Shown: piece after piece, positions 1 to 11,172 of the stretch | Position numbering within the stretch: position 1 is the first letter of the stretch | Layout of the letters: every line of letters begins with the position of its first letter | Origin: a virus | Taxonomy: Duplodnaviria > Heunggongvirae > Uroviricota > Caudoviricetes | Virus record (IMG/VR): IMGVR_UViG_2778261217_000001 | Coordinates: 1 to 11,172 of that record | Strand: one strand, 5' to 3' | Length of the DNA: 11,172 nt | Notes under the pieces: generated by a model | The model's database searches: none | What the model was told of the DNA's origin: nothing | Seen by the model: only the letters and a program-made list of their open reading frames with translations | Program-made: the position numbers and the translations under genes

Positions 1-1260
1 ATGAAGCTCAACGCCAGACAGGTCGAGACCGCAAAGCCAAAAGATAAAACCTACAAAATGGCCGATGGCGGCGGTTTATATCTTGAGGTTTCTGCAAAGG
101 GTTCTAAATACTGGCGCATGAAATACAGACGCCCCTCTGACAAAAAAGAGGATCGCCTCGCTTTTGGTGTTTGGCCTACCGTGACGCTTGCTCAGGCAAG
201 GGCAAAGCGTGATGAAGCTAAAAAGCTGTTAGTGCAGGGCATCGACCCAAAAGCCGAACAGAAAGAAGCTCAGGCCGTGAACTCGGGGGCATACACTTTC
301 GAAACTATCGCTCGTGAATGGCACGCCAGTAACAAGCGCTGGAGTGAAGACCATCGATCACGCGTTCTACGCTATCTTGAGCTTTATATTTTCCCCCATA
401 TCGGTTCGTCCGACATTCGGCAGCTTAAAACCAGCCACCTGTTAGCCCCGATTAAAAAAGTTGATGCCAGCGGCAAACACGATGTCGCTCAGCGCCTGCA
501 ACAGCGCGTCACGGCCATTATGCGTTATGCCGTACAGAATGATTACATCGACTCAAATCCAGCCAGCGATATGGCCGGTGCGCTATCGACAACCAAAGCG
601 CGACATTACCCGGCTTTACCTTCCAGCCGGTTCCCTGAGTTTCTTGCACATCTAGCTGCATATCGTGGCCGTGTAATGACACGGATCGCGGTCGAGCTTT
701 CCTTGCTAACTTTTGTGCGCTCCAGTGAGTTACGTTTCGCGCGTTGGGATGAATTCGACTTCGATAAATCTCTTTGGCGTATACCTGCAAAACGAGAAGA
801 AATTAAAGGCGTGCGTTATTCGTACCGAGGCATGAAGATGAAAGAGGAACATATCGTTCCGCTTAGTCGGCAGGCGATGATTTTATTGAATCAGTTAAAG
901 CAGATTAGTGGTGATAAAGAGCTGCTTTTTCCGGGGGATCACGACGCAACTAAGGTTATGAGTGAAAACACCGTAAACAATGCATTGCGTGCCATGGGTT
1001 ATGATACGAAAACTGAGGTCTGTGGGCATGGTTTTAGGACGATGGCGCGTGGTGCTTTGGGTGAGTCAGGGTTATGGAGTGATGATGCGATTGAGCGCCA
1101 GTTAAGCCACTCAGAACGTAACAATGTTCGTGCGGCGTATATTCATACTTCTGAGCATTTGGAAGAGCGTCGGCTTATGATTCAGTGGTGGGCTGATTAT
1201 TTGCAAGAGTGTTATAAAGGGCCAATAACGCCATACGAATTTGCAAAGAAATCTCAGTAG
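1..1260 (+). CDS. int: P4-type tyrosine integrase (site-specific recombinase)
   Basis: 419-aa ORF. N-terminus AKPKDKTYKMADGGGLYLEVSAKGSKYWRMKYR is typical of P4/CP4-57-type integrases; C-terminal catalytic motifs HGFRTMARG (H-x-x-R) and a tyrosine in AAYIHTSEH. ORF starts at window base 1, so no upstream tRNA/att context is visible. Confidence 0.9.
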   Translation: MKLNARQVETAKPKDKTYKMADGGGLYLEVSAKGSKYWRMKYRRPSDKKEDRLAFGVWPTVTLAQARAKRDEAKKLLVQGIDPKAEQKEAQAVNSGAYTFETIAREWHASNKRWSEDHRSRVLRYLELYIFPHIGSSDIRQLKTSHLLAPIKKVDASGKHDVAQRLQQRVTAIMRYAVQNDYIDSNPASDMAGALSTTKARHYPALPSSRFPEFLAHLAAYRGRVMTRIAVELSLLTFVRSSELRFARWDEFDFDKSLWRIPAKREEIKGVRYSYRGMKMKEEHIVPLSRQAMILLNQLKQISGDKELLFPGDHDATKVMSENTVNNALRAMGYDTKTEVCGHGFRTMARGALGESGLWSDDAIERQLSHSERNNVRAAYIHTSEHLEERRLMIQWWADYLQECYKGPITPYEFAKKSQ

Positions 1261-1280
1261 AAAACATAAAATCTATTAGT

Positions 1281-1296
1281 TGTGATAGATATCACT
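1281..1296. promoter_or_regulatory. CRP-like palindrome TGTGA-N6-TCACT upstream of the cargo operon (alternatively a weak int terminator stem)
   Basis: tgtgatagatatcact matches the CRP half-sites TGTGA / TCACA at 9 of 10 positions; perfect 6-bp inverted repeat gtgata/tatcac (1282..1287, 1290..1295); followed by a T-rich tract. Confidence 0.25.
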
Positions 1297-1406
1297 TTGT
1301 TTTTATTGAAATATAACGAGGTTTATGCATCATAGGGCATAGTGCAAGTATATAAATAGATAACAAGCTAATAATTTTTCAAGATAATTATATTAAGAGG
1401 TGTTTA

Positions 1407-1577
1407 ATGGAAGTTAACGTGGTCACCATTGTTTTGGGGGTGTGTTTGTTTGCTGCTATCGTTGCCGTGCCTGTATGGAAAATAAGCGCAAGATTTTTCT
1501 TCAAAGGAGGAGTAAAAAATAAACTCAAAAATGTTTCAATTAATGGCGATTATACTGGTCGAGATAAGAAAAATTAA
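1407..1577 (+). CDS. Small predicted membrane protein, 56 aa (not in ORF track)
   Basis: ATG at 1407 preceded by AAGAGG (1395..1400, 6-nt spacer). Translation MEVNVVTIVLGVCLFAAIVAVPVWKISARFFFKGGVKNKLKNVSINGDYTGRDKKN has one hydrophobic helix; ends in tandem stops TAA TAA. C-terminal 20 aa repeat the N-terminus of the next gene. Confidence 0.4.
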   Translation: MEVNVVTIVLGVCLFAAIVAVPVWKISARFFFKGGVKNKLKNVSINGDYTGRDKKN

Positions 1578-1652
1578 TAAGGCCATTGTATGGGTATTTT
1601 TAATAGGCTGAAAAATGTTTTTGTAAATGGTGATTATGTTGGAAGGGATAAA
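1509..1652 (+). repeat. In-frame imperfect tandem duplication (copies 1509..1568 and 1593..1652, offset 84 bp) spanning the end of the mini-ORF and the start of the 180-aa gene
   Basis: Peptide GVKNKLKNVSINGDYTGRDK versus GIFNRLKNVFVNGDYVGRDK (14/20 identical); the DNA copies align over about 46 bp at roughly 75% identity. Confidence 0.55.
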
Positions 1653-2132
1653 ATTGTCTATAATACAGAACCCACTCAGCTAATGCTATTGCAAGAGGAG
1701 TATCAGGAAGAGTTTAAAAATAGGCAAATTTGCACAGAAATGATTGATGAACTGAATCATTATAATACCAAAAAAAGTAAAGTGCGTGATTTGGAAGTTA
1801 AACTTAATGCTGCTGGGTACTCTTCCTTTCTTGACGAAGCTCGCGAGTTAAAAGAGTTGGTTTCGAAATTAATTATACAATATCAGCATTATCGCTCAGC
1901 ACAGAAAATAATCGCTTTTTTATTGTCAGACGTTCATTCAATTTTTCAATACAGAATAAAACCTCATATAGTAAATAAACAACAAGAGGCACAGATCCTT
2001 GAATTAATATATTTATATATAGAGTGTGAACTGAGTAGAAAGTTAGGTATAAATGCCTTGGAGATATATAATAGACAATTGCGTGGTATGGTTTTCTTCC
2101 TTACAGGAAACTGTCATTTGGAGTGGGAATAA
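1590..2132 (+). CDS. Hypothetical protein, 180 aa (cargo operon gene A; no recognisable motif)
   Basis: ORF in AT-rich island, same strand as and immediately after the mini-ORF; stop TAA overlaps the next start as TAATG (2130..2134). Confidence 0.6.
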   Translation: MGIFNRLKNVFVNGDYVGRDKIVYNTEPTQLMLLQEEYQEEFKNRQICTEMIDELNHYNTKKSKVRDLEVKLNAAGYSSFLDEARELKELVSKLIIQYQHYRSAQKIIAFLLSDVHSIFQYRIKPHIVNKQQEAQILELIYLYIECELSRKLGINALEIYNRQLRGMVFFLTGNCHLEWE

Positions 2133-2629
2133 TGTTATTATATAACAAGGCATTTGATATCAATCATACTATTCTAAGAATGTCTTCATGGCTGCTAAAT
2201 AGCTCTGAGCCGTTAATAAGTCTTGAGGGTATAAGAATATTTGACTTCTTAATAGCATTTCCTGAGTACATATCCAAGTTATCACTAGGGAAAGAATTAG
2301 TGAAGGAAAGAAATAAGTTCAAAAGGTTTTCTAACCCTTATAATGCTTTTGATCCTCAATCCTTGTTTCAGCAAATGGAAGGGGTGCAAAAATCTGCAAT
2401 TTGTTCTTTAGTAACAGCATCAGTTTTAGTAGAAATTAATAATGAATTATATGAAATAAAAAAAGATAAGTTATATGCGATTGGATTTACCAAAACCAAT
2501 CTTTTTGATAGCATAAACGAAGATGTGATCTCATTTATCAGTAACAATCTTGAGACATTACCTGTAACGGGAATAACTGGACTTAAGGCCGCTAGCAAAT
2601 TAATGAGTTTTAAATATGATCGTATATAA
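2132..2629 (+). CDS. Hypothetical protein, 165 aa (cargo operon gene B; ORF track starts it at GTG 2123)
   Basis: ATG at 2132 overlaps the upstream stop (TAATG); purine-rich ggagtggg at 2120..2127; 3' end overlaps the ATPase gene start by 14 nt. Confidence 0.6.
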   Translation: MLLYNKAFDINHTILRMSSWLLNSSEPLISLEGIRIFDFLIAFPEYISKLSLGKELVKERNKFKRFSNPYNAFDPQSLFQQMEGVQKSAICSLVTASVLVEINNELYEIKKDKLYAIGFTKTNLFDSINEDVISFISNNLETLPVTGITGLKAASKLMSFKYDRI

Positions 2630-4529
2630 TCCCACATTGAATATTAAAAAACTTTACGCATTCAAGGATGGTAAAGAGGTCATACACTTGAAGTTTCATA
2701 ATGGGCTGAATGTCATATATGGCTCGAACGGAAGCGGAAAAACCTCGGCAATTCAGTTACTCGCGTATGTTCTTGGTTCTACGATCTATAATTGGAAAGA
2801 AGAAGCAGGGAGTTGTGATTACGTTATAGCTGAAATTTACGCAAATGAGTCTACTATAACCATTCGTCGTGAGATAAGTGACACAATGGCAGGTATGAGC
2901 ATTTTTTTTGGTACATATGAAGAAAGTATCAAAGCAGGGAAAACTGGATGGTTTAGCTACCCCTACGCAATTTCTACTAACAAGGAAAGTTTTTCACAAC
3001 GTATCTTTGAAATCTTAAACATACCTGAGGCTAAATCTGACGGGATTAATAATCTTACTTTACATCAAATCCTAAGGCTGGTGTATAACAACCAATCTGA
3101 TTCTGCAACAAGTATATTTAACGACGAGAAGTTTGATTCCGCAATAAAACGAGAGTTTGTAAGTAATTATTTGCTCGGTTTGTATGATGATGATCTTTAT
3201 AATAATAAATTAGAGTATATTAAAAAAGAAAAAGAGCTAACAAAAACAATAGCTGAGTTAAAGGGTTTACTATTATTAATAGATGGTCAAGATCTTGATT
3301 TTAAATCTGATAATTTAGATAGCTTATCTGAACAATTACAGGGAAAGATCGATTCTATAATTGAAGAAATTGAAAAGTATAAAGAGTTAGATACACGGAT
3401 AAAATTTAGTAATGAAGTTAAGGCAATTAGTGCAGAACAATTAGTGAAGGATAAGAACAAGCTTATTGCCTTGGAGGTTGAATTAAGTCAAATACAATAT
3501 AATATTGTTGATTCAACCAAATTTATTGAAGAATTACAAAATAAATTACTTGCTATTAATGATTCAATTAAATTTAATAGTTCATTCAAGTTTAAAGAGT
3601 TCGATACCTGCCCATCATGTTTTACTAAGTTGCCAACTGCTCATGATGATAGTAAATGCTCTCTATGTGGTACAGAAGACCCGGATTCGGCAAAGCAAAT
3701 TAATTATGCTAGAATGAAAAATGAAATAATGATTCAAATCAACGAGTCACAAAATCTTTTGGAAAGGAATAAAATAAAGAGTGGTGAGATCTCAAAGCAA
3801 ATAAAATGCTTAAAAAGTGGAATGCGGAAAGAAGTTAACAAAGTTTCGGTTGTTAGTTCATCTTTGAATTCCCATGATGATAGCTTACTTTATAGTAAAT
3901 ATAAAGAGATTGGAGAGCTTGAAGAAAGACTAGATACTTTAGGTCGTATGGAGTCCGTTTATTCAAAAATTAAAACACTTCAGACTCTCCGCGATAGCTT
4001 ACAAGCCAGAGTTACATTTTTACAAGAAAACATTAGTAAAAAAGAACATGATCTTCAGTTAAAAATGCCAGCACTGAAAGAGAAAGTCAGTGAATATATG
4101 GAAGAAGTTTTAACTAAAGATGTCGAAAATATTGATGATCCTCATGATAAAGCTGAATTTAGTAACATAACTAGCATCGACTTTGATCTGGCTTCAAATA
4201 GGATTGTTGTCAATAATAAAGTCTCATTCTCTGAGAGCTCAATGTACTATCTTAATAATGCCCTGCATATAGCATTGCTAAAATTAAGTTTGGTTGATCC
4301 TAATGTAAGATTTCCACGTCTTTTAATTCTGGACGGTATAGAAAATGGTGGCATGGAAGATGCTCGCTCACAGGGTATCCAAAAAACTTTAAAAGAAATT
4401 TCTGATGAGTTTTGCGGGGTTCGGCATCAGATTATTATTACAACTAAAGGAATATACCATGCCGTTGATAATGATAAATATCGAGTTGGAGAAAAATTTA
4501 CTTCATCAAATCGTAGTTTAAATATGTGA
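2616..4529 (+). CDS. SMC/Rad50-like ABC ATPase, 637 aa (Walker A head, long coiled-coil, C-terminal Walker B-like segment)
   Basis: N-terminal LNVIYGSNGSGKTSAIQLLAYVLG (Walker A GSNGSGKT, SMC_N-like); long K/E/L/I-rich heptad-like middle containing CPSC-N13-CSLC (about 3609..3666); C-terminal FSESSMYYLNNALHIALL followed by RLLILDGIENGGMED (hydrophobic run ending in D, Walker B/D-loop-like). Confidence 0.8.
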   Translation: MIVYNPTLNIKKLYAFKDGKEVIHLKFHNGLNVIYGSNGSGKTSAIQLLAYVLGSTIYNWKEEAGSCDYVIAEIYANESTITIRREISDTMAGMSIFFGTYEESIKAGKTGWFSYPYAISTNKESFSQRIFEILNIPEAKSDGINNLTLHQILRLVYNNQSDSATSIFNDEKFDSAIKREFVSNYLLGLYDDDLYNNKLEYIKKEKELTKTIAELKGLLLLIDGQDLDFKSDNLDSLSEQLQGKIDSIIEEIEKYKELDTRIKFSNEVKAISAEQLVKDKNKLIALEVELSQIQYNIVDSTKFIEELQNKLLAINDSIKFNSSFKFKEFDTCPSCFTKLPTAHDDSKCSLCGTEDPDSAKQINYARMKNEIMIQINESQNLLERNKIKSGEISKQIKCLKSGMRKEVNKVSVVSSSLNSHDDSLLYSKYKEIGELEERLDTLGRMESVYSKIKTLQTLRDSLQARVTFLQENISKKEHDLQLKMPALKEKVSEYMEEVLTKDVENIDDPHDKAEFSNITSIDFDLASNRIVVNNKVSFSESSMYYLNNALHIALLKLSLVDPNVRFPRLLILDGIENGGMEDARSQGIQKTLKEISDEFCGVRHQIIITTKGIYHAVDNDKYRVGEKFTSSNRSLNM

Positions 4530-4539
4530 TTTTGAACAG

Positions 4540-4566
4540 GTGCGGCTTTAGCTGCACTTGTCTTTT
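4540..4566 (+). terminator. Candidate intrinsic terminator after the ATPase gene
   Basis: 7-bp stem gtgcggc/gctgcac (one G-U pair), loop ttta, then T-rich ttgtcttttg, 11 nt after the stop codon. Confidence 0.45.
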
Positions 4567-4761
4567 GAATAATAATATATCGCAATTATTAATTCCGTGT
4601 AACTTTATTATTGTCTATGTTATTTATAGATGTTGGCGTTATATTATCGGTCGATAATGGATTTGAGCTATTTTAGGTTAGTTAAAGTTGTTTTAAAAAT
4701 TCGATAAAGAAAATAATTTGATACTCACAAATCCTTTCTTAGCATACTTAAAGTACCTCTT

Positions 4762-4795
4762 ACGCGCGCAGCCCCGCCCGCCTGCCCGCTTCGCT
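4762..4795. other. GC-rich cos-like element (candidate packaging/cohesive-end site)
   Basis: acgcgcgcagccccgcccgcctgcccgcttcgc is an abrupt GC-rich block at the AT-rich island boundary; its reverse complement ggcgggcggggctgcgc resembles the P2/P4 cos end GGCGAGGCGGGGAAAGCAC as I recall it (partial match only). Confidence 0.25.
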
Positions 4796-4865
4796 TAACA
4801 GACTGGTTTTCATGCACCCCGTAAACCGTCTCAGAAGCCACCACACAAGGGCTTTCGCGTCAAAA

Positions 4866-4900
4866 ATGGCGCATGAGACTCATGCGTTTTCATGCGCCAT
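4866..4900. terminator. Nested palindrome / candidate bidirectional terminator or operator between convergent operons
   Basis: atggcgcatga (4866..4876) and tcatgcgccat (4890..4900) are perfect reverse complements; inner gcatgag-a-ctcatgc palindrome; A-run on the left and tttt inside. Confidence 0.35.
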
Positions 4901-4944
4901 AGATATGCACTCATACGCTCTCAGGCCAGCCAGGGAAAAGGCGT

Positions 4945-4969
4945 AAAAAATCCCGGTACTGGACCGGGA
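4945..4969 (-). terminator. Candidate intrinsic terminator of the sid-psu-delta operon
   Basis: Stem tcccggt/accggga (4951..4957, 4963..4969) with loop actgg; on the minus strand it is followed by TTTTTT (plus-strand aaaaaa 4945..4950); lies 23 nt past the delta stop. Confidence 0.45.
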
Positions 4970-4991
4970 CTTCGTGGTCGTATTTTGCTAA

Positions 4992-5264
4992 TCAGACAGG
5001 AATTTGCTGACGGTTTGACAGCTTTGACGCGGAGCCATAGCGATTGAGTGTTTGCTGTTGTTTTTCCGGTATTTTTGCTTTGTCTGATTCCTGTTCATTG
5101 CACTGAGGCTTCATAATGATCGTATCCACGCTTTCCAGTGCGGTAAATGTGCAGGAACATTCCAGATTCTGGCACTGATACCATGAGCGTTTAACCGACG
5201 GAGCTTCATAGGCGCTGGTTCTGGCGTGAGCGACCGCGCCACATTCAGGACACTTCAGGGCCAT
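4992..5264 (-). CDS. delta: Ogr/Delta-family zinc-finger late transcription activator, 90 aa (start moved to internal ATG)
   Basis: MALKCPECGAVAHARTSAYEAPSVKRSWYQCQNLECSCTFTALESVD carries the Ogr/Delta C-x2-C ... C-x4-C pattern. ATG at 5264..5262 is preceded by AAGGAG and sits 1 nt after the psu stop; the ORF-track start at 5366 would overlap psu by about 100 nt. Confidence 0.85.
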   Translation of the reverse strand: MALKCPECGAVAHARTSAYEAPSVKRSWYQCQNLECSCTFTALESVDTIIMKPQCNEQESDKAKIPEKQQQTLNRYGSASKLSNRQQIPV

Positions 5265-5265
5265 A

Positions 5266-5820
5266 TCAGCACACTCCTTTTTCATTAAGTCGGTTAAGGC
5301 GGGCCAGGAAAACTTTATGTTGTGCCGGGGTGAAACTGGCTGAAGCATCAGCGCGCATTGATGCATCCACCGTTAATCCGGTTTCGTCGATAATGCTCTT
5401 ATATGCTGCTGAAATTACCGGAGTACGGACTTCCGTTTGTCGGGCTACAGCGGTTCGTAATATTTTCATTGCCGCCTCAAGCCCGTATGGTGCACAAAGA
5501 AAAGGAGCCAGAGCGTCAGTGAGTGCATCACCATGCTCGCTCATGAAGTTTTCAGTTGCGCTTGTAACACAGCTTTCCAGCACAATCTGGTGAGCATAAA
5601 GACCATCCCGGGCGGCACAGTTAATCTGCCATTCGAGGAGTGCAAGACGCTCACGAAGATCCTCAAGTTGGCTGGCATATGCTGCGGGTTTTTCTTCAGT
5701 ATCCAGCAAAGCAGCCAGACGAAGCTGGCTGGTACTTTGCACATTACGTAGTGTCAGCCAGCTTTTTATTGCCGCGCGGTAATCGTTGAGAGCTTCCTGA
5801 GTAATGGTTCCGGTATTCAT
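5266..5820 (-). CDS. psu: Psu-like polarity suppression protein, 184 aa
   Basis: Size and motifs (EHGDALTDALAPFL, FTPAQHKVF) match my recollection of P4 Psu (about 190 aa); start ATG overlaps the sid stop (ATGA, 5817..5820). Confidence 0.75.
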   Translation of the reverse strand: MNTGTITQEALNDYRAAIKSWLTLRNVQSTSQLRLAALLDTEEKPAAYASQLEDLRERLALLEWQINCAARDGLYAHQIVLESCVTSATENFMSEHGDALTDALAPFLCAPYGLEAAMKILRTAVARQTEVRTPVISAAYKSIIDETGLTVDASMRADASASFTPAQHKVFLARLNRLNEKGVC

Positions 5821-6569
5821 TCCTTCTCGCCCCCTTTAGCCATGTCACGCTGTTTAAGCATCCGGGAACGTGCTGCAGGGCTGGGTGATTGTCTGGCATC
5901 CTGTATGGCTTTATCGTCCGCATAAATGCTGATCCCCGGCAGGGCAATATCATCCGTTGAAGATACGTTACAGAACAGTGCCGGAGTGGTGAGTTGCTCG
6001 CTGATAAATTGCTTCAGCACACTTTCGGGGTCGTTTACGGTATGAACTACACCGATAACAGAAGATGCGCTTCGGCCCAGAGTCATTTTCAGCAGTCCAA
6101 GGATCTGAATAAGTTTCTGGCCGTGTTCCTTCATAAACTCATTCCAGAGCCACACTGCATGAGTTTCAATCAGGTGATTATGTTCGCTGATGTAGCGGTT
6201 TGCAGCATCCGCAGTTTTCCATGGCAGGAATTCATTTTCTGCAGCCTGAGCAGCCAGCAAATCTTCGAACTCATCCAGTGTTTCGCGTCCGAGGGCGATT
6301 TCTGCCCGCAGTTTTTTCATTCGTGGCGTCATATTCCCCTGATTCTCACGAAACAGGTTTCGCCATTCATCATTAAGCGCCTGCGTCTCCGTTTTTGTAT
6401 CTTCCTGACGTTTACGGATAGTTTCAGTCATTGCAGCGGCTTCGGTTTGTTTTCGCCGTTCTTCCTGCCAGACAGCTTTTGCTGCCTTAACTTTTTCCAC
6501 CGCTTCGCGAATTTTCGGCGGGAGGGTGGGGGTAATGTTTGCATCAGAGATCTGGTTAACAGTTGTCAT
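5817..6569 (-). CDS. sid: Sid-like capsid size determination protein, 250 aa from ATG 6569 (ORF track starts it at TTG 6602)
   Basis: E/K/A/Q-rich helical protein at the head of the operon, coupled to psu; ATG at 6569 has GGAG with a 5-nt spacer, whereas 6602 is TTG without a Shine-Dalgarno. Assignment is by position and size; I do not recall a sequence motif for it. Confidence 0.5.
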   Translation of the reverse strand: MTTVNQISDANITPTLPPKIREAVEKVKAAKAVWQEERRKQTEAAAMTETIRKRQEDTKTETQALNDEWRNLFRENQGNMTPRMKKLRAEIALGRETLDEFEDLLAAQAAENEFLPWKTADAANRYISEHNHLIETHAVWLWNEFMKEHGQKLIQILGLLKMTLGRSASSVIGVVHTVNDPESVLKQFISEQLTTPALFCNVSSTDDIALPGISIYADDKAIQDARQSPSPAARSRMLKQRDMAKGGEKE

Positions 6570-6603
6570 GGCTGCTCCGGTAGTGTTTTGTTGTTGTGTC
6601 AAT

Positions 6604-6659
6604 TGTGCCGGGGTCCATACAAGCGCACTACCGAGGAGGATTGTGTCAGTGACTGAACA
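6604..6659 (-). promoter_or_regulatory. Two TGT-N12-ACA elements upstream of sid (candidate Delta/Ogr-responsive late promoter)
   Basis: tgtgccggggtccataca (6604..6621) and tgtgtcagtgactgaaca (6642..6659); TGT-N12-ACA is the consensus for Ogr/Delta-activated P2/P4 late promoters; the distal site centre is about 81 nt upstream of the sid ATG. Confidence 0.4.
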
Positions 6660-6726
6660 ATGACCTTGTTCTGGCTAGCCAGAGAAAGGTGTCATGTCTG
6701 ATCTATACGCTTCCTTTAATACATAC

Positions 6727-6930
6727 TATTCACTACTGTTCACTTCAATAAAAATATAGTAAATACATGTGGTTAAGTGGTGTAGTGTTTTAATTAAAGT
6801 GATCATCTACTGTTCATGACTGTTCACAGAGATAAAATTAAACATATATTTTTTTTTCATATAAGTCGCGATATTTATTTCAGTTTATTACTGGATCTTT
6901 TCTCCTCACCAATATTCACCAGTATTCAAT
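6727..6930. repeat. Iteron-like direct repeats in the AT-rich divergent region (candidate ori)
   Basis: Exact 8-mer actgttca three times in one orientation (6735..6742, 6809..6816, 6819..6826), plus tattcacc (6913..6920) and tattcaat (6923..6930); these resemble the P4 alpha-binding iteron TGTTCACC as I recall it. Confidence 0.35.
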
Positions 6931-7474
6931 ACATATTCTATGTAAAGAATAAAAGATGTCTTATGTCTGTTTAATAATTAAACATTCAACCTCCCTGCAC
7001 TCAGTTGCATTTCAGGAAAATATTCATAAAAATGAATTTGTCTGATGTTCATTAAACACATCCGGATACATGCGGAAGTAAGATGGTAATTTAATTTCTT
7101 TAATCATCGGATTTATTGATACATATGGTGAGCTGTTTATTTTTGGCCGTTTTTGGCTCTTTTATTAATCAGGTGTTGTCTTAGTGCTTATGATGTAACG
7201 CCCTGAATGATATGGGCTGGTTCAGATTTGAGCTGTGATCCTGCCTAGTGTAATAGACTTTTTTATTATTGATGCTCCTTATTATATTCCATAAAGGAAT
7301 TGTTTGTTTTTGTTCGTTTCATACGGTTTTTAGCTGTTTTATTTTTTGAGAAATCAACATTTCACACAAAATAAATAAAGCATGCGCGAGCCGCTTATAT
7401 AAACATAATAAGGAGCTACCTGAATCCGCATGGAATTGCCCGGACTGTTGTAAACATATTAGAGAGGTAGCCAG

Positions 7475-7735
7475 ATGAATAGTATTTCCGTTTCCACCCC
7501 GGCACCAGCTGCTCCGGTGCTCCCGGTTCCGGCTCAGCAGGAGCGCTTCATACGATTACCTGAAGTGATGCACCTTTGCGGGCTATCCCGTTCAACCATC
7601 TACGACCTTATCAGCCGCGATGCCTTCCCGCAGCAGATATCCCTGGGTGGAAAAAATGTGGCCTGGGTACAGTCGGAGGTCAGTGCATGGATGGCGGCGC
7701 GAATTGCTGCCCGCGAGCAAGGAGGCCATGCGTGA
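7475..7735 (+). CDS. alpA: AlpA-family (Vis-like) phage transcriptional regulator / excisionase-like DNA-binding protein, 86 aa
   Basis: [50 protein letters not shown] is the characteristic AlpA/MerR-like HTH core; SD gagg with 7-nt spacer before ATG 7475. Confidence 0.85.
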
Positions 7736-7770
7736 AACTTGCTTTGCAGTCTCATCTCCTTTTTTCTGGC

Positions 7771-7800
7771 TTGCGTCCTGATATCTTTTCCAGGTATAGT
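7771..7800 (+). promoter_or_regulatory. Candidate sigma70 promoter for the immunity/replication operon (PLE-like)
   Basis: TTGCGT (7771..7776), 18-nt spacer, TATAGT (7795..7800). Confidence 0.35.
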
Positions 7801-7830
7801 TTTCCCGCTGCCGCAAAATCGGCTGCCGGG

Positions 7831-7855
7831 CGTAGGAACCCGAGTTACTTATTGG
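7831..7855 (+). promoter_or_regulatory. seqA-like antisense target site (a/b boxes)
   Basis: gtaggaa (7832..7838) and cttattgg (7848..7855) are exact complements of ttcctac and ccaataag in the downstream antisense element. Confidence 0.4.
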
Positions 7856-7862
7856 CGACACC

Positions 7863-7885
7863 AGACGCGCCGTGCGTCTTTTTTT
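7863..7885 (+). terminator. Intrinsic terminator directly after the seqA-like site
   Basis: Stem agacgc/gcgtct (7863..7868, 7874..7879), loop gccgt, then seven T (7879..7885). Confidence 0.5.
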
Positions 7886-7949
7886 ACGTCGTTGCTCAGG
7901 CACACCCATTTTTCGGGCTGCGGTGCTTATACCTTAGCCCCTTTCAGAT

Positions 7950-8030
7950 AATGGTGGTCCGGGCGGGGCAGCCTTCGGGCTGGCCGGTTTCCAATAAGGC
8001 CGGTATTCCTACCCCCGTTCGGGTCACCAC
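7950..8030 (+). ncRNA. c4/CI-like antisense immunity RNA candidate (boundaries approximate)
   Basis: Structured GC-rich segment with a UUCG-loop hairpin (gggcagcc-ttcg-ggctggcc, 7966..7985) followed by ccaataag (7991..7998) and ttcctac (8006..8012), which pair with two bipartite target sites on the same strand; no plausible ORF. Confidence 0.4.
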
Positions 8031-8037
8031 CCATGAG

Positions 8038-8080
8038 CGTAGGAACTCCGGTGGTGGCATTTACCGCTACTTATTGGAGG
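8038..8080 (+). promoter_or_regulatory. seqC-like antisense target site overlapping the ribosome-binding site of the first small ORF
   Basis: gtaggaa (8039..8045) and cttattgg (8070..8077); the latter runs into GGAGG (8076..8080), the Shine-Dalgarno of the ATG at 8089. Confidence 0.4.
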
Positions 8081-8088
8081 TTGCCCTT

Positions 8089-8280
8089 ATGGCTACGATC
8101 CTCGCCCCGTCACATCCTCAATTTATATTTGTTTTTGCCGCCGTTCGTCGTGCAGAACGTAAACCACGTATCAGTATGCTGCGTATCATCGCCAGCAATG
8201 AGCATCATGCACGTCTTTCACTGGTCCATGAGTATGTGCTTTGTCTTGCTGCTCGCCTGCCTGTCCGGGAGGTGATCTAA
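8089..8280 (+). CDS. Small hypothetical protein, 63 aa (3' part of track ORF 7576..8280; first gene controlled by the antisense module)
   Basis: GGAGG with 8-nt spacer before ATG 8089; stop TAA overlaps the next start (TAATG 8278..8282); same RBS style as the two following ORFs. Confidence 0.4.
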
Positions 8281-8504
8281 TGAATCACGCCGCAATCTCT
8301 TATGACGATATTCTCCGCCTGAAGCATCTTCGTAACGTGGGAGAGTTTGTCACCGGAATGGCTGTTCTTCAGGATTGCTACGAAAAACCTGCCAGTGCTC
8401 AATGTGAACAACTGGTTTCCCTGATTTATCTGATGACAGAGCAGCTTGATGGCGTGGTACAGCGTTGCCAGGATGACCTCATGAACATGGAGGTGGTGCA
8501 ATGA
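8280..8504 (+). CDS. Small hypothetical protein, 74 aa (track ORF 8241..8504 trimmed to the ATG)
   Basis: GGAGG (8268..8272) with 7-nt spacer before ATG 8280; stop overlaps the next start as ATGA. Confidence 0.6.
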
Positions 8505-8824
8505 AATCACGTACTCTTTCCCTTTCACTTCGGGTAGCGTTGTATCGCCGCGCGGTAGCCTGCGCCTGGTTGAGTGCCTGCTATCAGCAAAACCGCCATC
8601 TGCAGCTCACTCTGGATGAAATTGAAACCGCTATTGCCCGTGAGCTTGAAGGATTTTATCTGCGACAGCACGGGCAAACAAAAGGCATGGAAATCGCCTG
8701 CGCCCTGCTTTCAGACCTGATGGAATACGGCCCTCTAATGTCCTGTCCCGCACTCTCCCAGCTCGGAATAGCCGTAATGGATGAGTTATGCGTCCGTCAC
8801 ATCAAAAAGCCGGTTTTACACTGA
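8501..8824 (+). CDS. Small hypothetical protein, 107 aa
   Basis: GGAGG (8489..8493) with 7-nt spacer; ATGA overlap with the upstream stop; ends 14 nt before the primase start. Confidence 0.6.
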
Positions 8825-8838
8825 GGGAGAACTGCGTC

Positions 8839-11172
8839 ATGTCAGGAATGAAAGTCAGTCAGGCCGTGAAGGCTGCCCGCGGTCACTGGGCTCAGATTCT
8901 GCCAGCGCTGGGCGTGAATATATTGAAAAATCGCCATCAGCCTTGCCCGGTCTGTGGCGGTAAAGATCGTTTTCGCTTCGACGATCAGGAAGGACGCGGA
9001 ACATGGTTCTGCAATCAGTGCGGAGCCGGGGATGGTTTAGCGCTTGTCACCAGGGCACTGAATGTGGATATCAGTGAAGCAGCTGACAGGATACATGGAC
9101 TGACACATGATCTGTCTATAGTTAATTCCGAGGTCAGGACGTTAACCGCCGATACCGATAGCGGGAAAGATGCAGCGGCAGCACTTGCCGCGCGACTGCT
9201 GCAAGCCTCGCGTGAATCTGCCGGAAACACTTATCTTACACATAAAGGTTTCCCGGAGCATATTTGCCATGAGCTGACTTCAGCTCATAAGGCCGGTGGT
9301 GTGATGTTCCGCCCCGGTGATTTGATCGTCCCACTCTATAACGCTGACGGGGAGCTGGTGAATATTCAGCTTATCAGTGGCAATGGTAGCAAGTGTTTTC
9401 TTAAAGGAGGTCAGGTTAAGGAGGCCTATCATCTGATAGAAGGGGGCGGGAGTTCTGTAAGAAGGATTTGGATTGCGGAAGGTTACGCCACGGCGCTTAC
9501 CATTCATTATTTGACAGGAGAAGCCGTCATGGTGGCATTTTCGTCGGTCAACTTTCTTTCTCTGAGCAGCGTTGCCCATAATAAGTATCCTGGATATCAG
9601 TTAATTATTGCAGCGGACCGCGATCTGAATGGTTCAGGCCAGAACAGGGCTGAAACTGCTGCAAAAGCGAGTCAGTGTGACATTGTGCTGCCACCGGTTT
9701 TTGGTGACTGGAATGATGCGCTTACCCAATACGGAGAGGAATCCACCAGGACGGCAATTCTTGAGGCTTTGAAGCCACATAACGCCAGTCCTTTCGACAC
9801 AATGAGTGAAGCAGAATTCACAGCGATGAGTGTCAGCGAAAAAGCTCAGAGGGTTCGGGAGCATTACAGGGATGCACTGGCGGTTGATTCGAACGGGCAG
9901 CTTTTATCCCGCTACGAGTCTGGAGCGTGGAAAGTTATTTCTCAGTCAGATTTTGCCCGAGATGTCGCAGCCCTTTTCCAGCGCCTCGGGGCACCGTTTT
10001 CCTCAGGAAAAATTGCCTCACTGGTGGAAACATTAAAGTTAATTGTTCCGCAGCAGCAAAATCCGTCACGTCATCTGATTGGTTTTCGTAATGGCGTTCT
10101 CGATACGCGAACAGGGCTTTTTAGTCCGCACTGTAAAGAGAACTGGCTGCGTACCCTGTGTGAAGTCGATTTCACGCCACCGGTAAAGGGGGAAACGCTT
10201 GAAACTCATGCCCCGGCATTCTGGCGTTGGCTGGACCGGGCCGCCGGACACAAGCCAGCAAAACGCGACATTATTCTTGCAGCGTTATTTATGGTGCTGG
10301 CGAACCGCTATGACTGGCAGCTCTTTCTGGAAGTGACTGGCCCTGGTGGAAGTGGCAAAAGTATTCTGGCTGAAATTGCGACCATGCTTGCTGGAGAGGA
10401 TAACGCCACCTCTGCGACCATTGAAACGCTGGAGTCCCCGCGAGAACGTGCGGCTCTGATAGGTTTTTCTCTTATTCGCCTGCCTGATCAGGAGAAGTGG
10501 AGCGGCGACGGCGCCGGGCTTAAGGCTATAACTGGTGGCGATGCAGTATCTGTGGACCCCAAATATCAGAATGCTTATTCAACACATATTCCGGCGGTTA
10601 TCTTGGCCGTAAATAATAATCCTATGCGCTTCACTGATCGCAGTGGTGGTGTGTCCCGCAGGAGAGTTATTCTGCATTTTCCTGAGCAGATAGCACCGGA
10701 AGAACGCGATCCGCAGTTGAAAGATAAAATTGCACGAGAACTGGCTGTGATTGTTCGTCAGCTCATGCAGCGTTTCAGCGATCCGATGAGCGCCAGAACA
10801 TTGCTTCAGTCGCAGCAGAATTCTGATGAGGCTCTCACCATCAAGCGTGATGCTGATCCAGCATTTGATTTTTGTGGCTACCTTGAGGCATTACCTGACA
10901 CCAACGGCATGTTTATGGGGAACGCCAATATTGTCCCGCGCCAGCCACGTACGTACCTTTACCATGCCTATCTTGTATACATGGAGGCTAATGGCTTTAA
11001 AAATACCCTTAGCCTGACAATGTTTGGCAAAGGGCTACCAGTTATGCTGAAGGAATACGGGCTAAATTATGAGAAGCGGCGAACTAATCAGGGAATGCAG
11101 ACTAACCTCACTTTAAAAGAGGAAAGTAATGCAGACTGGCTTCCCAAGTGTGATGAGCCAACAATCAAATAA
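8839..11172 (+). CDS. alpha: P4 alpha-type primase/helicase, 777 aa (start moved to ATG 8839)
   Basis: N-terminal zinc-binding motif CPVCGGKDRFRFDDQEGRGTWFCNQCG; acidic TOPRIM-like region (IIAADRD); Walker A VTGPGGSGKSILAEIA in the C-terminal half; SD gggaga at 8825..8830. The 777-aa length equals P4 alpha as I recall it. Confidence 0.9.
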   Translation: MSGMKVSQAVKAARGHWAQILPALGVNILKNRHQPCPVCGGKDRFRFDDQEGRGTWFCNQCGAGDGLALVTRALNVDISEAADRIHGLTHDLSIVNSEVRTLTADTDSGKDAAAALAARLLQASRESAGNTYLTHKGFPEHICHELTSAHKAGGVMFRPGDLIVPLYNADGELVNIQLISGNGSKCFLKGGQVKEAYHLIEGGGSSVRRIWIAEGYATALTIHYLTGEAVMVAFSSVNFLSLSSVAHNKYPGYQLIIAADRDLNGSGQNRAETAAKASQCDIVLPPVFGDWNDALTQYGEESTRTAILEALKPHNASPFDTMSEAEFTAMSVSEKAQRVREHYRDALAVDSNGQLLSRYESGAWKVISQSDFARDVAALFQRLGAPFSSGKIASLVETLKLIVPQQQNPSRHLIGFRNGVLDTRTGLFSPHCKENWLRTLCEVDFTPPVKGETLETHAPAFWRWLDRAAGHKPAKRDIILAALFMVLANRYDWQLFLEVTGPGGSGKSILAEIATMLAGEDNATSATIETLESPRERAALIGFSLIRLPDQEKWSGDGAGLKAITGGDAVSVDPKYQNAYSTHIPAVILAVNNNPMRFTDRSGGVSRRRVILHFPEQIAPEERDPQLKDKIARELAVIVRQLMQRFSDPMSARTLLQSQQNSDEALTIKRDADPAFDFCGYLEALPDTNGMFMGNANIVPRQPRTYLYHAYLVYMEANGFKNTLSLTMFGKGLPVMLKEYGLNYEKRRTNQGMQTNLTLKEESNADWLPKCDEPTIK

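Follow-up and report, generated by a model that had tools for sequence, protein, structure and literature searches.

Satellite backbone and borders of the AT-rich block

The window, the whole stretch of 11,172 nucleotides analysed here, carries int, the cos core, delta, psu, sid, vis, the C4 RNA and alpha, all in the order of a P4-like element. At its left end, a P4-type tyrosine integrase of 419 aa is encoded on the plus strand (1–1260; Pfam Arm-DNA-bind_3, Phage_int_M and Phage_integrase). This gene is annotated as adjoining tRNA-Leu and forms the left flank of the hotspot. The right boundary is a conserved cos block (4762–4800, core ~4772–4794). The core matches the P4 cos junction at 21 of 24 nt, with a score of 31 against a maximum of 24 among 500 shuffles, and the first-pass annotation was therefore right to call this block cos-like. 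Beyond it, on the minus strand, lie delta (4992–5264; an Ogr/Delta zinc finger, Pfam Ogr_Delta), psu (5266–5820; Pfam Psu) and sid (5817–6545, or 6602 with a TTG start), all three also annotated in RefSeq; they are the backbone genes for helper exploitation (4992–6602). The left operon of the backbone (7475–11172, plus strand) comprises vis/AlpA (7475–7735; Pfam and RefSeq), an isrK-like RNA (7807–7884; Rfam), the C4/CI immunity RNA (7947–8034; Rfam) and the alpha primase-helicase (8839–11172; Pfam and RefSeq), together with small ORFs.

Between int and cos, the base composition changes sharply. Likelihood segmentation gave GC contents of 0.495 for 1–1195, 0.319 for 1196–4755, 0.502 for 4756–6714, 0.314 for 6715–7487 and 0.518 for 7488–11172. 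The log-likelihood gains at the island boundaries were 58 and 87, and the steps of a 300-nt GC profile agreed with the segmentation. An AT-rich island had been proposed at 1261–4760, and the windowed calculation bears this out, with a fall from ~0.50 to 0.32 across 1196–4755. The accompanying claim of AT-rich codon dominance also holds: GC3 is 0.27–0.33 in the four cargo genes versus 0.41–0.59 in backbone genes, residues with AT-rich codons (F, Y, M, I, N and K) make up 36.4% of the cargo proteins versus 22.4% of the backbone proteins, and G, A, R and P account for 14.3% versus 28.2%. Tracts of ≥8 nt made up of A and T alone number 17 per kb in the cargo, against 1.5–3.3 per kb in the backbone.

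The two edges differ in character. On the right, the GC change-point lies at 4756; similarity to satellites with other cargos is absent up to ~4761, and their sequence is invariant from 4763 onward. This edge is exact, and the abrupt return of backbone sequence from 4762 onward was correctly read. On the left, non-homology with other satellites begins at 1261, directly 3' of the int stop. However, the drop in GC and a faster divergence begin ~65 nt earlier, within the 3' end of int, whose last ~65 nt (1196–1260) are low in GC; the integrase is ~95% identical to its relatives where the gene begins, at the 5' end, and ~84% where it finishes, at the 3' end. An island start just after the int stop is thus accurate for the homology break and not for composition, which has already shifted at 1196. 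The swap junctions sought by alignment to related satellites are therefore ~4761/4763 on the right and 1261 on the left. These junctions suggest that cargo exchange in the hotspot has a fixed end at cos and crossovers that are spread through int. The composition and the graded left junction inside int are not discussed in PMC9122126 or PMC13586616.

The foreign origin of the block is supported because near-identical satellite backbones hold unrelated cargo at the same site. In satellites with 99.1–99.7% identity throughout the backbone from the cos block through alpha, the cargo is replaced by a SIR2 gene with an ATPase, a nuclease and helicase pair, or three hypothetical genes. Lateral acquisition, as first suggested from composition, is supported by these replacements, and the AT-rich block is almost certainly defence cargo that P4-like satellites exchange at the published hotspot. 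In that hotspot, unrelated systems are likewise swapped between int and cos/psu in near-identical P4-like backbones, with a sharp break at cos (PMC9122126, Rousset et al. 2022; PMC13586616, a 2026 NAR study). The gop/beta/cII region of P4 itself is similarly low in GC (0.36). The compositional island by itself is thus an ordinary case of the published P4 defence hotspot. The present cargo is rare, and its DNA was found in 9 of 5426 complete E. coli genomes. The satellite resides in E. coli at tRNA-Leu, and its cargo site between int and cos is the extreme end of the packaged linear genome.

Low GC is not in itself a mark of cargo, because the second AT-rich block (6715–7487, GC 0.31) is conserved backbone. 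The compositional signature proposed for foreign DNA is therefore valid for 1196–4755 and fails for this equally AT-rich segment. The segment occupies the position of the P4 origin, which in P4 is annotated between ORF88 and sid, and contains three pairs of iteron-like octamers, T(A/G)TTCAC, at 6727/6737, 6811/6821 and 6913/6923.

The cargo had also been taken to be silenced by H-NS until induction. H-NS targets in E. coli typically have such an AT-rich composition; the GC content of the cargo is 0.32 in a host of ~0.51, and its A/T tracts are 6–10 times denser than those of the backbone. However, the high-affinity consensus is not enriched (14 matches versus 18.3 expected), the conserved origin block is just as AT-rich, and a sensor of incoming phage must be present beforehand. 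Moreover, systems of the P4 hotspot protect uninduced E. coli K-12 from their native promoters (PMC9122126, Rousset et al. 2022), which argues against silence until induction. We consider it quite unlikely that the cargo is H-NS-bound and expressed upon satellite induction only; partial dampening by H-NS may occur and would be compatible with the main explanation given below.

A four-gene Lamassu-type operon

The cargo is an operon of four genes on the plus strand, encoding a 56-aa membrane protein, a 180-aa LmuA-like protein, LmuC of the MC5 type and a short zinc-hook LmuB. The genes are tightly packed, with a 12-nt gap, a 1-nt overlap and a 14-nt overlap, followed by a terminator. The operon is preceded by an AT-rich leader (1261–1406) with a Shine-Dalgarno sequence, AAGAGG, at 1395–1400; promoter-like hexamers at 1306–1333 and 1360–1388 are no more frequent than expected by chance. 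Directly 3' of the LmuB gene, a stem-loop resembling an intrinsic terminator (4536–4561, plus strand) has an 11-pair stem with 6 G-C pairs and is followed by the T tract CTTTTGAATA. The remaining AT-rich tail (4562–4761) is non-coding and specific to this cargo, being present neither in relatives nor in a copy of the same cassette in a lambdoid-type prophage of Morganella. Homology to the Morganella copy runs exactly from the orf56 ATG, at 1407, to the LmuB stop; the first base of orf56 is thus the first base of the common module, and the leader is absent there. In 62 of 64 loci with homologous cassettes, the cassette has a higher AT content than its flanks.

The first gene, orf56 (1407–1577), encodes a single-pass membrane protein (hydrophobicity 3.0 over 17 aa) with a TM helix at residues ~4–24, a basic linker and the C-terminal motif KLKNVSINGDYTGRDKKN. 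Its predicted topology is N-out/C-in. The protein is recorded as hypothetical in most strains (WP_001472782.1) and was left out of the elppa5 annotation; it matched no Pfam, NCBIfam or PADLOC family.

The second gene (1590–2132) encodes the LmuA-like protein, which bears the family C-terminal domain by which LmuA docks to LmuB and LmuC in Lamassu/ABC-3C systems (Pfam CTD9, PF20285, E 6.4e-29, residues 67–179). No effector domain was matched in the 66 residues before CTD9, and domain and profile searches found no enzymatic domain in any of the four cargo proteins. In place of such a domain, the motif RLKNVFVNGDYVGRDK lies near the N-terminus (residues ~6–21) on a flexible tail, followed by the helical CTD9 body. 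The motif is kept across the family of LmuA-like proteins, with D15 and G18 invariant. In the AF2 model (pLDDT 84), residues 1–28 have low confidence, including a hairpin predicted at 10–17. Foldseek gave no match between the CTD9 model and the solved LmuA C-terminal domains, though those entries were in the library; the solved domains belong to other CTD families.

LmuC (2132–2629, 165 aa) starts within the stop of the LmuA-like gene (TAATG) and is a full-length ABC-3C middle component 5 (Pfam MC5, PF20291, E 2.2e-31), with a weak PADLOC LmuC match (E 0.0023) and an agreeing RefSeq annotation. A middle component between LmuA and LmuB was present in 78 of 80 related loci. The last gene (2616–4529) encodes a short LmuB of 637 aa, an SMC/Rad50-like ABC ATPase (PADLOC LmuB, E 8.1e-35, residues 8–623). 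It has Walker A (36–43), CxxC motifs at 332 and 348 that form the zinc hook, FSESS (538–542) and Walker B, LLILD (569–573), all of which are invariant across 34 homologues. The AF2 model (pLDDT 83) comprises a head, an inserted coiled coil and an apex, and its best Foldseek matches are LmuB chains of solved Lamassu complexes (9hqu, 9uxh, 9hqx, 9nyg and 9ux7; E 3e-19 to 2e-13).

This composition fits Clade O of type II Lamassu/ABC-3C by description, with an effector-less LmuA and intact LmuC and LmuB. As in Clade O, LmuA consists of its C-terminal domain, LmuB is ~600 aa with CxxC, and the order is LmuA-LmuC-LmuB. Clade O has been described as three genes that have "seemingly lost the effector domain" (PMC12663957, Haudiquet et al. 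2025), and that account does not mention a membrane protein. In contrast, the present operon has a fourth gene upstream, with a matched motif. The clade reported as effector-less would thus carry a conserved and often unannotated fourth gene that is linked by its motif to the LmuA-like protein.

A matched motif in the upstream partner and the LmuA-like protein

A motif common to the products of adjacent genes, by which amyloid-signalling pairs are recognised, was found in all 77 short-form loci: the upstream product shares ~20 aa with the N-terminus of the CTD9 protein across many phyla. The partner is a tiny membrane protein in 73 of these 77 loci. Among the 80 related loci, a strict pattern detected it in 63 and variant motifs in 9 more; L015, L068 and three loci with a soluble partner also bear it. 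The soluble partners are ~175 aa long and occur in Prevotella and Parabacteroides. Three of the 80 loci have no partner, and there the CTD9 protein has an extended, HNH-like N-terminus. The association is specific by position, since of 6415 small ORFs used as a control, 63 encode a TM helix with the C-terminal motif, and 62 of these lie immediately upstream of a CTD9 gene. It is also specific by sequence: cognate pairs reach a tail-to-head match score of 40, compared with 28 when the pairing is non-cognate and 15.7 when the tails are shuffled (permutation p ≤ 2e-4), and different motif types (GDxxGRD, QYQSGGNMT and GNPGxGNxFQ...FNPNA) are each shared within their own locus. The membrane-partner tail is predicted to be cytoplasmic in 64 of 69 cases. 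The upstream partner with a matched motif appears to be new here, but it may have been described already in the founding ABC-3C paper (Krishnan et al. 2020).

These data bear on whether the cassette is decaying, with the LmuA-like protein a remnant, orf56 incidental, and the whole non-functional or a mere DNA-binding block. A clade that has lost its effector domain is on record (PMC12663957), a similar P4 system was unprotective (PMC13586616), and one of the nine E. coli copies has IS1 inside LmuB. However, the ~180-aa form dominates among 576 clusters (50% identity), both the N-terminal motif and the partner ORF persist in many phyla at LmuB identities as low as 27%, and LmuB shows no variation in its catalytic and zinc-hook residues. 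A chance ORF would not preserve a TM helix together with positive-inside topology and a motif that matches its neighbour. Decay is therefore very improbable, and orf56 is very probably a functional component of the Lamassu-type system.

The function of orf56 can be approached through the long CTD9 relatives, in which the place of the motif is taken by PNP_UDP_1 (E 1e-20) or by a region whose HNH match is weak and below threshold. The motif thus sits where other LmuA proteins carry an enzyme and, by analogy, would act as an adaptor to an effector encoded by a separate gene. From these comparisons, we infer that it may couple the DNA sensor to that effector. Alternatively, the small membrane protein could be a tether or a negative regulator rather than a killer, with LmuB and LmuC acting on DNA; the shared motif would then fasten Lamassu to the inner membrane, perhaps close to where phage DNA enters, or restrain the freed LmuA-like protein. 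Conservation and motif matching fit this role equally well, the protein is very small, and the soluble partners imply that the motif can recruit non-membrane proteins. However, the motif occupies the exact place of the effector-type domains of relatives, and in solved Lamassu systems LmuB and LmuC sense while the LmuA N-domain executes (PMC12663957; 10.1101/2025.03.14.643221). Furthermore, loci with such a fused domain lack the partner; a replacement effector would produce this complementarity, and an accessory tether is not expected to show such a pattern. We regard the tether as unlikely. That orf56 is the executioner, coupled through the matched motif, has roughly an even chance.

Possible signalling from Lamassu to the membrane

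The best explanation of the whole, by analogy with known systems, is that a swappable P4 cargo encodes a four-gene Lamassu with a membrane effector engaged via the matched motif, and we judge it reasonably probable. LmuA is known to become active once it is released and oligomerises through its CTD, its effector domain can be exchanged freely, and for CTD9 proteins higher-order cyclic oligomers have been predicted (PMC12663957; 10.1101/2025.03.14.643221). By analogy with solved Lamassu, LmuB2-LmuC would keep the LmuA-like protein monomeric until it is set free in response to phage DNA ends or replication intermediates. The freed protein would oligomerise via CTD9 and cluster its N-terminal motifs, which might pair with the identical ones on the tails of the membrane protein or template them. 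TM helices could thereby be gathered into a membrane lesion, and infection would be aborted. In some Bacteroidales, the soluble ~175-aa protein would serve as the motif-bearing effector instead. The full chain, in which an SMC-family sensor signals through a short matched motif to a 56-residue membrane protein that kills the cell, is proposed tentatively, at somewhat below even chances.

For a pore former, the membrane protein would be small, having a TM helix of 20 residues and a tail of 30. The motif is charged, the partner tails are rich in K (14.9%) as well as in G, N, D and V, and the AF2 confidence at the motif is low; these features speak against amyloid-type coupling, and published bacterial amyloid signalling motifs are K-depleted. 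When a similar variant borne by P4 was challenged with 28 phages, it protected against none of them (PMC13586616), although it may have been another system, or the small ORF may have been outside the construct. If the explanation is true, three-gene constructs of such systems may seem inactive for lack of the partner, the minimal unit for cloning and testing would be four genes rather than three, and defence-finder models should add the small gene. "Effector-less" Clade O would be explained, Lamassu would be added to the systems in which homotypic peptide motifs relay the signal to a membrane effector, and homotypic-motif or amyloid-like signalling would extend from NLR-type to SMC-type sensors.

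Compared with canonical Lamassu (V. cholerae DdmABC and S. enterica LmuACB), the cargo retains the LmuB fold and the middle component, and sequestration followed by release of the effector is presumed to be alike. In the canonical systems, a Cap4 nuclease joined to the C-terminal domain serves as effector, whereas here none of the four proteins has an enzymatic domain. The amyloid pairs Bab/Agp, Bell/NLR BASS and, in fungi, HET-S/NWD2 resemble the present pair in their adjacent genes and in the placement of the motif, which is C-terminal in the effector and N-terminal in the partner (10.1101/2024.11.07.622273; 10.1101/2020.01.06.895854), and the matched-motif architecture of Bab/Agp operates in E. 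coli antiphage defence (10.1101/2024.11.07.622273). They differ in that the sensor here is an SMC-like Lamassu complex and not an NLR or TPR protein, that the effector is a bare TM helix and tail with no Pfam match in place of a Bell or HeLo domain, and that the motif, whose amyloid formation is putative, is more charged and K-flanked. In both, the small effector has an N-terminal hydrophobic helix and a C-terminal motif of ~20–25 aa, and the sensor-side protein would, by analogy, oligomerise on activation. The effector-side motif is sometimes doubled in amyloid pairs, as it is here in L069, L071 and L072.

Satellite backbone and exchangeable cargo

By its sequence, the window is a P4-like satellite. 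Its parts were identified with Pfam and Rfam and comprise the integrase (int, 1-1260), delta, psu and sid on the minus strand (4992-6602), an AlpA/Vis-like regulator in the backbone and a primase-helicase (alpha) of 777-794 aa. Rfam also assigns an isrK-like RNA (7807-7884) and the C4/CI immunity RNA (7947-8034), and a RefSeq "Icd-like" protein ORF (7735-8283) spans both. The cos core is located at about 4772-4794, where 21 of 24 nt are those of the P4 cos junction. A dedicated local alignment produced this match, scoring 31 where shuffled sequences reached at most 24; a BLAST search of the window with the P4 cos junction gave no match. The gene order in 4992-6602 is cos-delta-psu-sid, while that of the P4 reference is sid-delta-psu-cos. 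An identical element in E. coli adjoins tRNA-Leu, between ahr and further islands. A second tyrosine integrase immediately follows the satellite in strain elppa5 (locus L001, 14289-15497), which points to tandem islands at this tRNA-Leu.

The window splits into five compositional segments: 1-1195 (GC 0.495), 1196-4755 (0.319), 4756-6714 (0.502), 6715-7487 (0.314) and 7488-11172 (0.518). The first-pass annotation had described the second of these as an AT-rich island with AT-biased codons, and windowed GC, segmentation, GC3 and residue shares all bear this out. The island edges have log-likelihood gains of 58 and 87; GC3 is 0.27-0.33 for island genes and 0.41-0.59 for genes elsewhere in the window, and F, Y, M, I, N and K make up 36% of island proteins versus 22% of the other window proteins. 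Its limits were described correctly except that the fall in GC starts about 65 nt before the int stop codon rather than just after it. The island is also not the only one of its kind, as the block at 6715-7487 is equally low in GC. This second block is kept in all relatives compared and lies between sid and vis, at the position of the P4 replication origin. It contains three pairs of T(A/G)TTCAC octamers (6727/6737, 6811/6821 and 6913/6923), which resemble the P4 type-1 iteron. Because the block is conserved backbone, low GC by itself is no marker of cargo. P4 has a similar pattern, with GC of 0.36 in the cargo, 0.40 at ori and 0.54-0.59 in the backbone.

The block at 1196-4755 is cargo. A related satellite is present in 1929 of 5426 complete E. 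coli genomes, and the low-GC block in only 8-9 of them. Satellites with 99.1-99.7% identity over the whole stretch from the cos block through alpha have other genes in place of the cargo: SIR2 and an ATPase, a nuclease and helicase pair, or three hypothetical genes. The earlier view of the island as foreign material is thus upheld, since near-identical satellites hold unrelated genes at the same place. The locus corresponds to the P4 hotspot described by Rousset et al. 2022 (PMC9122126), and rapid cargo swapping at this hotspot is the topic of a 2026 NAR paper (PMC13586616); the compositional island as such is already known biology.

Alignment of satellites had been proposed as a way to define exact swap junctions, and it does so on one side only. 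At the right junction, similarity is absent to about 4761 and the sequence is invariant from 4763. The left junction has no sharp break: int identity drops gradually on approach to the cargo, from about 95% to about 84%, and no similarity is left past the stop codon. The int gene (1-1260) is 8-10% diverged from that of three related loci (L002-L004), and the rest of the backbone <1%. These alignments suggest crossover points spread through int, with the opposite end fixed at cos. The linear virion DNA of the P4 reference begins at cos and runs straight into gop/beta/cII and then int; therefore, the cargo is a terminal segment of the packaged genome. We infer that exchange would need a single crossover, anywhere in int, with cos fixing the other end, which would explain the asymmetry of the junctions. 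This model is our own rather than a published one.

A short Lamassu operon

Four closely spaced plus-strand genes make up the cargo, and a terminator-like hairpin comes after them. The first (orf56, 1407-1577) encodes one TM helix and a basic tail ending in KLKNVSINGDYTGRDKKN. The second (1590-2132) encodes a 180-aa protein matching Pfam CTD9 of ABC-3C systems (E 6e-29), the third (2132-2629) matches MC5 (E 2e-31), and the fourth (2616-4529) encodes a 637-aa protein matching PADLOC LmuB models (E 8e-35). Promoter-like sites in the cargo region are no more frequent than expected by chance; therefore, no promoter is claimed.

The LmuB protein carries the Walker A and B motifs, a signature-like FSESS motif and two CxxC pairs, none of which varies across 34 homologues. 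Its AF2 model (pLDDT 83) comprises a head, a coiled coil and a zinc-hook apex, and its best structural matches are Lamassu LmuB chains (9hqu, 9uxh, 9hqx, 9nyg and 9ux7; E 3e-19 to 2e-13), behind which Rad50 and SMC rank. Lamassu structures turned up solely with the LmuB family profile and in the fold search; single-sequence searches of PDB chains with LmuB, the CTD9 family profile and MC5 found nothing. When the CTD9 model was compared with the PDB by Foldseek, no hit had an E-value below 2, and there was no match to solved LmuA C-terminal domains. The system is assigned to short Lamassu because of the CTD9, MC5 and LmuB matches and the motifs and fold of LmuB. An effector domain is missing from its LmuA, in which CTD9 is preceded by 66 residues and the first 28 (1-28) form a flexible tail in the AF2 model. 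In one of nine E. coli genomes with this cargo (GPEC60-12-649, L006), IS1 interrupts LmuB (10509-11206), and an IS3 element lies in sid of the same satellite.

Among Lamassu systems, the cargo is a rare representative of a clade that has been described yet left unexplained, probably Clade O, which was reported to have apparently lost its effector. A membrane component is nowhere mentioned in the Clade O paper (PMC12663957), and a motif-matched partner was not found in the accessible Lamassu literature; the founding ABC-3C paper was outside this scope, and priority is uncertain.

The motif-matched partner and its putative role

The C-terminus of the orf56 protein is repeated at the N-terminus of the 180-aa protein (RLKNVFVNGDYVGRDK), where the motif is conserved across the family. 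At 50% identity, the CTD9 subfamily falls into 576 clusters, almost all with proteins of about 180-200 aa; rare long members have PNP_UDP_1 (E 1e-20) or a weak HNH match, below threshold, before CTD9. The comparison covered 80 loci, drawn from many phyla, with a gene for a CTD9 relative. Downstream of the CTD9 gene, MC5 is found in 78 of them and LmuB, with identity down to 27%, in 79. Directly upstream, a same-strand ORF ends in a GDxxGRD-type motif in 63 loci; nine further loci have a partner with a variant motif, and two more partners had been overlooked by the initial filters. Three Prevotella/Parabacteroides loci have a soluble partner of about 175 aa instead, whose N-terminus matches that of the CTD9 protein (L067, 1-531; L079, 2676-3218; L085, 5272-5796; motif I.G.PGTGNTFQE...FNPNAT). 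These soluble proteins have no Pfam match, and by sequence the same adaptor principle appears to apply to them with a different effector. A motif-sharing partner is therefore present in all 77 short-form loci, and it is an intact small membrane protein in 73; the L083 partner appears frameshifted. In the three loci whose CTD9 protein has an extended, HNH-like N-terminus, the partner is absent.

The 80 loci contain 6415 small ORFs. A TM helix and a C-terminal motif occur together in 63 of these, and 62 of the 63 lie directly upstream of the CTD9 gene. Tail-to-head scores average 40 in cognate pairs, 28 in non-cognate pairs and 15.7 when the tails are shuffled (p <= 2e-4), and wholly different motif types, such as GDxxGRD and QYQSGGNMT, are each common to both proteins of their own locus. 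The small partners have a median length of 58 aa, and four carry two motif copies. The positive-inside rule predicts a cytoplasmic tail in 64 of 69, and the gaps to the CTD9 gene are mostly -4 to +12 nt. One partner (L073, 5764-5946) is inverted, with an N-terminal motif and a C-terminal hydrophobic segment. The small membrane protein falls outside all Pfam, NCBIfam and PADLOC models. Annotation pipelines are inconsistent on this gene: the 56-aa ORF is unannotated in the elppa5 RefSeq record (L001, 3761-4090, corresponding to 1407-1577 of the window) and is WP_001472782.1 in other strains.

Two other readings of the gene pair were considered. The orf56 and CTD9 genes are in the same frame, separated by TAA TAA GGC CAT TGT (1575-1592), an arrangement that would permit a TM-LmuA fusion by stop-codon readthrough; this was ruled out, as gaps elsewhere are not multiples of three. 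A direct repeat at the DNA level, as the origin of the shared motif, was ruled out by synonymous differences. On inspection, the motif-coding stretches of the two genes are about 63% identical with such differences; therefore, the motif is conserved at the protein level.

In canonical Lamassu, LmuB2-LmuC sequester monomeric LmuA via its C-terminal domain and release it upon DNA-end sensing and ATP; the freed C-terminal domains then oligomerise and unite the N-terminal effector domains, which are freely substitutable (PMC12663957; 10.1101/2025.03.14.643221). Higher-order cyclic oligomers are predicted for CTD9-family proteins (PMC12663957; 10.1101/2025.03.14.643221). In the cargo, a motif of about 20 aa takes the position of the N-terminal domain, and the same motif is on the predicted cytoplasmic tail of the neighbouring membrane protein. 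From sequence, synteny and analogy, we infer that release and oligomerisation of the LmuA-like protein would cluster its N-terminal motifs, which would recruit or template orf56 tails. The gathered TM helices would then damage the membrane and abort infection. The motif contact may be amyloid-like or simple beta-augmentation.

Among working systems, Bab/Agp of E. coli is the nearest precedent (10.1101/2024.11.07.622273), and a wider one is amyloid signalling by Bell/NLR and HET-S/NWD2 (10.1101/2024.11.07.622273; 10.1101/2020.01.06.895854). All of them share with the cargo the gene-pair architecture and an occasionally doubled effector-side motif. However, the cargo system differs in its SMC-like sensor, in its putative effector, which is a bare TM helix, and in its more charged, K-flanked motif.

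H-NS and mobility of the module

The first-pass annotation had also regarded the cargo as probably H-NS-silenced until induced. The composition of the island would allow H-NS binding, but a scan of the cargo for the high-affinity consensus gave no enrichment, and systems of the P4 hotspot act from native promoters in K-12 (PMC9122126). Silencing until induction is thus unsupported, and partial dampening of the cargo by H-NS is possible.

The module appears, from its distribution, to travel as four genes. Enterobacter roggenkampii carries the same cassette (56, 180, 165 and 637 aa) elsewhere in the chromosome, flanked by a P4-type int on one side and delta/psu on the other. The Morganella morganii copy is next to the int and Exc genes of a lambdoid-type prophage; therefore, the module moves between different kinds of mobile element. 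DNA homology between Morganella and the window has exact limits: it begins at the orf56 ATG (1407) and ends at 4532, 3 nt beyond the LmuB stop codon. Cassette GC is 0.28-0.33 and that of the flanks 0.46-0.61; of 64 loci compared, 62 have a cassette with more AT than its flanks. In the two Morganella loci (L091 and L092, 8001-11126), the cassette is situated between icd and the int/Exc end of the prophage, with 77% DNA identity.

Follow-up and report, generated by a model that had tools for sequence, protein, structure and literature searches.

Lamassu systems of type II, also treated as ABC-3C or DdmABC and represented by the Salmonella enterica LmuACB complex (PDB 9hqx), are built around a core of LmuA, LmuC and LmuB encoded in that order, with LmuA carrying an enzyme at its N terminus; the usual LmuA N-terminal effectors include nuclease, Sir2, protease and lipase domains, among others. 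Two structural studies have proposed that activation proceeds by release of the LmuA C-terminal domain, which then oligomerises. In Lamassu subtypes other than the one described here this domain is the oligomerisation module, which LmuB2-LmuC sequesters until activation sets it free; cyclic oligomers have been predicted by others for CTD9 proteins. Two "effector-less" P4 Lamassu variants, again of other subtypes, gave weak or no protection on testing.

In bacteria, the one system for which amyloid signalling has been proven to date is Bab/Agp of E. coli ECOR25 (BASS11), where it was shown experimentally to run from the N terminus of a sensor to a small membrane-targeting protein. The Bab/Agp genes are adjacent and collinear and lie in a prophage/defence hotspot; the small protein (109 aa) combines an N-terminal hydrophobic helix, a four-helix "Babybell" sheath and a C-terminal motif of ~20 residues that recurs at the N terminus of the sensor-side protein, and membrane killing is proposed to follow sensor oligomerisation. 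The helical sheath of Bell and Babybell domains holds the known executioners soluble until triggered. A similar discovery signature, a C-terminal motif in one protein and an N-terminal motif in the other encoded by adjacent and often overlapping genes, marks the Bell/NLR BASS and HET-S/NWD2 pairs, together with an N/G/V-rich, L/P-poor composition, effector-side pseudo-repeats and the existence of "all-in-one" effector-sensor fusions. More generally, beta-arch/beta-solenoid (BASS) motifs are enriched in N, G, Q, V and I and depleted in P and L. The operon described here has features of both Lamassu and these signalling pairs.

A four-gene Lamassu operon in a P4-like satellite

The window, by which we mean the whole 11,172-nt stretch of DNA analysed, has the gene order tRNA-Leu, int, cargo, delta, psu, sid and on to an alpha-type primase, which is that of a P4-like element, and the insertion site of the element adjoins tRNA-Leu. 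A preliminary description of this DNA had reported AT-rich cargo at 1407-4529 in the int-delta hotspot, consisting of four same-strand genes of 56, 180, 165 and 637 aa, and the ORF listing of the window bore this out, including the TAATG stop/start overlap of the 180- and 165-aa genes (2130-2134) and the 14-nt overlap of the 165- and 637-aa genes (2616-2629). The cargo is flanked by the tyrosine integrase (1-1260) on one side and by minus-strand delta/psu/sid on the other, its GC content (0.25-0.37 across 1200-4800) contrasts with about 0.47-0.56 in the satellite backbone, and a C4 antisense RNA (83.4 bits, E 1.2e-15) and isrK lie beyond it. In comparison with other E. coli genomes, matches were confined to the flanks and the cargo was unmatched. 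As cargo, the four-gene block occupies the int-delta hotspot of the satellite. A hairpin with a T-run (4536-4561) following the 637-aa gene closes the operon (Table 1). The promoter was not located, because the promoter scan turned up candidate hexamers (at 1306-1333 and 1360-1388) no more often than it did in shuffled sequence.

Table 1. Features of the operon, in positions of the 11,172-nt window
Feature	Position	Strand	Evidence
Shine-Dalgarno-like AAGAGG	1395..1400	+	6 nt 5' of small-gene ATG, read from sequence
Small gene, 56-aa single-pass membrane protein, proposed trans-acting effector	1407..1577	+	ORF; RefSeq WP_001472782.1
Transmembrane helix of small protein, aa 5-24, VVTIVLGVCLFAAIVAVPVW	1419..1478	+	hydropathy, AF2
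C-terminal shared motif of small protein, aa 39-54, KLKNVSINGDYTGRDK	1521..1568	+	local alignment; DNA repeat D1
LmuA-like adaptor, 180 aa, N-terminal motif + ABC-3C CTD9 helical domain	1590..2132	+	Pfam CTD9 6.4e-29
N-terminal shared motif of CTD9 protein, aa 6-21, RLKNVFVNGDYVGRDK	1605..1652	+	matches small-protein tail
LmuC, ABC-3C middle component 5, 165 aa	2132..2629	+	Pfam MC5 2.2e-31, positions 1-167 of 167
LmuB, SMC/Rad50-like ABC ATPase, 637 aa	2616..4529	+	PADLOC LmuB PDLC03859 8.1e-35
LmuB Walker A GSNGSGKT, aa 36-43	2721-2744	+	motif
LmuB CPSC-x12-CSLC at coiled-coil apex	3609-3668	+	conserved motif
LmuB Walker B LLILD-G-I-E	4320-4343	+	motif
Intrinsic-terminator-like hairpin + T-run	4536..4571	+	11-bp stem, -17.2 kcal/mol, z = -3.96

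The same description had recognised the large gene as an SMC/Rad50-like ABC ATPase with K42 as its Walker A lysine, had likened the layout to ABC-3C/Lamassu and had called the partners unrecognised. All but the last of these points stood. The 637-aa protein aligned with the PADLOC LmuB model over residues 8-623 (model positions 3-592 of 611) and also matched Pfam AAA_23 (5.6e-9) and SMC_N; K42 is indeed the lysine of the Walker A motif, and Walker A, a signature-like FSESS, the Walker B Asp573 and the apical Cys4 motif are kept across 71 LmuB homologues. Profile HMMs also placed the partners, with CTD9 for the 180-aa protein and MC5, above the curated cut-off, for the 165-aa protein, whose RefSeq product name agrees with ABC-3C middle component 5 and which the PADLOC LmuC model matched weakly (2.3e-3). 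The LmuC ORF is open from a GTG (2123-2629, 168 aa), and RefSeq uses the ATG at 2132 (165 aa). In 82 of 83 loci, CTD9 is followed directly by an MC5 gene. Profile searches thus assign three of the four genes to a named system in the order LmuA-LmuC-LmuB and leave the 56-aa ORF without a family match in Pfam, PADLOC or NCBIfam; its RefSeq product name is hypothetical protein. The locus almost certainly belongs to Lamassu/ABC-3C (CTD9/MC5 type), with LmuB as the presumed DNA sensor, and the NCBI pipeline already gives CTD9/MC5-type names in nine E. coli genomes. A literature search found no published activity test of a CTD9/MC5 system with such an architecture.

With type II Lamassu the locus shares the core and its order, a full-length LmuB HMM match, a Pfam MC-family middle component and a Pfam CTD-family LmuA C terminus, and by analogy sequestration, release and oligomerisation of LmuA would be expected here too. 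It differs in that LmuA begins not with an enzyme but with a tag, disordered and about 25 residues long, and in that an extra gene upstream, the fourth, encodes the 56-aa membrane protein bearing the same tag. Lipase-type LmuA Lamassu loci (L070, L074, L078, L079, L083, L084) have the same CTD9, MC5 and LmuB families and gene order, but carry their effector, probably also membrane- or lipid-directed, as a covalent fusion and have no small membrane gene upstream. Two published variants, Lamassu-var (Domainator, CP038295) and Syst.5 LmuBC_SMEK, occupy the same P4 hotspot, and their LmuA is likewise missed by defence-finding tools. Identity with either was rejected: Lamassu-var combines MC2 with a split Mrr-like nuclease encoded ahead of its CTD protein, the first gene of Syst.5 is SMEK-type, and neither has a TM-plus-tag pair or any sequence in common with the window.

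A terminal tag shared by the adaptor and the small protein

The closest structure to the CTD9 domain of the 180-aa protein is solved LmuA. About 28 residues in total precede this helical domain, residues 1-25 have pLDDT <50 in the AF2 monomer model and are read as disordered, and neither Pfam, PADLOC LmuA nor NCBIfam profiles matched the N terminus, so that no enzyme domain is found there, in agreement with the earlier statement that a large effector is lacking. This short form is general: all ~50 CTD9 homologues are about 180 aa long, and the best 150 of 579 representative clusters fall almost without exception in the range 178-215 aa, so that lengths are uniform at about 180-200 aa. The protein is neither an NLR nor a TGP, its sensor-side domain being the LmuA CTD. 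Judged from its sequence, the 180-aa protein is an LmuA keeping only the C-terminal docking and oligomerisation domain, with a disordered tag of some 20 residues standing in for the enzyme domain.

This tag is a motif of 16-20 residues common to the 56- and 180-aa ORFs, which are separated by 12 nt and lie in the same reading frame with two stop codons between them; the underlying DNA repeat (1518-1567 and 1602-1651) is 74% identical. Across 28 homologues, residues D15, G18 and D20 of the CTD9 protein vary little or not at all. Local alignment of the small-protein tail with the CTD9 N terminus scores 81, the highest among all loci, compared with a maximum of 43 in 1420 shuffles; the pair cut-off was 44. 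In 65 of 73 short-CTD9 loci the upstream ORF matches its own CTD9 N terminus above all 1420 shuffles, over a median aligned length of 20 aa (IQR 18-25). A hydrophobic helix is present in 60 of these 65 upstream ORFs, the tag lies at their extreme C terminus in 55, and the paired genes have short intergenic gaps or overlaps. The median self score (58-61) is well above the cross-locus median (28), and a protein's own partner beats all distant-locus partners in 49 of the 65 loci (mean z 5.2). At least five unrelated tag classes were found, with partners matched inside each locus. By these comparisons the tag changes between clades but co-varies within the locus across bacterial phyla, and its conservation is at the protein level, with 53% of the identical tag residues using different codons and a nucleotide identity of 0.61. 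The layout of four genes is kept from Gammaproteobacteria to Bacteroidota, Verrucomicrobia and Cyanobacteria; in Prevotella-type loci the tag-bearing partner is soluble, and all-in-one relatives have a lipase-like alpha/beta-hydrolase fused to CTD9.

Three other origins of the tag pair were rejected. One gene interrupted by a nonsense mutation would not explain two consecutive stops and a separate start for each ORF, the Photobacterium small ORF, which runs in another frame and overlaps the start of CTD9, or the ~50 CTD9 homologues that all begin at the tag and the recurrence of the two-gene layout in the 65 loci. Recent DNA duplication or gene conversion is contradicted by the low nucleotide identity and divergent codon usage given above, and chance compositional similarity by a median self score above every shuffle.

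In composition the tags are enriched in N (x2.8), G (x2.4), V (x1.6) and I (x1.2) and poor in L (x0.24) and P (x0.23); they depart from the BASS composition in Q (only x1.1), K (x1.2, not depleted) and D (x1.6). The tag (GRDK) is more charged than published BASS motifs, which are K-depleted. Four loci (L046, L047, L048 and L062) have doubled tags in the effector and a single tag in the sensor, and L080 and L081 have similar doubled tags with pair scores of just 37-40, under the cut-off. AF2 gave no beta structure for the tag in either monomer model. The layout carries the signature by which amyloid signalling pairs (HET-S/NWD2, Bell/NLR and E. coli Bab/Agp) are recognised in genomes, down to the collinear genes, the small protein with an N-terminal hydrophobic helix and the hotspot location of Bab/Agp. 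It differs from Bab/Agp in that the small protein is only 56 aa with a bare TM helix, in the sequence and greater charge of the motif, and in that amyloid behaviour is demonstrated for BASS11 and a prediction here; it differs from Bell/NLR and HET-S/NWD2 in having no NLR/STAND NTPase and no Bell/HeLo domain. BASS1-10 are reported mainly from Actinobacteria and Cyanobacteria, whereas the hosts here are mostly unicellular bacteria of many phyla. No link of Lamassu to amyloid-type tag pairs was found in the searchable literature, the coverage of which does not extend to Krishnan et al. (2020), and the Lamassu effector lists of the accessible reviews and primary papers name no tag-type effector.

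A candidate membrane effector and competing interpretations

The 56-aa ORF, the most informative part of the operon, had been listed in the preliminary description with no role; its existence is confirmed, and what that account missed is the shared C-terminal tag and the reading frame in common with the 180-aa ORF. A syntenic small ORF is found in Morganella and Photobacterium, and dN/dS (0.06 against Morganella; median 0.15 over 73 pairs) shows that the small gene is under purifying selection. The top 17-residue window of its helix has a Kyte-Doolittle hydropathy of 3.02. AF2, run on the single sequence with no alignment, gave one long helix with pLDDT 80-88 over the TM segment and confidence falling toward the tail, where the tag appears as low-confidence helix. 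Among 59 homologues the mean K+R count is 0.7 ahead of the helix and 3.9 behind it, an asymmetry that by the positive-inside rule predicts N-out/C-in topology with the tag in the cytoplasm, and 19 of the 59 start with M-[ED]-x-[ILV]-[ST], which resembles the "MEPIS" region. With one hydrophobic helix and no Pfam match, the protein has no HeLo, Hell, Bell or Babybell membrane-targeting domain; lacking a Bell/Babybell sheath it is probably membrane-resident always, and its control must therefore differ. The small gene very probably functions as the fourth component of the system, with the tag as its coupling, the 56-aa protein is on present comparisons the best candidate for the missing effector, and it is reasonably likely to be a membrane-acting killer.

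By analogy with solved Lamassu complexes, the CTD9 domain would at rest be sequestered by LmuB2-LmuC. Sensing of phage or plasmid DNA by LmuB would release the adaptor, which would oligomerise through CTD9 and so bring the N-terminal tags together. Once clustered, the tags would recruit membrane peptides by their matching tails; cross-beta (amyloid-like) templating, of the kind known from Bab/Agp and NWD2/HET-S, would be the most likely means. The TM helices would thereby be driven into an oligomer, the inner membrane permeabilised and the infected cell killed. Together these comparisons suggest a putative route of killing in which a tag-to-tag relay, possibly amyloid-like, reaches the membrane of the infected cell. 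We judge the reading as a whole, a four-gene Lamassu abortive-infection system with a tag-relayed membrane effector, to fall just on the probable side. That the coupling is truly amyloid templating is a tentative proposal, drawn from the analogous pairs. The fullest version, a widespread Lamassu subtype (hundreds of 50%-identity clusters, 579 representative, in at least eight phyla) in which killing is outsourced to a minimal, sheath-less TM peptide switched on by prion-like cross-beta templating from the N-terminal tag of the effector-less LmuA after release and oligomerisation of CTD9, is likewise conceivable but somewhat short of an even chance.

The pair architecture and co-variation require mutual recognition alone, not amyloid, and could also reflect a constitutive tether, in which the tags form a stoichiometric beta-strand interaction, the small protein anchors the adaptor or LmuACB at the inner membrane, and killing or exclusion is due to CTD9 oligomers, LmuB or anchor clustering, with no templated conformational change. 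The short, charged tag and a sheath-less small protein that probably sits in the membrane at all times suit such an arrangement. However, doubled tags and a composition rich in N, G and V but poor in L and P are features of stacking beta-solenoids, membrane anchoring is not universal because the Prevotella-type partner is soluble, and the system would be left with no effector; we therefore hold a tether to be rather unlikely. Molecular mimicry would likewise yield within-locus co-variation, and the tail of the small protein might imitate the adaptor N terminus to compete for a site on LmuB/LmuC or a protease, setting the activation threshold or acting as an antitoxin for a toxic activity located elsewhere. 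Such a regulator or decoy would fit the stress that Li et al. lay on keeping free LmuA non-functional, but the N-terminal part of LmuA makes no LmuB/LmuC contacts in solved complexes, the operon holds no other candidate toxic domain, and the position of the tag points to output rather than regulation because all-in-one relatives place their lipase-like effector exactly there. We consider this role improbable.

Rarity and damage raise the further question of whether the locus is functional in defence at all. The operon is carried by just 9 of 5426 complete E. coli genomes, one copy having a frameshifted small ORF and another an lmuB interrupted by IS1, and another P4 Lamassu without an effector, of a different subtype, failed to protect. 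All of this would suit a decayed, effector-less remnant, or a housekeeping or satellite-specific role for an SMC-like module, with an incidental small ORF. Against this stand the layout kept across phyla, the selection on the small ORF, the number of representative clusters and the mobile or defence contexts, which besides the P4 hotspot comprise a prophage edge in Morganella, an integrase-flanked site in Photobacterium and rhizobial plasmids; a tblastn search with the CTD9 protein returned no phage record, its only hits being five distant ones on rhizobial plasmids. A decayed or non-defence locus is accordingly very improbable.

Implications for Lamassu and amyloid-type signalling

Published work explicitly leaves open how LmuA oligomerisation leads to activation of a non-nuclease effector, a question that this system opens to direct test, since the clustering of tags would by itself report oligomerisation. 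Since no PADLOC LmuA model recognises the 180-aa protein, such loci are probably scored as incomplete Lamassu, and a small-gene profile combined with the tag-pair rule would correct the annotation of the family, about 580 representative clusters. If the fullest version is true, SMC-type DNA sensors would join NLR and TGP sensors in using amyloid signalling as a plug-in output module, and amyloid-type signalling would extend to a sensor of the SMC family in unicellular bacteria of an ordinary kind. No smaller amyloid-controlled executioner of cell death than the 56-aa protein would then be known, and a very small modular kill switch would be defined.

A Lamassu/ABC-3C cargo in a P4-like satellite

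The window is a P4-like satellite inserted beside tRNA-Leu. The integrase gene comes first, then the cargo, then delta, psu, and sid (on the minus strand); beyond these lie the gene for a helix-turn-helix regulator and genes of Icd-like and primase type. The C4 antisense RNA and isrK are also encoded. The preliminary description had placed an AT-rich block of four same-strand genes, the last three overlapping, in the cargo hotspot of such satellites, after the integrase and before delta, and both location and layout hold: the ORFs are present with their overlaps, the GC content is 0.25-0.37 against ∼0.5 in the backbone, and a strong hairpin with a T-run closes the operon. Of 5426 complete E. 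coli genomes, 9 carry this block in identical form.

The three larger products were assigned by profile search. For the 180-aa protein the match is Pfam CTD9 (6.4e-29), which is C-terminal domain 9 of ABC-three-component effectors. The full model of ABC-3C middle component 5 (MC5) aligns with the 165-aa protein (2.2e-31), and PADLOC LmuB models match the 637-aa protein end to end (8.1e-35); NCBI already labels these genes "ABC-three component system protein," "middle component 5," and "AAA family ATPase." Because of these matches and labels, the cargo is a genuine member of the Lamassu/ABC-3C family, already named by automated annotation and in that part not new. The kind of system had thus been correctly anticipated, but the partners of the ATPase, called unrecognised at that stage, are recognisable as the CTD9 and MC5 proteins.

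Coordinates of features in the window and in compared loci from other genomes
Feature	Sequence	Position	Remark
Integrase	window	1-1260	first gene, ahead of cargo block
Small-protein ORF	window	1407-1577	same strand as other cargo; 56 aa
A6 run	window	1514-1519	
CTD9 ORF	window	1590-2132	same strand; 180 aa
MC5 ORF	window	2132-2629	same strand; 165 aa (168 aa if GTG at 2123 is used)
LmuB ORF	window	2616-4529	same strand; 637 aa
LmuB cysteine motif	window	3609-3668	aa 332-351
LmuB Walker B region	window	4320-4343	aa 569-576
Hairpin and T-run	window	4536-4561	
delta region	window	4904-5366	compared with L001 12644-12841
124-aa ORF	window	4992-5366	
Second AT-rich stretch	window	6600-7400	GC 0.30-0.34
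Helix-turn-helix regulator gene	window	7475	
delta pseudogene	L001	12644-12841	strain NIPH17_0036
IS1 in lmuB	L088	2952-3649	E. coli GPEC60-12-649, NZ_CM160084; ∼3700 in window
Lamassu-var	L087	5952-6958	E. coli O55:H7 TB182A, NZ_CP038295
Soluble partner	L052	2691-3218	
Soluble partner	L055	3347-3796	
Soluble partner	L063	1232-1753	
Soluble partner	L064	112-633	
Reversed small partner	L049	3764-3946	uncultured Alphaproteobacteria
Reversed small partner	L061	3773-3946	uncultured Alphaproteobacteria

In LmuB, the residue following the Walker B aspartate (LLILDGIE) is glycine instead of the usual ABC ATPase catalytic glutamate, with an invariant glutamate, Glu-576, three residues further on, and this clade may bind ATP with poor or different hydrolysis. 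At the apex of the coiled coil, the motif CPSC-x12-CSLC places four cysteines in one chain, kept at ≥95% in 71 homologues; it resembles a full zinc ribbon in each protomer, unlike the half-site CxxC hook of Rad50. Elsewhere in the satellite, RefSeq treats the delta (ogr/Delta-like) gene of strain NIPH17_0036 as a pseudogene, marked incomplete, but the gene is intact in strain elppa5, and the 124-aa ORF of the window spans this region. A second AT-rich stretch lies between sid and the regulator gene, in which no ORF of >52 aa was found.

An adaptor lacking an enzyme domain and a small gene under selection

The N-terminus of LmuA is usually an enzyme domain, for example a nuclease, Sir2, protease, or lipase. 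The LmuA-like CTD9 protein, here called the adaptor, has only ∼28 residues ahead of its helical domain, modeled with pLDDT <50 and containing the conserved motif RLKNVFVNGDYVGRDK, and none of the PADLOC LmuA models match it. That the adaptor is a truncated LmuA is ruled out by the uniform length of its homologues, as the ∼50 found are all ∼180 aa, and of 579 representative clusters the best 150 fall, with few exceptions, at 178-215 aa.

In the 56-aa protein encoded just upstream, a hydrophobic helix spans aa 5-24, a basic linker follows, and the C-terminus carries KLKNVSINGDYTGRDK. Its ORF is under purifying selection: dN/dS is 0.06 when E. coli is compared with Morganella (dS 1.4), and 73 pairs give a median of 0.15. 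Basic residues in the small proteins cluster past the helix (3.9 after versus 0.7 before), which predicts a cytoplasmic tail. The alternative that the pair is one gene interrupted by a stop codon is ruled out, as the two Photobacterium ORFs overlap in different frames.

Among the nine E. coli copies, the A6 run within the small ORF is A7 in one (L002, strain elppa5, NZ_CP083503), and the resulting frameshift stops the ORF, which is unannotated in that genome, just ahead of the motif shared with the adaptor; either a natural allele without the tail or a sequencing error in the homopolymer could account for this. Another copy, in strain GPEC60-12-649, carries an IS1 element that splits lmuB into two ORFs, and hence two of the nine look inactivated.

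A co-varying tag shared by the small protein and the adaptor

We took 80 related loci from one-per-species genomes of Gamma-, Alpha-, and Deltaproteobacteria, Campylobacterota, Bacteroidota, Verrucomicrobia, Elusimicrobia, Acidobacteria, Cyanobacteria, and Firmicutes; MC5 and LmuB homologues follow the CTD9 gene in 82 of 83 loci. A tag pair was scored where the local alignment between an upstream same-strand ORF and the N-terminal end of the CTD9 protein from that locus scored above the highest of 1420 shuffles. The CTD9 protein is short in 73 loci, and 65 of these have such a pair, the matching upstream ORF having a hydrophobic helix in 60 and the matching segment ending ≤8 residues from the C-terminus in 55. 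The tag falls into at least five unrelated classes (GDxxGRD-like, QTAGKNSTQYQSGGNMT-like as in L030, AGGHIAGG-like, NGNAIGxNYG-like, and GNPG...NFNPNA-like), each matched within its own locus, and the two copies co-vary: in 49/65 loci the true partner scores above every partner from loci with CTD9 <40% identical (mean z of 5.2). It is in the protein sequence that the match is kept: the two copies share 57% amino acid identity and only 61% nucleotide identity, and where their residues are identical, 53% are encoded by different codons.

The upstream partner takes other forms in some loci. In Prevotella, Parabacteroides, and Bacteroidaceae MAGs (L052, L055, L063, and L064) it is soluble, 150-175 aa long, and unmatched in Pfam; the shared motif, here GNPGTGNTFQ...NFNPNATTVINNY, is N-terminal as in the CTD9 protein. 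Such a partner may be a different trans-effector with the same tag logic. Two Alphaproteobacterial small partners are reversed, the motif being N-terminal and the hydrophobic segment C-terminal.

Likeness to amyloid signaling and a candidate mechanism

The criterion by which amyloid signaling pairs were discovered in fungi and bacteria is a short motif that a small membrane-targeting protein carries at its C-terminus and an adjacent sensor-side protein at its N-terminus. Several further features of those pairs recur here: the ∼20-residue motif length, the N/G/V-rich and L/P-poor composition, the collinear and nearly abutting genes, the doubled effector motif facing a single sensor copy (L046, L047, L048, and L062; similarly doubled tags in L080 and L081 belong to pairs under the score cut-off), and "all-in-one" fusions, in the form of a lipase-like α/β-hydrolase fused onto CTD9 (L070, L083, and L084). 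Against an amyloid reading, the small protein lacks a sheath domain and AF2 monomer models contain no β structure; published bacterial amyloid signaling (BASS) motifs are also less charged than the cargo tag. The tags may be coupled by cross-β templating rather than by ordinary binding.

In E. coli, amyloid signaling has been shown by experiment to drive abortive infection in Bab/Agp, where a TPR-GreA/B-C-PIN sensor, through the BASS11 motif at its N-terminus, activates a protein of 109 aa whose hydrophobic helix is N-terminal. A start of the form M-[ED]-x0-2-[ILV]-[ST] is found in 19 of 59 small proteins. Those of eight Bacteroidota loci (L038, L041, L042, L044, L045, L056, L058, and L075) begin ME-x-IS-IIAD-x-CGILGF and resemble, by description, the conserved "MEPIS" pore-lining region of Bab, Bell, Hell, and some Avs/bNACHT.

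Two cryo-EM studies show that LmuA oligomerises through its C-terminal domain, which LmuB2-LmuC holds until DNA sensing releases it; cyclic oligomers are predicted for CTD9 proteins, with activation of non-nuclease effectors by oligomerisation left open there. When these studies are taken together with the amyloid-pair features, a three-step model of tag clustering is the most economical. The released CTD9 adaptor would oligomerise and cluster its N-terminal tags. These would capture the membrane peptides by their tails, or template those tails, and the transmembrane helices would then assemble into a lesion, leading to cell death. The small protein would thus be the killer, acting on the membrane, and the system would presumably defend against phage. 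Two other effector-less Lamassu variants from the P4 hotspot, of subtypes different from this one, gave weak or no protection when tested by others. One of the two, the abundant Domainator "Lamassu-var," has an Mrr/PD-(D/E)xK-like nuclease (GDKGRDVVG...YQCK) that appears on a separate 138-aa ORF overlapping the start of the 205-aa CTD protein, so that its effector looks split, or is possibly frameshifted.

No paper in the literature searched treats Lamassu together with amyloid signaling, and the two with both "Lamassu" and "amyloid" are unrelated. The Bab/Agp paper makes no mention of Lamassu, ABC, or SMC, and a transmembrane or motif-only LmuA is unlisted in the Lamassu review and the primary paper on effector types. 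CTD9 is mentioned in the literature searched only for lipase-type LmuA; Krishnan et al. 2020, who reportedly defined CTD9 and MC5, may contain a remark on the small gene. What is new is the effector arrangement, which joins two known kinds of system. From the loci compared, an effector-less LmuA linked by a co-varying 20-residue tag to a separate 56-aa putative membrane protein is a widespread arrangement, and one that gives sharp, cheap predictions for experiment.

Follow-up and report, generated by a model that had tools for sequence, protein, structure and literature searches.

The open reading frame at positions 2616 to 4529 of the window (the whole 11,172-nucleotide stretch analysed here, positions 1 to 11,172 of IMG/VR virus record IMGVR_UViG_2778261217_000001) encodes LmuB, the sensor ATPase of a short (type II) Lamassu / ABC-3C system. 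It belongs to a four-gene operon, in the order small transmembrane (TM) protein, LmuA with a CTD9 domain, LmuC of the MC5 type and LmuB, and a P4-like satellite beside tRNA-Leu in E. coli carries this operon as cargo in its variable int-psu hotspot. The best explanation as a whole, to which we give a probability of about 0.8, combines an LmuB sensor, this operon setting, a mechanism by homology with other Lamassu systems, a four-cysteine (Cys4) apex and a TM output. The system is of a known kind and this variant of it is probably new; a named function, that of a Lamassu DNA sensor, is hereby assigned to an 'AAA family ATPase'. The genes of the operon are the following.

1407–1577, plus strand: small single-pass membrane protein, 56 aa, a candidate effector or partner (from conservation, coding signature and TM helix)
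1590–2132, plus strand: short LmuA, 180 aa (Pfam CTD9 over residues 67–179, E = 6e-29)
2132–2629, plus strand: LmuC, ABC-3C middle component 5, 165 aa (Pfam MC5, E = 2e-31)
2616–4529, plus strand: LmuB, SMC/Rad50-like ABC ATPase of the short Lamassu type, 637 aa, ATG start

PADLOC LmuB models match the 637-aa protein with E = 8e-35 (residues 8–623), 2e-33 and 2e-32, and its best match in a PDB profile search is Salmonella LmuB (9hqu_A, E = 4e-8). When the AlphaFold2 model was searched with Foldseek, the top matches were the LmuB chains 9a6c, 9hqu, 9hqx, 9uxh, 9nyg and 9ux7 (E = 5e-19 to 1e-12); these come from five independent Lamassu structures and rank above Rad50, SMC and JetC. A CTD9-type LmuA and an MC5-type LmuC lie beside LmuB in 83–84 of 85 related loci. 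The initial annotation, made from the letters alone, had described a 637-aa SMC-like ATPase with a Walker A motif, and we found both the frame and GSNGSGKT at residues 36–43 again. The ABC/SMC-like head that it proposed is borne out by Pfam matches to AAA_23 and SMC_N, which join the PADLOC LmuB models as ABC ATPase hits in profile searches, and by the Foldseek order of LmuB structures followed by Rad50 and SMC. Its suggestion of DNA-end or DNA-structure sensing agrees with what is known for Lamassu LmuB from cryo-EM and biochemistry (PMC12663957; bioRxiv 10.1101/2025.03.14.643221; bioRxiv 10.1101/2025.06.23.660979).

The protein might instead be a Rad50/SbcC-type repair ATPase, with a housekeeping or phage recombination role and no part in defence sensing. 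LmuB is thought to have descended from SbcC (PMC12663957), Rad50 structures are among the Foldseek matches, and NCBIfam Rad50 and SMC models match weakly over the P-loop region. However, the NCBIfam Rad50 equivalogs reach 23.7 bits (cut-off 1000) and 19.2 bits (cut-off 700), the 23.7-bit match spans only the P-loop (about 33 residues), and LmuB structures are ahead of Rad50 by at least six orders of magnitude in E-value. Neither the operon nor the rest of the window contains a gene for Mre11/SbcD, the partners being CTD9 and MC5 proteins; the arms are about 135 residues long and not >200; and the gene sits in a satellite defence hotspot. Family scores, partners, arm length and structure ranking rule out a Rad50/SbcC orthologue, and we regard a repair ATPase of this type as extremely improbable. 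The likeness to Rad50/SbcC (P. furiosus hook, PDB 1l8d) lies in apex cysteines on an antiparallel coiled coil that extends from an ABC head, in the putative role in DNA-end sensing and in the presumed ancestry of LmuB. Rad50 has one CxxC per chain and one zinc between two chains, whereas there are four cysteines per chain and a 30-residue insert here, and Rad50 has much longer arms and the Mre11/SbcD nuclease partner, neither of which is found here. A canonical SMC protein (Smc, MukB, JetC) was rejected as well: the apex is a 30-residue cysteine loop without a globular hinge, and SMC and JetC structures score below LmuB and Rad50 in Foldseek.

The nucleotide-binding motifs of the LmuB head are as follows.

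2721–2744, plus strand: Walker A / P-loop GSNGSGKT, LmuB residues 36–43 (motif table)
4227–4241, plus strand: degenerate ABC signature FSESS, LmuB residues 538–542
4320–4334, plus strand: Walker B LLILD, LmuB residues 569–573, followed by G574

In the motif table of the clade, Walker A residues G36, N38, G41 and K42 are invariant, and K42 is the counterpart of Salmonella LmuB K40 (bioRxiv 10.1101/2025.03.14.643221) and of K42 in LmuB of the Ec-Lipase system (PMC12663957), both of which are needed for defence. The canonical LSGGQ, reported missing in the initial annotation, is indeed lacking (no LSGG in the LmuB sequence), and the degenerate equivalent that it suspected is FSESS (clade consensus F-S-[EA]-S-[SG]), in which S539 and S541 are invariant. 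In the PDB profile search S541 aligns with S536 of Salmonella LmuB, where the signature mutation S536R abolishes defence (bioRxiv 10.1101/2025.03.14.643221). The C-terminal hhhhD segment that had been pointed out is LLILD, with D573 invariant, and the clade motif here is D-[GN]-[IMV]-E-[DN]-[GK]-G. Position 574, after the Walker B Asp, is G in 20/36, N in 15/36 and T in 1/36 sequences, with no catalytic Glu or Gln at this place in the 36-sequence motif table, and LmuB has no H-loop histidine. The published short-LmuB pattern hhhhD[Q/S/T/E] (PMC12663957) is not matched by the set of G, N and T seen at position 574 in the 36 sequences. The deviation is a variant of an LmuB feature and no ground for exclusion, as other LmuBs also lack the catalytic Glu. 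Since a Walker B Asp followed by G/N lies outside the published pattern, ATPase behaviour may differ from that of the solved systems. With an intact Walker A, signature serines, no catalytic Glu or Gln after Walker B and no H-loop histidine, the ATPase site looks made to bind ATP and engage the heads, not to turn over.

The coiled coil carries one further element:

3609–3668, plus strand: apical four-cysteine element CPSC-N12-CSLC, LmuB residues 332–351, within the non-helical turn 327–356

The initial annotation had placed a CPSC-N13-CSLC element midway along the protein; both CxxC pairs are there (residues 332–335 and 348–351), but the spacer is 12 residues (336–347), not 13. AlphaFold2 predicts long helices for the heptad-like middle, with 192–223, 231–260 and 273–326 running up and 357–416 and 420–500 running down, which gives arms of about 135 residues each. 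In this monomer model the cysteine cluster lies, as had been supposed, at the coiled-coil apex and not in the head, in a single non-helical turn. Mean pLDDT is 83 for the model and only moderate, 60–77, in the cysteine turn, and a model of the apex alone gave the same topology. The helix breaks at 261–272 and 417–419 coincide with folding point FP1 of Salmonella LmuB (residues 266–276 and 416–432; bioRxiv 10.1101/2025.03.14.643221). LmuB has seven cysteines in total, and four would fall within 20 residues in about 0.3% of random placements. C332, P333, C335, C348 and C351 are invariant in 36/36 homologues, down to 26% identity, and CPxC-N10-14-CxLC is found in 81/81 related loci, taken from 321 species-level genomes of many phyla. 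Throughout the CTD9/MC5 LmuB clade, which occurs in at least 321 species-level genomes, the four-cysteine apex is invariant. Short LmuBs with zero, one or two CxxC have been described (PNAS 2025; PMC12663957), and the double-CxxC tip is already known in the literature. There is no solved structure of a double-CxxC LmuB, so that no Lamassu structure represents this apex type, and the structural papers raise the question of how dimerisation and partner docking work in short LmuBs, whose number of CxxC varies from zero to two.

Judged from the models, the clade as a whole appears to have elaborated the Rad50-type zinc hook of the coiled-coil tip into CPxC-N10-14-CxLC. In the likeliest arrangement a single zinc would be held by all four thiols of the same chain, in a small zinc-ribbon-like knuckle; the CxxC spacing of 10–14 residues is that of Cys4 zinc ribbons and was for that reason counted in favour of an intrachain knuckle. 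Local Foldseek matches of the apex include RanBP2/NZF-type Cys4 fingers, none of them significant. Such a knuckle would stiffen the apex and form part of the CTD9/MC5 docking surface, unlike a two-chain hook. A different arrangement, with each CxxC joined to the matching one of the other LmuB chain and two zincs stapling the dimer apex, would amount to a reinforced Rad50 hook and follow the canonical interchain state of Rad50 and single-hook LmuB. The Salmonella LmuB hook is needed for defence (bioRxiv 10.1101/2025.03.14.643221), the authors of PMC12663957 read the variation in CxxC copies as 'divergent dimerization strategies', and the fold closest to the apex model over its full length is the Rad50 Zn hook 1l8d (E = 0.4, not significant). 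We nevertheless think a double interchain hook rather unlikely. Two CxxC only 10–14 residues apart on one chain favour single-ion chelation, the monomer models give each CxxC a knuckle-like turn bracketed by beta-bridges (at 331/338 and 347/354), and the apical insert with the cysteine pair, about 30 residues, far exceeds a hook turn. Moreover, V. cholerae LmuB is without any hook and still forms a dimeric complex (PMC12663957), and thus the hook is dispensable for dimerisation of short LmuBs. Which CxxC corresponds to the ancestral hook is ambiguous, as HMMER aligns the Salmonella hook with the second and hhalign aligns the single hook of P0223 with the first.

Studies of Lamassu have shown that DNA ends are sensed, that LmuC docks at the apex together with the C-terminal domain of LmuA, and that LmuA is released and oligomerises, with zinc hook and ATP-binding motifs both required (bioRxiv 10.1101/2025.03.14.643221; PMC12663957; bioRxiv 10.1101/2025.06.23.660979). 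By analogy, two LmuB chains would pair along their coiled-coil arms of about 135 residues, and near the apex LmuC would dock along with one LmuA, which binds by its C-terminal domain and is kept sequestered there. ATP-dependent engagement of the heads would clamp the invader's DNA ends or structures that arise from its replication, and the freed LmuA would self-associate through its C-terminal domain and trigger an abortive-infection effector. An anti-phage or anti-plasmid defence role of the operon is likewise suggested by analogy; related Lamassu systems are active in defence, and the operon occupies a defence hotspot of the satellite.

LmuC overlaps both the LmuA stop and the LmuB start. 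Its start is the ATG at 2132, which is also the RefSeq start, rather than the GTG at 2123 of the mechanical ORF call, and homologues open with MLLYNKAFD. The short LmuA gene is named 'ABC-three component system protein' in RefSeq. No enzymatic effector domain was found in LmuA, whose residues 1–66 have no match in Pfam, NCBIfam or PADLOC. An exhaustive phmmer search gave relatives in 408 cluster representatives, of which the best 150 are nearly all 177–214 aa long; long relatives carry an alpha/beta-hydrolase domain together with CTD9, and these lipase-CTD9 proteins go with the same LmuB and LmuC types. The short form is in the majority (64/80 loci). A published Lamassu clade has 'seemingly lost the effector' domain (PMC12663957), and the effector-less LmuA seems from its sequence to fit that clade, the comparison with 'Clade O' being one by description. 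A 'Lamassu missing a known effector' from a P4 hotspot, likened to ours by description, gave no protection against 28 phages (PMC13586616).

The segments through which the 56-aa protein and LmuA may be coupled are these.

1419–1475, plus strand: TM helix of the 56-aa protein, residues ~5–23
1521–1568, plus strand: KLKNVSINGDYTGRDK, residues 39–54 of the 56-aa protein, at the end of its basic, predicted cytoplasmic tail
1605–1652, plus strand: LmuA N-terminal motif RLKNVFVNGDYVGRDK, LmuA residues 6–21

A TM gene lies directly upstream of LmuA in 50/64 short-LmuA loci and in 0/16 loci with a lipase (long) LmuA (Fisher p = 5e-9). These upstream proteins of short-LmuA loci are single-pass and 50–90 aa long, and the gap to LmuA has a median of 3 nt. 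RefSeq annotates the 56-aa protein as a hypothetical protein, and it has no domain match in Pfam, NCBIfam or PADLOC; its identity to a Brenneria ORF by codon position (0.89/0.96/0.55) is a coding signature. K+R average 3.8 after the TM helix vs 0.8 before it, and the protein is predicted to have its N-terminus outside and its C-terminal tail, which bears the motif, in the cytoplasm. Tail and LmuA N-terminus have in common the charged motif G-[GD]-D-x-x-G-[RG]-D-[KN], and the two co-vary: the motif pairing score averages 57.1 within a locus vs 34.4 between loci (permutation p <= 1e-4), and in 32 loci the partner from the same locus is among the top 3 of 58. At the amino-acid level the motif pair is 67% identical; by codon position, identity is 41% for third positions vs 81% for second positions.

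We take the small TM protein as the probable effector, or a membrane partner, that the system otherwise lacks, linked with LmuA via the shared motif. For a published Lamassu clade without a known route of killing or arrest, a conserved membrane gene with a co-varying motif is a testable candidate. So small a gene is easily omitted from cloned constructs, which could explain negative defence assays, and also from DefenseFinder or PADLOC system definitions. The operon could instead be what is left of a lipase-type Lamassu that has lost its effector and is decaying, with a functionless small ORF and shared motif. Such decay would suit the lipase-CTD9 LmuA relatives that accompany the same LmuB and LmuC types, the clade of PMC12663957 that 'seemingly lost the effector domain' and the failure of the P4-borne system against 28 phages (PMC13586616). 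It is distinctly improbable, however, given that short LmuA is the commonest form (64/80 loci, and nearly all of the best 150 of 408 representatives), that the four genes are intact across phyla, that the small ORF has its 0.89/0.96/0.55 coding signature and is tightly coupled to LmuA and confined to the short form (p = 5e-9), and that the motif pair is kept at the protein level (third codon positions 41% vs second 81%).

As a tentative and more specific possibility, the TM protein may be the output of the 'effector-less' Lamassu clade, activated by motif-to-motif templating. LmuB and LmuC would sense invader DNA and free LmuA, whose oligomerisation through CTD9 would cluster the N-terminal motifs; the four-cysteine apex would be part of this release switch. 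The clustered LmuA motifs would seed an assembly of beta-sheet, amyloid-like or beta-solenoid type, which recruits the same motif on the tail of the TM protein, so that TM helices are bundled and the inner membrane is permeabilised. If templating is true, amyloid-type signalling (NLR/Bell pairs, Bab/Agp) extends to an SMC-family DNA sensor, and SMC-type immune sensors and amyloid-like signalling, two fields not yet linked, become connected. The same protein could also be an anchor and not a killer, tethering LmuA or the LmuACB complex at the inner membrane. The sensor would then be placed where phage DNA enters, and the lethal output would lie elsewhere (DNA clamping by LmuB/LmuC, or a host factor). 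The N-out/C-in topology puts the motif tail in the cytoplasm, the tail shares its motif with the LmuA N-terminus, and the protein has about 50 residues from TM start to its end and no recognisable toxic domain. A pure anchor is doubtful, however. An effector fills the LmuA N-terminal position in every characterised Lamassu, and the TM gene is present exactly where the LmuA effector domain is absent; oligomerisation-driven single-pass membrane toxins are established abortive-infection effectors, Bab being the nearest precedent.

Among known systems, short Lamassu (Salmonella enterica LmuB, 9hqu and 9hqx; Ec-Lipase of PMC12663957) resembles ours in LmuB size (~630–660 aa), an ABC head split by a ~20 nm antiparallel coiled coil with a mid-arm folding point and apical CxxC, and an operon with LmuA (effector plus C-terminal domain) and the LmuC middle component. 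The deviant Walker B, the Walker A lysine (K42/K40) and the signature serine (S541/S536) are also common to both, and lipase-CTD9 relatives occur in the same LmuB clade. Ours differs in two CxxC per chain (Salmonella LmuB has one, V. cholerae LmuB has none), in G/N rather than Q, S, T or E after the Walker B Asp, in an LmuA without enzymatic domain and in a fourth gene for a small TM protein. The published effector-less short Lamassu, compared by description, have a full-length LmuB and LmuC and an LmuA with little beyond the C-terminal domain, and are found in many species and in P4-like satellite hotspots; unlike here, their descriptions name no upstream membrane protein or shared motif.

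The arrangement of the TM gene and LmuA recalls Bab/Agp (BASS11, E. coli) and the Bell-BASS/NLR pairs (bioRxiv 10.1101/2024.11.07.622273; 10.1101/2020.01.06.895854). In these, too, the genes are adjacent and collinear, the upstream small protein starts with a hydrophobic helix and ends in a motif of ~15–20 residues, the same motif starts the downstream sensor-side protein, the pairs co-vary between lineages, and defence islands or prophage hotspots are the setting. Here the downstream place of the NLR/STAND or TPR protein is taken by the LmuA CTD9 adaptor of an SMC-like complex, and the upstream protein has a bona fide TM helix without a Bell/'Babybell' or HeLo-like domain. Our motif is charged, and the likeness to these pairs lies in gene layout and co-variation. 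The Domainator 'Lamassu-var' (NZ_CP038295.1 4116517–4120474; PMC11754643) is also a Lamassu-type operon between int and delta/psu, with a short LmuA and a separate small gene upstream, and in experiments it has weak activity against T-even phages (PMC11754643). It is of the CTD6 + MC2 subtype, however, with LmuB split into 394-aa and 188-aa pieces, and its upstream protein is soluble, 138 aa and Mrr-like, without TM helix or shared motif.

The flanking features of the operon and the satellite genes are as follows.

1–1260: integrase, P4-like satellite gene
1306–1388, plus strand: two sigma-70-like promoter candidates (1306–1333 and 1360–1388), consensus matches upstream of the first cargo gene
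4536–4561, plus strand: intrinsic-terminator-like hairpin with T-run, 11-bp stem with 6 GC pairs, from a consensus scan
4992–5366: Ogr/Delta, P4-like satellite gene
5266–5820: Psu, P4-like satellite gene
5817–6602: Psu-related sid-like gene, P4-like satellite gene
8788 onwards: alpha primase, P4-like satellite gene

The promoter candidates are a weak positional hint, their number in the region being not above shuffle expectation, and the hairpin, 7 nt past the LmuB stop, is the probable operon end. The satellite has the immunity RNAs isrK and C4, and in NZ_AP024561.1 a tRNA-Leu gene adjoins it. GC content is 31% in the cargo vs ~50% in its flanks, and the cargo is found in 9 of 5,426 complete E. 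coli genomes, at 99.9–100% identity.

The LmuB gene lies within a four-gene Lamassu operon that is probably a new variant of the system, with a separate membrane protein, tied to it by a paired motif, as its probable output. The operon and the surrounding P4-like satellite contain the following features:

1-1260: integrase of the P4-like satellite
1407-1577 (+): small TM protein, 56 aa; single TM helix, basic tail
1590-2132 (+): LmuA, upstream of LmuC, 180 aa; Pfam ABC-3C C-terminal domain CTD9, E = 6e-29
2132-2629 (+): LmuC, between LmuA and LmuB; Pfam ABC-3C middle component 5 (MC5), E = 2e-31
2616-4529 (+): LmuB, 637 aa
4536-4561: terminator-like hairpin after the LmuB stop (motif scan)
4992-6602 (-): Ogr/Delta, Psu and a Psu-related sid-like gene
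7807-7884: isrK RNA (Rfam, 72 bits, above the gathering score)
7947-8034: C4 antisense RNA (Rfam, 83 bits, above the gathering score)
From 8788: alpha primase-helicase

The four operon genes are on one strand and overlap or abut. RefSeq lists identical E. coli copies of LmuA, LmuC and LmuB under the names 'ABC-three component system protein', 'ABC-three component system middle component 5' and 'AAA family ATPase'; its start codon for LmuC is the ATG of window position 2132. In a promoter scan the count was not above chance.

The 637-aa reading frame of the initial annotation is real, and its product is a member of the known LmuB family with an apex variant that is known but structurally uncharacterised. 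PADLOC LmuB models match residues 8-623, nearly the full length (E = 8e-35), and Pfam matches are AAA_23 and, in the N-terminal region, SMC_N; NCBIfam gave P-loop matches to Rad50, SMC and RecF, all sub-threshold. A single-sequence phmmer search of the PDB returned P-loop matches to PtuA and SMC only, and because this was of no use a 36-sequence profile was needed; its top match is 9hqu_A (E = 4e-8), the Salmonella enterica LmuB from a cryo-EM Lamassu complex. The AlphaFold2 model (mean pLDDT 83, pTM 0.63; a monomer with no metal) has a split ABC head and two arms, one ascending (helices 192-223, 231-260 and 273-326) and one descending (helices 357-416 and 420-500). The top Foldseek matches in the PDB are the LmuB chains 9a6c, 9hqu, 9hqx, 9uxh, 9nyg and 9ux7 (E = 5e-19 to 1e-12), and these independent Lamassu structures rank above Rad50, Smc, Smc5/6 and JetC. 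The protein is neither a Rad50/SbcC nor a hinge SMC. Low-confidence helix breaks at residues 261-272 and 417-419 (nt about 3396-3431 and 3864-3872) coincide with folding point FP1 of Salmonella LmuB, residues 266-276 and 416-432 (bioRxiv 10.1101/2025.03.14.643221), which suggests that the arm-folding geometry is conserved.

The ATPase motifs are largely as first described. Walker A (GSNGSGKT, residues 36-43) is intact, with G36, N38, G41 and K42 invariant, and the hhhhD segment is LLILDG from residue 569. Canonical LSGGQ is indeed absent, and the suggested degenerate signature is FSESS at 538-542; the consensus there is F-S-[EA]-S-[SG], in which neither S539 nor S541 varies, and HMMER aligns S541 with S536 of 9hqu_A, the signature serine whose replacement by arginine abolishes head engagement and defence in Salmonella LmuB (bioRxiv 10.1101/2025.03.14.643221). 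In Walker B the residue after hhhhD573 is G or N, one step outside the hhhhD[Q/S/T/E] pattern published for short LmuBs (PMC12663957). Since Walker A is intact, the signature serines are present, Glu or Gln is lacking after the Walker B aspartate and motif inspection found no H-loop histidine, these motifs predict a protein that would bind ATP and engage its heads with little turnover. Salmonella LmuACB behaves in this way, hydrolysing about 1 ATP per minute when DNA is present (bioRxiv 10.1101/2025.03.14.643221).

The double CxxC element of the initial annotation is present as CPSC (332-335) and CSLC (348-351), but the spacer is 12 residues and not 13. In the model these cysteines lie where an apical hook was proposed, in a non-helical turn (327-356) between the two coiled-coil arms. 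LmuB has seven cysteines, and four would fall inside 20 residues in about 0.3% of random placements. Their conservation is the stronger argument for an element here: 36 aligned homologues (26-84% identity) show no substitution at C332, P333, C335, C348 or C351. A scan of genome collections found relatives in 321 species-level genomes, from which 80 loci of many phyla were retrieved, and CPxC-N10-14-CxLC occurs at the same place in all 81 LmuBs examined; a Streptomyces protein at only 20% identity has the pair as CPSC-N14-CSMC. A third homology search, with an alignment as query, recovered the same clade and two outliers. The pair accompanies both short LmuA (64 loci) and LmuA of about 400 aa with an alpha/beta-hydrolase domain and CTD9 (16 loci), and thus characterises the LmuB clade of CTD9/MC5 type as a whole, not one effector type.

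A double CxxC in LmuB has been reported before. Zinc hooks of LmuB have been described as 'CPxCG or similar' (PMC10586767), and in Salmonella LmuB the hook is needed for defence (bioRxiv 10.1101/2025.03.14.643221). Among short LmuBs the number of CxxC motifs is zero, one or two, and these proteins 'may employ divergent dimerization strategies' (PMC12663957). Salmonella LmuB has one copy per chain and V. cholerae LmuB none, and no solved LmuB has two. We also note that one source names a homologue with 42% identity (P0014) a 'predicted amidophosphoribosyltransferase'. ComF-type proteins carry an N-terminal zinc ribbon, so this name is probably a spurious transfer set off by the Cys4 motif, and a reminder that database names are unreliable for LmuB relatives.

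Two alignments disagree on which CxxC is the older: HMMER puts the Salmonella CPMCG on the second, and hhalign (probability 98) puts the single CPVC of the outlier P0223 on the first, with the second in a gap. The invariant proline would favour the first as ancestral. In both full-length and apex-only models, single-residue beta-bridges flank each CxxC (331/338 and 347/354), an arrangement that, as modelled, is the pattern of two zinc knuckles. An apex-only fold search gave no significant match, and over the full apex the nearest structure is the Rad50 zinc hook 1l8d (E = 0.4, not significant); a double interchain hook would be the corresponding reading, which we rank lower and think rather unlikely. 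The local matches of the apex loop are RanBP2/NZF Cys4 zinc ribbons (E = 1-6, not significant), whose CxxC-N10-CxxC spacing is the same as that of the loop. From these matches and the beta-bridges, we lean towards a predicted intrachain Zn(Cys)4 knuckle, in monomer models with a local pLDDT of 60-77. In solved Lamassu complexes the coiled coil next to the hook is the docking site for both LmuC and the C-terminal domain of LmuA (bioRxiv 10.1101/2025.03.14.643221; bioRxiv 10.1101/2025.06.23.660979), and by analogy the putative knuckle is plausibly part of the CTD9/MC5 docking surface.

LmuA residues 1-66 have no domain match in Pfam, PADLOC or NCBIfam; a clade that 'seemingly lost the effector domain' has been described (PMC12663957). 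These residues open with a motif that the gene before them shares: the tail of the small TM protein, KLKNVSINGDYTGRDK, echoes the LmuA N-terminus, RLKNVFVNGDYVGRDK (window 1407-1577 and 1590-1652). The two ORFs share one frame, with TAA TAA plus 12 nt between them. This four-gene layout is also found in Brenneria (LmuB 84% identical) and on a Pseudomonas-type contig (41% identical). A word-based homology search with the 56-aa protein reached close enterobacterial relatives only, and an iterated HMM strayed onto the N-termini of LmuA proteins because they carry the motif too, so the distribution was followed by position and regular expression instead, for an ORF of 50-90 aa with a TM helix and the tail G-[DNS]-x-x-[GAV]-[RGK]-[DN]. 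Such an ORF has its end next to the LmuA start in 50 of the 64 short-LmuA loci, with a variant motif in a further 6, and in none of the 16 long-LmuA (lipase) loci (Fisher p = 5e-9). As a control, of the 1,722 small ORFs over all loci only 52 have these features, and 50 of those 52 are beside LmuA.

The tail and the LmuA N-terminal motif are conserved and co-vary across phyla: the mean motif alignment score is 57.1 within a locus vs 34.4 between loci (permutation p <= 1e-4), and in 32 loci the own partner ranked 1-3 of 58. The two motifs have 67% amino-acid identity and nucleotide identities of 0.73/0.81/0.41 by codon position; with third positions only 41% identical, recent gene conversion is rejected as the source of the similarity, except at one retrieved locus (L042). 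The small ORF behaves as a gene, judging from its codon-position pattern (0.89/0.96/0.55 identity to the Brenneria ORF), its coupling to LmuA (median gap 3 nt) and a consistent charge topology. K+R averages 3.8 after the TM helix vs 0.8 before it (48 of 51 loci), which by the positive-inside rule would place the tail in the cytoplasm.

Short CTD9 proteins are the majority form, the best 150 of 408 cluster representatives in an exhaustive search being mostly 177-214 aa long. Natural TM-LmuA fusions, a possible Rosetta-stone argument, were not found; CTD9 proteins of intermediate length (205-254 aa) have non-hydrophobic extensions. On the simplest reading, which we consider about 70% probable, the small TM protein is a functional fourth component that replaces the missing effector domain and is coupled to LmuA through the shared motif. 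It could kill by permeabilising the membrane on clustering, or could merely anchor the complex. By published description only, we infer that the system belongs to the 'O' clade. The Lamassu papers compared (bioRxiv 10.1101/2025.03.14.643221; bioRxiv 10.1101/2025.06.23.660979; PMC12663957) do not mention a membrane gene; earlier description elsewhere is possible, and likewise for the Cys4 element.

The locus resembles amyloid-signalling pairs such as the E. coli Bab/Agp BASS11 anti-phage system (bioRxiv 10.1101/2024.11.07.622273) and the Bell/NLR pairs (bioRxiv 10.1101/2020.01.06.895854), in which the first gene encodes a small protein that begins with a hydrophobic helix and ends in a motif, and the second a sensor-side protein with this motif at its N-terminus; the two copies co-vary, and the locus is a defence locus. 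Neither of these two papers mentions Lamassu, ABC or SMC systems. LmuA acts through release and oligomerisation driven by its C-terminal domain (bioRxiv 10.1101/2025.03.14.643221; bioRxiv 10.1101/2025.06.23.660979), so a templating step would be mechanistically natural: clustered LmuA N-termini would template the membrane protein via the shared motif. The idea is a tentative one, which we think less likely than not.

The Domainator 'Lamassu-var' (positions 2700-5975 of retrieved locus L086, from NZ_CP038295.1), which is experimentally active and from another satellite type, was rejected as an identity for this operon; it is a different subtype with CTD6, MC2, a LmuB split into 394-aa and 188-aa ORFs, and a separate soluble 138-aa protein with an Mrr-like GDKGRD motif preceding LmuA. 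Its LmuA is also short (CTD6, 205 aa). It may be a recurring arrangement for the effector to be encoded separately from the C-terminal domain of LmuA.

The cargo (window 1300-4700) has 29-37% GC (operon 31%) vs about 50% in the satellite backbone, and its low GC, consistently positive GC skew and one-strand genes indicate recent horizontal acquisition from a low-GC source. The isrK/C4 region holds the immunity and regulatory RNAs typical of P4-like satellites. In NZ_AP024561.1 the element adjoins a tRNA-Leu gene. The int-psu interval is a known defence hotspot of these satellites (PMC9122126, PMC13586616), and 9 of 5,426 complete E. coli genomes carry the cargo at 99.9-100% identity. In the window, 4700-5366 contains an Ogr/Delta ORF with an intact zinc-finger domain; in NZ_AP024561.1 (L085 12605-13358) RefSeq gives Ogr/Delta as a truncated pseudogene, and psu is about 163 nt closer to the cargo. 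From these coordinates, an indel where the cargo meets delta would distinguish strains whose cargo is identical. In a chicken E. coli isolate (NZ_CM160084.1 4331773-4335950) the match is in two pieces spanning about 777 nt more than the query, and an IS1B element interrupts the otherwise identical cargo.

Follow-up and report, generated by a model that had tools for sequence, protein, structure and literature searches.

The closest described counterparts of the locus analysed here are the late promoters of the satellite phage P4 and of its helper P2. In the work of Julien and Calendar from 1995, P4 Delta is said to leave a footprint at -55 in every late promoter of P2 and of P4, and a second footprint was reportedly found near -18 in the P4 promoter Psid. 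The two exact TGT-N12-ACA dyads of Psid lie at 9493..9510 and 9531..9548 of the P4 genome (NC_001609), followed by the hexamer CACAAT (9545..9550) and the ATG of sid at 9583. For late promoters that depend on Ogr, TGT-N12-ACA has been published as the consensus (PMC3931495). [quoted passage not shown] Thus, an earlier note on this DNA, made from the sequence alone, named the recognition pattern of the Ogr/Delta activators in agreement with the literature. In the P2 record (NC_001895; 3057..3087, 10239..10266 and 17555..17583), none of the four late promoters carries an exact TGT-N12-ACA. The activator sites read TGT-N12-CCA (PO/PP and PF) or TGT-N11-ACA (PV), therefore the motif is a consensus and not a strict requirement. 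PO and PP share one dyad, which is centred at -55.5 from each of the two annotated starts, and the dyads of PV and PF are found at about -56 to -57.5 from theirs. Each P2 late promoter possesses a single imperfect dyad and nothing comparable near -18, whereas the satellite sid promoters that were examined have two perfect dyads.

The DNA studied here, called the window, comprises 11,172 nucleotides of an IMG/VR virus record. Its 56-bp interval 6604..6659 is, judged from sequence comparison, very probably an activator-dependent late promoter that reads leftward into the sid-psu-delta operon of a P4-like satellite. It would be the counterpart of the Psid architecture in an uncharacterised P4-like prophage, and since this architecture was already described in P4, the finding is correct but ordinary. 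As in Psid, the first bases of the two dyads are at positions -90 and -52 relative to the ATG of sid, a spacing of 38 bp, with 34 nt from the end of the proximal dyad to this ATG, and CACAAT overlaps the proximal ACA; the distance between the distal dyad and the -10-like hexamer is also the same in both. The trait that marks Psid, a second dyad about 38 bp further on (at about -18) that overlaps the -10 and lies directly upstream of sid, is present in the window. Both promoters drive sid, psu and an Ogr/Delta activator, and both diverge from an alpA/vis-primase operon. Unlike this geometry, the sequence is not shared: the dyad interiors and flanks are unrelated to those of P4, and the Sid proteins are 21% identical. 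The gene order is sid-psu-delta in the window and sid-delta-psu in P4, and Delta has one zinc finger (90 aa) instead of two (166 aa). With the late promoters PP, PO, PV and PF of P2 the window shares the lack of a usable -35 and the activator family. A modest addition to the P4 picture is that the -18 operator and a two-base -35 remnant are invariant family-wide, in contrast to the single imperfect sites of the helper P2.

The prophage and its late operon

By gene content and genomic context, the window represents a prophage of Escherichia coli that belongs to the P4-like satellites. The first gene (1..1260) has 92.7% DNA identity to the P4 integrase gene. In a megablast of the whole window against phage records P4 was matched over the integrase only, therefore the comparison with P4 was made via geometry and not via DNA alignment. 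Region 6400..7000 is 100% identical to a chromosomal locus adjoining tRNA-Leu in strain NIPH17_0036 and was found in 241 of 5426 complete E. coli genomes; the near-identical RefSeq twin of the element adjoins tRNA-Leu and has an alpA-icd-primase operon. The plus strand of the window encodes, from 7475 onwards, alpA, an icd-like gene, a DUF5375 gene and the alpha primase-helicase. The core genes of P4-like satellites are integrase, psu, delta, sid, alpA and primase alpha (de Sousa et al., PMC8628076), and all of them are present. Downstream of alpA, Rfam identified, both on the plus strand and above the gathering score, the Hfq-binding RNA isrK (7807..7884, 72 bits) and a C4 antisense RNA (7947..8034, 83 bits), the family to which the CI immunity RNA of P4 belongs. 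Both RNAs lie within the P4-type immunity region. The interval between integrase and late operon (1590..4529, plus strand) carries cargo, for which the annotation of the RefSeq twin gives an ABC-three-component system of two small proteins and a 637-aa AAA ATPase; presumably, this is the variable, often defence-carrying region of P4-like satellites. The 19-nt cohesive end of P4, GGCGAGGCGGGGAAAGCAC, was not found in the window with up to five mismatches allowed, and a G+C-rich stretch near 4765..4800 (region 4700..4990) might be the cos region of the element.

All three genes of the late operon are encoded on the minus strand. The product of sid (5817..6569), the capsid size-determining external scaffold, has 250 aa and belongs to the Pfam Psu family (E 4e-8), and psu (5266..5820) encodes the polarity suppression and capsid decoration protein of 184 aa (Pfam Psu, E 2.7e-35; RefSeq agrees). 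The last gene, delta (4992..5264), encodes a single-domain Ogr/Delta zinc-finger activator of 90 aa (Pfam Ogr_Delta PF04606, E 6.3e-17). Its single finger has the form CX2CX22CX4C, the spacing cited for Ogr/Delta zinc fingers (PMC3931495), and the identity of the protein is 49% with P2 Ogr (over 51 aa) and 43% with the first of the two fingers of P4 Delta. Thus, the proposal in the earlier note that the operon itself encodes a Delta homologue is borne out. An intrinsic terminator closes the operon at 4941..4973 (minus strand), in which a hairpin with a folding energy of -15.5 kcal/mol (z -2.45) precedes a U run. Since an Ogr_Delta gene ends the operon, it is natural to infer from P4 that late expression would be positively autoregulated and inducible by the helper's Ogr. 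In NZ_AP024561.1 (locus L001), otherwise 99.7-99.9% identical, the 172 bp corresponding to 4896..5067 of the window are missing, with the junction at 5664..5669 of L001. This deletion takes the terminator together with the last 25 codons of delta, a gene that the annotation of L001 lists as a pseudogene; unlike this copy, the delta gene in the window is intact.

Putative operator dyads, probable core promoter and start codon of sid

Both candidate Ogr/Delta operators upstream of sid are exact matches to TGT-N12-ACA on the minus strand, as the earlier note had reported. The distal dyad TGTTCAGTCACTGACACA occupies 6642..6659, and the proximal dyad TGTATGGACCCCGGCACA, separated from it by a 20-bp linker, occupies 6604..6621. 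On the sid strand they are followed in order by CACAAT, a TTG triplet (6602..6600), GGAG (6578..6575) and the ATG at 6569. The number of such motifs is by itself compatible with chance occurrences of a loose six-base motif: the window contains three exact copies (6604..6621, 6642..6659 and 6811..6828) where 2.4 are expected, and 87 of 200 shuffled sequences had three or more, so the count alone is not unusual. The arrangement argues against this explanation, as two sites no more than 60 bp apart occurred in 3.5% of 3000 Markov-simulated windows, a spacing of 38-39 bp in only 0.13% of them, and the geometry is identical to that of P4. The comparative data described below have already refuted the chance explanation, which we regard as so improbable that it can be neglected.

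A scan for consensus sigma-70 promoters returned none on the sid (minus) strand. What is recognisable is a -10-like hexamer, CACAAT (6602..6607, minus strand), that is invariant among the relatives and overlaps both the ACA of the proximal dyad (6606..6604) and the first T of TTG. Positioned 17 bp from this hexamer in the window is the sequence TAGTGC (6625..6630, minus strand), a vestigial -35 of which T6630 (-35) and G6628 (-33) are invariant. These two bases look like the first and third positions of a degenerate -35 (TTG), a remnant of two bases, and the proximal dyad fills the spacer between -35 and -10. The locus therefore has the combination seen in late promoters, a recognisable -10 (the invariant CACAAT) and no functional -35, which is reduced to T and G; a -10-like hexamer together with a merely vestigial -35 points to a promoter that needs an activator. 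Transcription would start at about A6595 (plus or minus one, 6594..6596), 7 nt downstream of the -10-like hexamer on the minus strand, and this start would place the distal dyad at -64..-47 (centre -55.5) and the proximal dyad at -26..-9 (centre -17.5). This placement is geometric and uses in part the same -55 rule that the distal dyad then satisfies. The P2 RefSeq record, in which both the late starts and the activator sites are annotated, provides an independent calibration, and the equivalent position in P4 is 9557. With its offset as in P4 and its centre at -55.5 from the inferred start, the distal site has a spacing that fits a promoter for the ATG at 6569, as had been suggested.

Two other readings of the interval were tried and rejected. 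A perfect TTGACA at 6602..6597 was considered as an alternative -35; it has no -10-like sequence 16-18 bp further on, and its TTG is part of the conserved block CACAATTGAC. The open reading frames antisense to sid that run over the promoter interval, 5994..6656 and 6526..6663 (both plus strand), are without support.

The same conserved block explains the start codon to which the open reading frame of sid had been extended. TTG 6602..6600 belongs to the DNA block CACAATTGAC, and where the window carries this block P4 reads CACAATTTTC, a difference that gives rise to a spurious TTG start in the window. In 69 distinct upstream sequences the TTG is in frame and open in 12, all from the lineage of the window; elsewhere it is out of frame (23/69), followed by an in-frame stop (17/69) or absent (17/69). 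It would also lie at -7..-5, upstream of the inferred transcription start, and it overlaps the last base of the -10-like hexamer. Thus, it is well supported by the homologues that translation of sid starts at ATG 6569. The aligned Met (MT/MN) is the first residue of all 22 aligned Sid homologues, P4 Sid included, database relatives of Sid have 241-256 aa at full coverage, and RefSeq sets the start of sid at 6569. A Shine-Dalgarno sequence, GGAG (6575..6578, minus strand), precedes this ATG by 5 nt, and a similar motif is found 5-9 nt before the aligned ATG in 69/69 relatives. The earlier note was therefore right that the internal ATG is the real start, although its premise was inaccurate: the proximal dyad does not lie within the first codons of the TTG-started frame (5817..6602), as its end at 6604 is 1 nt short of the TTG.

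Conservation of the dyad pair and possible function of the proximal dyad

To the 14 loci from GTDB genomes that were gathered with a Sid alignment (genera include Scandinavium, Pantoea, Mixta, Citrobacter, Pseudocitrobacter, Enterobacter, Shigella and Erwinia), 139 more were added from IMG/VR. The resulting 153 loci span more than ten enterobacterial genera in addition to IMG/VR, with Sid proteins that are 21-100% identical, and together with P4 and the window they collapse to 69 distinct 140-bp upstream sequences. Both dyads are present in 69/69. From the start of one dyad to the start of the other, 63 sequences have 38 bp and the remaining 6 have 39 bp, and the proximal dyad ends 32-36 nt before the ATG. 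Within the dyads, however, only the motif is kept: the distal dyad occurs as 23 distinct 18-mers and the proximal dyad as 15, and all 12 TGT/ACA columns are invariant compared with 1 of the 24 inner columns, the other 23 being variable. Under equal rates, a distribution with no change in the 12 core columns and 43 or more in the 24 inner ones would have a probability of about 3e-8. The only other invariant positions are CACAATT (6607..6601), T6630 and G6628. Counted from the first base of the distal dyad, the last two follow at 29 and 31 bp, and in the 39-bp spacing variants they stay in register with the distal and not with the proximal dyad, so that their distance to the -10-like hexamer is 17 or 18 bp. 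Taken together, the alignment shows purifying selection on exactly the TGT/ACA bases, the T and G of the -35 and CACAATT. It thus serves as a natural mutagenesis map, in which the 12 dyad bases, the two -35 bases and CACAATT are the only constrained positions.

IMG/VR was also scanned blindly with the composite pattern dyad-N20-TGT-N11-CACAATT, which was found in at least 80 loci. Among the 80 matches listed, 61 lie about 90 nt before the start of a Sid homologue. The other 19 are clearly unrelated chance matches, mostly in AT-rich or coding sequence, and taken alone they would speak for chance. No recurrent context other than sid was found among the matches listed, thus within this set the composite is specific to the sid promoter. 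The dyad pair occurs with both types of activator, the one-finger Delta of about 90 aa that is present in all lineages except that of P4, and the two-finger Delta of P4 (166 aa). Therefore, the second dyad is not an adaptation to the tandem Delta of P4.

We infer the function of the two dyads from these comparisons and from the known activity of Ogr. The distal dyad at about -55.5 would be bound by the Ogr protein of a P2-like helper, either infecting or induced, or by the 90-aa Delta of the satellite itself, and the bound activator would recruit RNA polymerase via the C-terminal domain of the alpha subunit, as for P2 Ogr. A second activator molecule would occupy the proximal dyad at about -17.5, within the 17-bp spacer and in contact with the -10 hexamer. 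Our best guess is that it raises occupancy of the promoter and makes up for the missing -35 contact. Higher occupancy might in turn make the satellite promoter a better target than the single, imperfect sites of the helper, and as delta is the last gene of the operon, firing would be self-reinforcing in a positive loop. The element is thus predicted to be silent until a P2-like helper supplies Ogr and then to amplify its late expression via its own Delta.

The proximal dyad might have been conserved for other reasons. If only the distal dyad were an activator site, the proximal sequence could be kept as part of the core promoter (spacer and -10) or as the operator of another protein. The proximal ACA is indeed embedded in the invariant CACAATT, and part of its conservation could be due to the overlapping hexamer; moreover, a single site suffices in the P2 late promoters, which have nothing comparable at -18. 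Such an explanation does not account for the proximal TGT (-26..-24), which is located 15 bp from the -10 hexamer, corresponds to no sigma-70 element and is invariant in 69/69 while its neighbours vary. Together, the proximal TGT and ACA reproduce the distal motif and its internal spacing exactly, and in several lineages the distal and proximal 18-mers are nearly identical, for example TGTGCCAGCCACCACACA and TGTGTCAGCCACGACACA. The Delta footprint reported at -18 in P4 Psid likewise speaks for the activator. A distal-only activator site is therefore quite improbable in our view. Because the proximal TGT is invariant, has no sigma-70 match and belongs to an exact copy of the distal motif, binding of the same activator to both dyads is favoured.

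Binding of the same protein to both dyads does not define its effect, as a protein at -26..-9 could be an obstacle to RNA polymerase just as well as an aid. The proximal dyad could be a brake, at which the activator, once present at high levels, would block access to the -10 region and limit or stop late expression. Its position would suit this function, since it fills the spacer and overlaps the -10-like hexamer, the classical location of a repressor, and the dyad centres, 38-39 bp or 3.6-3.7 helical turns apart, face different sides of the DNA. However, the proximal dyad is a perfect match, so a low-affinity site that fills late is unlikely, and the helper promoters would need the same limiting yet lack a dyad at -18. 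We consider a brake unlikely, though less so than an unrelated function of the proximal sequence, and retain activation from both dyads as the preferred reading.

A stronger version of the preferred reading would make the -18 dyad an element that the mechanism requires and that is specific to satellites, instead of a special trait of P4. No change in it was seen even between the most distant lineages of the sample (Sid identity 21%), and the proximal dyad is in register with the -10 hexamer as the distal dyad is with the -35 T and G. We offer this version tentatively and hold it to be possible but rather doubtful. If the -18 dyad were obligatory, an activator bound in the spacer could exert its effect directly on the promoter DNA, in a MerR-like manner, and two perfect sites against one imperfect site in the helper could capture the helper's Ogr first. 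If true, such a capture would constitute a cis-regulatory side of molecular piracy that is undescribed across the family. Irrespective of mechanism, the poorly understood -18 operator is present in all sid promoters of P4-like satellites that were sampled (69/69), and a second dyad at about -18 is, on this sampling, a regular feature of P4-type promoters and no oddity. For the prophage itself, the annotation is now fixed with the sid start at ATG 6569, and the probable promoter, the predicted start-site region and the operon limits are defined.

The third dyad and the PLL region

The remaining exact TGT-N12-ACA of the window, TGTTCATGACTGTTCACA (6811..6828, plus strand), consists of two tandem CTGTTCA units. 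These units are the complement of the type-1 repeat of the P4 origin, GGTGAACA, and further copies are found near 6722..6750. Two lineages (Sid identity 58%) have kept the third dyad, at a distance of about 167-169 bp on the upstream side of the distal sid dyad, and a sigma-70-like sequence, TTCACA-16-TATATT (plus strand), overlaps it (6811..6828, with 6823..6850). The repeat composition suggests that the third dyad is probably part of the replication-origin iterons rather than a Delta site, although it may have a dual role as iterons and Delta site. A Delta site of the PLL type was rejected as the main reading: the units are tandem origin-type iterons, and their distance to alpA is about 655 bp, compared with about 111 bp between the P4-type PLL dyad and vis.

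PLL is the second Delta- and Cox-responsive late promoter of P4. An exact dyad of the PLL type is located 110-118 bp upstream of vis/alpA in P4 (9133..9150) and in some relatives (loci L008, L038, L041 and L052). The corresponding region of the window, 7330..7475 (plus strand), has no exact dyad of this type and only a one-mismatch candidate at 7342..7359. Thus, Delta control of the leftward operon may be lost or different in the window. The conserved block of the PLL region that lies downstream, AATAAGGAGCTACC, is kept.

Follow-up and report, generated by a model that had tools for sequence, protein, structure and literature searches.

The gap between the sid-like gene and alpA in a P4-like satellite prophage contains a homolog of the P4 replication origin. 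Positions 6715-6830 of the 11,172-bp stretch of DNA analysed here (the window) correspond to the origin of P4 both by position and by nucleotide sequence, with four of the six iteron slots in register and an intact alpha gene, and this homology is established. We put at about 0.8 the probability that 6715-6830 is the ori1-type origin of the satellite, which probably also takes in the AT-rich tract at 6828-6903 and a repeat array at 6904-6941, an estimate that we base on sequence comparison. A sequence-only reading of the same DNA had placed a candidate origin at 6727-7330; the origin homology stands, but the conserved core covers only 6715-6830 and perhaps extends to 6941.

A P4-like satellite prophage with a gene-free gap

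A P4-like satellite prophage adjoining a tRNA-Leu gene in E. coli NIPH17_0036 matches the window at 100% identity. The genes of the window were assigned by Pfam and RefSeq, and together with the features that flank the gap they are arranged as follows.

1-1260: integrase
1590-4529: ABC-three-component defence cargo
4995-6569, minus strand: Ogr/Delta zinc-finger gene, psu and sid-like gene
6604-6621 and 6642-6659, minus strand: two TGT-N12-ACA dyads upstream of sid, on the left flank of the origin
7475-7735: alpA, whose start is the right edge of the gap
7794-8034: P4-type immunity RNA region (Rfam c4-a1b1, isrK and C4)
8501-8824, plus strand: DUF5375 protein, homolog of P4 ORF106, itself annotated DUF5375 (Pfam PF17345, E = 2.4e-48)
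8839-11172, plus strand: alpha gene, encoding a 777-aa primase-helicase initiator (73% identity to P4 alpha)

Both dyads upstream of sid align with TGT-N12-ACA dyads upstream of P4 sid and, by analogy, are probably Delta/Ogr activator sites of the sid promoter Psid, dyads of this kind being the activator targets in the late promoters of P2 and P4. The Ogr/Delta gene itself is called partial by PGAP, yet its open reading frame holds a complete zinc-finger domain. We take the ORF106 homolog (8501-8824) to be Cnr, a negative regulator working with alpha at ori and crr. The core of the element from psu to alpha recurs in IMG/VR contigs at 92-99.6% identity, joined to differing integrase and cargo modules, and these varied partners suggest that the lineage is still being exchanged.

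The gene-free, AT-rich region of about 870 bp that the earlier reading described between sid and alpA is present. It measures 905 bp from the annotated sid start (6569) to the alpA start (7475), or 872 bp from the longest sid ORF, with a GC content of 0.27-0.39 against about 0.5 in the flanking genes, and the RefSeq records annotate no gene inside it. A hidden small gene or RNA in the gap was considered and rejected: a 98%-identical relative has a 10-bp indel that disrupts the single ORF of more than 40 aa (6816-6974, 52 aa), and a search of Rfam over the gap returned nothing credible, the best match (tsr24, E = 0.88) being at chance level.

The repeats belong to a 10-nt iteron conserved across the family

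The three same-strand copies of actgttca within 92 bp that had drawn attention to this region (ACTGTTCA) are found at 6735-6742, 6809-6816 and 6819-6826, all on the plus strand and the only exact copies in the window; dinucleotide shuffles hold 0.29 copies on average, and none of 200 gives three. The degenerate copies reported as tattcacc and tattcaat could likewise be located, TATTCACT at 6727-6734, TATTCACC at 6913-6920 and TATTCAAT at 6923-6930. Short repeats in two copies are plentiful in the intergenic region.

The genome scan with alpha yielded 80 P4-like loci, ranging from Escherichia relatives to Pantoea, Pectobacterium, Serratia and Yersinia, and 66 sequences (P4, the source genome and the window included) had enough DNA upstream of alpA for comparison. 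Of these 66, 64 carry upstream of alpA a homologous counterpart of the P4 iteron cluster, which in most of them ends about 250-330 bp before the alpA ATG. This module of about 115 bp, which consists of two tandem iterons, an AT spacer, one inverted iteron and three tandem iterons, is conserved from Escherichia to Yersinia, Serratia and Pectobacterium. Its repeating unit, as given by a weight matrix from 362 sites, is the 10-mer A-C-T-[G>C>A]-T-T-C-A-C-[C>T]; ACTGTTCA makes up the left eight bases of this 10-mer, and the TGTTCACC of the literature is P4's version of the right eight. The iteron word first proposed was thus correct as the left part of the unit, but the real unit is the 10-mer ACTNTTCACY.

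The exact P4 8-mer TGTTCACC has no copy anywhere in the 11,172-bp window, and with one mismatch it occurs nine times in the whole window against 7.05 by chance, i.e. without excess. It is also missing from 10 other loci and hence does not define the family; what is conserved is the 10-mer ACT[G/C/A]TTCAC[C/T]. On the intergenic region the 10-nt family matrix gives six matches against 0.90 in composition-matched shuffles, none of 1000 reaching six, and a cluster of five at 6725-6911, all on the plus strand and within 220 bp, exceeds every one of 300 shuffles. The type-2 repeats of P4 (three copies of 10 bp, GCTTTAAGTG) occur neither in the window nor in any of the 64 other loci, so that they are specific to P4 rather than family-defining. 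Neither the DnaA box TTWTNCACA nor the IHF consensus WATCAANNNNTTR occurs in 6570-7474, as expected for DnaA-independent initiation.

Slot-by-slot homology to the P4 origin

In the P4 reference (GenBank record NC_001609) the rep_origin feature spans 9086-9809, between ORF88/alpA and sid, and includes six 'ori type 1 repeats', TGTTCACC, at 9310-9413; crr is placed downstream of alpha. The position and iteron make-up of the P4 origin, as given in the sequence-only reading, agree with this annotation. Read in the orientation of the window, the P4 cluster runs ACTGTTCACC TCTGTTCACC, a 35-bp AT spacer, GGTGAACA, 12 bp, and then ACTGTTCACC g TCTGTTCACC ACTGTTCACC. Pairwise and multiple alignment both place window 6715-6830 against the type-1 cluster at 9310-9413 slot by slot and in register, which gives the following elements.

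6715-6830, plus strand: P4-type origin core (ori1 homolog), six slots and AT spacer; nhmmer E = 2.8e-21, 68.5 bits
6725-6734, plus strand: slot 1, ACTATTCACT; 14.9 bits with the family weight matrix
6735-6744, plus strand: slot 2, ACTGTTCACT, holding the first ACTGTTCA; 16.8 bits
6745-6778, plus strand: AT-rich spacer from slot 2 to the position of the inverted iteron; aligns with the family-conserved TTAATAAAAAAGATAAGTAATACAGTAAGTTAAAG
6779-6788, minus strand: slot 3, remnant of the inverted iteron, with GGTGTAGTGT in place of the family's GGTGAACAGT; placed by the 64-locus alignment
6798-6807, plus strand: slot 4, degenerate, AGTGATCATC, where the family has ACTGTTCACC; no matrix match of at least 6 bits
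6809-6818, plus strand: slot 5, ACTGTTCATG, holding the second ACTGTTCA; 7.2 bits, unchanged in E. coli relatives
6819-6828, plus strand: slot 6, ACTGTTCACA, holding the third ACTGTTCA; 12.8 bits, unchanged in E. coli relatives

The 62 P4-like loci behind the nhmmer profile include neither the window nor the genome identical to it, and the profile finds no other convincing match in the window. Slots 1 and 2 carry the commonest variants at their positions: ACTATTCACT, which is unchanged in four E. coli relatives, is present at slot 1 in 21 of 63 loci, and ACTGTTCACT at slot 2 in 16 of 63. Within the E. coli lineage, no other part of the core varies as much as the spacer at 6745-6778 (29% of columns). 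The TTCAC core is gone from both slot 3, which can also be given as GGTGTAGT and has no weight-matrix match, and slot 4, where Scandinavium L050 carries AGTATTCATC. Slot 5 has TTCAT in place of TTCAC, a substitution common to Scandinavium (ACTGTTCATA).

A blastn search with distant settings of 6560-7480 against a phage collection gave no match, although the collection includes P4. The stretch homologous to P4 is short and AT-rich, and it was recovered by direct alignment to P4 and by the profile search.

Iterons that are few in number and conserved in sequence

Among four E. coli relatives, a small sample of few sequences, slots 1, 2, 5 and 6 have no variable column out of 40, against 14.1% of intergenic columns (P about 0.002), and compared with Scandinavium 5 of their 40 positions differ, the overall figure being 43%. 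A further 13 IMG/VR contigs of the lineage were picked by a 25-mer across slots 5-6 and are thus informative for the other slots only; in these, slots 1 and 2 together show one change, a T to C at position 10 that is a permitted variant in the family, where the background is 19.4%. The TTCAT of slots 4 and 5 is common to Scandinavium, the alpha of which is 82% identical, so these variants are old. The pattern of conservation argues for putative alpha-binding sites that are maintained and not freely decaying.

The number of such sites is low. The core has three strong iterons (at least 8 bits), compared with 5-8, at a median of 6, in those other loci for which the full 1 kb upstream is available, and the profile score of 68.5 bits is the second lowest of 64. 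Judged by these scores, the window has the fewest good predicted initiator-binding repeats among all sampled relatives and is the weakest copy sampled.

The DNA between the core and alpA

From the end of the core to alpA there are about 620 bp here and about 265 bp in P4, and four features can be distinguished in this interval.

6828-6903, unstranded: AT-rich tract between the core and the second array, candidate unwinding element
6904-6941, plus strand: second array of 10-11-bp iteron-like units, CCTCACCAA / TATTCACCAG / TATTCAATAC / ATATTCTATG
7030-7396, unstranded: lineage-specific spacer outside the conserved origin, containing the T-tract repeat
7397-7474, plus strand: homologous to the late leftward promoter (PLL) and leader of P4; adjoins alpA on the upstream side and closes the control region on the right

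By nearest-neighbour energy the least stable 40-mer of the intergenic region is 6828-6867 (dG -39.5 against a window mean of -52.5; 85% AT), and this least stable DNA abuts slot 6. We infer that the tract between the two iteron groups (6828-6903) is the best candidate for an unwinding element. That role had at first been assigned to the ttttggc T-tracts at 7141-7157. The two copies (7141-7147 and 7151-7157) form part of a weak 10-bp tandem repeat at 7140-7163 (2.4 copies, TRF score 34), of which a degenerate second copy lies at 7311-7343 (repeat D2), and they stand about 310 bp from the iterons in DNA that is missing from P4 and most relatives. Their columns are 33% variable within E. coli and 73% differ from Scandinavium, both above background; the first ttttggc is gone in 88%-identical relatives; and at -48.7 kcal/mol per 40-mer the stability of 7130-7169 is unremarkable next to the -39.5 of 6828-6867. 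Being lineage-specific, poorly conserved and of ordinary stability, the T-tracts are not retained as an unwinding element. A terminator-like hairpin at the T-tract is weak, and such matches are no commoner than in shuffles.

The second array begins 76 bp downstream of the core. It has a TRF period of 10, shares direct repeat D4 with slots 1-2 and contains a matrix match at 6911 (7.8 bits), and its TATTCACC is an annotated type-1 repeat in P4 crr. Compared with Scandinavium, 24% of its columns differ against 43% overall; within E. coli its conservation is no higher than background. The O26:H11 strain 11368 carries one additional TATTCACCAG unit in the array.

The family profile of the PLL and leader matches 7397-7515 (E = 5.8e-12) and at 7004-7029 finds only a 26-nt fragment, while other E. 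coli P4-like elements match only 7351-7431 of this interval; the two results together make roughly 7030-7396 lineage-specific. The local alignment of 7397-7474 to P4 PLL scores 51, where the shuffle maximum is 29. A PLL homolog at 7004-7076, as placed by a first pairwise MAFFT alignment, was rejected, since both the shuffled local alignment and the family profile put PLL at 7397-7474. We make no claim that the extra DNA of about 370 bp is a tandem duplication of the PLL and leader, the fragment being of 16-26 nt with a score of 27 against a shuffle maximum of 22 (E = 0.08). A clear PLL/leader duplication is seen in the Klebsiella locus L032, where two GAGGTAGCCC..ATG copies lie about 300 bp apart.

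The alpha initiator and crr

Alpha is full length (777 aa) and shares 73% identity with its P4 counterpart over 773 aa. Its C-terminus (10849-11148) matches the P4 origin-binding domain of PDB entry 1KA8 (E = 1.6e-50) and, by analogy with that protein, is expected to bind the iterons. No departure was found in this domain from the columns that are conserved in at least 85% of 81 relatives, and for this reason an altered DNA specificity of alpha as the source of the odd iterons was rejected.

The second cis site, crr, has been regarded as essential for replication (one preprint). In the source genome a single crr-like unit lies downstream of alpha, outside the window (L002 16614-16900; NZ_AP024561.1, about 2943130-2943420), with two strong iterons, ACTCTTCACC and an inverted ACTATTCACT. 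In P4 crr the matrix, at a lower cut-off of at least 5 bits, has 12 matches; the family median is six, and 14 loci have none. In P4 crr (4291-4590), where two 120-bp repeats hold the approximately 12 matrix matches, the iterons belong to the same family as those studied here and include the TATTCACC and TCTTCACC variants of the window's second array; P4 crr lies downstream of alpha, whereas the repeats described above are those of ori, between sid and alpA.

How the origin may work

A model of alpha-driven initiation in P4 reportedly comes from work by Ziegelin, Lanka, Calendar and colleagues. Applied to the prophage, it would have alpha bind the helically phased 10-bp iterons (ACTNTTCACY) through its C-terminal winged-helix domain after derepression, and also contact crr, the second cis site downstream of its own gene. 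Alpha would then open the adjoining AT-rich DNA and itself supply the helicase and primase activities, after which bidirectional theta replication by host DNA polymerase III would proceed without DnaA, DnaB, DnaC or DnaG. The ORF106/Cnr homolog would probably damp initiation. With three strong iterons, half the usual number, and a reduced crr, the origin, if it fires, is probably weaker than that of P4.

Alternative readings

The same shortage of sites could mean that the segment is a decaying relic, an ori1 homolog that no longer initiates, the satellite persisting chiefly as a defence island in the chromosome. Such decay would agree with the lowest count of strong iterons (3 against 5-8) and the second-lowest profile score, with the loss of the inverted iteron and of slot 4, and with a crr that is down to two strong iterons; but the four iterons that are kept are unchanged while the surrounding DNA varies at 14-19% of its columns, and the TTCAT of slots 4 and 5, being common to Scandinavium with its 82%-identical alpha, is an old and stable feature and not recent decay. 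The Ogr/Delta gene that PGAP flags as partial has a complete zinc-finger domain, and alpha, alpA, sid and psu are intact, as is the immunity RNA (Rfam C4/isrK family). The ABC-three-component defence cargo on board and the approximately 370 bp of lineage-specific DNA between the origin and PLL would also fit a relic, but the same core is found paired with different integrase and cargo modules. We consider a relic unlikely.

Alternatively, the P4 origin of this widespread E. coli/Scandinavium lineage may have been remodelled: with the inverted iteron and slot 4 gone, the array at 6904-6941, whose copy number differs between strains, would provide auxiliary alpha sites, and the repeat number and minimal crr would set the strength of satellite replication. 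We give this reading only a small probability; were it true, the element would be a naturally attenuated satellite replicon, of a kind perhaps favoured in elements that mainly serve as defence islands.

It is very improbable that the repeats serve mainly as operators, at which alpha, Cnr, AlpA or Delta would regulate transcription from the divergent promoters of sid and alpA, and do not start replication. They do sit between the Psid dyads (6604-6659) and the PLL/leader (7397-7474), and slots 5-6 happen to make a TGT-N12-ACA dyad at 6811-6828, but this dyad needs a final A that is lineage-specific, and P4 is without it. The homologous repeats of P4 are, moreover, annotated as origin repeats inside rep_origin, and in P4 and most relatives these 10-mers appear again at crr, a long way from either promoter.

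Chance recurrence of short words in AT-rich, low-complexity intergenic DNA, to which the unenriched one-mismatch TGTTCACC (9 against 7.05) and the abundant two-copy short repeats might point, is refuted by homology (profile E = 2.8e-21, in a module conserved from Escherichia to Yersinia, Serratia and Pectobacterium) and by the shuffle tests (three exact 8-mers against 0.29; six matrix matches against 0.90, with 0 of 1000 shuffles).

Relation to other origins

The preferred reading, an ori1-type origin, rests on a close likeness to P4 ori: both lie between sid and ORF88/alpA in alignable DNA; the window can be aligned to the P4 layout of about 115 bp (two tandem iterons, an AT spacer, an inverted iteron and three tandem iterons in a 10-11-bp phase) and keeps four of its six slots; and the cognate alpha proteins are 73% identical, with the same origin-binding domain. 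The window differs from P4 ori in having no exact TGTTCACC, a degenerate inverted iteron and slot 4, and TTCAT in slot 5, as well as in its extra downstream 10-bp array (6904-6941) and missing type-2 repeats.

The iteron origins of theta plasmids (pSC101, F, RK2, R6K and P1) also combine an initiator encoded in cis, phased direct repeats and a neighbouring AT-rich tract. Plasmid iterons are 17-22 bp long and are bound by two-winged-helix Rep proteins, along with DnaA boxes, DnaB/DnaG and often an IHF site; the region described here, in contrast, has a 10-bp unit and lacks a DnaA box, and the initiator of the element is a primase-helicase in its own right. To our knowledge the P4-type and plasmid iteron origins are analogous and not homologous. 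In SaPI/PICI origins, short iterons flank an AT-rich tract, and the element's own Rep helicase and Pri primase fire after helper induction; the general logic is that of the satellite origin described here, but the proteins and repeats are not known to be related.

The repeats are an ordinary, expected feature of a P4-like satellite, and the type of origin is already known. The gap is now accounted for by a probable satellite origin and divergent late promoters, with no unknown element. Two large comparative studies of P4-like satellites (PMC8628076 and PMC13586616) neither mention iterons or crr nor discuss any satellite origin. Slightly new is the description of the ori core as a conserved cis module of about 115 bp with a 10-nt iteron across Enterobacterales, a module that could act as a non-coding marker with which to find and delimit P4-like satellites. 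The number of iterons varies widely between lineages, from three to eight in ori and from none to 12 in crr, and offers natural variants for asking how many alpha sites are needed, and whether crr is.

Spacer and Final Slots of the Origin Core

The spacer that separates slot 2 of the origin core from the inverted iteron (window 6745-6778) keeps its sequence across genera in an alignment of 64 P4-like loci, in the form ..ATAAAAA.ATAAGTAATACAGTAAGTTAAAG. This conservation goes beyond mere AT-richness and thus hints at a specific site, which could, for example, bind a host factor or serve in priming or loading. Within the lineage of the window itself, by contrast, no other part of the core varies as much as this spacer. 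Slots 5 and 6 (TGTTCATGACTGTTCACA, window 6811-6828) incidentally match the TGT-N12-ACA dyad that characterizes activator sites of the Delta/Ogr type; P4 does not have this dyad, which in the window depends on a lineage-specific final A.

Iteron-like Sequences outside the Core

The second iteron-like array, downstream of the core, is polymorphic in the copy number of its 10-bp unit TATTCACCAG, with one more unit in the O26 allele (E. coli O26:H11 str. 11368, L085, aligned to window ~6911-6920). This additional unit accounts for the match lengths of 930 bp versus 921 bp that are seen in many EHEC genomes. Two inverted iteron-like 10-mers, scored on the family 10-nt iteron weight matrix, lie at gene starts.

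6554-6563, minus strand, 11.0 bits: ACTGTTAACC, just inside the start of sid
7474-7483, minus strand, 11.2 bits: ACTATTCATC, across the alpA start codon

Neither is seen in P4, and both are probably due to chance.

The number of strong crr iteron sites within 500 bp downstream of alpha ranges from 0 to 12 per locus (L003-L082), and in 14 of these loci no crr iterons were found up to 500 bp from the alpha stop, in contrast to the description of crr as essential for P4 replication. Four loci (L033, L034, L037, and L051) carry P4-like alpha genes with 72-77% identity to that of the window, on short contigs from metagenome bins labeled Clostridiales, Ferruginibacter, Ruminococcus, or unclassified "bacterium"; the likeliest explanation is that Enterobacterales contigs contaminated these bins.

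Gene Content and Module Exchange

The minus-strand genes at window 4995-6569 follow the order sid-like, psu, Ogr/Delta, whereas the order in P4 is sid, delta, psu. The sid-like protein matches Psu as its sole Pfam family and gave no tblastn match to P4 sid. The Ogr/Delta gene is flagged by PGAP as a partial pseudogene, despite encoding one complete zinc-finger domain (Pfam E=1.2e-16). At lower coordinates, the annotation of the identical RefSeq genome gives the following cargo, with a GC content of ~30%; the site is a typical P4 defence hotspot.

1590-4529, between integrase and psu: ABC-three-component system, two small components and an AAA ATPase

The psu-to-alpha core, including the origin, is 92-99.6% identical between the window and the IMG/VR contigs of its lineage (L086-L098), and these contigs gave no match to the integrase and cargo region when compared with window 1-4760. 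One replication module therefore travels with differing integrase and cargo modules.

Immunity RNA and Leader Region

Three strong Rfam matches fall within an ORF annotated as an Icd-like/Ash protein (7732-8280).

7794-7846: c4-a1b1
7807-7884: isrK
7947-8034: C4 antisense RNA

The region 7794-8034 is thus the P4-type immunity RNA with its target sites.

In Klebsiella sp. BIGb0407 (L032), the region of the late promoter PLL and leader is clearly duplicated together with the first ~20 nt of alpA (GAGGTAGCCC..ATGC[G/A]CACTGCTTTT), and such duplication may be a route to long sid-alpA gaps. One copy lies ~320 bp and the other ~17 bp ahead of the alpA ATG, a spacing of ~300 bp, and the DNA that separates them contains AATATCCACCAAT twice.

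Follow-up and report, generated by a model that had tools for sequence, protein, structure and literature searches.

A predicted C4/CI antisense RNA immunity region, homologous to P4 seqA-cI-seqC, in a P4-like satellite prophage of Escherichia coli

The window analysed here (the whole stretch of DNA, 11,172 bases) is a P4-like satellite prophage of E. coli. In front of its replication genes, two short sequence boxes each occur twice on one strand, and the reverse complements of both lie between the two copies. The question raised by this locus is what these boxes do and whether they belong to a known kind of element. The prophage carries an integrase gene (1–1260), ABC-3C-type defence genes (1590–4529) and, on the minus strand, a delta-like gene, psu and a sid-like gene. 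An alpA/vis-like gene of 86 aa (7475–7735, plus strand; Pfam Phage_AlpA, 4.2e-20), which has the same position as P4 ORF88, precedes the boxes. A kil-like ORF follows them, and then the gene of a 74-aa PHROG 10110 protein, a DUF5375 gene (8501–8824) and a P4-type alpha primase gene (from 8839). In E. coli strain D6, the element adjoins tRNA-Leu. The 561-base region around the module was 100% identical in many E. coli chromosomes, and it was matched at some level in 1181 of 5426 complete genomes.

Target box a (GTAGGAA) was located at 7832–7838 (a1) and 8039–8045 (a2), and target box b (CTTATTGG) at 7848–7855 (b1) and 8070–8077 (b2), all on the plus strand; neither sequence had a further copy in the 11,172-base window. 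Their reverse complements, CCAATAAG (b′) at 7991 and TTCCTAC (a′) at 8006, were each unique within the window. On the plus-strand RNA, the recognition box b′ reads CCAAUAAG (7991–7998) and lies in the loop of a hairpin (7983–8004), while a′ reads UUCCUAC (8006–8012) and lies in the single-stranded junction 3′ of that hairpin.

The RNA that bears b′ and a′ (7947–8034, plus strand) matched the Rfam C4 model (RF01695) over model positions 1–87 of 87, with 83.4 bits against a gathering threshold of 45 (E 1.2e-15). Its long basal stem (7952–7968 × 8013–8029) encloses two hairpins, the first of which (stem 7969–7973 × 7978–7982) is capped by a UUCG tetraloop (7974–7977) and the second of which is the hairpin 7983–8004 with b′ in its loop. 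The minimum free energy (MFE) structure of 7947–8034 (−47.2 kcal/mol, z −3.25) was the C4 consensus structure, and the CC directly 3′ of the stem (8030–8031) matched the model consensus. In 97 relatives, the basal stem was 99.9% paired, with 4 compensatory pairs and 18 extra pair types. Four traits of the C4 family were found together in this RNA, i.e., the stem with its two hairpins, the UUCG tetraloop, the covariation, and the complementarity of b′ and a′ to the upstream a1/b1 and the downstream a2/b2, which was exact over 7 and 8 nt. The first-pass annotation, made from the letters alone, had named the same six boxes, a UUCG hairpin 5′ of the antisense boxes (present at 7969–7982) and a P4/P1-like c4 architecture. 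Its coordinates proved exact, the two checks it had proposed, by the C4 covariance model and by folding, came out in its favour, and the architecture was supported by the C4 match together with the homology to the P4 cI/seqA/seqC region.

Upstream of the C4 RNA, a second RNA of the isrK family, which resembles the seqA leader (7807–7884, plus strand), was recognized by the Rfam isrK model (RF01394) with 72.1 bits (gathering 50, positions 1–77 of 77). The match spans the upstream target and a terminator: hairpin 1 (7807–7826) is followed by hairpin 2 (7827–7842) with a1 in its loop, by b1, which is single-stranded, and by an intrinsic terminator (7863–7884, plus strand; terminator scan) that consists of a 7-bp GC-rich stem and U7 and begins 8 nt 3′ of b1. 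The isrK helices were 99–100% paired in relatives, with compensatory changes, and the terminator was 93% paired with 2 compensatory pairs. We take this terminator to have the position of the P4 terminator t1. The Rfam c4-a1b1 model (RF03163) gave a full-length match at 7794–7846 (E 8e-10) with 43.8 bits, which missed its threshold of 46.7; the element matched by it was also covered by the isrK model, above the threshold there. In front of the leader, the sequences TTGCGT (7771–7776) and TATAGT (7795–7800), separated by an 18-nt spacer, form a putative constitutive promoter (7771–7800, plus strand), which was conserved with P4 in a pairwise alignment and was assigned by homology as the equivalent of the P4 PLE promoter. 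A sigma-70 consensus scan gave no match at 7771–7800 because the −35 hexamer is weak.

The comparison with P4 placed the whole arrangement. Over 82% of its length, the region was about 75% identical in DNA sequence to the cI region of P4, and P4 showed the same C4 and isrK Rfam matches in the same order. The common order comprises alpA/vis, the promoter, the leader with its terminator, the C4-type RNA, the second target and a nested ORF of 63 (here) or 65 (P4) aa, and both elements have psu, sid-like, delta-like, DUF5375 and alpha primase genes on the flanks. The two elements were distinguished by two indels (29 and 16 nt) in the stretch from the leader terminator to the C4 RNA; the 74-aa PHROG 10110 protein took the place of epsilon, and orf151 was absent. 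The P4 targets are GTGAGAA/TTCACAGG, with DNA loops CCTGTGAA/TTCTCAC (in RNA, CCUGUGAA and UUCUCAC), whereas those of the present element are GTAGGAA/CTTATTGG; all three copies of both boxes differed between the two, and the scaffold was conserved. Since both recognition boxes are unlike those of P4, we predict that the element and P4 are heteroimmune. We consider it highly probable that the locus serves a P4-like satellite as its immunity region, homologous to P4 seqA-cI-seqC, with a different recognition specificity and a mechanism of the P4/P1 type.

Such a region is not new. isrK and seqA, as well as C4 and CI RNA, have already been equated in P4-like prophages (PMC4825925), and both motifs were defined by Weinberg et al. 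(2010), who described a′, b′, a1b1 and a2b2. The element is therefore of an already known kind; the module is an ordinary member of the described family and differs from P4 only in its boxes and some of the neighbour genes.

The first-pass annotation had also stated that no ORF explains the region, and this did not hold. An ORF (7576–8280) spans the module, and RefSeq gives for 7732–8280 (plus strand) a 182-aa CDS labelled "Icd-like", with no RNA gene annotated. For annotation, this means that a locus shown as one CDS encodes two small RNAs, a putative internal promoter, a terminator and a nested short ORF. The Eta-like 182-aa ORF starts with GTG at 7732 after the Shine-Dalgarno (SD) sequence AGGAGG (7720–7725), and its GTG overlaps the TGA stop of the alpA gene (7733–7735) as GTGA. 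An overlap of this form (NTGA, in which an ATG or GTG start overlaps the TGA stop of a preceding ORF of 50 codons or more) was found in 93 of 174 relatives. Both RNAs, the promoter and, in the same frame, a Kil/Icd-like ORF of 63 aa (8089–8280, plus strand; NCBIfam phage_ICD_like, 6.8e-19; PHROG 6928/1743) are contained in the Eta-like ORF, and PHROG 6928 matched both halves of the Eta-like protein. The Kil/Icd-like ORF is the first gene 3′ of the RNA module. Its identity to the 65-aa ORF that P4 has in this position was 71%, and its TAA stop and the ATG of the gene that follows overlap as TAATG. The Eta-like frame was kept free of stops across the RNA module in 93 of 100 distinct relatives; the other two frames had 4.4 and 2.2 stops on average. 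That the 182-aa RefSeq CDS is an annotation artefact, comparable to the old 137-aa "cI protein" of P4, was ruled out by these open frames and by the published P4 eta.

In P4, according to PMC10111431, which cites Forti et al. (1999), a constitutive promoter lies inside eta, and its transcript is quickly terminated via RNA interactions at CI and seqA; the CI RNA is processed from that transcript, and Kil is a truncated form of Eta that is translated on read-through. The same source describes full-length Eta as made only from the upstream late promoter, coupled to the alpA homologue, with its translation preventing termination (PMC10111431). As judged from the sequence, the present module has the eta/kil arrangement of P4: it is nested in an alpA-coupled long ORF that also holds a short ORF in frame.

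For promoter use, RNase P processing, termination and the immunity phenotype, we infer the following course from the P4 and P1 literature. Transcription would begin at about 7807, from a weak constitutive promoter (−10 at 7795–7800) within the Eta-like gene. Most transcripts would end at the terminator 7863–7884 and yield the isrK-like leader RNA carrying a1 and b1, and the read-through transcripts would contain the C4/CI RNA (7952–8029), which would be released by processing as a small, stable RNA of ~78 nt. Its exposed b′ in the hairpin loop and a′ in the junction would pair with a2/b2 on later transcripts; this pairing would block the ribosome-binding site, and the Kil/Icd-like ORF would not be translated. 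The untranslated RNA would then be terminated 5′ of the replication genes, i.e., the DUF5375 gene and the alpha primase gene. Pairing with a1/b1, beside the leader terminator, may modulate read-through and thus feed back on the synthesis of the C4/CI RNA. When the upstream late promoter is on, ribosomes coupled from alpA would translate the whole Eta-like ORF and override the block. Mutual immunity between elements would be decided by the letters of the boxes.

Published accounts disagree on the role of a1/b1, which is described as needed for immunity in P4, but as a decoy or an activator for P1 and Gifsy-1. P4 seqA was reported to be essential for establishing immunity, and a TraDIS study of S. 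Typhi found the IsrK-like elements of P4-like prophages to be required (PMC3632133). In Gifsy-1, the short IsrK activates translation of a downstream ORF in trans, and the leader in cis pairs with the C4-like region (PMC4825925). For P1, a decoy was proposed by Citron and Schuster, as restated in the supplement of Weinberg et al. (2010). A positive switch of the IsrK type is thus a possible, although doubtful, explanation of the present locus: through a1/b1, the leader 7807–7884 would draw a′/b′ off a2/b2, whether on the read-through transcript or on the free C4 RNA, and translation of the Kil-like ORF would be turned on. The isrK score of the leader, the Gifsy-1 precedent and the P1 proposal are consistent with it, and so is the centroid fold of 7807–8100, in which a1/b1 pair in cis with b′/a′ as they do in Gifsy-1. 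However, P4, in which seqA is essential for immunity, is the direct homologue, and the TraDIS requirement suggests a repressive or maintenance role; a decoy and a co-target look alike by sequence. Such a switch can coexist with the P4/P1-type mechanism as a second layer.

The Gifsy-1 locus (isrK - STnc1160/orf45 - anrP) resembles the present element in that its leader is of the isrK family, that short and read-through forms are possible in principle, and that the leader is complementary in cis to the C4-like region. There, translation is activated by the short RNA, which leads to prophage induction via AnrP and AntQ, whereas the present element has neither anrP nor antQ, and the homologous P4 element is tied to immunity (PMC3632133, PMC4825925). 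Hfq binding and trans-activation by isrK are known only for Gifsy-1 (PMC4825925).

At the downstream target, b2 runs into the SD sequence of the Kil/Icd-like ORF. The SD GGAGG (8076–8080) lies 8 nt 5′ of the ATG at 8089, box b2 and SD together occupy 8070–8080 on the plus strand, and the motif GGAG[GA]-N-ATG was kept in relatives. Nearly all b boxes end in GG because b2 overlaps this conserved SD. The pairing of b′ with b2 was longer than the box itself (10 bp, −12.7 kcal/mol) and took in the GGAG of the SD; it would therefore block translation of the ORF. In the MFE structure of 8010–8100, b2 and the SD were sequestered in a local hairpin (8046–8079, plus strand), in which the anti-SD CUCC (8046–8049) pairs with GGAG (8076–8079) and an inner stem is formed by 8053–8058 × 8066–8071. 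In relatives, the anti-SD helix was 97% paired, and the inner stem was 82% paired with 3 compensatory pairs.

This arrangement resembles immI of P1/P7, which belongs to the same RNA family (the Rfam C4 model was built around P1 c4) and has the same two-box scheme, where an Icd-like ORF has the second target at its ribosome-binding site; for P1, this likeness is by description, not by sequence. The RNA and its targets are on the same transcript in both cases. In contrast to immI, the present element lacks an ant gene and would control satellite replication genes instead, and its module is embedded in a longer translated ORF. In the window, no antirepressor gene was coupled 3′ of the Icd-like ORF, where the 74-aa PHROG 10110 protein, the DUF5375 protein and the P4-type primase are encoded instead. 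It could be supposed that the locus works in the P1 manner only, i.e., that C4 blocks the ribosome-binding site of the Kil/Icd-like ORF and silencing results from Rho-dependent polarity, with no direct effect on a terminator. The overlap of b2 with the SD, the coverage of GGAG by the b′-b2 duplex and the Icd-like nature of the downstream ORF, as in P1 immI, are in line with this, as is the weak U tract described below. Nevertheless, the conserved canonical terminator 8 nt past b1 suits the RNA-assisted termination reported for P4 (PMC4825925, PMC10111431), and a conserved hairpin on the 3′ strand of the C4 RNA also speaks against it, so that we regard an action through the ribosome-binding site only as rather unlikely.

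That hairpin (8023–8058, plus strand) is an alternative to the C4 fold. Its helix is formed by 8023–8031 paired with 8050–8058; the former stretch comprises the 3′-terminal 7 nt of the C4 basal stem and the CC after it. Box a2 lies in the 18-nt loop of the hairpin. It is incompatible with the bottom of the C4 stem and with the local hairpin that sequesters b2 and the SD, and its energy was 3 to 6 kcal/mol above the MFE. In 97 distinct relatives, the helix was 98.3% paired, with compensatory changes in 6 of 9 pairs, as compared with 22–69% in slid controls. At least 8 of the 9 pairs were present in 170 of 181 distinct loci, and the control windows gave 0 and 2. The helix was also kept, with different sequence, in Ralstonia and Cupriavidus, and it was found in phiKO2. 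In the present element, only a weak U tract follows the hairpin on its 3′ side. The helix may correspond to the non-canonical P4 terminator t4. It is not the "structure A/B" switch of the IsrK paper, in which helix b-I is formed between the leader and the C4-like region. Weinberg et al. (2010) remarked that a terminator hairpin overlaps the 3′ half of P1, and they read the hairpin as a terminator in several cases; the alternative helix is an extension of this known remark and no discovery.

With the Eta-like ORF open and conserved, and its translation matching PHROG families, the boxes might be regarded as repeated peptide motifs of a protein, with no RNA pairing involved. This is very improbable, since repeated peptides do not explain the reverse-complement boxes, the joint change of three sites, seen in about 40 combinations, or the two covariance-model matches with their compensatory pairs and the internal terminator; moreover, coding and RNA roles coexist, as PMC10111431 describes for P4 eta.

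The coordinated change was seen in relatives that share the invariant C4 core (120 IMG/VR loci and 120 genome loci). Among 111 distinct IMG/VR sequences, a1 and a2 were identical to each other and to the reverse complement of a′ in 104, across 9 types; mismatches in the b boxes were mostly a terminal G·U wobble. When the loops of 106 distinct relatives were paired with their own four targets (wobbles counted), 29.1 of 30 positions were paired and 88% of the cases were perfect, whereas loops of another type gave 20.9 of 30 positions and 0.6%. In about 100 distinct relatives, the scaffold was conserved, and 41 combinations of 9 a′ types with 19 b′ types were counted. The match of the loops to their own targets also held in the 120 genome loci, which came from Enterobacterales and some Betaproteobacteria and included the genera Erwinia, Serratia, Pantoea, Yersinia, Kluyvera, Rahnella, Ralstonia and Cupriavidus. 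The conservation of the boxes in related satellites, the lack of which would have refuted the first reading, was found as conservation of pairing: the letters vary, the three copies of a box change together and the pairing is kept. A chance origin of the arrangement is practically negligible: among 5000 dinucleotide-preserving shuffles of 7771–8091, scored for two direct copies flanking one reverse-complement copy, with each length scored singly, any 7-mer gave it in 3.3%, but any 8-mer in only 0.14%, and it recurs with other sequences in about 200 independent loci.

The types of a and b were seen to reassort although the six copies are interleaved (a1 b1 … b′ a′ … a2 b2); with this interleaving, one type can be replaced by another only through several short exchanges or through coordinated mutation that occurs repeatedly. 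Among copies resident in the same genome, none of 26 pairs was of identical type, where only 0.56 would be expected, so that this count had no power to show an avoidance of identical types.

Exclusion or tolerance among P4-like satellites, and possibly among phages, is predicted by the box sequences. Cataloguing the immunity types could help to explain the co-occurrence of satellites, although the mechanism it would build on is known. A large survey of P4-like satellites did not mention RNA immunity. Tentatively, the boxes may be freely reassorting modules that form a combinatorial barcode of immunity; this barcode would be under diversifying selection, and elements with one box in common would show partial cross-talk. 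The helix with 8050–8058 may in addition be a general cis switch; we hold this reading as a possibility with the odds against it. If the switch reading were true, the competing helix would choose between production of the immunity RNA and expression of the downstream genes. Apart from one sentence of Weinberg et al. (2010), box reassortment and the helix switch were not stated in the literature searched, a set outside which the primary P4, phiR73 and P1 papers lay.

Box types were also common to satellites and full-size phages such as the N15-like phiKO2. In phiKO2, a C4 module lies 5′ of icd/antA/antB, with C4, isrK and c4-a1b1 matches in the same order as here, and its c4-a1b1 score was 49.1 bits, above the gathering threshold of 46.7, compared with 43.8 bits in the present element. 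In contrast to the satellite, phiKO2 is a linear plasmid-prophage of full size, it has another b box, and antirepressor genes follow its module. Its a box (GTAGGAA/UUCCUAC) was identical to that of the present element, and the same alternative helix, TCACCACC/GGTGGTGA, was found in both.

The entire RNA module, comprising an isrK-like leader RNA (7807–7884) and the C4/CI antisense RNA (7947–8034), lies inside a conserved Eta-like ORF of 182 aa (7732–8280), and the start of this ORF is coupled to alpA via GTGA at 7732–7735. Therefore, one DNA stretch codes for a protein and also holds two small RNAs with a promoter and a terminator. The RefSeq annotation of 7732–8280 contained only a CDS, named "Icd-like", and the RNA genes were absent from it. 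An ORF of 80 aa in another frame (8033–8275) overlaps the Kil-like ORF, which is in frame within the Eta-like ORF, almost completely; it matched no family and is probably spurious.

The last part of the 3′ strand of C4 can also pair with a segment between the downstream targets a2 and b2. This alternative helix (8023–8031 × 8050–8058) covaried and was found in 170 of 181 loci. It cannot coexist with the C4 stem base or with the hairpin sequestering the Shine-Dalgarno sequence, and a2 sits in a loop when it forms. The helix may act as a cis switch or as a terminator.

The immunity boxes were typed in the columns equivalent to window positions 7832–8077 across loci L004–L243, which share the invariant C4 core. 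The a and b box types (9 and 19, respectively) reassorted into 41 combinations, despite the interleaving of the six box copies. The combination in the window, TTCCTAC / CCAATAAG, was among the commonest; phage phiKO2 had the same a box but a different b box. One locus, L091 (IMGVR_UViG_3300014749_000058), was a mismatched hybrid, in which the C4 b′ loop was of the CTTATTGG type and both of its targets were CTTCAAGG, while its a boxes matched. L091 may have arisen by recent recombination, or it may no longer be fully immune to itself. Apparent intermediate states (L006, L008, L041, L042, L102, L109, and others) kept their pairing through G·U wobbles. In seven aligned rows b1 was CTCAGTGG but b2 was CTCAATGG, and in 22 rows b′ began with UC, so that the U faces the final G of the box. 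The exact enterobacterial C4 core with P4-like flanks also occurred in Firmicutes-labelled assemblies, namely Vagococcus sp. WN89Y (L157 and L178) and Clostridiales MAGs (L162 and L195), which most likely reflects contamination or mis-binning rather than true host range.

The place of P4 epsilon, which is involved in helper derepression, was occupied by a 74-aa PHROG 10110 protein (8280–8504) with no detectable similarity to epsilon, and the window had no orf151 homologue. Another kind of helper-interaction protein may be encoded here. The ORF-poor stretch from the sid-like gene to alpA contained ACTGTTCAC / ACTATTCAC-type repeats (6724–6756 and 6808–6840) that resembled the type-1 ori iterons annotated in P4 (CTGTTCACC); the origin of replication probably lies here. 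An ABC-3C-type system of three genes (1590–4529) was located between the integrase and the psu side, encoding a CTD9 domain protein, an MC5 middle component and an SMC-like ATPase. At this position E. coli strain D6, whose adjoining immunity region was identical, carried SIR2 and an ATPase, as would be expected of the defence hotspot in P4-like satellites.

Follow-up and report, generated by a model that had tools for sequence, protein, structure and literature searches.

What is the short GC-rich hairpin that lies directly behind a putative antisense target in this viral DNA, and does it control transcription of the genes downstream? The question concerns a stretch of 11,172 nucleotides (positions 1 to 11,172 of the IMG/VR record IMGVR_UViG_2778261217_000001; hereafter, the window refers to this whole stretch). 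The original prediction described a seqA-like site ending at 7855, followed by a GC stem and seven T at 7863..7885, and inspection of the sequence confirmed both the coordinates and the description. Two target blocks can be read upstream of the hairpin, GTAGGAA at 7832-7838 and CTTATTGG at 7848-7855, and a 7-nt spacer, CGACACC (7856-7862), separates the second block from the stem. The stem is composed of AGACGC (7863-7868) and GCGTCT (7874-7879) and closes on a 5-nt loop, GCCGT (7869-7873), which is reducible to 3 nt through a G.U pair. The T-run (7879-7885) comprises seven T including the stem-closing T7879, and six of them lie beyond the stem.

A terminator scan ranked 7863-7885 among the best matches in the window (7 pairs, 4 of them G-C). 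This class of terminator-like pattern is common in the window (17 sites, versus 9.7 +/- 3.5 in shuffles), and the fold of the 80-nt leader RNA was no better than the folds of its own shuffles (z = -0.03). Therefore, the single sequence alone is not significant, and it is the comparison among related loci that gives the hairpin its significance. The hairpin is weak, with a predicted energy of -7.8 kcal/mol versus -8.6 kcal/mol for the corresponding hairpin of P4. This low energy would fit a leaky terminator upstream of the CI gene, and a leaky terminator is required by the layout because the CI gene is located downstream of it. A terminator function on the minus strand was rejected, since on that strand the stem is not followed by a T-run. 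Around the terminator, GGCGAC (7854..7859) can pair with GTCG (7888..7891) just past the T-run; 5-7 out of 8 pairs of this flanking helix are possible in 65 of 70 sequences, and the helix could form only in read-through RNA.

The window shows Pfam matches to int, delta, psu, sid, alpA, ash, DUF5375 and the primase, which together make up a full P4-like satellite. Based on these matches, the integrase is encoded at 1-1260, the Ogr/Delta, Psu and Sid-like proteins at 4992-6602 on the minus strand, DUF5375 at 8501-8824 and the alpha primase from 8788. The leader is immediately preceded by the gene of a vis/AlpA-like regulator on the plus strand (7475..7735; Pfam Phage_AlpA, 71.8 bits). Three consecutive ORFs on the plus strand (1590..4529) match Pfam ABC-3C families (CTD9 and MC5) and an AAA_23/SMC-like ATPase, and are probably accessory defence-type cargo lying between the integrase and the delta/psu/sid genes. 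The RNA module of the window (query 7740-8100, 361 bp) recurs with 100% identity in the chromosome of E. coli D6, at a locus in which PGAP annotates a helix-turn-helix regulator at the vis/AlpA-like gene. The same query matched 161 E. coli records at >=99% identity, with up to five such places per E. coli genome.

For comparison, 80 loci were fetched from Enterobacterales genomes with the alpha primase as bait; by nhmmer, 74 of them contain an isrK-like element and 75 a C4 element. The 75 leaders compared here are those of the window, of P4 and of 73 element copies from 72 fetched loci, ranging in taxon from Escherichia to Yersinia, Serratia, Pectobacterium and Pantoea. Pairing and conservation were computed on an alignment of 71 distinct sequences.

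The hairpin proved to be part of a known type of RNA. The Rfam isrK model (RF01394) matched 7807-7884 on the plus strand with 72.1 bits (gathering score 50) over model positions 1-77 of 77, and the terminal hairpin and U-run of the model coincide with the hairpin and T-run of the window. On this match, the hairpin is the 3′ hairpin of an RNA of the isrK family, a family that has already been described and that Rfam characterizes as Hfq-binding. The c4-a1b1 model (RF03163) gave 43.8 bits on 7794-7846, just under its gathering score of 46.7, with the same hairpins; elsewhere it scored 44.1 bits in P4 and 49.1 bits in phiKO2. The isrK match, the minimum free energy (MFE) fold and the helix support delineate a predicted IsrK-like (seqA) leader RNA of about 78 nt on the plus strand (7807..7885), with hairpin 1 at 7807-7826, hairpin 2 at 7827-7842, a linker and the terminator. 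Three hairpins were found in both the MFE and the centroid fold of the leader, the last one being followed by the U-run. In the 71 sequences, the helices of hairpin 1, hairpin 2 and the terminator are paired at 99.4%, 85.6% and 99.1%, respectively. Hairpin 1 of the window has a U.U mismatch at 7809/7824, where 69 of 71 relatives have a U-A pair; this mismatch is shared only with one other locus (L066).

Upstream of the leader, a PLE-like promoter can be read on the plus strand (7771..7800), consisting of a -35 element TTGCGT (7771-7776), an 18-nt spacer and a -10 element TATAGT (7795-7800). A promoter of the form GGCTTGC ... TAYAGT is conserved throughout the 59 distinct upstream sequences, 6-7 nt ahead of the RNA start, and in P4 the annotated -10 element is located at the place equivalent to that of the window. 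Downstream of the terminator, the Rfam C4 antisense RNA model (RF01695) matched 7947-8034 on the plus strand with 83.4 bits (gathering score 45). The order on the plus strand is thus PLE-like promoter (7771-7800), terminator (7863-7885) and C4 RNA (7947-8034), as in P4. The distance from the leader start to the C4 start is 140 nt in most loci, and 185 nt in P4 and its closest relatives; in the window, the spacer behind the T-run occupies 7886..7946.

The hairpin and T-run occur at a fixed distance from the target in all the 75 leaders, one locus having a 1-nt deletion. The six T after the stem and most of the stem bases are invariant among the 71 sequences. One stem pair (alignment positions 58-72) varies, being G-C in 49 and C-G in 22 sequences with zero unpaired cases. 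Among the sampled P4-like elements across Enterobacterales, the leader terminator is therefore universal.

The two blocks upstream of the hairpin are the target of the C4 RNA encoded at the same locus. The a-block of seqA, GTAGGAA (7832..7838), is located in the loop of hairpin 2 and pairs with TTCCTAC (8006-8012, block a′) of the C4 RNA; the b-block, CTTATTGG (7848..7855), is located in the single-stranded linker and pairs with CCAATAAG (7991-7998, block b′) in the C4 loop. All of these elements are on the plus strand, and the RNA at 7947..8034 is accordingly annotated as a C4/CI-type antisense immunity RNA that contains seqB. A second target, seqC (8039..8077, plus strand), has blocks identical to those of seqA, a2 GTAGGAA at 8039-8045 and b2 CTTATTGG at 8070-8077, and overlaps the GGAGG ribosome-binding site (8076-8080) of a nested kil-like start (ATG at 8089). 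Inside seqC, between a2 and b2 and before the kil-like start, is a second terminator-like hairpin on the plus strand, CGGTGG...TACCG (8049..8066), which we take to be a possible counterpart of the atypical P4 site t4.

The complementarity is locus-specific. The a-block is complementary to the C4 RNA of its own locus in 74 of 75 loci and the b-block in 72; both blocks are fully complementary (G.U allowed) to their own C4 RNA in 72 of 75 loci, versus 4.8% of foreign pairs. Exact recurrence in seqC was found for the a-block in 74 and for the b-block in 66 of the 75 loci. In the window, the predicted seqA duplex has an energy of -34.0 kcal/mol with its own C4 RNA versus -24.4 kcal/mol with that of P4, and the seqC duplex -35.4 versus -27.8 kcal/mol. 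The 75 loci, in which the two blocks occupy alignment columns 25-32 and 42-49, comprise 7 a-types, 16 b-types and 34 combinations of the two. This diversity suggests that target blocks are exchanged independently and that immunity specificity may evolve by modular recombination, so that target specificity would be assembled from two exchangeable blocks. At one locus, of Mangrovibacter yixingensis (L055:41-330), the seqA blocks GTAGGAA and CTCAATGG mismatch the C4 RNA of the locus and its seqC matches, and this leader looks recombinant or mismatched.

The whole module overlaps a protein-coding frame. An eta/Ash-like (Icd-like) reading frame on the plus strand (7732..8280), annotated by PGAP as a CDS in E. 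coli D6 and matching Pfam Phage_ASH with 114 bits, encloses the promoter, seqA, the terminator, the C4 RNA and seqC. Its GTG start, which PGAP sets at 7732, shares sequence with the stop codon of vis, and in 74 of 75 loci no stop codon interrupts the frame across the element. The match to the Pfam Ash protein family (PF10554) covers 7795..8125 of the window (residues 22-131 of the frame), which is exactly the stretch encoding the isrK-like RNA, the C4 RNA and seqC. Part of the conservation of the Ash family is therefore RNA-driven.

Given this overlap, the hairpin and T-run might be a by-product of the coding constraint on the eta/Ash-like frame (codons ...D A P C V F F Y...) or of chance, with no function in RNA. 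Its location inside a conserved frame with a Pfam match, the frequency of terminator-like patterns in the window and the shuffle test of the 80-nt fold would agree with such an origin. The synonymous sites contradict it, and we rejected it as having a practically negligible probability. In the 71 sequences, the third codon positions of the stem and the T-run are invariant (TTT TTT never TTC, GAC never GAT), whereas the third codon position in the loop varies (identity 0.69) and control third positions from the C-terminal part of the eta-like frame have a mean identity of 0.63, with none of 61 columns reaching 0.97. The covarying stem pair couples a non-synonymous D/H change with a synonymous one, and in Gifsy-1, termination at the homologous hairpin is proven. 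Selection at the RNA level thus maintains the stem and T-run within a protein-coding frame. Another possibility is that the hairpin has nothing to do with the antisense target and simply ends the late transcript of vis/alpA upstream, as might be expected of a hairpin that follows the vis stop codon by 128 nt on the same strand. However, a conserved promoter is present between vis and the hairpin, the eta-like frame begins on the vis stop codon and continues through the hairpin in nearly all loci, and the hairpin belongs to the isrK model, which begins at the promoter-proximal end. In addition, phiKO2 has the same module behind other upstream genes (Gp31 and Gp32), with no annotated vis/AlpA gene. 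The intervening promoter and the fixed 7-nt link of the hairpin to the target block contradict a vis terminator, which we rejected as very improbable.

The scan, the predicted energy, the helix pairing, the invariant T-run and the frozen synonymous positions all point to an intrinsic terminator on the plus strand at 7863..7885 that is homologous to P4 t1. We consider it probable that this terminator ends the IsrK-like RNA of about 78 nt, and that it works more efficiently when CI RNA is bound to seqA, thereby limiting CI synthesis. In P4, t1 is reportedly an intrinsic terminator between PLE and cI, as attributed to Briani, Ghisotti and Deho (2000, Mol Microbiol 36:1124). According to the same report, efficient termination at t1 is said to need both CI RNA and seqA, and CI is said to enhance it in vitro; deletion of t1 reportedly raises CI levels with lysogeny kept, t1 being dispensable for immunity. 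Its main role is said to be the autoregulation of CI RNA, the CI gene being downstream, and the main blocks to the replication genes are reportedly placed after cI, at t4 and at the Rho-dependent timm.

This background bears on the second part of the original prediction, namely that pairing of the antisense RNA with the nascent leader controls read-through into the replication operon, by analogy with P4. The analogy itself gained support from the homology of the leaders, the presence of the same hairpin in P4, the full satellite gene set and the finding that the needed anatomy is under selection. The role ascribed to it in the replication operon was overstated, because t1 reportedly acts mainly in CI autoregulation and the main blocks are said to come after cI.

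By homology with P4 and Gifsy-1, we infer that termination at this hairpin would occur, would be leaky and CI-dependent, and would be overridden by translation. Transcription would start at the conserved PLE-like promoter, near 7807, and a fraction of the transcripts would stop in the T-run at about 7883-7885, yielding an RNA of about 78 nt with both the a- and the b-block. The remaining transcripts would read through and be processed to the C4/CI antisense RNA (7947-8034). The CI RNA would in turn pair with the a- and b-blocks of the nascent leader and make the weak terminator more efficient; the loop could limit CI synthesis because the CI gene is downstream of the terminator. The terminator would thus represent a first, non-essential barrier ahead of later stops around seqC. 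Transcripts from the late promoter would be translated through the region in the eta-like frame, and formation of the hairpin would be prevented. In P4, translation of eta from the late promoter prevents termination, as summarised in a later paper (PMC10111431).

The question of how CI RNA would increase termination at hairpins of this type has been raised before. CGGGCGU (7827-7833) of the window is able to form a helix with ACGCGCCG (7865-7872), and the predicted probability of the terminator increases from 0.69 to 1.0 when the targets are blocked. The mean predicted probability over the 71 sequences is 0.90 in the free leader and 0.98 with blocked targets. We therefore do not put forward an equilibrium antiterminator as a general mechanism, the pairing seen in the window not being common to the family. 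Therefore, any effect of CI must be kinetic or structural. A transient helix between GGCG (7854-7857) and CGCC (7868-7871), which overlaps the b-block as well as the terminator, was predicted for the nascent RNA of 50 of the 71 sequences. Hardly any variation is seen in its columns, the one double change occurs in a sequence with a damaged terminator, and 16 of 500 shuffles do as well. As a hypothesis drawn from these folding predictions, CI might prevent this transient helix from competing with the folding of the terminator.

The hairpin could also be a constitutive terminator independent of CI, the main purpose of which is to produce a discrete trans-acting IsrK-like RNA, either as a decoy of CI/C4 (anti-immunity), also for CI of co-resident elements that share its type, or as an activator of translation of the read-through mRNA, like the short IsrK of Gifsy-1. 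The terminated RNA would contain both target blocks, identical to those of seqC, equilibrium folding forms the terminator unaided in most loci, and the isrK family in Rfam is described as Hfq-binding. With up to five such places in one E. coli genome, cross-talk between elements is possible. The short IsrK of Gifsy-1 indeed acts in trans on its own read-through transcript (PMC4825925). A trans-acting RNA is compatible with termination enhanced by CI and does not exclude it. The P4 work, in which CI RNA reportedly increases t1 termination in vitro and t1 deletion reportedly raises CI, points to regulated termination, and we know of no demonstration of a trans role of the short RNA in any P4-like element. 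A constitutive terminator of this kind is possible and rather unlikely. An extended form of the same idea, which we regard as unlikely and put forward as speculation, is that the short RNA is a trans-acting partner of CI (a sponge with anti-immunity effect), that the 34 block combinations set a network of cross-talk and heteroimmunity, and that CI blocks the transient GGCG/CGCC helix. If true, the network would span co-resident P4-like satellites, N15-like plasmids and lambdoid prophages with isrK/C4 modules.

The preferred reading, a t1 homologue whose termination is enhanced by CI RNA, is best seen against the systems that it resembles. The P4 leader (PLE, seqA, t1, cI and seqC), the subject of work by Deho, Ghisotti, Briani and colleagues in 1992-2002, has all its parts in the same order and on the same strand as the window, with about 71% nucleotide identity over the region. 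It folds into the same three hairpins, the last having a 6-bp GC-rich stem (GACGCG-CCA-CGCGTC) followed by seven T, and it matches isrK with 60.8 bits between the annotated -10 element TATAGT and the C4/CI RNA. The gene neighbourhoods are also alike, with vis/alpA upstream, eta/ash, DUF5375 and the alpha primase downstream, and int, delta, psu and sid elsewhere. Both elements have the same two-block complementarity among seqA, seqB and seqC. The distance from leader start to C4 start differs (140 nt in the window, 185 nt in P4), as does the loop of the terminator stem, which has 3 nt in P4 and 5 nt, or 3 nt with the G.U pair, in the window. The target blocks differ as well, being GTAGGAA (a) and CTTATTGG (b) in the window and GTGAGAA (a) and TTCACAGG (b) in P4, and duplexes formed across the two elements are less stable, by about 10-16 kcal/mol, than those of each element with its own RNA. 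Therefore, the window element is predicted to be heteroimmune to P4. This satellite of E. coli thus carries a complete P4-type RNA immunity module whose predicted specificity differs from that of P4.

The c4 RNAs of P1, P7 and N15-type phages (RF01695, RF03163) are likewise processed antisense RNAs located between two copies of their own two-block target, as in the window; the RF03163 a1b1 model covers hairpins 1 and 2 only. In Klebsiella phage phiKO2, an N15-like plasmid prophage (L084:602-801), isrK and C4 matches were found upstream of icd/antA/antB. The phiKO2 hairpin is annotated by the depositors as a putative terminator (669-689) at the same relative position, and its a-block, GTAGGAA, is that of the window. 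In phiKO2-type phages, in contrast, the c4 module belongs to a plasmid prophage and governs icd and antirepressor genes (anti-immunity), not the replication genes of a satellite. Attenuation in plasmids of the pT181, pIP501 and pAMbeta1 type follows a similar logic, in that termination is stimulated by a small RNA that binds the nascent leader immediately before an intrinsic terminator, as is proposed for the window. In these plasmids, the antisense RNA is the product of the strand opposite its target and acts by excluding a clear antiterminator helix, whereas the C4 RNA comes from the same strand as its target, 92 nt farther downstream, and binds by means of two short blocks, with no general antiterminator predicted in the isrK-like family.

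For IsrK of the lambdoid Salmonella prophage Gifsy-1 (RF01394), the covariance model fits the window end to end, including the terminal hairpin and U-run. Hershko-Shalev et al. 2016 named P4 seqA a structural homologue of Gifsy-1 IsrK (PMC4825925), and Barquist et al. equated IsrK with seqA and C4 with CI in P4-like prophages (PMC3632133). In Gifsy-1, the homologous hairpin is a documented leaky rho-independent terminator, through which a subset of transcripts reads, and the read-through mRNA also yields a downstream stable C4-related RNA (PMC4825925). The short IsrK increases downstream transcription 8-fold and translation >100-fold (PMC4825925). The authors considered that termination might be modulated by the C4-like RNA; one co-expression test disagreed with this idea, and the C4-like RNA, when expressed constitutively, lacked the behaviour expected of a simple termination factor (PMC4825925). 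In Gifsy-1, the role documented for the short RNA is the activation of translation in trans, as opposed to antisense-enhanced termination, and the genes downstream are orf45 and the antirepressor-like anrP, with no replication operon. Assigning the hairpin to a described terminator and RNA family has little importance beyond annotation. The hairpin and T-run are the already described leader terminator of P4 type, strongly conserved and belonging to a P4-like satellite prophage of E. coli, and the window element is a different immunity type within this well-described kind.

Follow-up and report, generated by a model that had tools for sequence, protein, structure and literature searches.

The downstream target of a C4/CI-type immunity RNA probably overlaps the kil ribosome-binding site in a P4-like satellite prophage of E. 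coli

A short box that runs straight into the Shine-Dalgarno (SD) sequence of a small gene raises the question of whether it is the target of an antisense RNA and what pairing at such a target would control. Here, we analysed one such locus in the window, by which we mean the whole stretch of 11,172 nucleotides of the IMG/VR record IMGVR_UViG_2778261217_000001. The original prediction was that antisense pairing at this box would occlude ribosome binding to the first of three coupled small ORFs and, through polarity, reduce expression of a downstream primase. Its geometry is borne out by the sequence: CTTATTGG (cttattgg) occupies 8070-8077 and overlaps GGAGG (8076-8080) by 2 nt, and the ATG (8089-8091) follows 8 nt past this SD. 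Our analysis suggests that, very probably, the region 8038-8091 serves as downstream target (seqC in P4, a2/b2 in P1) for the immunity RNA of a P4-like satellite prophage, an RNA that would act on the ribosome-binding site (RBS) of kil and through early termination.

The box taken alone is only suggestive. CTTATTGG has 3 matches in the window, two of them on the + strand (7848 and 8070) and the third as its complement (7991-7998), with 0.51 matches expected by chance and at least 3 reached in 5 of 200 shuffles, so that the 8-mer count by itself amounts to marginal support. A second box, GTAGGAA, shows the same two-plus-one arrangement, with + strand copies at 7832 and 8039 and the complement at 8006-8012, and the bipartite pattern GTAGGAA-N(5-30)-CTTATTGG occurs 3 times in the window and 0 times in 200 shuffles. 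The complete downstream target comprises the two boxes, spans 8039-8080 and is larger than first described. The region is also coding in the frame of an eta-like ORF, and the Pfam Phage_ASH family spans it; together with the marginal 8-mer count, this brings up the alternative that the repeated boxes are a product of chance or a by-product of coding constraint, to which we return with the covariation data.

The complement of the flagged box sits in the 12-nt loop of the second hairpin of a C4-family RNA, according to both the Rfam structure and folding. The antisense RNA invoked by the original prediction can be considered real, given that its score is well above the gathering score (Table 1) and that both the box and the SD find their complement in its loop. 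In the C4 fold that the RNA displays, a long stem closes the structure around two internal hairpins and a single-stranded junction, and the folding energy amounts to -47.2 kcal/mol (z = -3.25). Both specificity elements, the junction (a′) and the loop (b′), are exposed, the opening cost of the a′ box being 0.01 kcal/mol, and each is complementary to an upstream and a downstream target on the same strand. By analogy with the ends of P1 c4, the mature RNA is predicted to extend over ~7953-8031, that is, 79 nt. A CCA-like 3′ tail is visible after the C4 stem. Antisense RNAs of the C4/CI type are processed, with RNase P and PNPase, from the transcript that bears their own targets.

The upstream copies of the boxes lie in a second RNA that shows the parts of an isrK/seqA leader: two hairpins at the 5′ end, then a single-stranded spacer and, finally, an intrinsic terminator, with a C4-like RNA located just 3′. 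Such isrK-like leaders have been equated with P4 seqA (PMC4825925, PMC3632133), and the P4 sequence yields the same two Rfam hits (isrK and C4) in the same order. Because a consensus promoter scan of 7150-8900 called no promoter, the PLE-like promoter upstream of the leader was assigned by homology, its sole basis being the alignment of the -10 element with the TATAGT annotated in P4 record X02534 (L003 1897-1902).

A 1.5-kb query region from the locus is 100% identical to E. coli chromosomes. At the identical chromosomal locus, as annotated in RefSeq, a prophage adjoins tRNA-Leu and carries integrase, psu, sid-like, alpA, DUF5375 and primase-helicase genes. With eta/kil and the alpha type of the primase, this amounts to the gene set and the tRNA-gene insertion of a P4-like satellite, so that, judged by gene content, the window is assigned to a P4-like satellite prophage of E. 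coli. Matches at least 99% identical to the query were found in ~158 complete E. coli genome records, and its relatives occur in ~1,180 of 5,426 genomes.

The gene arrangement is likewise that of P4. The stop codon of the alpA-like gene overlaps the GTG start of the eta-like ORF, which traverses both RNA genes and both target sites and contains kil nested in its 3′ end, as kil is nested in eta of P4 (PMC10111431); the P4 counterpart (1789-2433) has three consecutive ATG codons. Of 97 distinct loci, 87 keep the eta frame free of stops over at least 340 nt 5′ of the kil ATG, compared to 2-3 loci for each of the other two frames. In databases, this RNA-overlapping ORF goes by the names “transcriptional repressor”, “Icd-like” or “Ash protein”, with the RNA and its targets left unannotated, an annotation problem that deserves to be flagged: an ORF over RNA genes is labelled as protein and the RNA and targets are missing. 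The downstream b box lies on the RBS of the first ORF, a member of the Icd/Kil family, and the three small ORFs preceding the primase are coupled as had been described, through overlapping stop and start codons (Table 1). The 74-aa ORF was considered as the counterpart of P4 epsilon and rejected, there being no similarity between the two. The alpha primase-helicase would be the cargo under control of the immunity circuit.

Table 1. Positions of the genes, RNAs, boxes and putative regulatory elements of the immunity region in the window
Feature	Coordinates	Strand	Evidence and remarks
AlpA-like gene	7475..7735	+	Pfam Phage_AlpA 4e-20; RefSeq CDS
eta-like ORF, 182 aa, kil frame	7732..8280	+	RefSeq CDS “Icd-like”; Pfam Phage_ASH over aa 22-131
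PLE-like constitutive promoter, -35 TTGCGT (7771-7776), -10 TATAGT (7795-7800)	7771..7800	+	Homology
isrK-like leader RNA (P4 “seqA RNA”)	7807..7884	+	Rfam RF01394, 72.1 bits, gathering score 50, model 1-77
a1 box GTAGGAA	7832-7838	+	In leader, loop of hairpin 2
b1 box CTTATTGG	7848-7855	+	In leader, single-stranded spacer
t1-like intrinsic terminator, AGACGCG/TGCGTCT stem followed by T7	7863..7885	+	Terminator scan; coincides with 3′ end of isrK model
C4/CI-type immunity antisense RNA	7947..8034	+	Rfam RF01695, 83.4 bits, E = 1e-15, gathering score 45, full model 1-87
b′ box UUUCCAAUAAG, loop of hairpin 2	7988..7998	+	Complementary to b1 and b2
a′ box UUCCUAC, single-stranded junction	8006..8012	+	Complementary to a1 and a2
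a2 box GTAGGAA	8039..8045	+	First half of downstream target (P4 seqC, P1 a2); complement of a′
CUCC, predicted cis anti-SD	8046-8049	+	RNAalifold, CUCC:GGAG
GGUGGUGGC	8050-8058	+	Pairs with C4 stem 3′ arm (8023-8031) or with 8066-8075
b2 box CUUAUUGGA (9 Watson-Crick pairs) plus GG (two G.U)	8070..8080	+	Overlaps SD GGAGG (8076-8080)
kil/icd-like ORF, 63 aa	8089..8280	+	NCBIfam NF033153 phage_ICD_like 9e-20; first translated gene after PLE-like promoter
Equivalent of P4 Rho-dependent terminator timm, inferred position	8089..8245	+	Mapping from P4
74-aa ORF	8280..8504	+	RefSeq CDS; phrog_10110, function unknown; start overlaps kil stop (TAATG, 8278-8282)
DUF5375 gene, 107 aa (P4 ORF106 counterpart, cnr-like)	8501..8824	+	Pfam DUF5375 2e-48; P4 match; start in previous stop (ATGA, 8501-8504)
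Alpha-type primase-helicase gene	8839..11172	+	Pfam Zn_Ribbon_Prim, Toprim_3, D5_N, Pox_D5; RefSeq CDS

The diversity of such loci allows the pairing to be assessed comparatively. A genome-contig search with the 63-aa protein alone returned 2 loci; an exact scan of IMG/VR viral contigs for the invariant C4 scaffold identified 120, of which 116 were parsable and fall into 47 loop × junction specificity types. A downstream complement of the loop with a perfect match of at least 6 nt is present in 42 of the 47 types and the 7-nt complement of the junction in 45, with similar numbers for the upstream target copy. The mean longest match is 6.9-7.8 nt to the targets of the same type versus 3.7-4.7 nt to those of other types. 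Where the b box is clear (match of at least 6 nt; 42 of the 47 types), it overlaps the SD in all types except one (41/42), and the ATG follows 7-13 nt beyond the b-box end. The boxes reassort freely, with ~14 b types and 8 a types occurring in at least 47 combinations.

Covariation points in the same direction. In a MAFFT alignment of 77 distinct sequences, in which the intermolecular pairs were counted as a named structure, a′:a2 shows 100% pairing and both-sided changes in 6 of its 7 pairs, and in b′:b2 all 6 variable positions are changed on both sides, so that twelve intermolecular pairs in all change on both sides; the closing stem of C4 is itself 100% paired, and 4 of its pairs carry changes in both partners. 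Sliding the partner columns by 1-3 positions lowers overall pairing from 97.6% to 32-50%. Within the conserved UCC of the loop, the CC pairs with the GG of the SD GGA almost without exception, and the invariant part of the target is the SD. The comparison with P4 reveals the same compensation at all three sites, both for the b boxes (CTTATTGG/CCAATAAG here, TTCACAGG/CCTGTGAA in P4) and for the a boxes (GTAGGAA/TTCCTAC here, GTGAGAA/TTCTCAC in P4). The anatomy, the homology and the covariation were, in this respect, directly observed in the present analysis. As far as aligned sequences can tell, the covariation places the boxes far beyond chance and provides strong evidence that their pairing is under selection. 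Given that coding constraint cannot yield reverse-complement covariation at three sites, and with the bipartite pattern absent from the shuffles and the pairing lost upon column sliding, we consider the origin of the boxes by chance or coding constraint refuted, with a vanishingly small probability left to it. Among the natural variants, CCUUGAAG constitutes an alternative loop specificity to CCAAUAAG, to which a change of b2 from CUUAUUGG to CUUCAAGG would correspond; the natural compensatory variants provide a ready set of specificity swaps for experiments.

What the pairing would do is a separate matter. When the two G.U pairs are counted, the C4 loop pairs with 8070-8080, covering the entire GGAGG. 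The occlusion of the first RBS proposed in the original prediction is favoured by homology, covariation and the geometry shared with P1, and is, very likely, a real, selected feature; nevertheless, it probably is only part of the outcome and may not be the sole or dominant consequence of pairing, the SD being predicted to be closed already in cis. In the isolated downstream RNA, RNAalifold selects a CUCC:GGAG helix that hides the SD, and the probability that the SD is unpaired is below 0.2 in 71 of the 77 variants. This SD-sequestering hairpin, a thermodynamic prediction, comes without convincing covariation across the 77 sequences; since the CUCC and the SD sides are both conserved, covariation is neutral on it. 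If the SD is sequestered by the conserved CUCC as predicted, CI may be dispensable for mere SD occlusion. Energetic considerations add to this picture. The box duplexes contribute -11.1 (b2) and -7.7 kcal/mol, -18.8 in total, and opening costs +4.2 kcal/mol for CI and +14.65 for the target, so that the naive energy balance of CI binding to the pre-folded target is, by this model, about zero and binding may therefore need to be co-transcriptional or assisted. The duplex of the whole CI with seqC (-64 kcal/mol) was rejected as uninformative, CI being fully unfolded in it; the box duplexes and opening energies were used instead.

A further helix, 8023-8031:8050-8058, is 98.8% paired over the 77 variants, and 4 of its 9 pairs have changed in both partners. 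Its conservation points to a chain of helices that exclude one another and would be compatible with a mechanism of the IsrK type, in which the long transcript would be silent in cis, its SD sequestered by either the C4 loop or CUCC, and the leader (7807-7884) would, as an anti-antisense RNA, titrate the C4 loop in trans and open the kil RBS. The leader matches Rfam isrK at 72 bits, and the RBS of orf45 in Gifsy-1 becomes accessible once the short IsrK has bound to the read-through transcript (PMC4825925). Furthermore, a1/b1 are identical to a2/b2, and the leader must therefore compete with seqC for CI; the predicted closure of the SD in cis fits as well. Yet, in P4, the role of seqA is in termination and establishment of immunity rather than activation (PMC3632133), and in Gifsy-1 the co-expressed C4-like RNA does not counteract IsrK (PMC4825925). 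Activation of this type would, moreover, form an extra layer compatible with b′:b2 pairing, and we consider it unlikely as the explanation of the site. A broader model, put forward tentatively and with more doubt than confidence, views seqC as the last element of a conserved chain of mutually exclusive helices H1/H2/H3, through which the state of the kil RBS would be decided in cis by how the immunity RNA folds or is processed and be shifted in trans by CI and the seqA leader; in combination with the reassorting boxes, this would constitute a combinatorial two-key immunity code. The members of the chain are H1, the C4 closing stem; H2, 8023-8031:8050-8058; and H3, 8046-8058:8066-8079, which includes CUCC:SD. 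If true, the two-key box code would let many P4-like satellites coexist without cross-repression. The free reassortment of boxes, the conserved helix between the C4 3′ arm and seqC, and the predicted cis anti-SD are the mildly new results of the survey.

Another alternative concerns termination. In P4, processing of the PLE transcript leader releases CI RNA, whose pairing with seqA and seqC results in premature transcription termination (PMC4825925, PMC3632133), and since this is the published outcome, simple RBS occlusion is probably only part of the mechanism. Pairing of CI at a2/b2 might, then, act mainly by stopping RNA polymerase near seqC in a manner that depends on neither Rho nor translation, as at P4 t4, with the overlap of the SD being incidental or reinforcing. 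A terminator-like hairpin (8049-8066) followed by a U-rich tail lies between a2 and b2, and the SD is predicted to be closed even when CI is absent. Briani et al. reportedly described, in 2000, a CI-dependent, Rho-independent site, t4, which is located between cI and timm and serves as the principal terminator of P4 lysogens, in which case the translational block would be secondary. However, with 6 pairs that include two G.U, this hairpin is weak, and the U-rich tail is lacking in P4. The placement of clear b boxes on the SD, the fixed distance to the ATG and the pairing of the conserved loop UCC with GGA argue that the RBS itself is the selected target, and the P1 record annotates translational repression. 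Finally, P4 timm lies inside kil, which is sensible only if kil translation matters. We regard termination as the main effect of pairing as possible rather than probable.

Our preferred reading, pairing that blocks the kil RBS together with early termination, also accommodates the claim of polarity. The Rho-dependent P4 terminator timm (X51522 8365-8209; PMC3177188) maps to L002 2236-2392, its first base being that of the kil ATG, and read-through in P4 is governed by translation of kil and eta (PMC10111431). The segment 8065-8154 of the window contains 33% C and 17-18% G and is C-rich and G-poor as in P4, a composition compatible with a putative rut site. By homology, polarity onto the primase is in line with timm; at the same time, termination is part of the known P4 mechanism, and a CI-dependent site may contribute; the translational block is probably accompanied by premature termination of transcription.

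Carrying RNA processing, the translational block and termination over from the work on P4 and P1, we infer the following course of events. The PLE-like promoter (~7771-7800) would constitutively produce one transcript comprising the leader with a1/b1 and t1, the C4/CI RNA, a2/b2 and the kil operon, in which kil is followed by the 74-aa ORF, the DUF5375 gene and the alpha primase gene. The C4/CI RNA (7947-8034) would be cut from the same transcript. In a lysogen, the stable CI RNA would bind a2 through its junction UUCCUAC and b2 through its hairpin loop UUUCCAAUAAG, and 30S subunits could not load on kil because the b2 duplex would cover the GGA of its SD and, in this case, all of GGAGG. With the kil leader and coding RNA untranslated, Rho would stop transcription within kil, at the equivalent of timm; a second, early stop would probably occur at a CI-dependent site near seqC, and the replication genes would stay silent. 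The upstream a1/b1 pair, located just before the terminator at 7863-7885, presumably serves autoregulation of CI. Autoregulation of CI linked to t1 has reportedly been found in P4. Escape from immunity could take place when transcripts from an upstream late promoter are translated throughout as the eta-like ORF, coupled to the alpA-like gene, with the ribosomes stripping the RNA pairings.

The site would, under this scheme, switch the replication operon of a satellite prophage on and off, with a predicted immunity specificity, CCAAUAAG + UUCCUAC, distinct from that of P4. All sequence-testable defining features of the C4/CI module and of the left-operon architecture of P4 could be recognised, so that, on sequence grounds, the element is an uncharacterised, heteroimmune member of the well-known C4/CI kind of immunity. 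Because the biology is that of the textbook systems of P4 and P1, the finding confirms rather than extends existing knowledge.

Among the known systems, P4 (X51522; Deho, Ghisotti and colleagues) is the closest, and was the best phage match (70.6% DNA identity over 74% of the 1.5-kb query). Its immunity consists of the CI RNA (seqB), the targets seqA and seqC, nested kil/eta and the terminators t1, t4 and timm, and the order PLE, isrK-like leader, C4/CI, seqC and kil is common to the two elements. In both, seqC overlaps the kil SD and the eta frame is open; the Kil proteins are 71% identical (65-aa ORF in P4, L002 2236-2433). In contrast, the boxes CCAAUAAG + UUCCUAC correspond to CCUGUGAA + UUCUCAC in P4, and since both specificity boxes differ, the two elements are predicted to be heteroimmune. 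Here, the b2 duplex extends over all of GGAGG with 11 bp, two of which are G.U, compared to 9 bp in P4; epsilon and orf151 are replaced by the unrelated 74-aa ORF; and the delta/ogr-like gene is a truncated pseudogene in RefSeq, so that the element may be partly defective.

The parallel with c4 and icd-ant of P1, drawn in the original prediction, stands insofar as the RNA family, the geometry and the Icd ORF match, although the closest relative is P4, with its CI RNA, seqC and kil. Citron and Schuster reportedly described, in 1990, the c4 antisense RNA of P1/P7 immI, with sites a1/b1 and a2/b2 and control of icd-ant. In the P1 operon, translation of ant depends on icd, and a C1 operator at the promoter additionally places the operon under the C1 protein repressor. 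In the P1 record NC_005856, c4 occupies 48343-48419, and site b2 (48452-48459), annotated as “repression of icd ant translation”, terminates 10 nt short of the icd ATG (48470), a distance common to both systems, and overlaps the icd SD (GAGG). Membership in the Rfam C4 family, the two-box logic with one copy upstream and one downstream, and an Icd-family first ORF are shared. With the 1.5-kb query, similarity to P1 DNA was not detectable, nor was P1 reached by tblastn with Kil. Whereas P1 carries an antirepressor (ant1/2) as cargo, the present locus has a replication operon in this place and no ant homologue among the genes downstream of kil; for these reasons, it is not an operon of the P1 immI type, although the site would work in a similar way.

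The IsrK-orf45-anrP locus of Gifsy-1 (Salmonella) resembles the present one in its isrK-like leader, processed C4-like RNA (STnc1160) and small first ORF with a structure-controlled RBS (PMC4825925), and differs in that the short leader RNA activates translation there and that an antirepressor forms the cargo. Kil homologues, detected by tblastn with Kil, are also encoded in the secondary immunity systems of N15, phiKO2 and PY54, and the leader and C4 of phiKO2 match at 80% on the DNA level. Gifsy-1, N15, phiKO2 and PY54 are full temperate phages, not satellites. As far as these matches show, the same module that would control the replication operon of this P4-like satellite also occurs in the linear-plasmid prophages N15, phiKO2 and PY54.

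The a and b boxes that set the specificity of the C4 antisense RNA reassort across P4-like satellite loci. Among the 116 parsable IMG/VR loci carrying the C4 scaffold (from the set L006–L125), the C4 loop and junction together display at least 47 box combinations, with 8 a-box sequences and 21 distinct matched strings for the b-box, the latter corresponding, by our own reading, to approximately 14 core specificities. This pattern of sequence variation suggests that recombination occurs between the two boxes and that P4-like satellites employ a combinatorial immunity code.

The target region itself may adopt competing structures (see table). The Shine-Dalgarno sequence (SD) of kil is predicted to be paired in 71 of the 77 variants, and no covariation was detected for the CUCC/GGAG pairing in this set because both motifs are invariant. 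A candidate alternative helix, in which bases lying between the a2 and b2 boxes pair with the 3′ arm of the C4 closing stem, is conserved, being 98.8% paired across the 77 variants, with both sides changed at 4 of its 9 pairs. Neither the C4 stem nor the hairpin predicted to sequester the SD can form together with this helix, whose counterpart in P4 is GCTATCGCC/GGCGATAGC. To our knowledge, no such helix has been described previously.

Features of the satellite and its flanking region (L001, the RefSeq-annotated E. coli chromosomal locus at tRNA-Leu that contains the prophage)
Feature	Window	L001	Strand	Remarks
Variable hotspot	1590-4529	2354-5293		between integrase and psu; RefSeq annotation
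ogr/delta-like zinc-finger gene	~5067-5264	5668-5865	-	truncated pseudogene by annotation
eta-like ORF	7732-8280			aa 22-131 covered by Pfam 'Ash protein family' (PF10554)
Alternative helix (candidate)	8023-8031 with 8050-8058			C4 closing stem 3′ arm; a2-b2 segment
Predicted cis SD pairing	CUCC 8046-8049 with GGAG 8076-8079			CUCC conserved, immediately 3′ of a2
74-aa ORF	8280-8504			translationally coupled to kil; in place of P4 epsilon and orf151
Integrase fragments, several IS elements (IS3, IS21/IS100kyp)		12343-17501		downstream of window, past primase gene

The isrK-like and C4 RNA genes and their targets carry no annotation in RefSeq, and the PF10554 span is exactly the part of the eta-like ORF that overlaps these two RNA genes. 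The eta-like ORFs of P4 and N15 are labeled ‘transcriptional repressor’ in PHROGs and RefSeq, a legacy of the era when the immunity factor was believed to be a protein. The 74-aa ORF matches phrog_10110 (function unknown), with no match in Pfam or NCBIfam and no similarity to P4 epsilon.

With its ogr/delta-like gene annotated as truncated, the satellite may have a defect in helper late-gene activation; the immunity region is nonetheless intact. The integrase fragments and IS elements beyond the primase gene suggest that the island at this tRNA-Leu site has decayed or is composite. According to the RefSeq annotation, the hotspot encodes a three-gene ‘ABC-three component system’ consisting of an AAA ATPase and two small proteins. 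P4-like satellites reportedly contain anti-phage hotspots, and the gene content annotated here would fit that pattern.

Follow-up and report, generated by a model that had tools for sequence, protein, structure and literature searches.

A kil-type gene and two conserved small genes, chained by stop-start overlaps, lie between P4-type immunity RNAs and the primase of a probable P4-like satellite

P4-like satellites are present in a large share of Enterobacterales genomes and, to our knowledge, P4, which lacks a full-length version of one of the genes described below, is the only studied model of such elements. The P4 left operon runs in the order vis/orf88, eta/kil with the CI RNA, epsilon, orf151, orf106 and alpha. 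Forti et al. 1999 is said to be the basis of the anti-termination scheme proposed for P4 eta and kil and, for the immI region of P1, Biere, Citron and Schuster 1992 reportedly found that the downstream genes depend on translation of the first gene. The immI regions of P1 and P7 are composed of the c4 antisense RNA, icd and ant1/ant2, and the anti-immunity loci of N15, phiKO2 and PY54 of the CA RNA, icd and ant genes. PMC10111431 presents the eta/kil/CI model of P4 and, citing Forti 1999, describes kil as nested in eta: transcripts of the constitutive promoter yield kil, the truncated form, full-length eta is made only when the upstream late promoter is used, and translation of eta prevents termination. 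According to PMC8198154, the P1 arrangement is c4-icd-ant and Icd is a division inhibitor, and PMC4825925 describes IsrK as a homologue of seqA, together with CI-mediated termination.

Here we analysed a window (the whole stretch of DNA under study, 11,172 nucleotides) in which three small open reading frames, ORF1, ORF2 and ORF3, precede a primase gene (Table 1). Several E. coli chromosomes match the region 7400-8900 at 100% identity, 158 E. coli strains, NIPH17_0036 among them, have it with at least 99% identity, and a related copy of it was detected in 1181 of 5426 complete E. coli genomes. In NZ_AP024561 the element adjoins a tRNA-Leu gene and is annotated, in order, as an integrase, a three-gene ABC-three-component system, an ogr/delta-like gene, psu, a sid-like gene, an alpA-type regulator, a 182-aa Icd-like protein, a hypothetical protein, a DUF5375 protein and a primase-helicase. 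The genes that flank the three ORFs in the element are alpA, the primase, psu, the sid-like gene and int. The window is very probably a P4-like satellite prophage at an E. coli tRNA-Leu gene; under immunity control, the three ORFs would form the proximal part of its 'left' replication operon, ahead of alpha. On the long (PLL-type) transcript the alpA/vis-type gene comes first, and the alpha primase-helicase is the regulated output of the operon. It should be noted that RefSeq already covers the three genes, ORF1 only as a 182-aa coding sequence that PGAP labels 'host cell division inhibitor Icd-like protein', and that the operon design is already in the literature. The locus adds one more example to a well-described design, and the finding is mostly already known.

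The original prediction described ORFs of 63, 74 and 107 aa, each preceded by GGAGG at a spacing of 7-8 nt, chained by two overlaps and separated from the primase by 14 nt, and every one of these features was found in the sequence. The stop codon of ORF1 and the start codon of ORF2 are joined as TAATG, those of ORF2 and ORF3 as ATGA, and positions 8825-8838 form the gap before the ATG of the primase. For the combination GGAGG-N7-8-ATG, 0.46 occurrences would be expected in the window and four are present, a count reached in none of 200 shuffles; the fourth copy (7675-7689, with a 7-nt spacer) lies in the frame of the long ORF discussed below. Related loci were collected by scanning one genome per species with an alignment of ORF3/orf106, which yielded 73 loci, all from Enterobacterales. 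Among them, kil (ORF1) and ORF2 overlap by 4 nt in 55 loci and by 1 nt in 2, ORF2 and orf106 (ORF3) overlap by 4 nt in 64, and the distance from orf106 to the alpha start is 14 nt in 39 loci and 8-15 nt in most of 69. This deep conservation of the gene overlaps lends support to the translational coupling that had been proposed for the three ORFs.

Table 1. Features of the window from the alpA-type regulator to the primase (SD, Shine-Dalgarno sequence).
Feature	Position	Strand	Description
alpA/vis-type regulator	7475..7735	+	Pfam Phage_AlpA 4e-20; 66% identity to P4 orf88/vis (tblastn)
eta-type long ORF	7732..8280	+	182 aa from GTG 7732; ends as kil
PLE-like constitutive promoter (predicted)	7771..7800	+	TTGCGT, 18 nt, TATAGT; block conserved with P4 in alignment
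isrK/seqA-type leader RNA	7807..7884	+	Rfam RF01394, 72.1 bits; box 2 target 7832-7838, seqA 7848-7855, intrinsic terminator 7863-7884 (terminator scan)
C4/CI-type immunity antisense RNA	7947..8034	+	Rfam RF01695, 83.4 bits; loops carry seqB 7989-7998 and box 2 8006-8012
Downstream target of the immunity RNA	8039..8083	+	box 2 target 8039-8045, seqC 8070-8083
ORF1 (kil)	8089..8280	+	63 aa; SD GGAGG 8076-8080, 8-nt spacer; ATG 8089, TAA 8278-8280
ORF2	8280..8504	+	74 aa; SD GGAGG 8268-8272, 7-nt spacer; ATG 8280, TGA 8502-8504; acidic, PHROG 10110
ORF3	8501..8824	+	107 aa; SD GGAGG 8489-8493, 7-nt spacer; ATG 8501, TGA 8822-8824; DUF5375, P4 orf106 homologue
alpha-type primase-helicase	8839..11172	+	ATG 8839; Pfam Zn_Ribbon_Prim, Toprim_3, D5_N, Pox_D5; PGAP agrees

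ORF1 matched the NCBIfam Icd-like model NF033153 over residues 12-59 with 70.4 bits (cut-off 25), and it shares 71% identity with the C-terminal 65 aa of the old P4 'cI 137 aa' ORF, a segment that is the product of P4 kil. Judged by these similarities, ORF1 is a homologue of P4 Kil and Icd-like. Its peptide is strongly basic, with a pI of 11.2. Weaker relatives are encoded by N15, phiKO2 and PY54, where they are labelled 'icd'; P1 Icd itself was not recovered with ORF1 by tblastn at E<=1e-3. By homology, the protein would be expected to block cell division or to kill when overproduced. ORF1 is the first translated gene after the C4/CI RNA and its ribosome-binding site lies within the target of that RNA. 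Every locus examined has ATG as the kil start codon, preceded at 7-8 nt by GGAG(G).

The C4 and isrK matches in front of ORF1 both score above the Rfam gathering threshold, and the region is laid out in the order seqA leader, CI RNA and seqC target. The best duplex that the C4 RNA can form in the region, its own stem aside, joins 7985-7998 to 8070-8083 over 14 bp and includes the GGAGG in front of ORF1. The same target recurs over 8 bp as seqA in the isrK-like leader. The second loop carries box 2, which pairs with a target in the leader and with another upstream of seqC. In the alignment of P4 with the window, all boxes differ in a compensatory manner: seqB reads CCAATAAG in the window and CCTGTGAA in P4, and its seqA/seqC target reads CTTATTGG and TTCACAGG, respectively; box 2 in the RNA is TTCCTAC in the window and TTCTCAC in P4, and the box 2 targets are GTAGGAA and GTGAGAA. 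This complementarity extends across the related elements. In all 65 distinct loci compared, seqB pairs with seqA at 8/8 positions and box 2 with both of its targets at 7/7, whereas full pairing is seen in 14.7% and 25%, respectively, of non-cognate pairings; in each of the 65, the cognate duplex overlaps the kil Shine-Dalgarno sequence. The 65 loci comprise 12 seqB cores and 6 box 2 cores in 24 combinations; such covarying specificities could be a basis for predicting heteroimmunity between satellites.

A strict sigma-70 consensus scan of 7200-8900 called no promoter, and the PLE-like promoter of Table 1 is therefore proposed from its homology with P4; an RNA made from it would start near 7807. 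TGT-N12-ACA is the type of activator site found at the late promoters of P2 and P4, and dyads of this form numbered 3 against 2.4 expected, which is not significant.

ORF1 had also been described as hidden inside a 234-aa ORF and as absent from a simple gene call. Both descriptions are accurate, as ORF1 is in frame and forms the 3' end of an ORF that starts with TTG (7576-8280), and RefSeq/PGAP reports a 182-aa ORF from GTG 7732 and no 63-aa gene. The GTG overlaps the alpA stop codon as GTGA; an alternative start, ATG 7687 with GGAGG upstream, would give 197 aa. The long ORF reads through both the isrK-like and the C4/CI RNA genes, and Pfam Phage_ASH matches residues 22-131 of the 182-aa translation, which is the stretch that runs through the two RNA genes. 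Of the 62 loci with both alpA and kil, 50 keep the long frame open as far as the alpA stop, and in 48 a start codon lies on the alpA stop, with an ATGA or GTGA overlap in 42 of these 48. The possibility that the long ORF is an artefact was rejected on these grounds: it is the homologue of eta.

Conservation of the long frame raises the question of whether ORF1 is a separate gene at all, or whether only the long eta-type protein (182-234 aa) is made and ATG 8089 is incidental. PGAP calls a single 'Icd-like' coding sequence and the Phage_ASH model describes the long translation, as this reading would have it. We nonetheless regard it as very unlikely, given that kil keeps its ATG and GGAG(G) at the same spacing throughout and remains intact in the 12 of 62 loci in which the long frame is closed, and that PMC10111431 (citing Forti 1999) treats P4 Kil, which is nested in the same way, as a product of its own. 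Moreover, all 65 loci have seqC placed exactly on the kil Shine-Dalgarno sequence, a position that makes sense only if ribosomes initiate at ATG 8089. The main consequence of these results is a correction of annotation, and we propose that the 63-aa kil be annotated beside the long eta ORF.

The most likely mode of control is that of P4 and P1, in which the RNA blocks kil, Rho terminates transcription and coupling passes the decision on to the primase. In the immune state, transcription from the constitutive PLE-type promoter would yield a leader that is processed to the C4/CI antisense RNA, and the two loops of this RNA would pair with the two copies of a bipartite target, one in the seqA leader and the other, with seqC, on the kil Shine-Dalgarno sequence. 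Blocking of the kil ribosome-binding site would leave the C-rich, G-poor start of kil free of ribosomes; Rho would terminate the ribosome-free RNA, and kil, ORF2, ORF3 and the primase would be off. In the induced state, transcription would begin further upstream, before alpA. Ribosomes that reach the end of alpA would re-initiate at the eta start, which overlaps it, read on across the RNA genes and enter kil, and this translation of eta would override both pairing and termination. By way of the two overlaps, TAATG and ATGA, and the 14-nt gap, ribosomes would then be handed on to ORF2, ORF3 and alpha, so that no untranslated gap would be exposed to Rho. For translational repression, Rho termination, eta anti-termination and the toxicity of Kil, the scheme draws on P4, P1 and N15. 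The region 8060-8180, which takes in the first 90 nt of kil, is C-rich and G-poor (GC skew -0.28); this composition suits Rho loading and, together with the example of P4, gives a weak indication of a candidate Rho site of the timm type. The intrinsic terminator at 7863-7884 is located in the isrK-like leader, between the PLE-like promoter and the C4 RNA, where it may limit the transcript that arrives at kil, and leaves room for a further, IsrK-type layer of control that may operate here as in Gifsy-1 (PMC4825925). The block from alpA to the primase would act as one translationally chained, RNA-controlled switch.

The reading frames of the three ORFs are kept in the related satellites, as the original prediction implied, and the median pairwise dN/dS values (kil, 0.18; ORF2, 0.32; orf106, 0.11) place all three under purifying selection. 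Protein lengths are tightly conserved and many residues are invariant across genera, examples being H16, N19 and G21 in ORF2 and E50-Y53 in ORF3. These observations weigh heavily against the idea that the ORFs are mere translated spacers that shield the mRNA from Rho and whose products have no function. The idea finds some encouragement in P4, where ORF2 is cut to 21 codons (L002 4259-4324) and has nevertheless retained its Shine-Dalgarno sequence, its start codon and the ATGA junction with orf106, which suggests that coupling itself was retained, and where, according to a portion of PMC10111431, translation of kil/eta is what matters for anti-termination. However, dN/dS values of 0.11-0.32, the constancy of the lengths and the invariant residues denote selection on the proteins, and we hold the spacer idea to be highly improbable. 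ORF2 and ORF3 are selected proteins and most likely accessory to alpha-driven replication or to the takeover of the host or helper.

ORF2, the 'hypothetical protein' of the annotation, is a conserved satellite gene. It matched phrog_10110 over its full length (8.5e-41), and homologues with 42-97% identity were found directly upstream of orf106 in 67 of the 73 loci; the full-length gene is missing from P4 and its near-identical relatives. The protein is acidic (pI about 5), with the conserved motifs LEHLRNVG and QL.S.IYLMT.QLDGVV.RC, and its AlphaFold2 model is a two-helix hairpin (pLDDT 72). A word-indexed protein search retrieved only close relatives with at least 74% identity, and an exhaustive profile search retrieved 22 proteins, mostly of 41-86 aa and none of them named, four of the 22 being much longer proteins that matched weakly. 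The family is small and confined to such satellite elements. Pfam gave zero matches for ORF2 and 11 diverse relatives, the PDB sequence profile search and PADLOC were negative, and the only PDB entries that Foldseek returned for the model were designed helical bundles, all at E values above 5. In PMC8628076 (Moura de Sousa and Rocha 2021), a 75-aa protein family to which no function is assigned is described as absent from P4 and present in 61% of P4-like elements, and two families are placed between the 'epsilon' marker and alpha, the second present in 90% of the elements. By size, position and absence from P4, ORF2 fits the first of these families, and orf106 fits the second.

The three ORFs had been placed in the slot occupied in P4 and P1 by small kil-, eta-, epsilon- or Icd-like genes. 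This placement holds, with ORF1 as the P4 Kil/Icd-like member, the long ORF as eta and ORF3 as P4 orf106/DUF5375; the epsilon part of the prediction fell away, since none of the three ORFs matches epsilon and the HMM searches, which assigned ORF1 to the Icd-like and ORF3 to the DUF5375 family, returned PHROG 10110 for ORF2. Direct comparison led to the rejection of ORF2 as epsilon (no BLASTP alignment, hhalign probability 0.3%) and as orf151 (no BLASTP alignment, hhalign probability 0.1%); P4 epsilon itself matches PF25738 at 9e-51. True epsilon (PF25738) homologues were found in 11 of the 73 fetched loci.

Could ORF2 replace epsilon in function and, in satellites without epsilon, act as the antirepressor by which the helper prophage is derepressed? 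ORF2 directly follows kil, the place that epsilon has in P4, epsilon is as rare as just described, and a small, acidic, helical protein is a common build for protein inhibitors. The two genes are, however, not mutually exclusive. In 8 loci (L023, L026, L028, L032, L044, L055, L070 and L014, the last with orf151 only and without epsilon), epsilon and/or orf151 sit between kil and a resident ORF2. Where epsilon-orf151 is inserted, ORF2 stays at orf106, about 800 nt from kil. This invariant linkage of ORF2 to orf106 and alpha, and not to kil, argues against a simple substitute for epsilon, as does the lack of sequence or profile similarity between the two proteins, and we consider such a replacement unlikely. 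The same linkage speaks against an antidote to Kil. Kil and ORF2 are opposite in charge (pI 11.2 versus about 5) and directly coupled in 57 loci, so that a basic toxin and an acidic antidote whose ratio is set by coupled translation might be imagined; yet P4 and its relatives have kil without ORF2, and ORF2 remains with orf106 where epsilon-orf151 separates it from kil. We judge a toxin-antidote pair to be extremely improbable. The association of ORF2 with orf106 and alpha argues weakly for a role in the replication module.

ORF3 matched PF17345 over profile positions 2-106 of 106 (2.4e-48; 162.9 bits, gathering threshold 30), is 70% identical to P4 ORF106 and, like its homologue, lies immediately upstream of alpha. 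The family is confined to Enterobacterales. The AlphaFold2 model (41 sequences) is all-alpha and of low confidence (pLDDT 58), and neither Foldseek nor a PDB profile search with ORF3 gave a credible match. Neither ORF2 nor ORF3 matched Pfam families of known function, PDB sequences or PADLOC. The two are among the best-conserved genes of the operon. Beyond the accessory function that we favour, it is conceivable, although we think it rather improbable, that ORF2 and the DUF5375 protein, whose genes are consistently neighbours with a 4-nt overlap ahead of alpha, form a two-protein module that most P4-like satellites need and of which P4 has lost one half. Possible roles for such a module are those of a partner or regulator of alpha, of a factor acting on the host replisome or in helper takeover, or of the missing helper-derepression function; the last is suggested by the finding that about 85% of the sampled satellites are without a true epsilon.

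The closest described system is the left operon of P4. The order and strand of the genes are the same, the isrK/seqA-like and C4/CI RNAs are at the same places, Kil and orf106 are 71% and 70% identical, kil forms the end of an eta ORF whose start codon overlaps the alpA/vis stop, seqC covers the kil Shine-Dalgarno sequence, and 14 nt separate orf106 from alpha in both. By contrast, the window is without epsilon and orf151, encodes a full 74-aa ORF2 in place of the 21-codon remnant of P4, and differs in immunity specificity, in both the seqB and the box 2 sequences given above. Its kil/ORF2 junction, TAATG, also departs from the usual form, ATGA.

As in P1 and P7, an RNA of the C4 Rfam family lies directly 5' of an Icd-like gene and targets the ribosome-binding region of this first gene. 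The dependence of the downstream genes on translation of the first gene, which a part of PMC8198154 reports for P1/P7, would also apply here. The cargo, however, is a primase-helicase with two small proteins in the window and an antirepressor in P1/P7, the similarity of ORF1 to P1 Icd is seen at the HMM level only, and the window has a nested eta ORF coupled to alpA. With N15, phiKO2 and PY54, the window shares 76-80% identity in the DNA of the RNA region and an Icd-like protein that is 43-50% identical. These are temperate phages, linear plasmid-prophages and not satellites, whose downstream genes are antirepressors and which are without ORF2, DUF5375 and alpha. Compared with the isrK-orf45-anrP locus of Salmonella Gifsy-1, where the short IsrK RNA activates translation in trans and the output is an antirepressor-like protein and the antiterminator AntQ, the window has in common an IsrK-type leader with an intrinsic terminator and a processed downstream RNA; in Gifsy-1, too, the next gene depends through coupling on the translation of a small ORF ahead of it (PMC4825925).

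The Pfam family Phage_ASH (PF10554), which matches the eta ORF (in phage P4 the interval concerned is 2858-3454), models translation across the isrK and C4/CI RNA genes. In a survey of P4-like satellites (PMC8628076), this family serves as the marker of "epsilon". The real epsilon of P4 belongs to PF25738, and of the 73 related loci fetched, just 11 yielded a true epsilon homologue. Therefore, what the scheme of PMC8628076 counts as the "epsilon" core gene in P4-like satellites is in reality the eta/kil/immunity-RNA region. The start codon lying on the alpA stop is GTG in the window whereas it is usually ATG in related loci; for this reason, an upstream ATG at 7687, from which Eta would be 197 aa long, may be the eta start in actual use.

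Feature coordinates (window positions unless P4 is named)
Feature	Position	Strand	Remark
Fourth GGAGG-N7-ATG	7675-7689		inside alpA, in eta frame
Phage_ASH (PF10554) match	7795-8124		residues 22-131 of 182-aa eta ORF; Pfam
21-codon ORF, MPYQLMQPARNAVICHREKSK	P4 (L002) 4259-4324		occupies ORF2 place of other satellites
90-aa zinc-finger ORF	within ORF 4992-5366	-	starts at internal Met of that ORF
Three TGT-N12-ACA dyads	6604-6621, 6642-6659, 6811-6828		divergent sid-alpA intergenic region
Bipartite immunity-RNA recognition boxes	7832-7855, 7989-8012, 8039-8083		same columns in L003-L075
Three low-GC genes	1590-4529	+	flanked by integrase and psu

The recognition boxes of the immunity RNA always matched their own targets in the 65 loci compared, among which 12 seqB cores and 6 box-2 cores occurred in 24 combinations. 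The specificities of immunity thus encoded look combinatorial.

Ogr and Delta bind sites of the TGT-N12-ACA type at P2/P4 late promoters. Over the whole window, the number of such dyads did not exceed chance (3 observed, 2.4 expected); all three lie in the sid-alpA intergenic region. The ogr/delta-like region itself (4529-5266) is 163 nt longer in the window than in the genome NZ_AP024561, where delta is marked as truncated by PGAP; in the window, by contrast, the 90-aa zinc-finger ORF is encoded.

The interval between integrase and psu is a defence hotspot of P4-like satellites. Two products encoded there matched Lamassu models of PADLOC, the 637-aa protein LmuB (8e-35) and the 168-aa protein, weakly, LmuC; the PGAP label for all three genes of the interval is "ABC-three component system". 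They look like Lamassu-type anti-phage cargo.

Regarding the genes downstream of kil, epsilon and/or orf151 are inserted exactly between kil and ORF2 (74 aa in the window) in eight loci (L014, L023, L026, L028, L032, L044, L055 and L070), with 8-nt overlaps at the kil/epsilon and epsilon/orf151 junctions. In loci bearing these genes, ORF2 is preceded by a gap of about 70-110 nt with a conserved hairpin. The epsilon/orf151 module behaves as an insertable cassette. ORF2 itself is completely deleted in one locus (L059). In P4, the 21-codon ORF retains the Shine-Dalgarno sequence and start codon of ORF2, and its stop and the ATG of orf106 share an ATGA overlap. Apparently, ORF2 has lost its interior there through a deletion that left the coupling intact.
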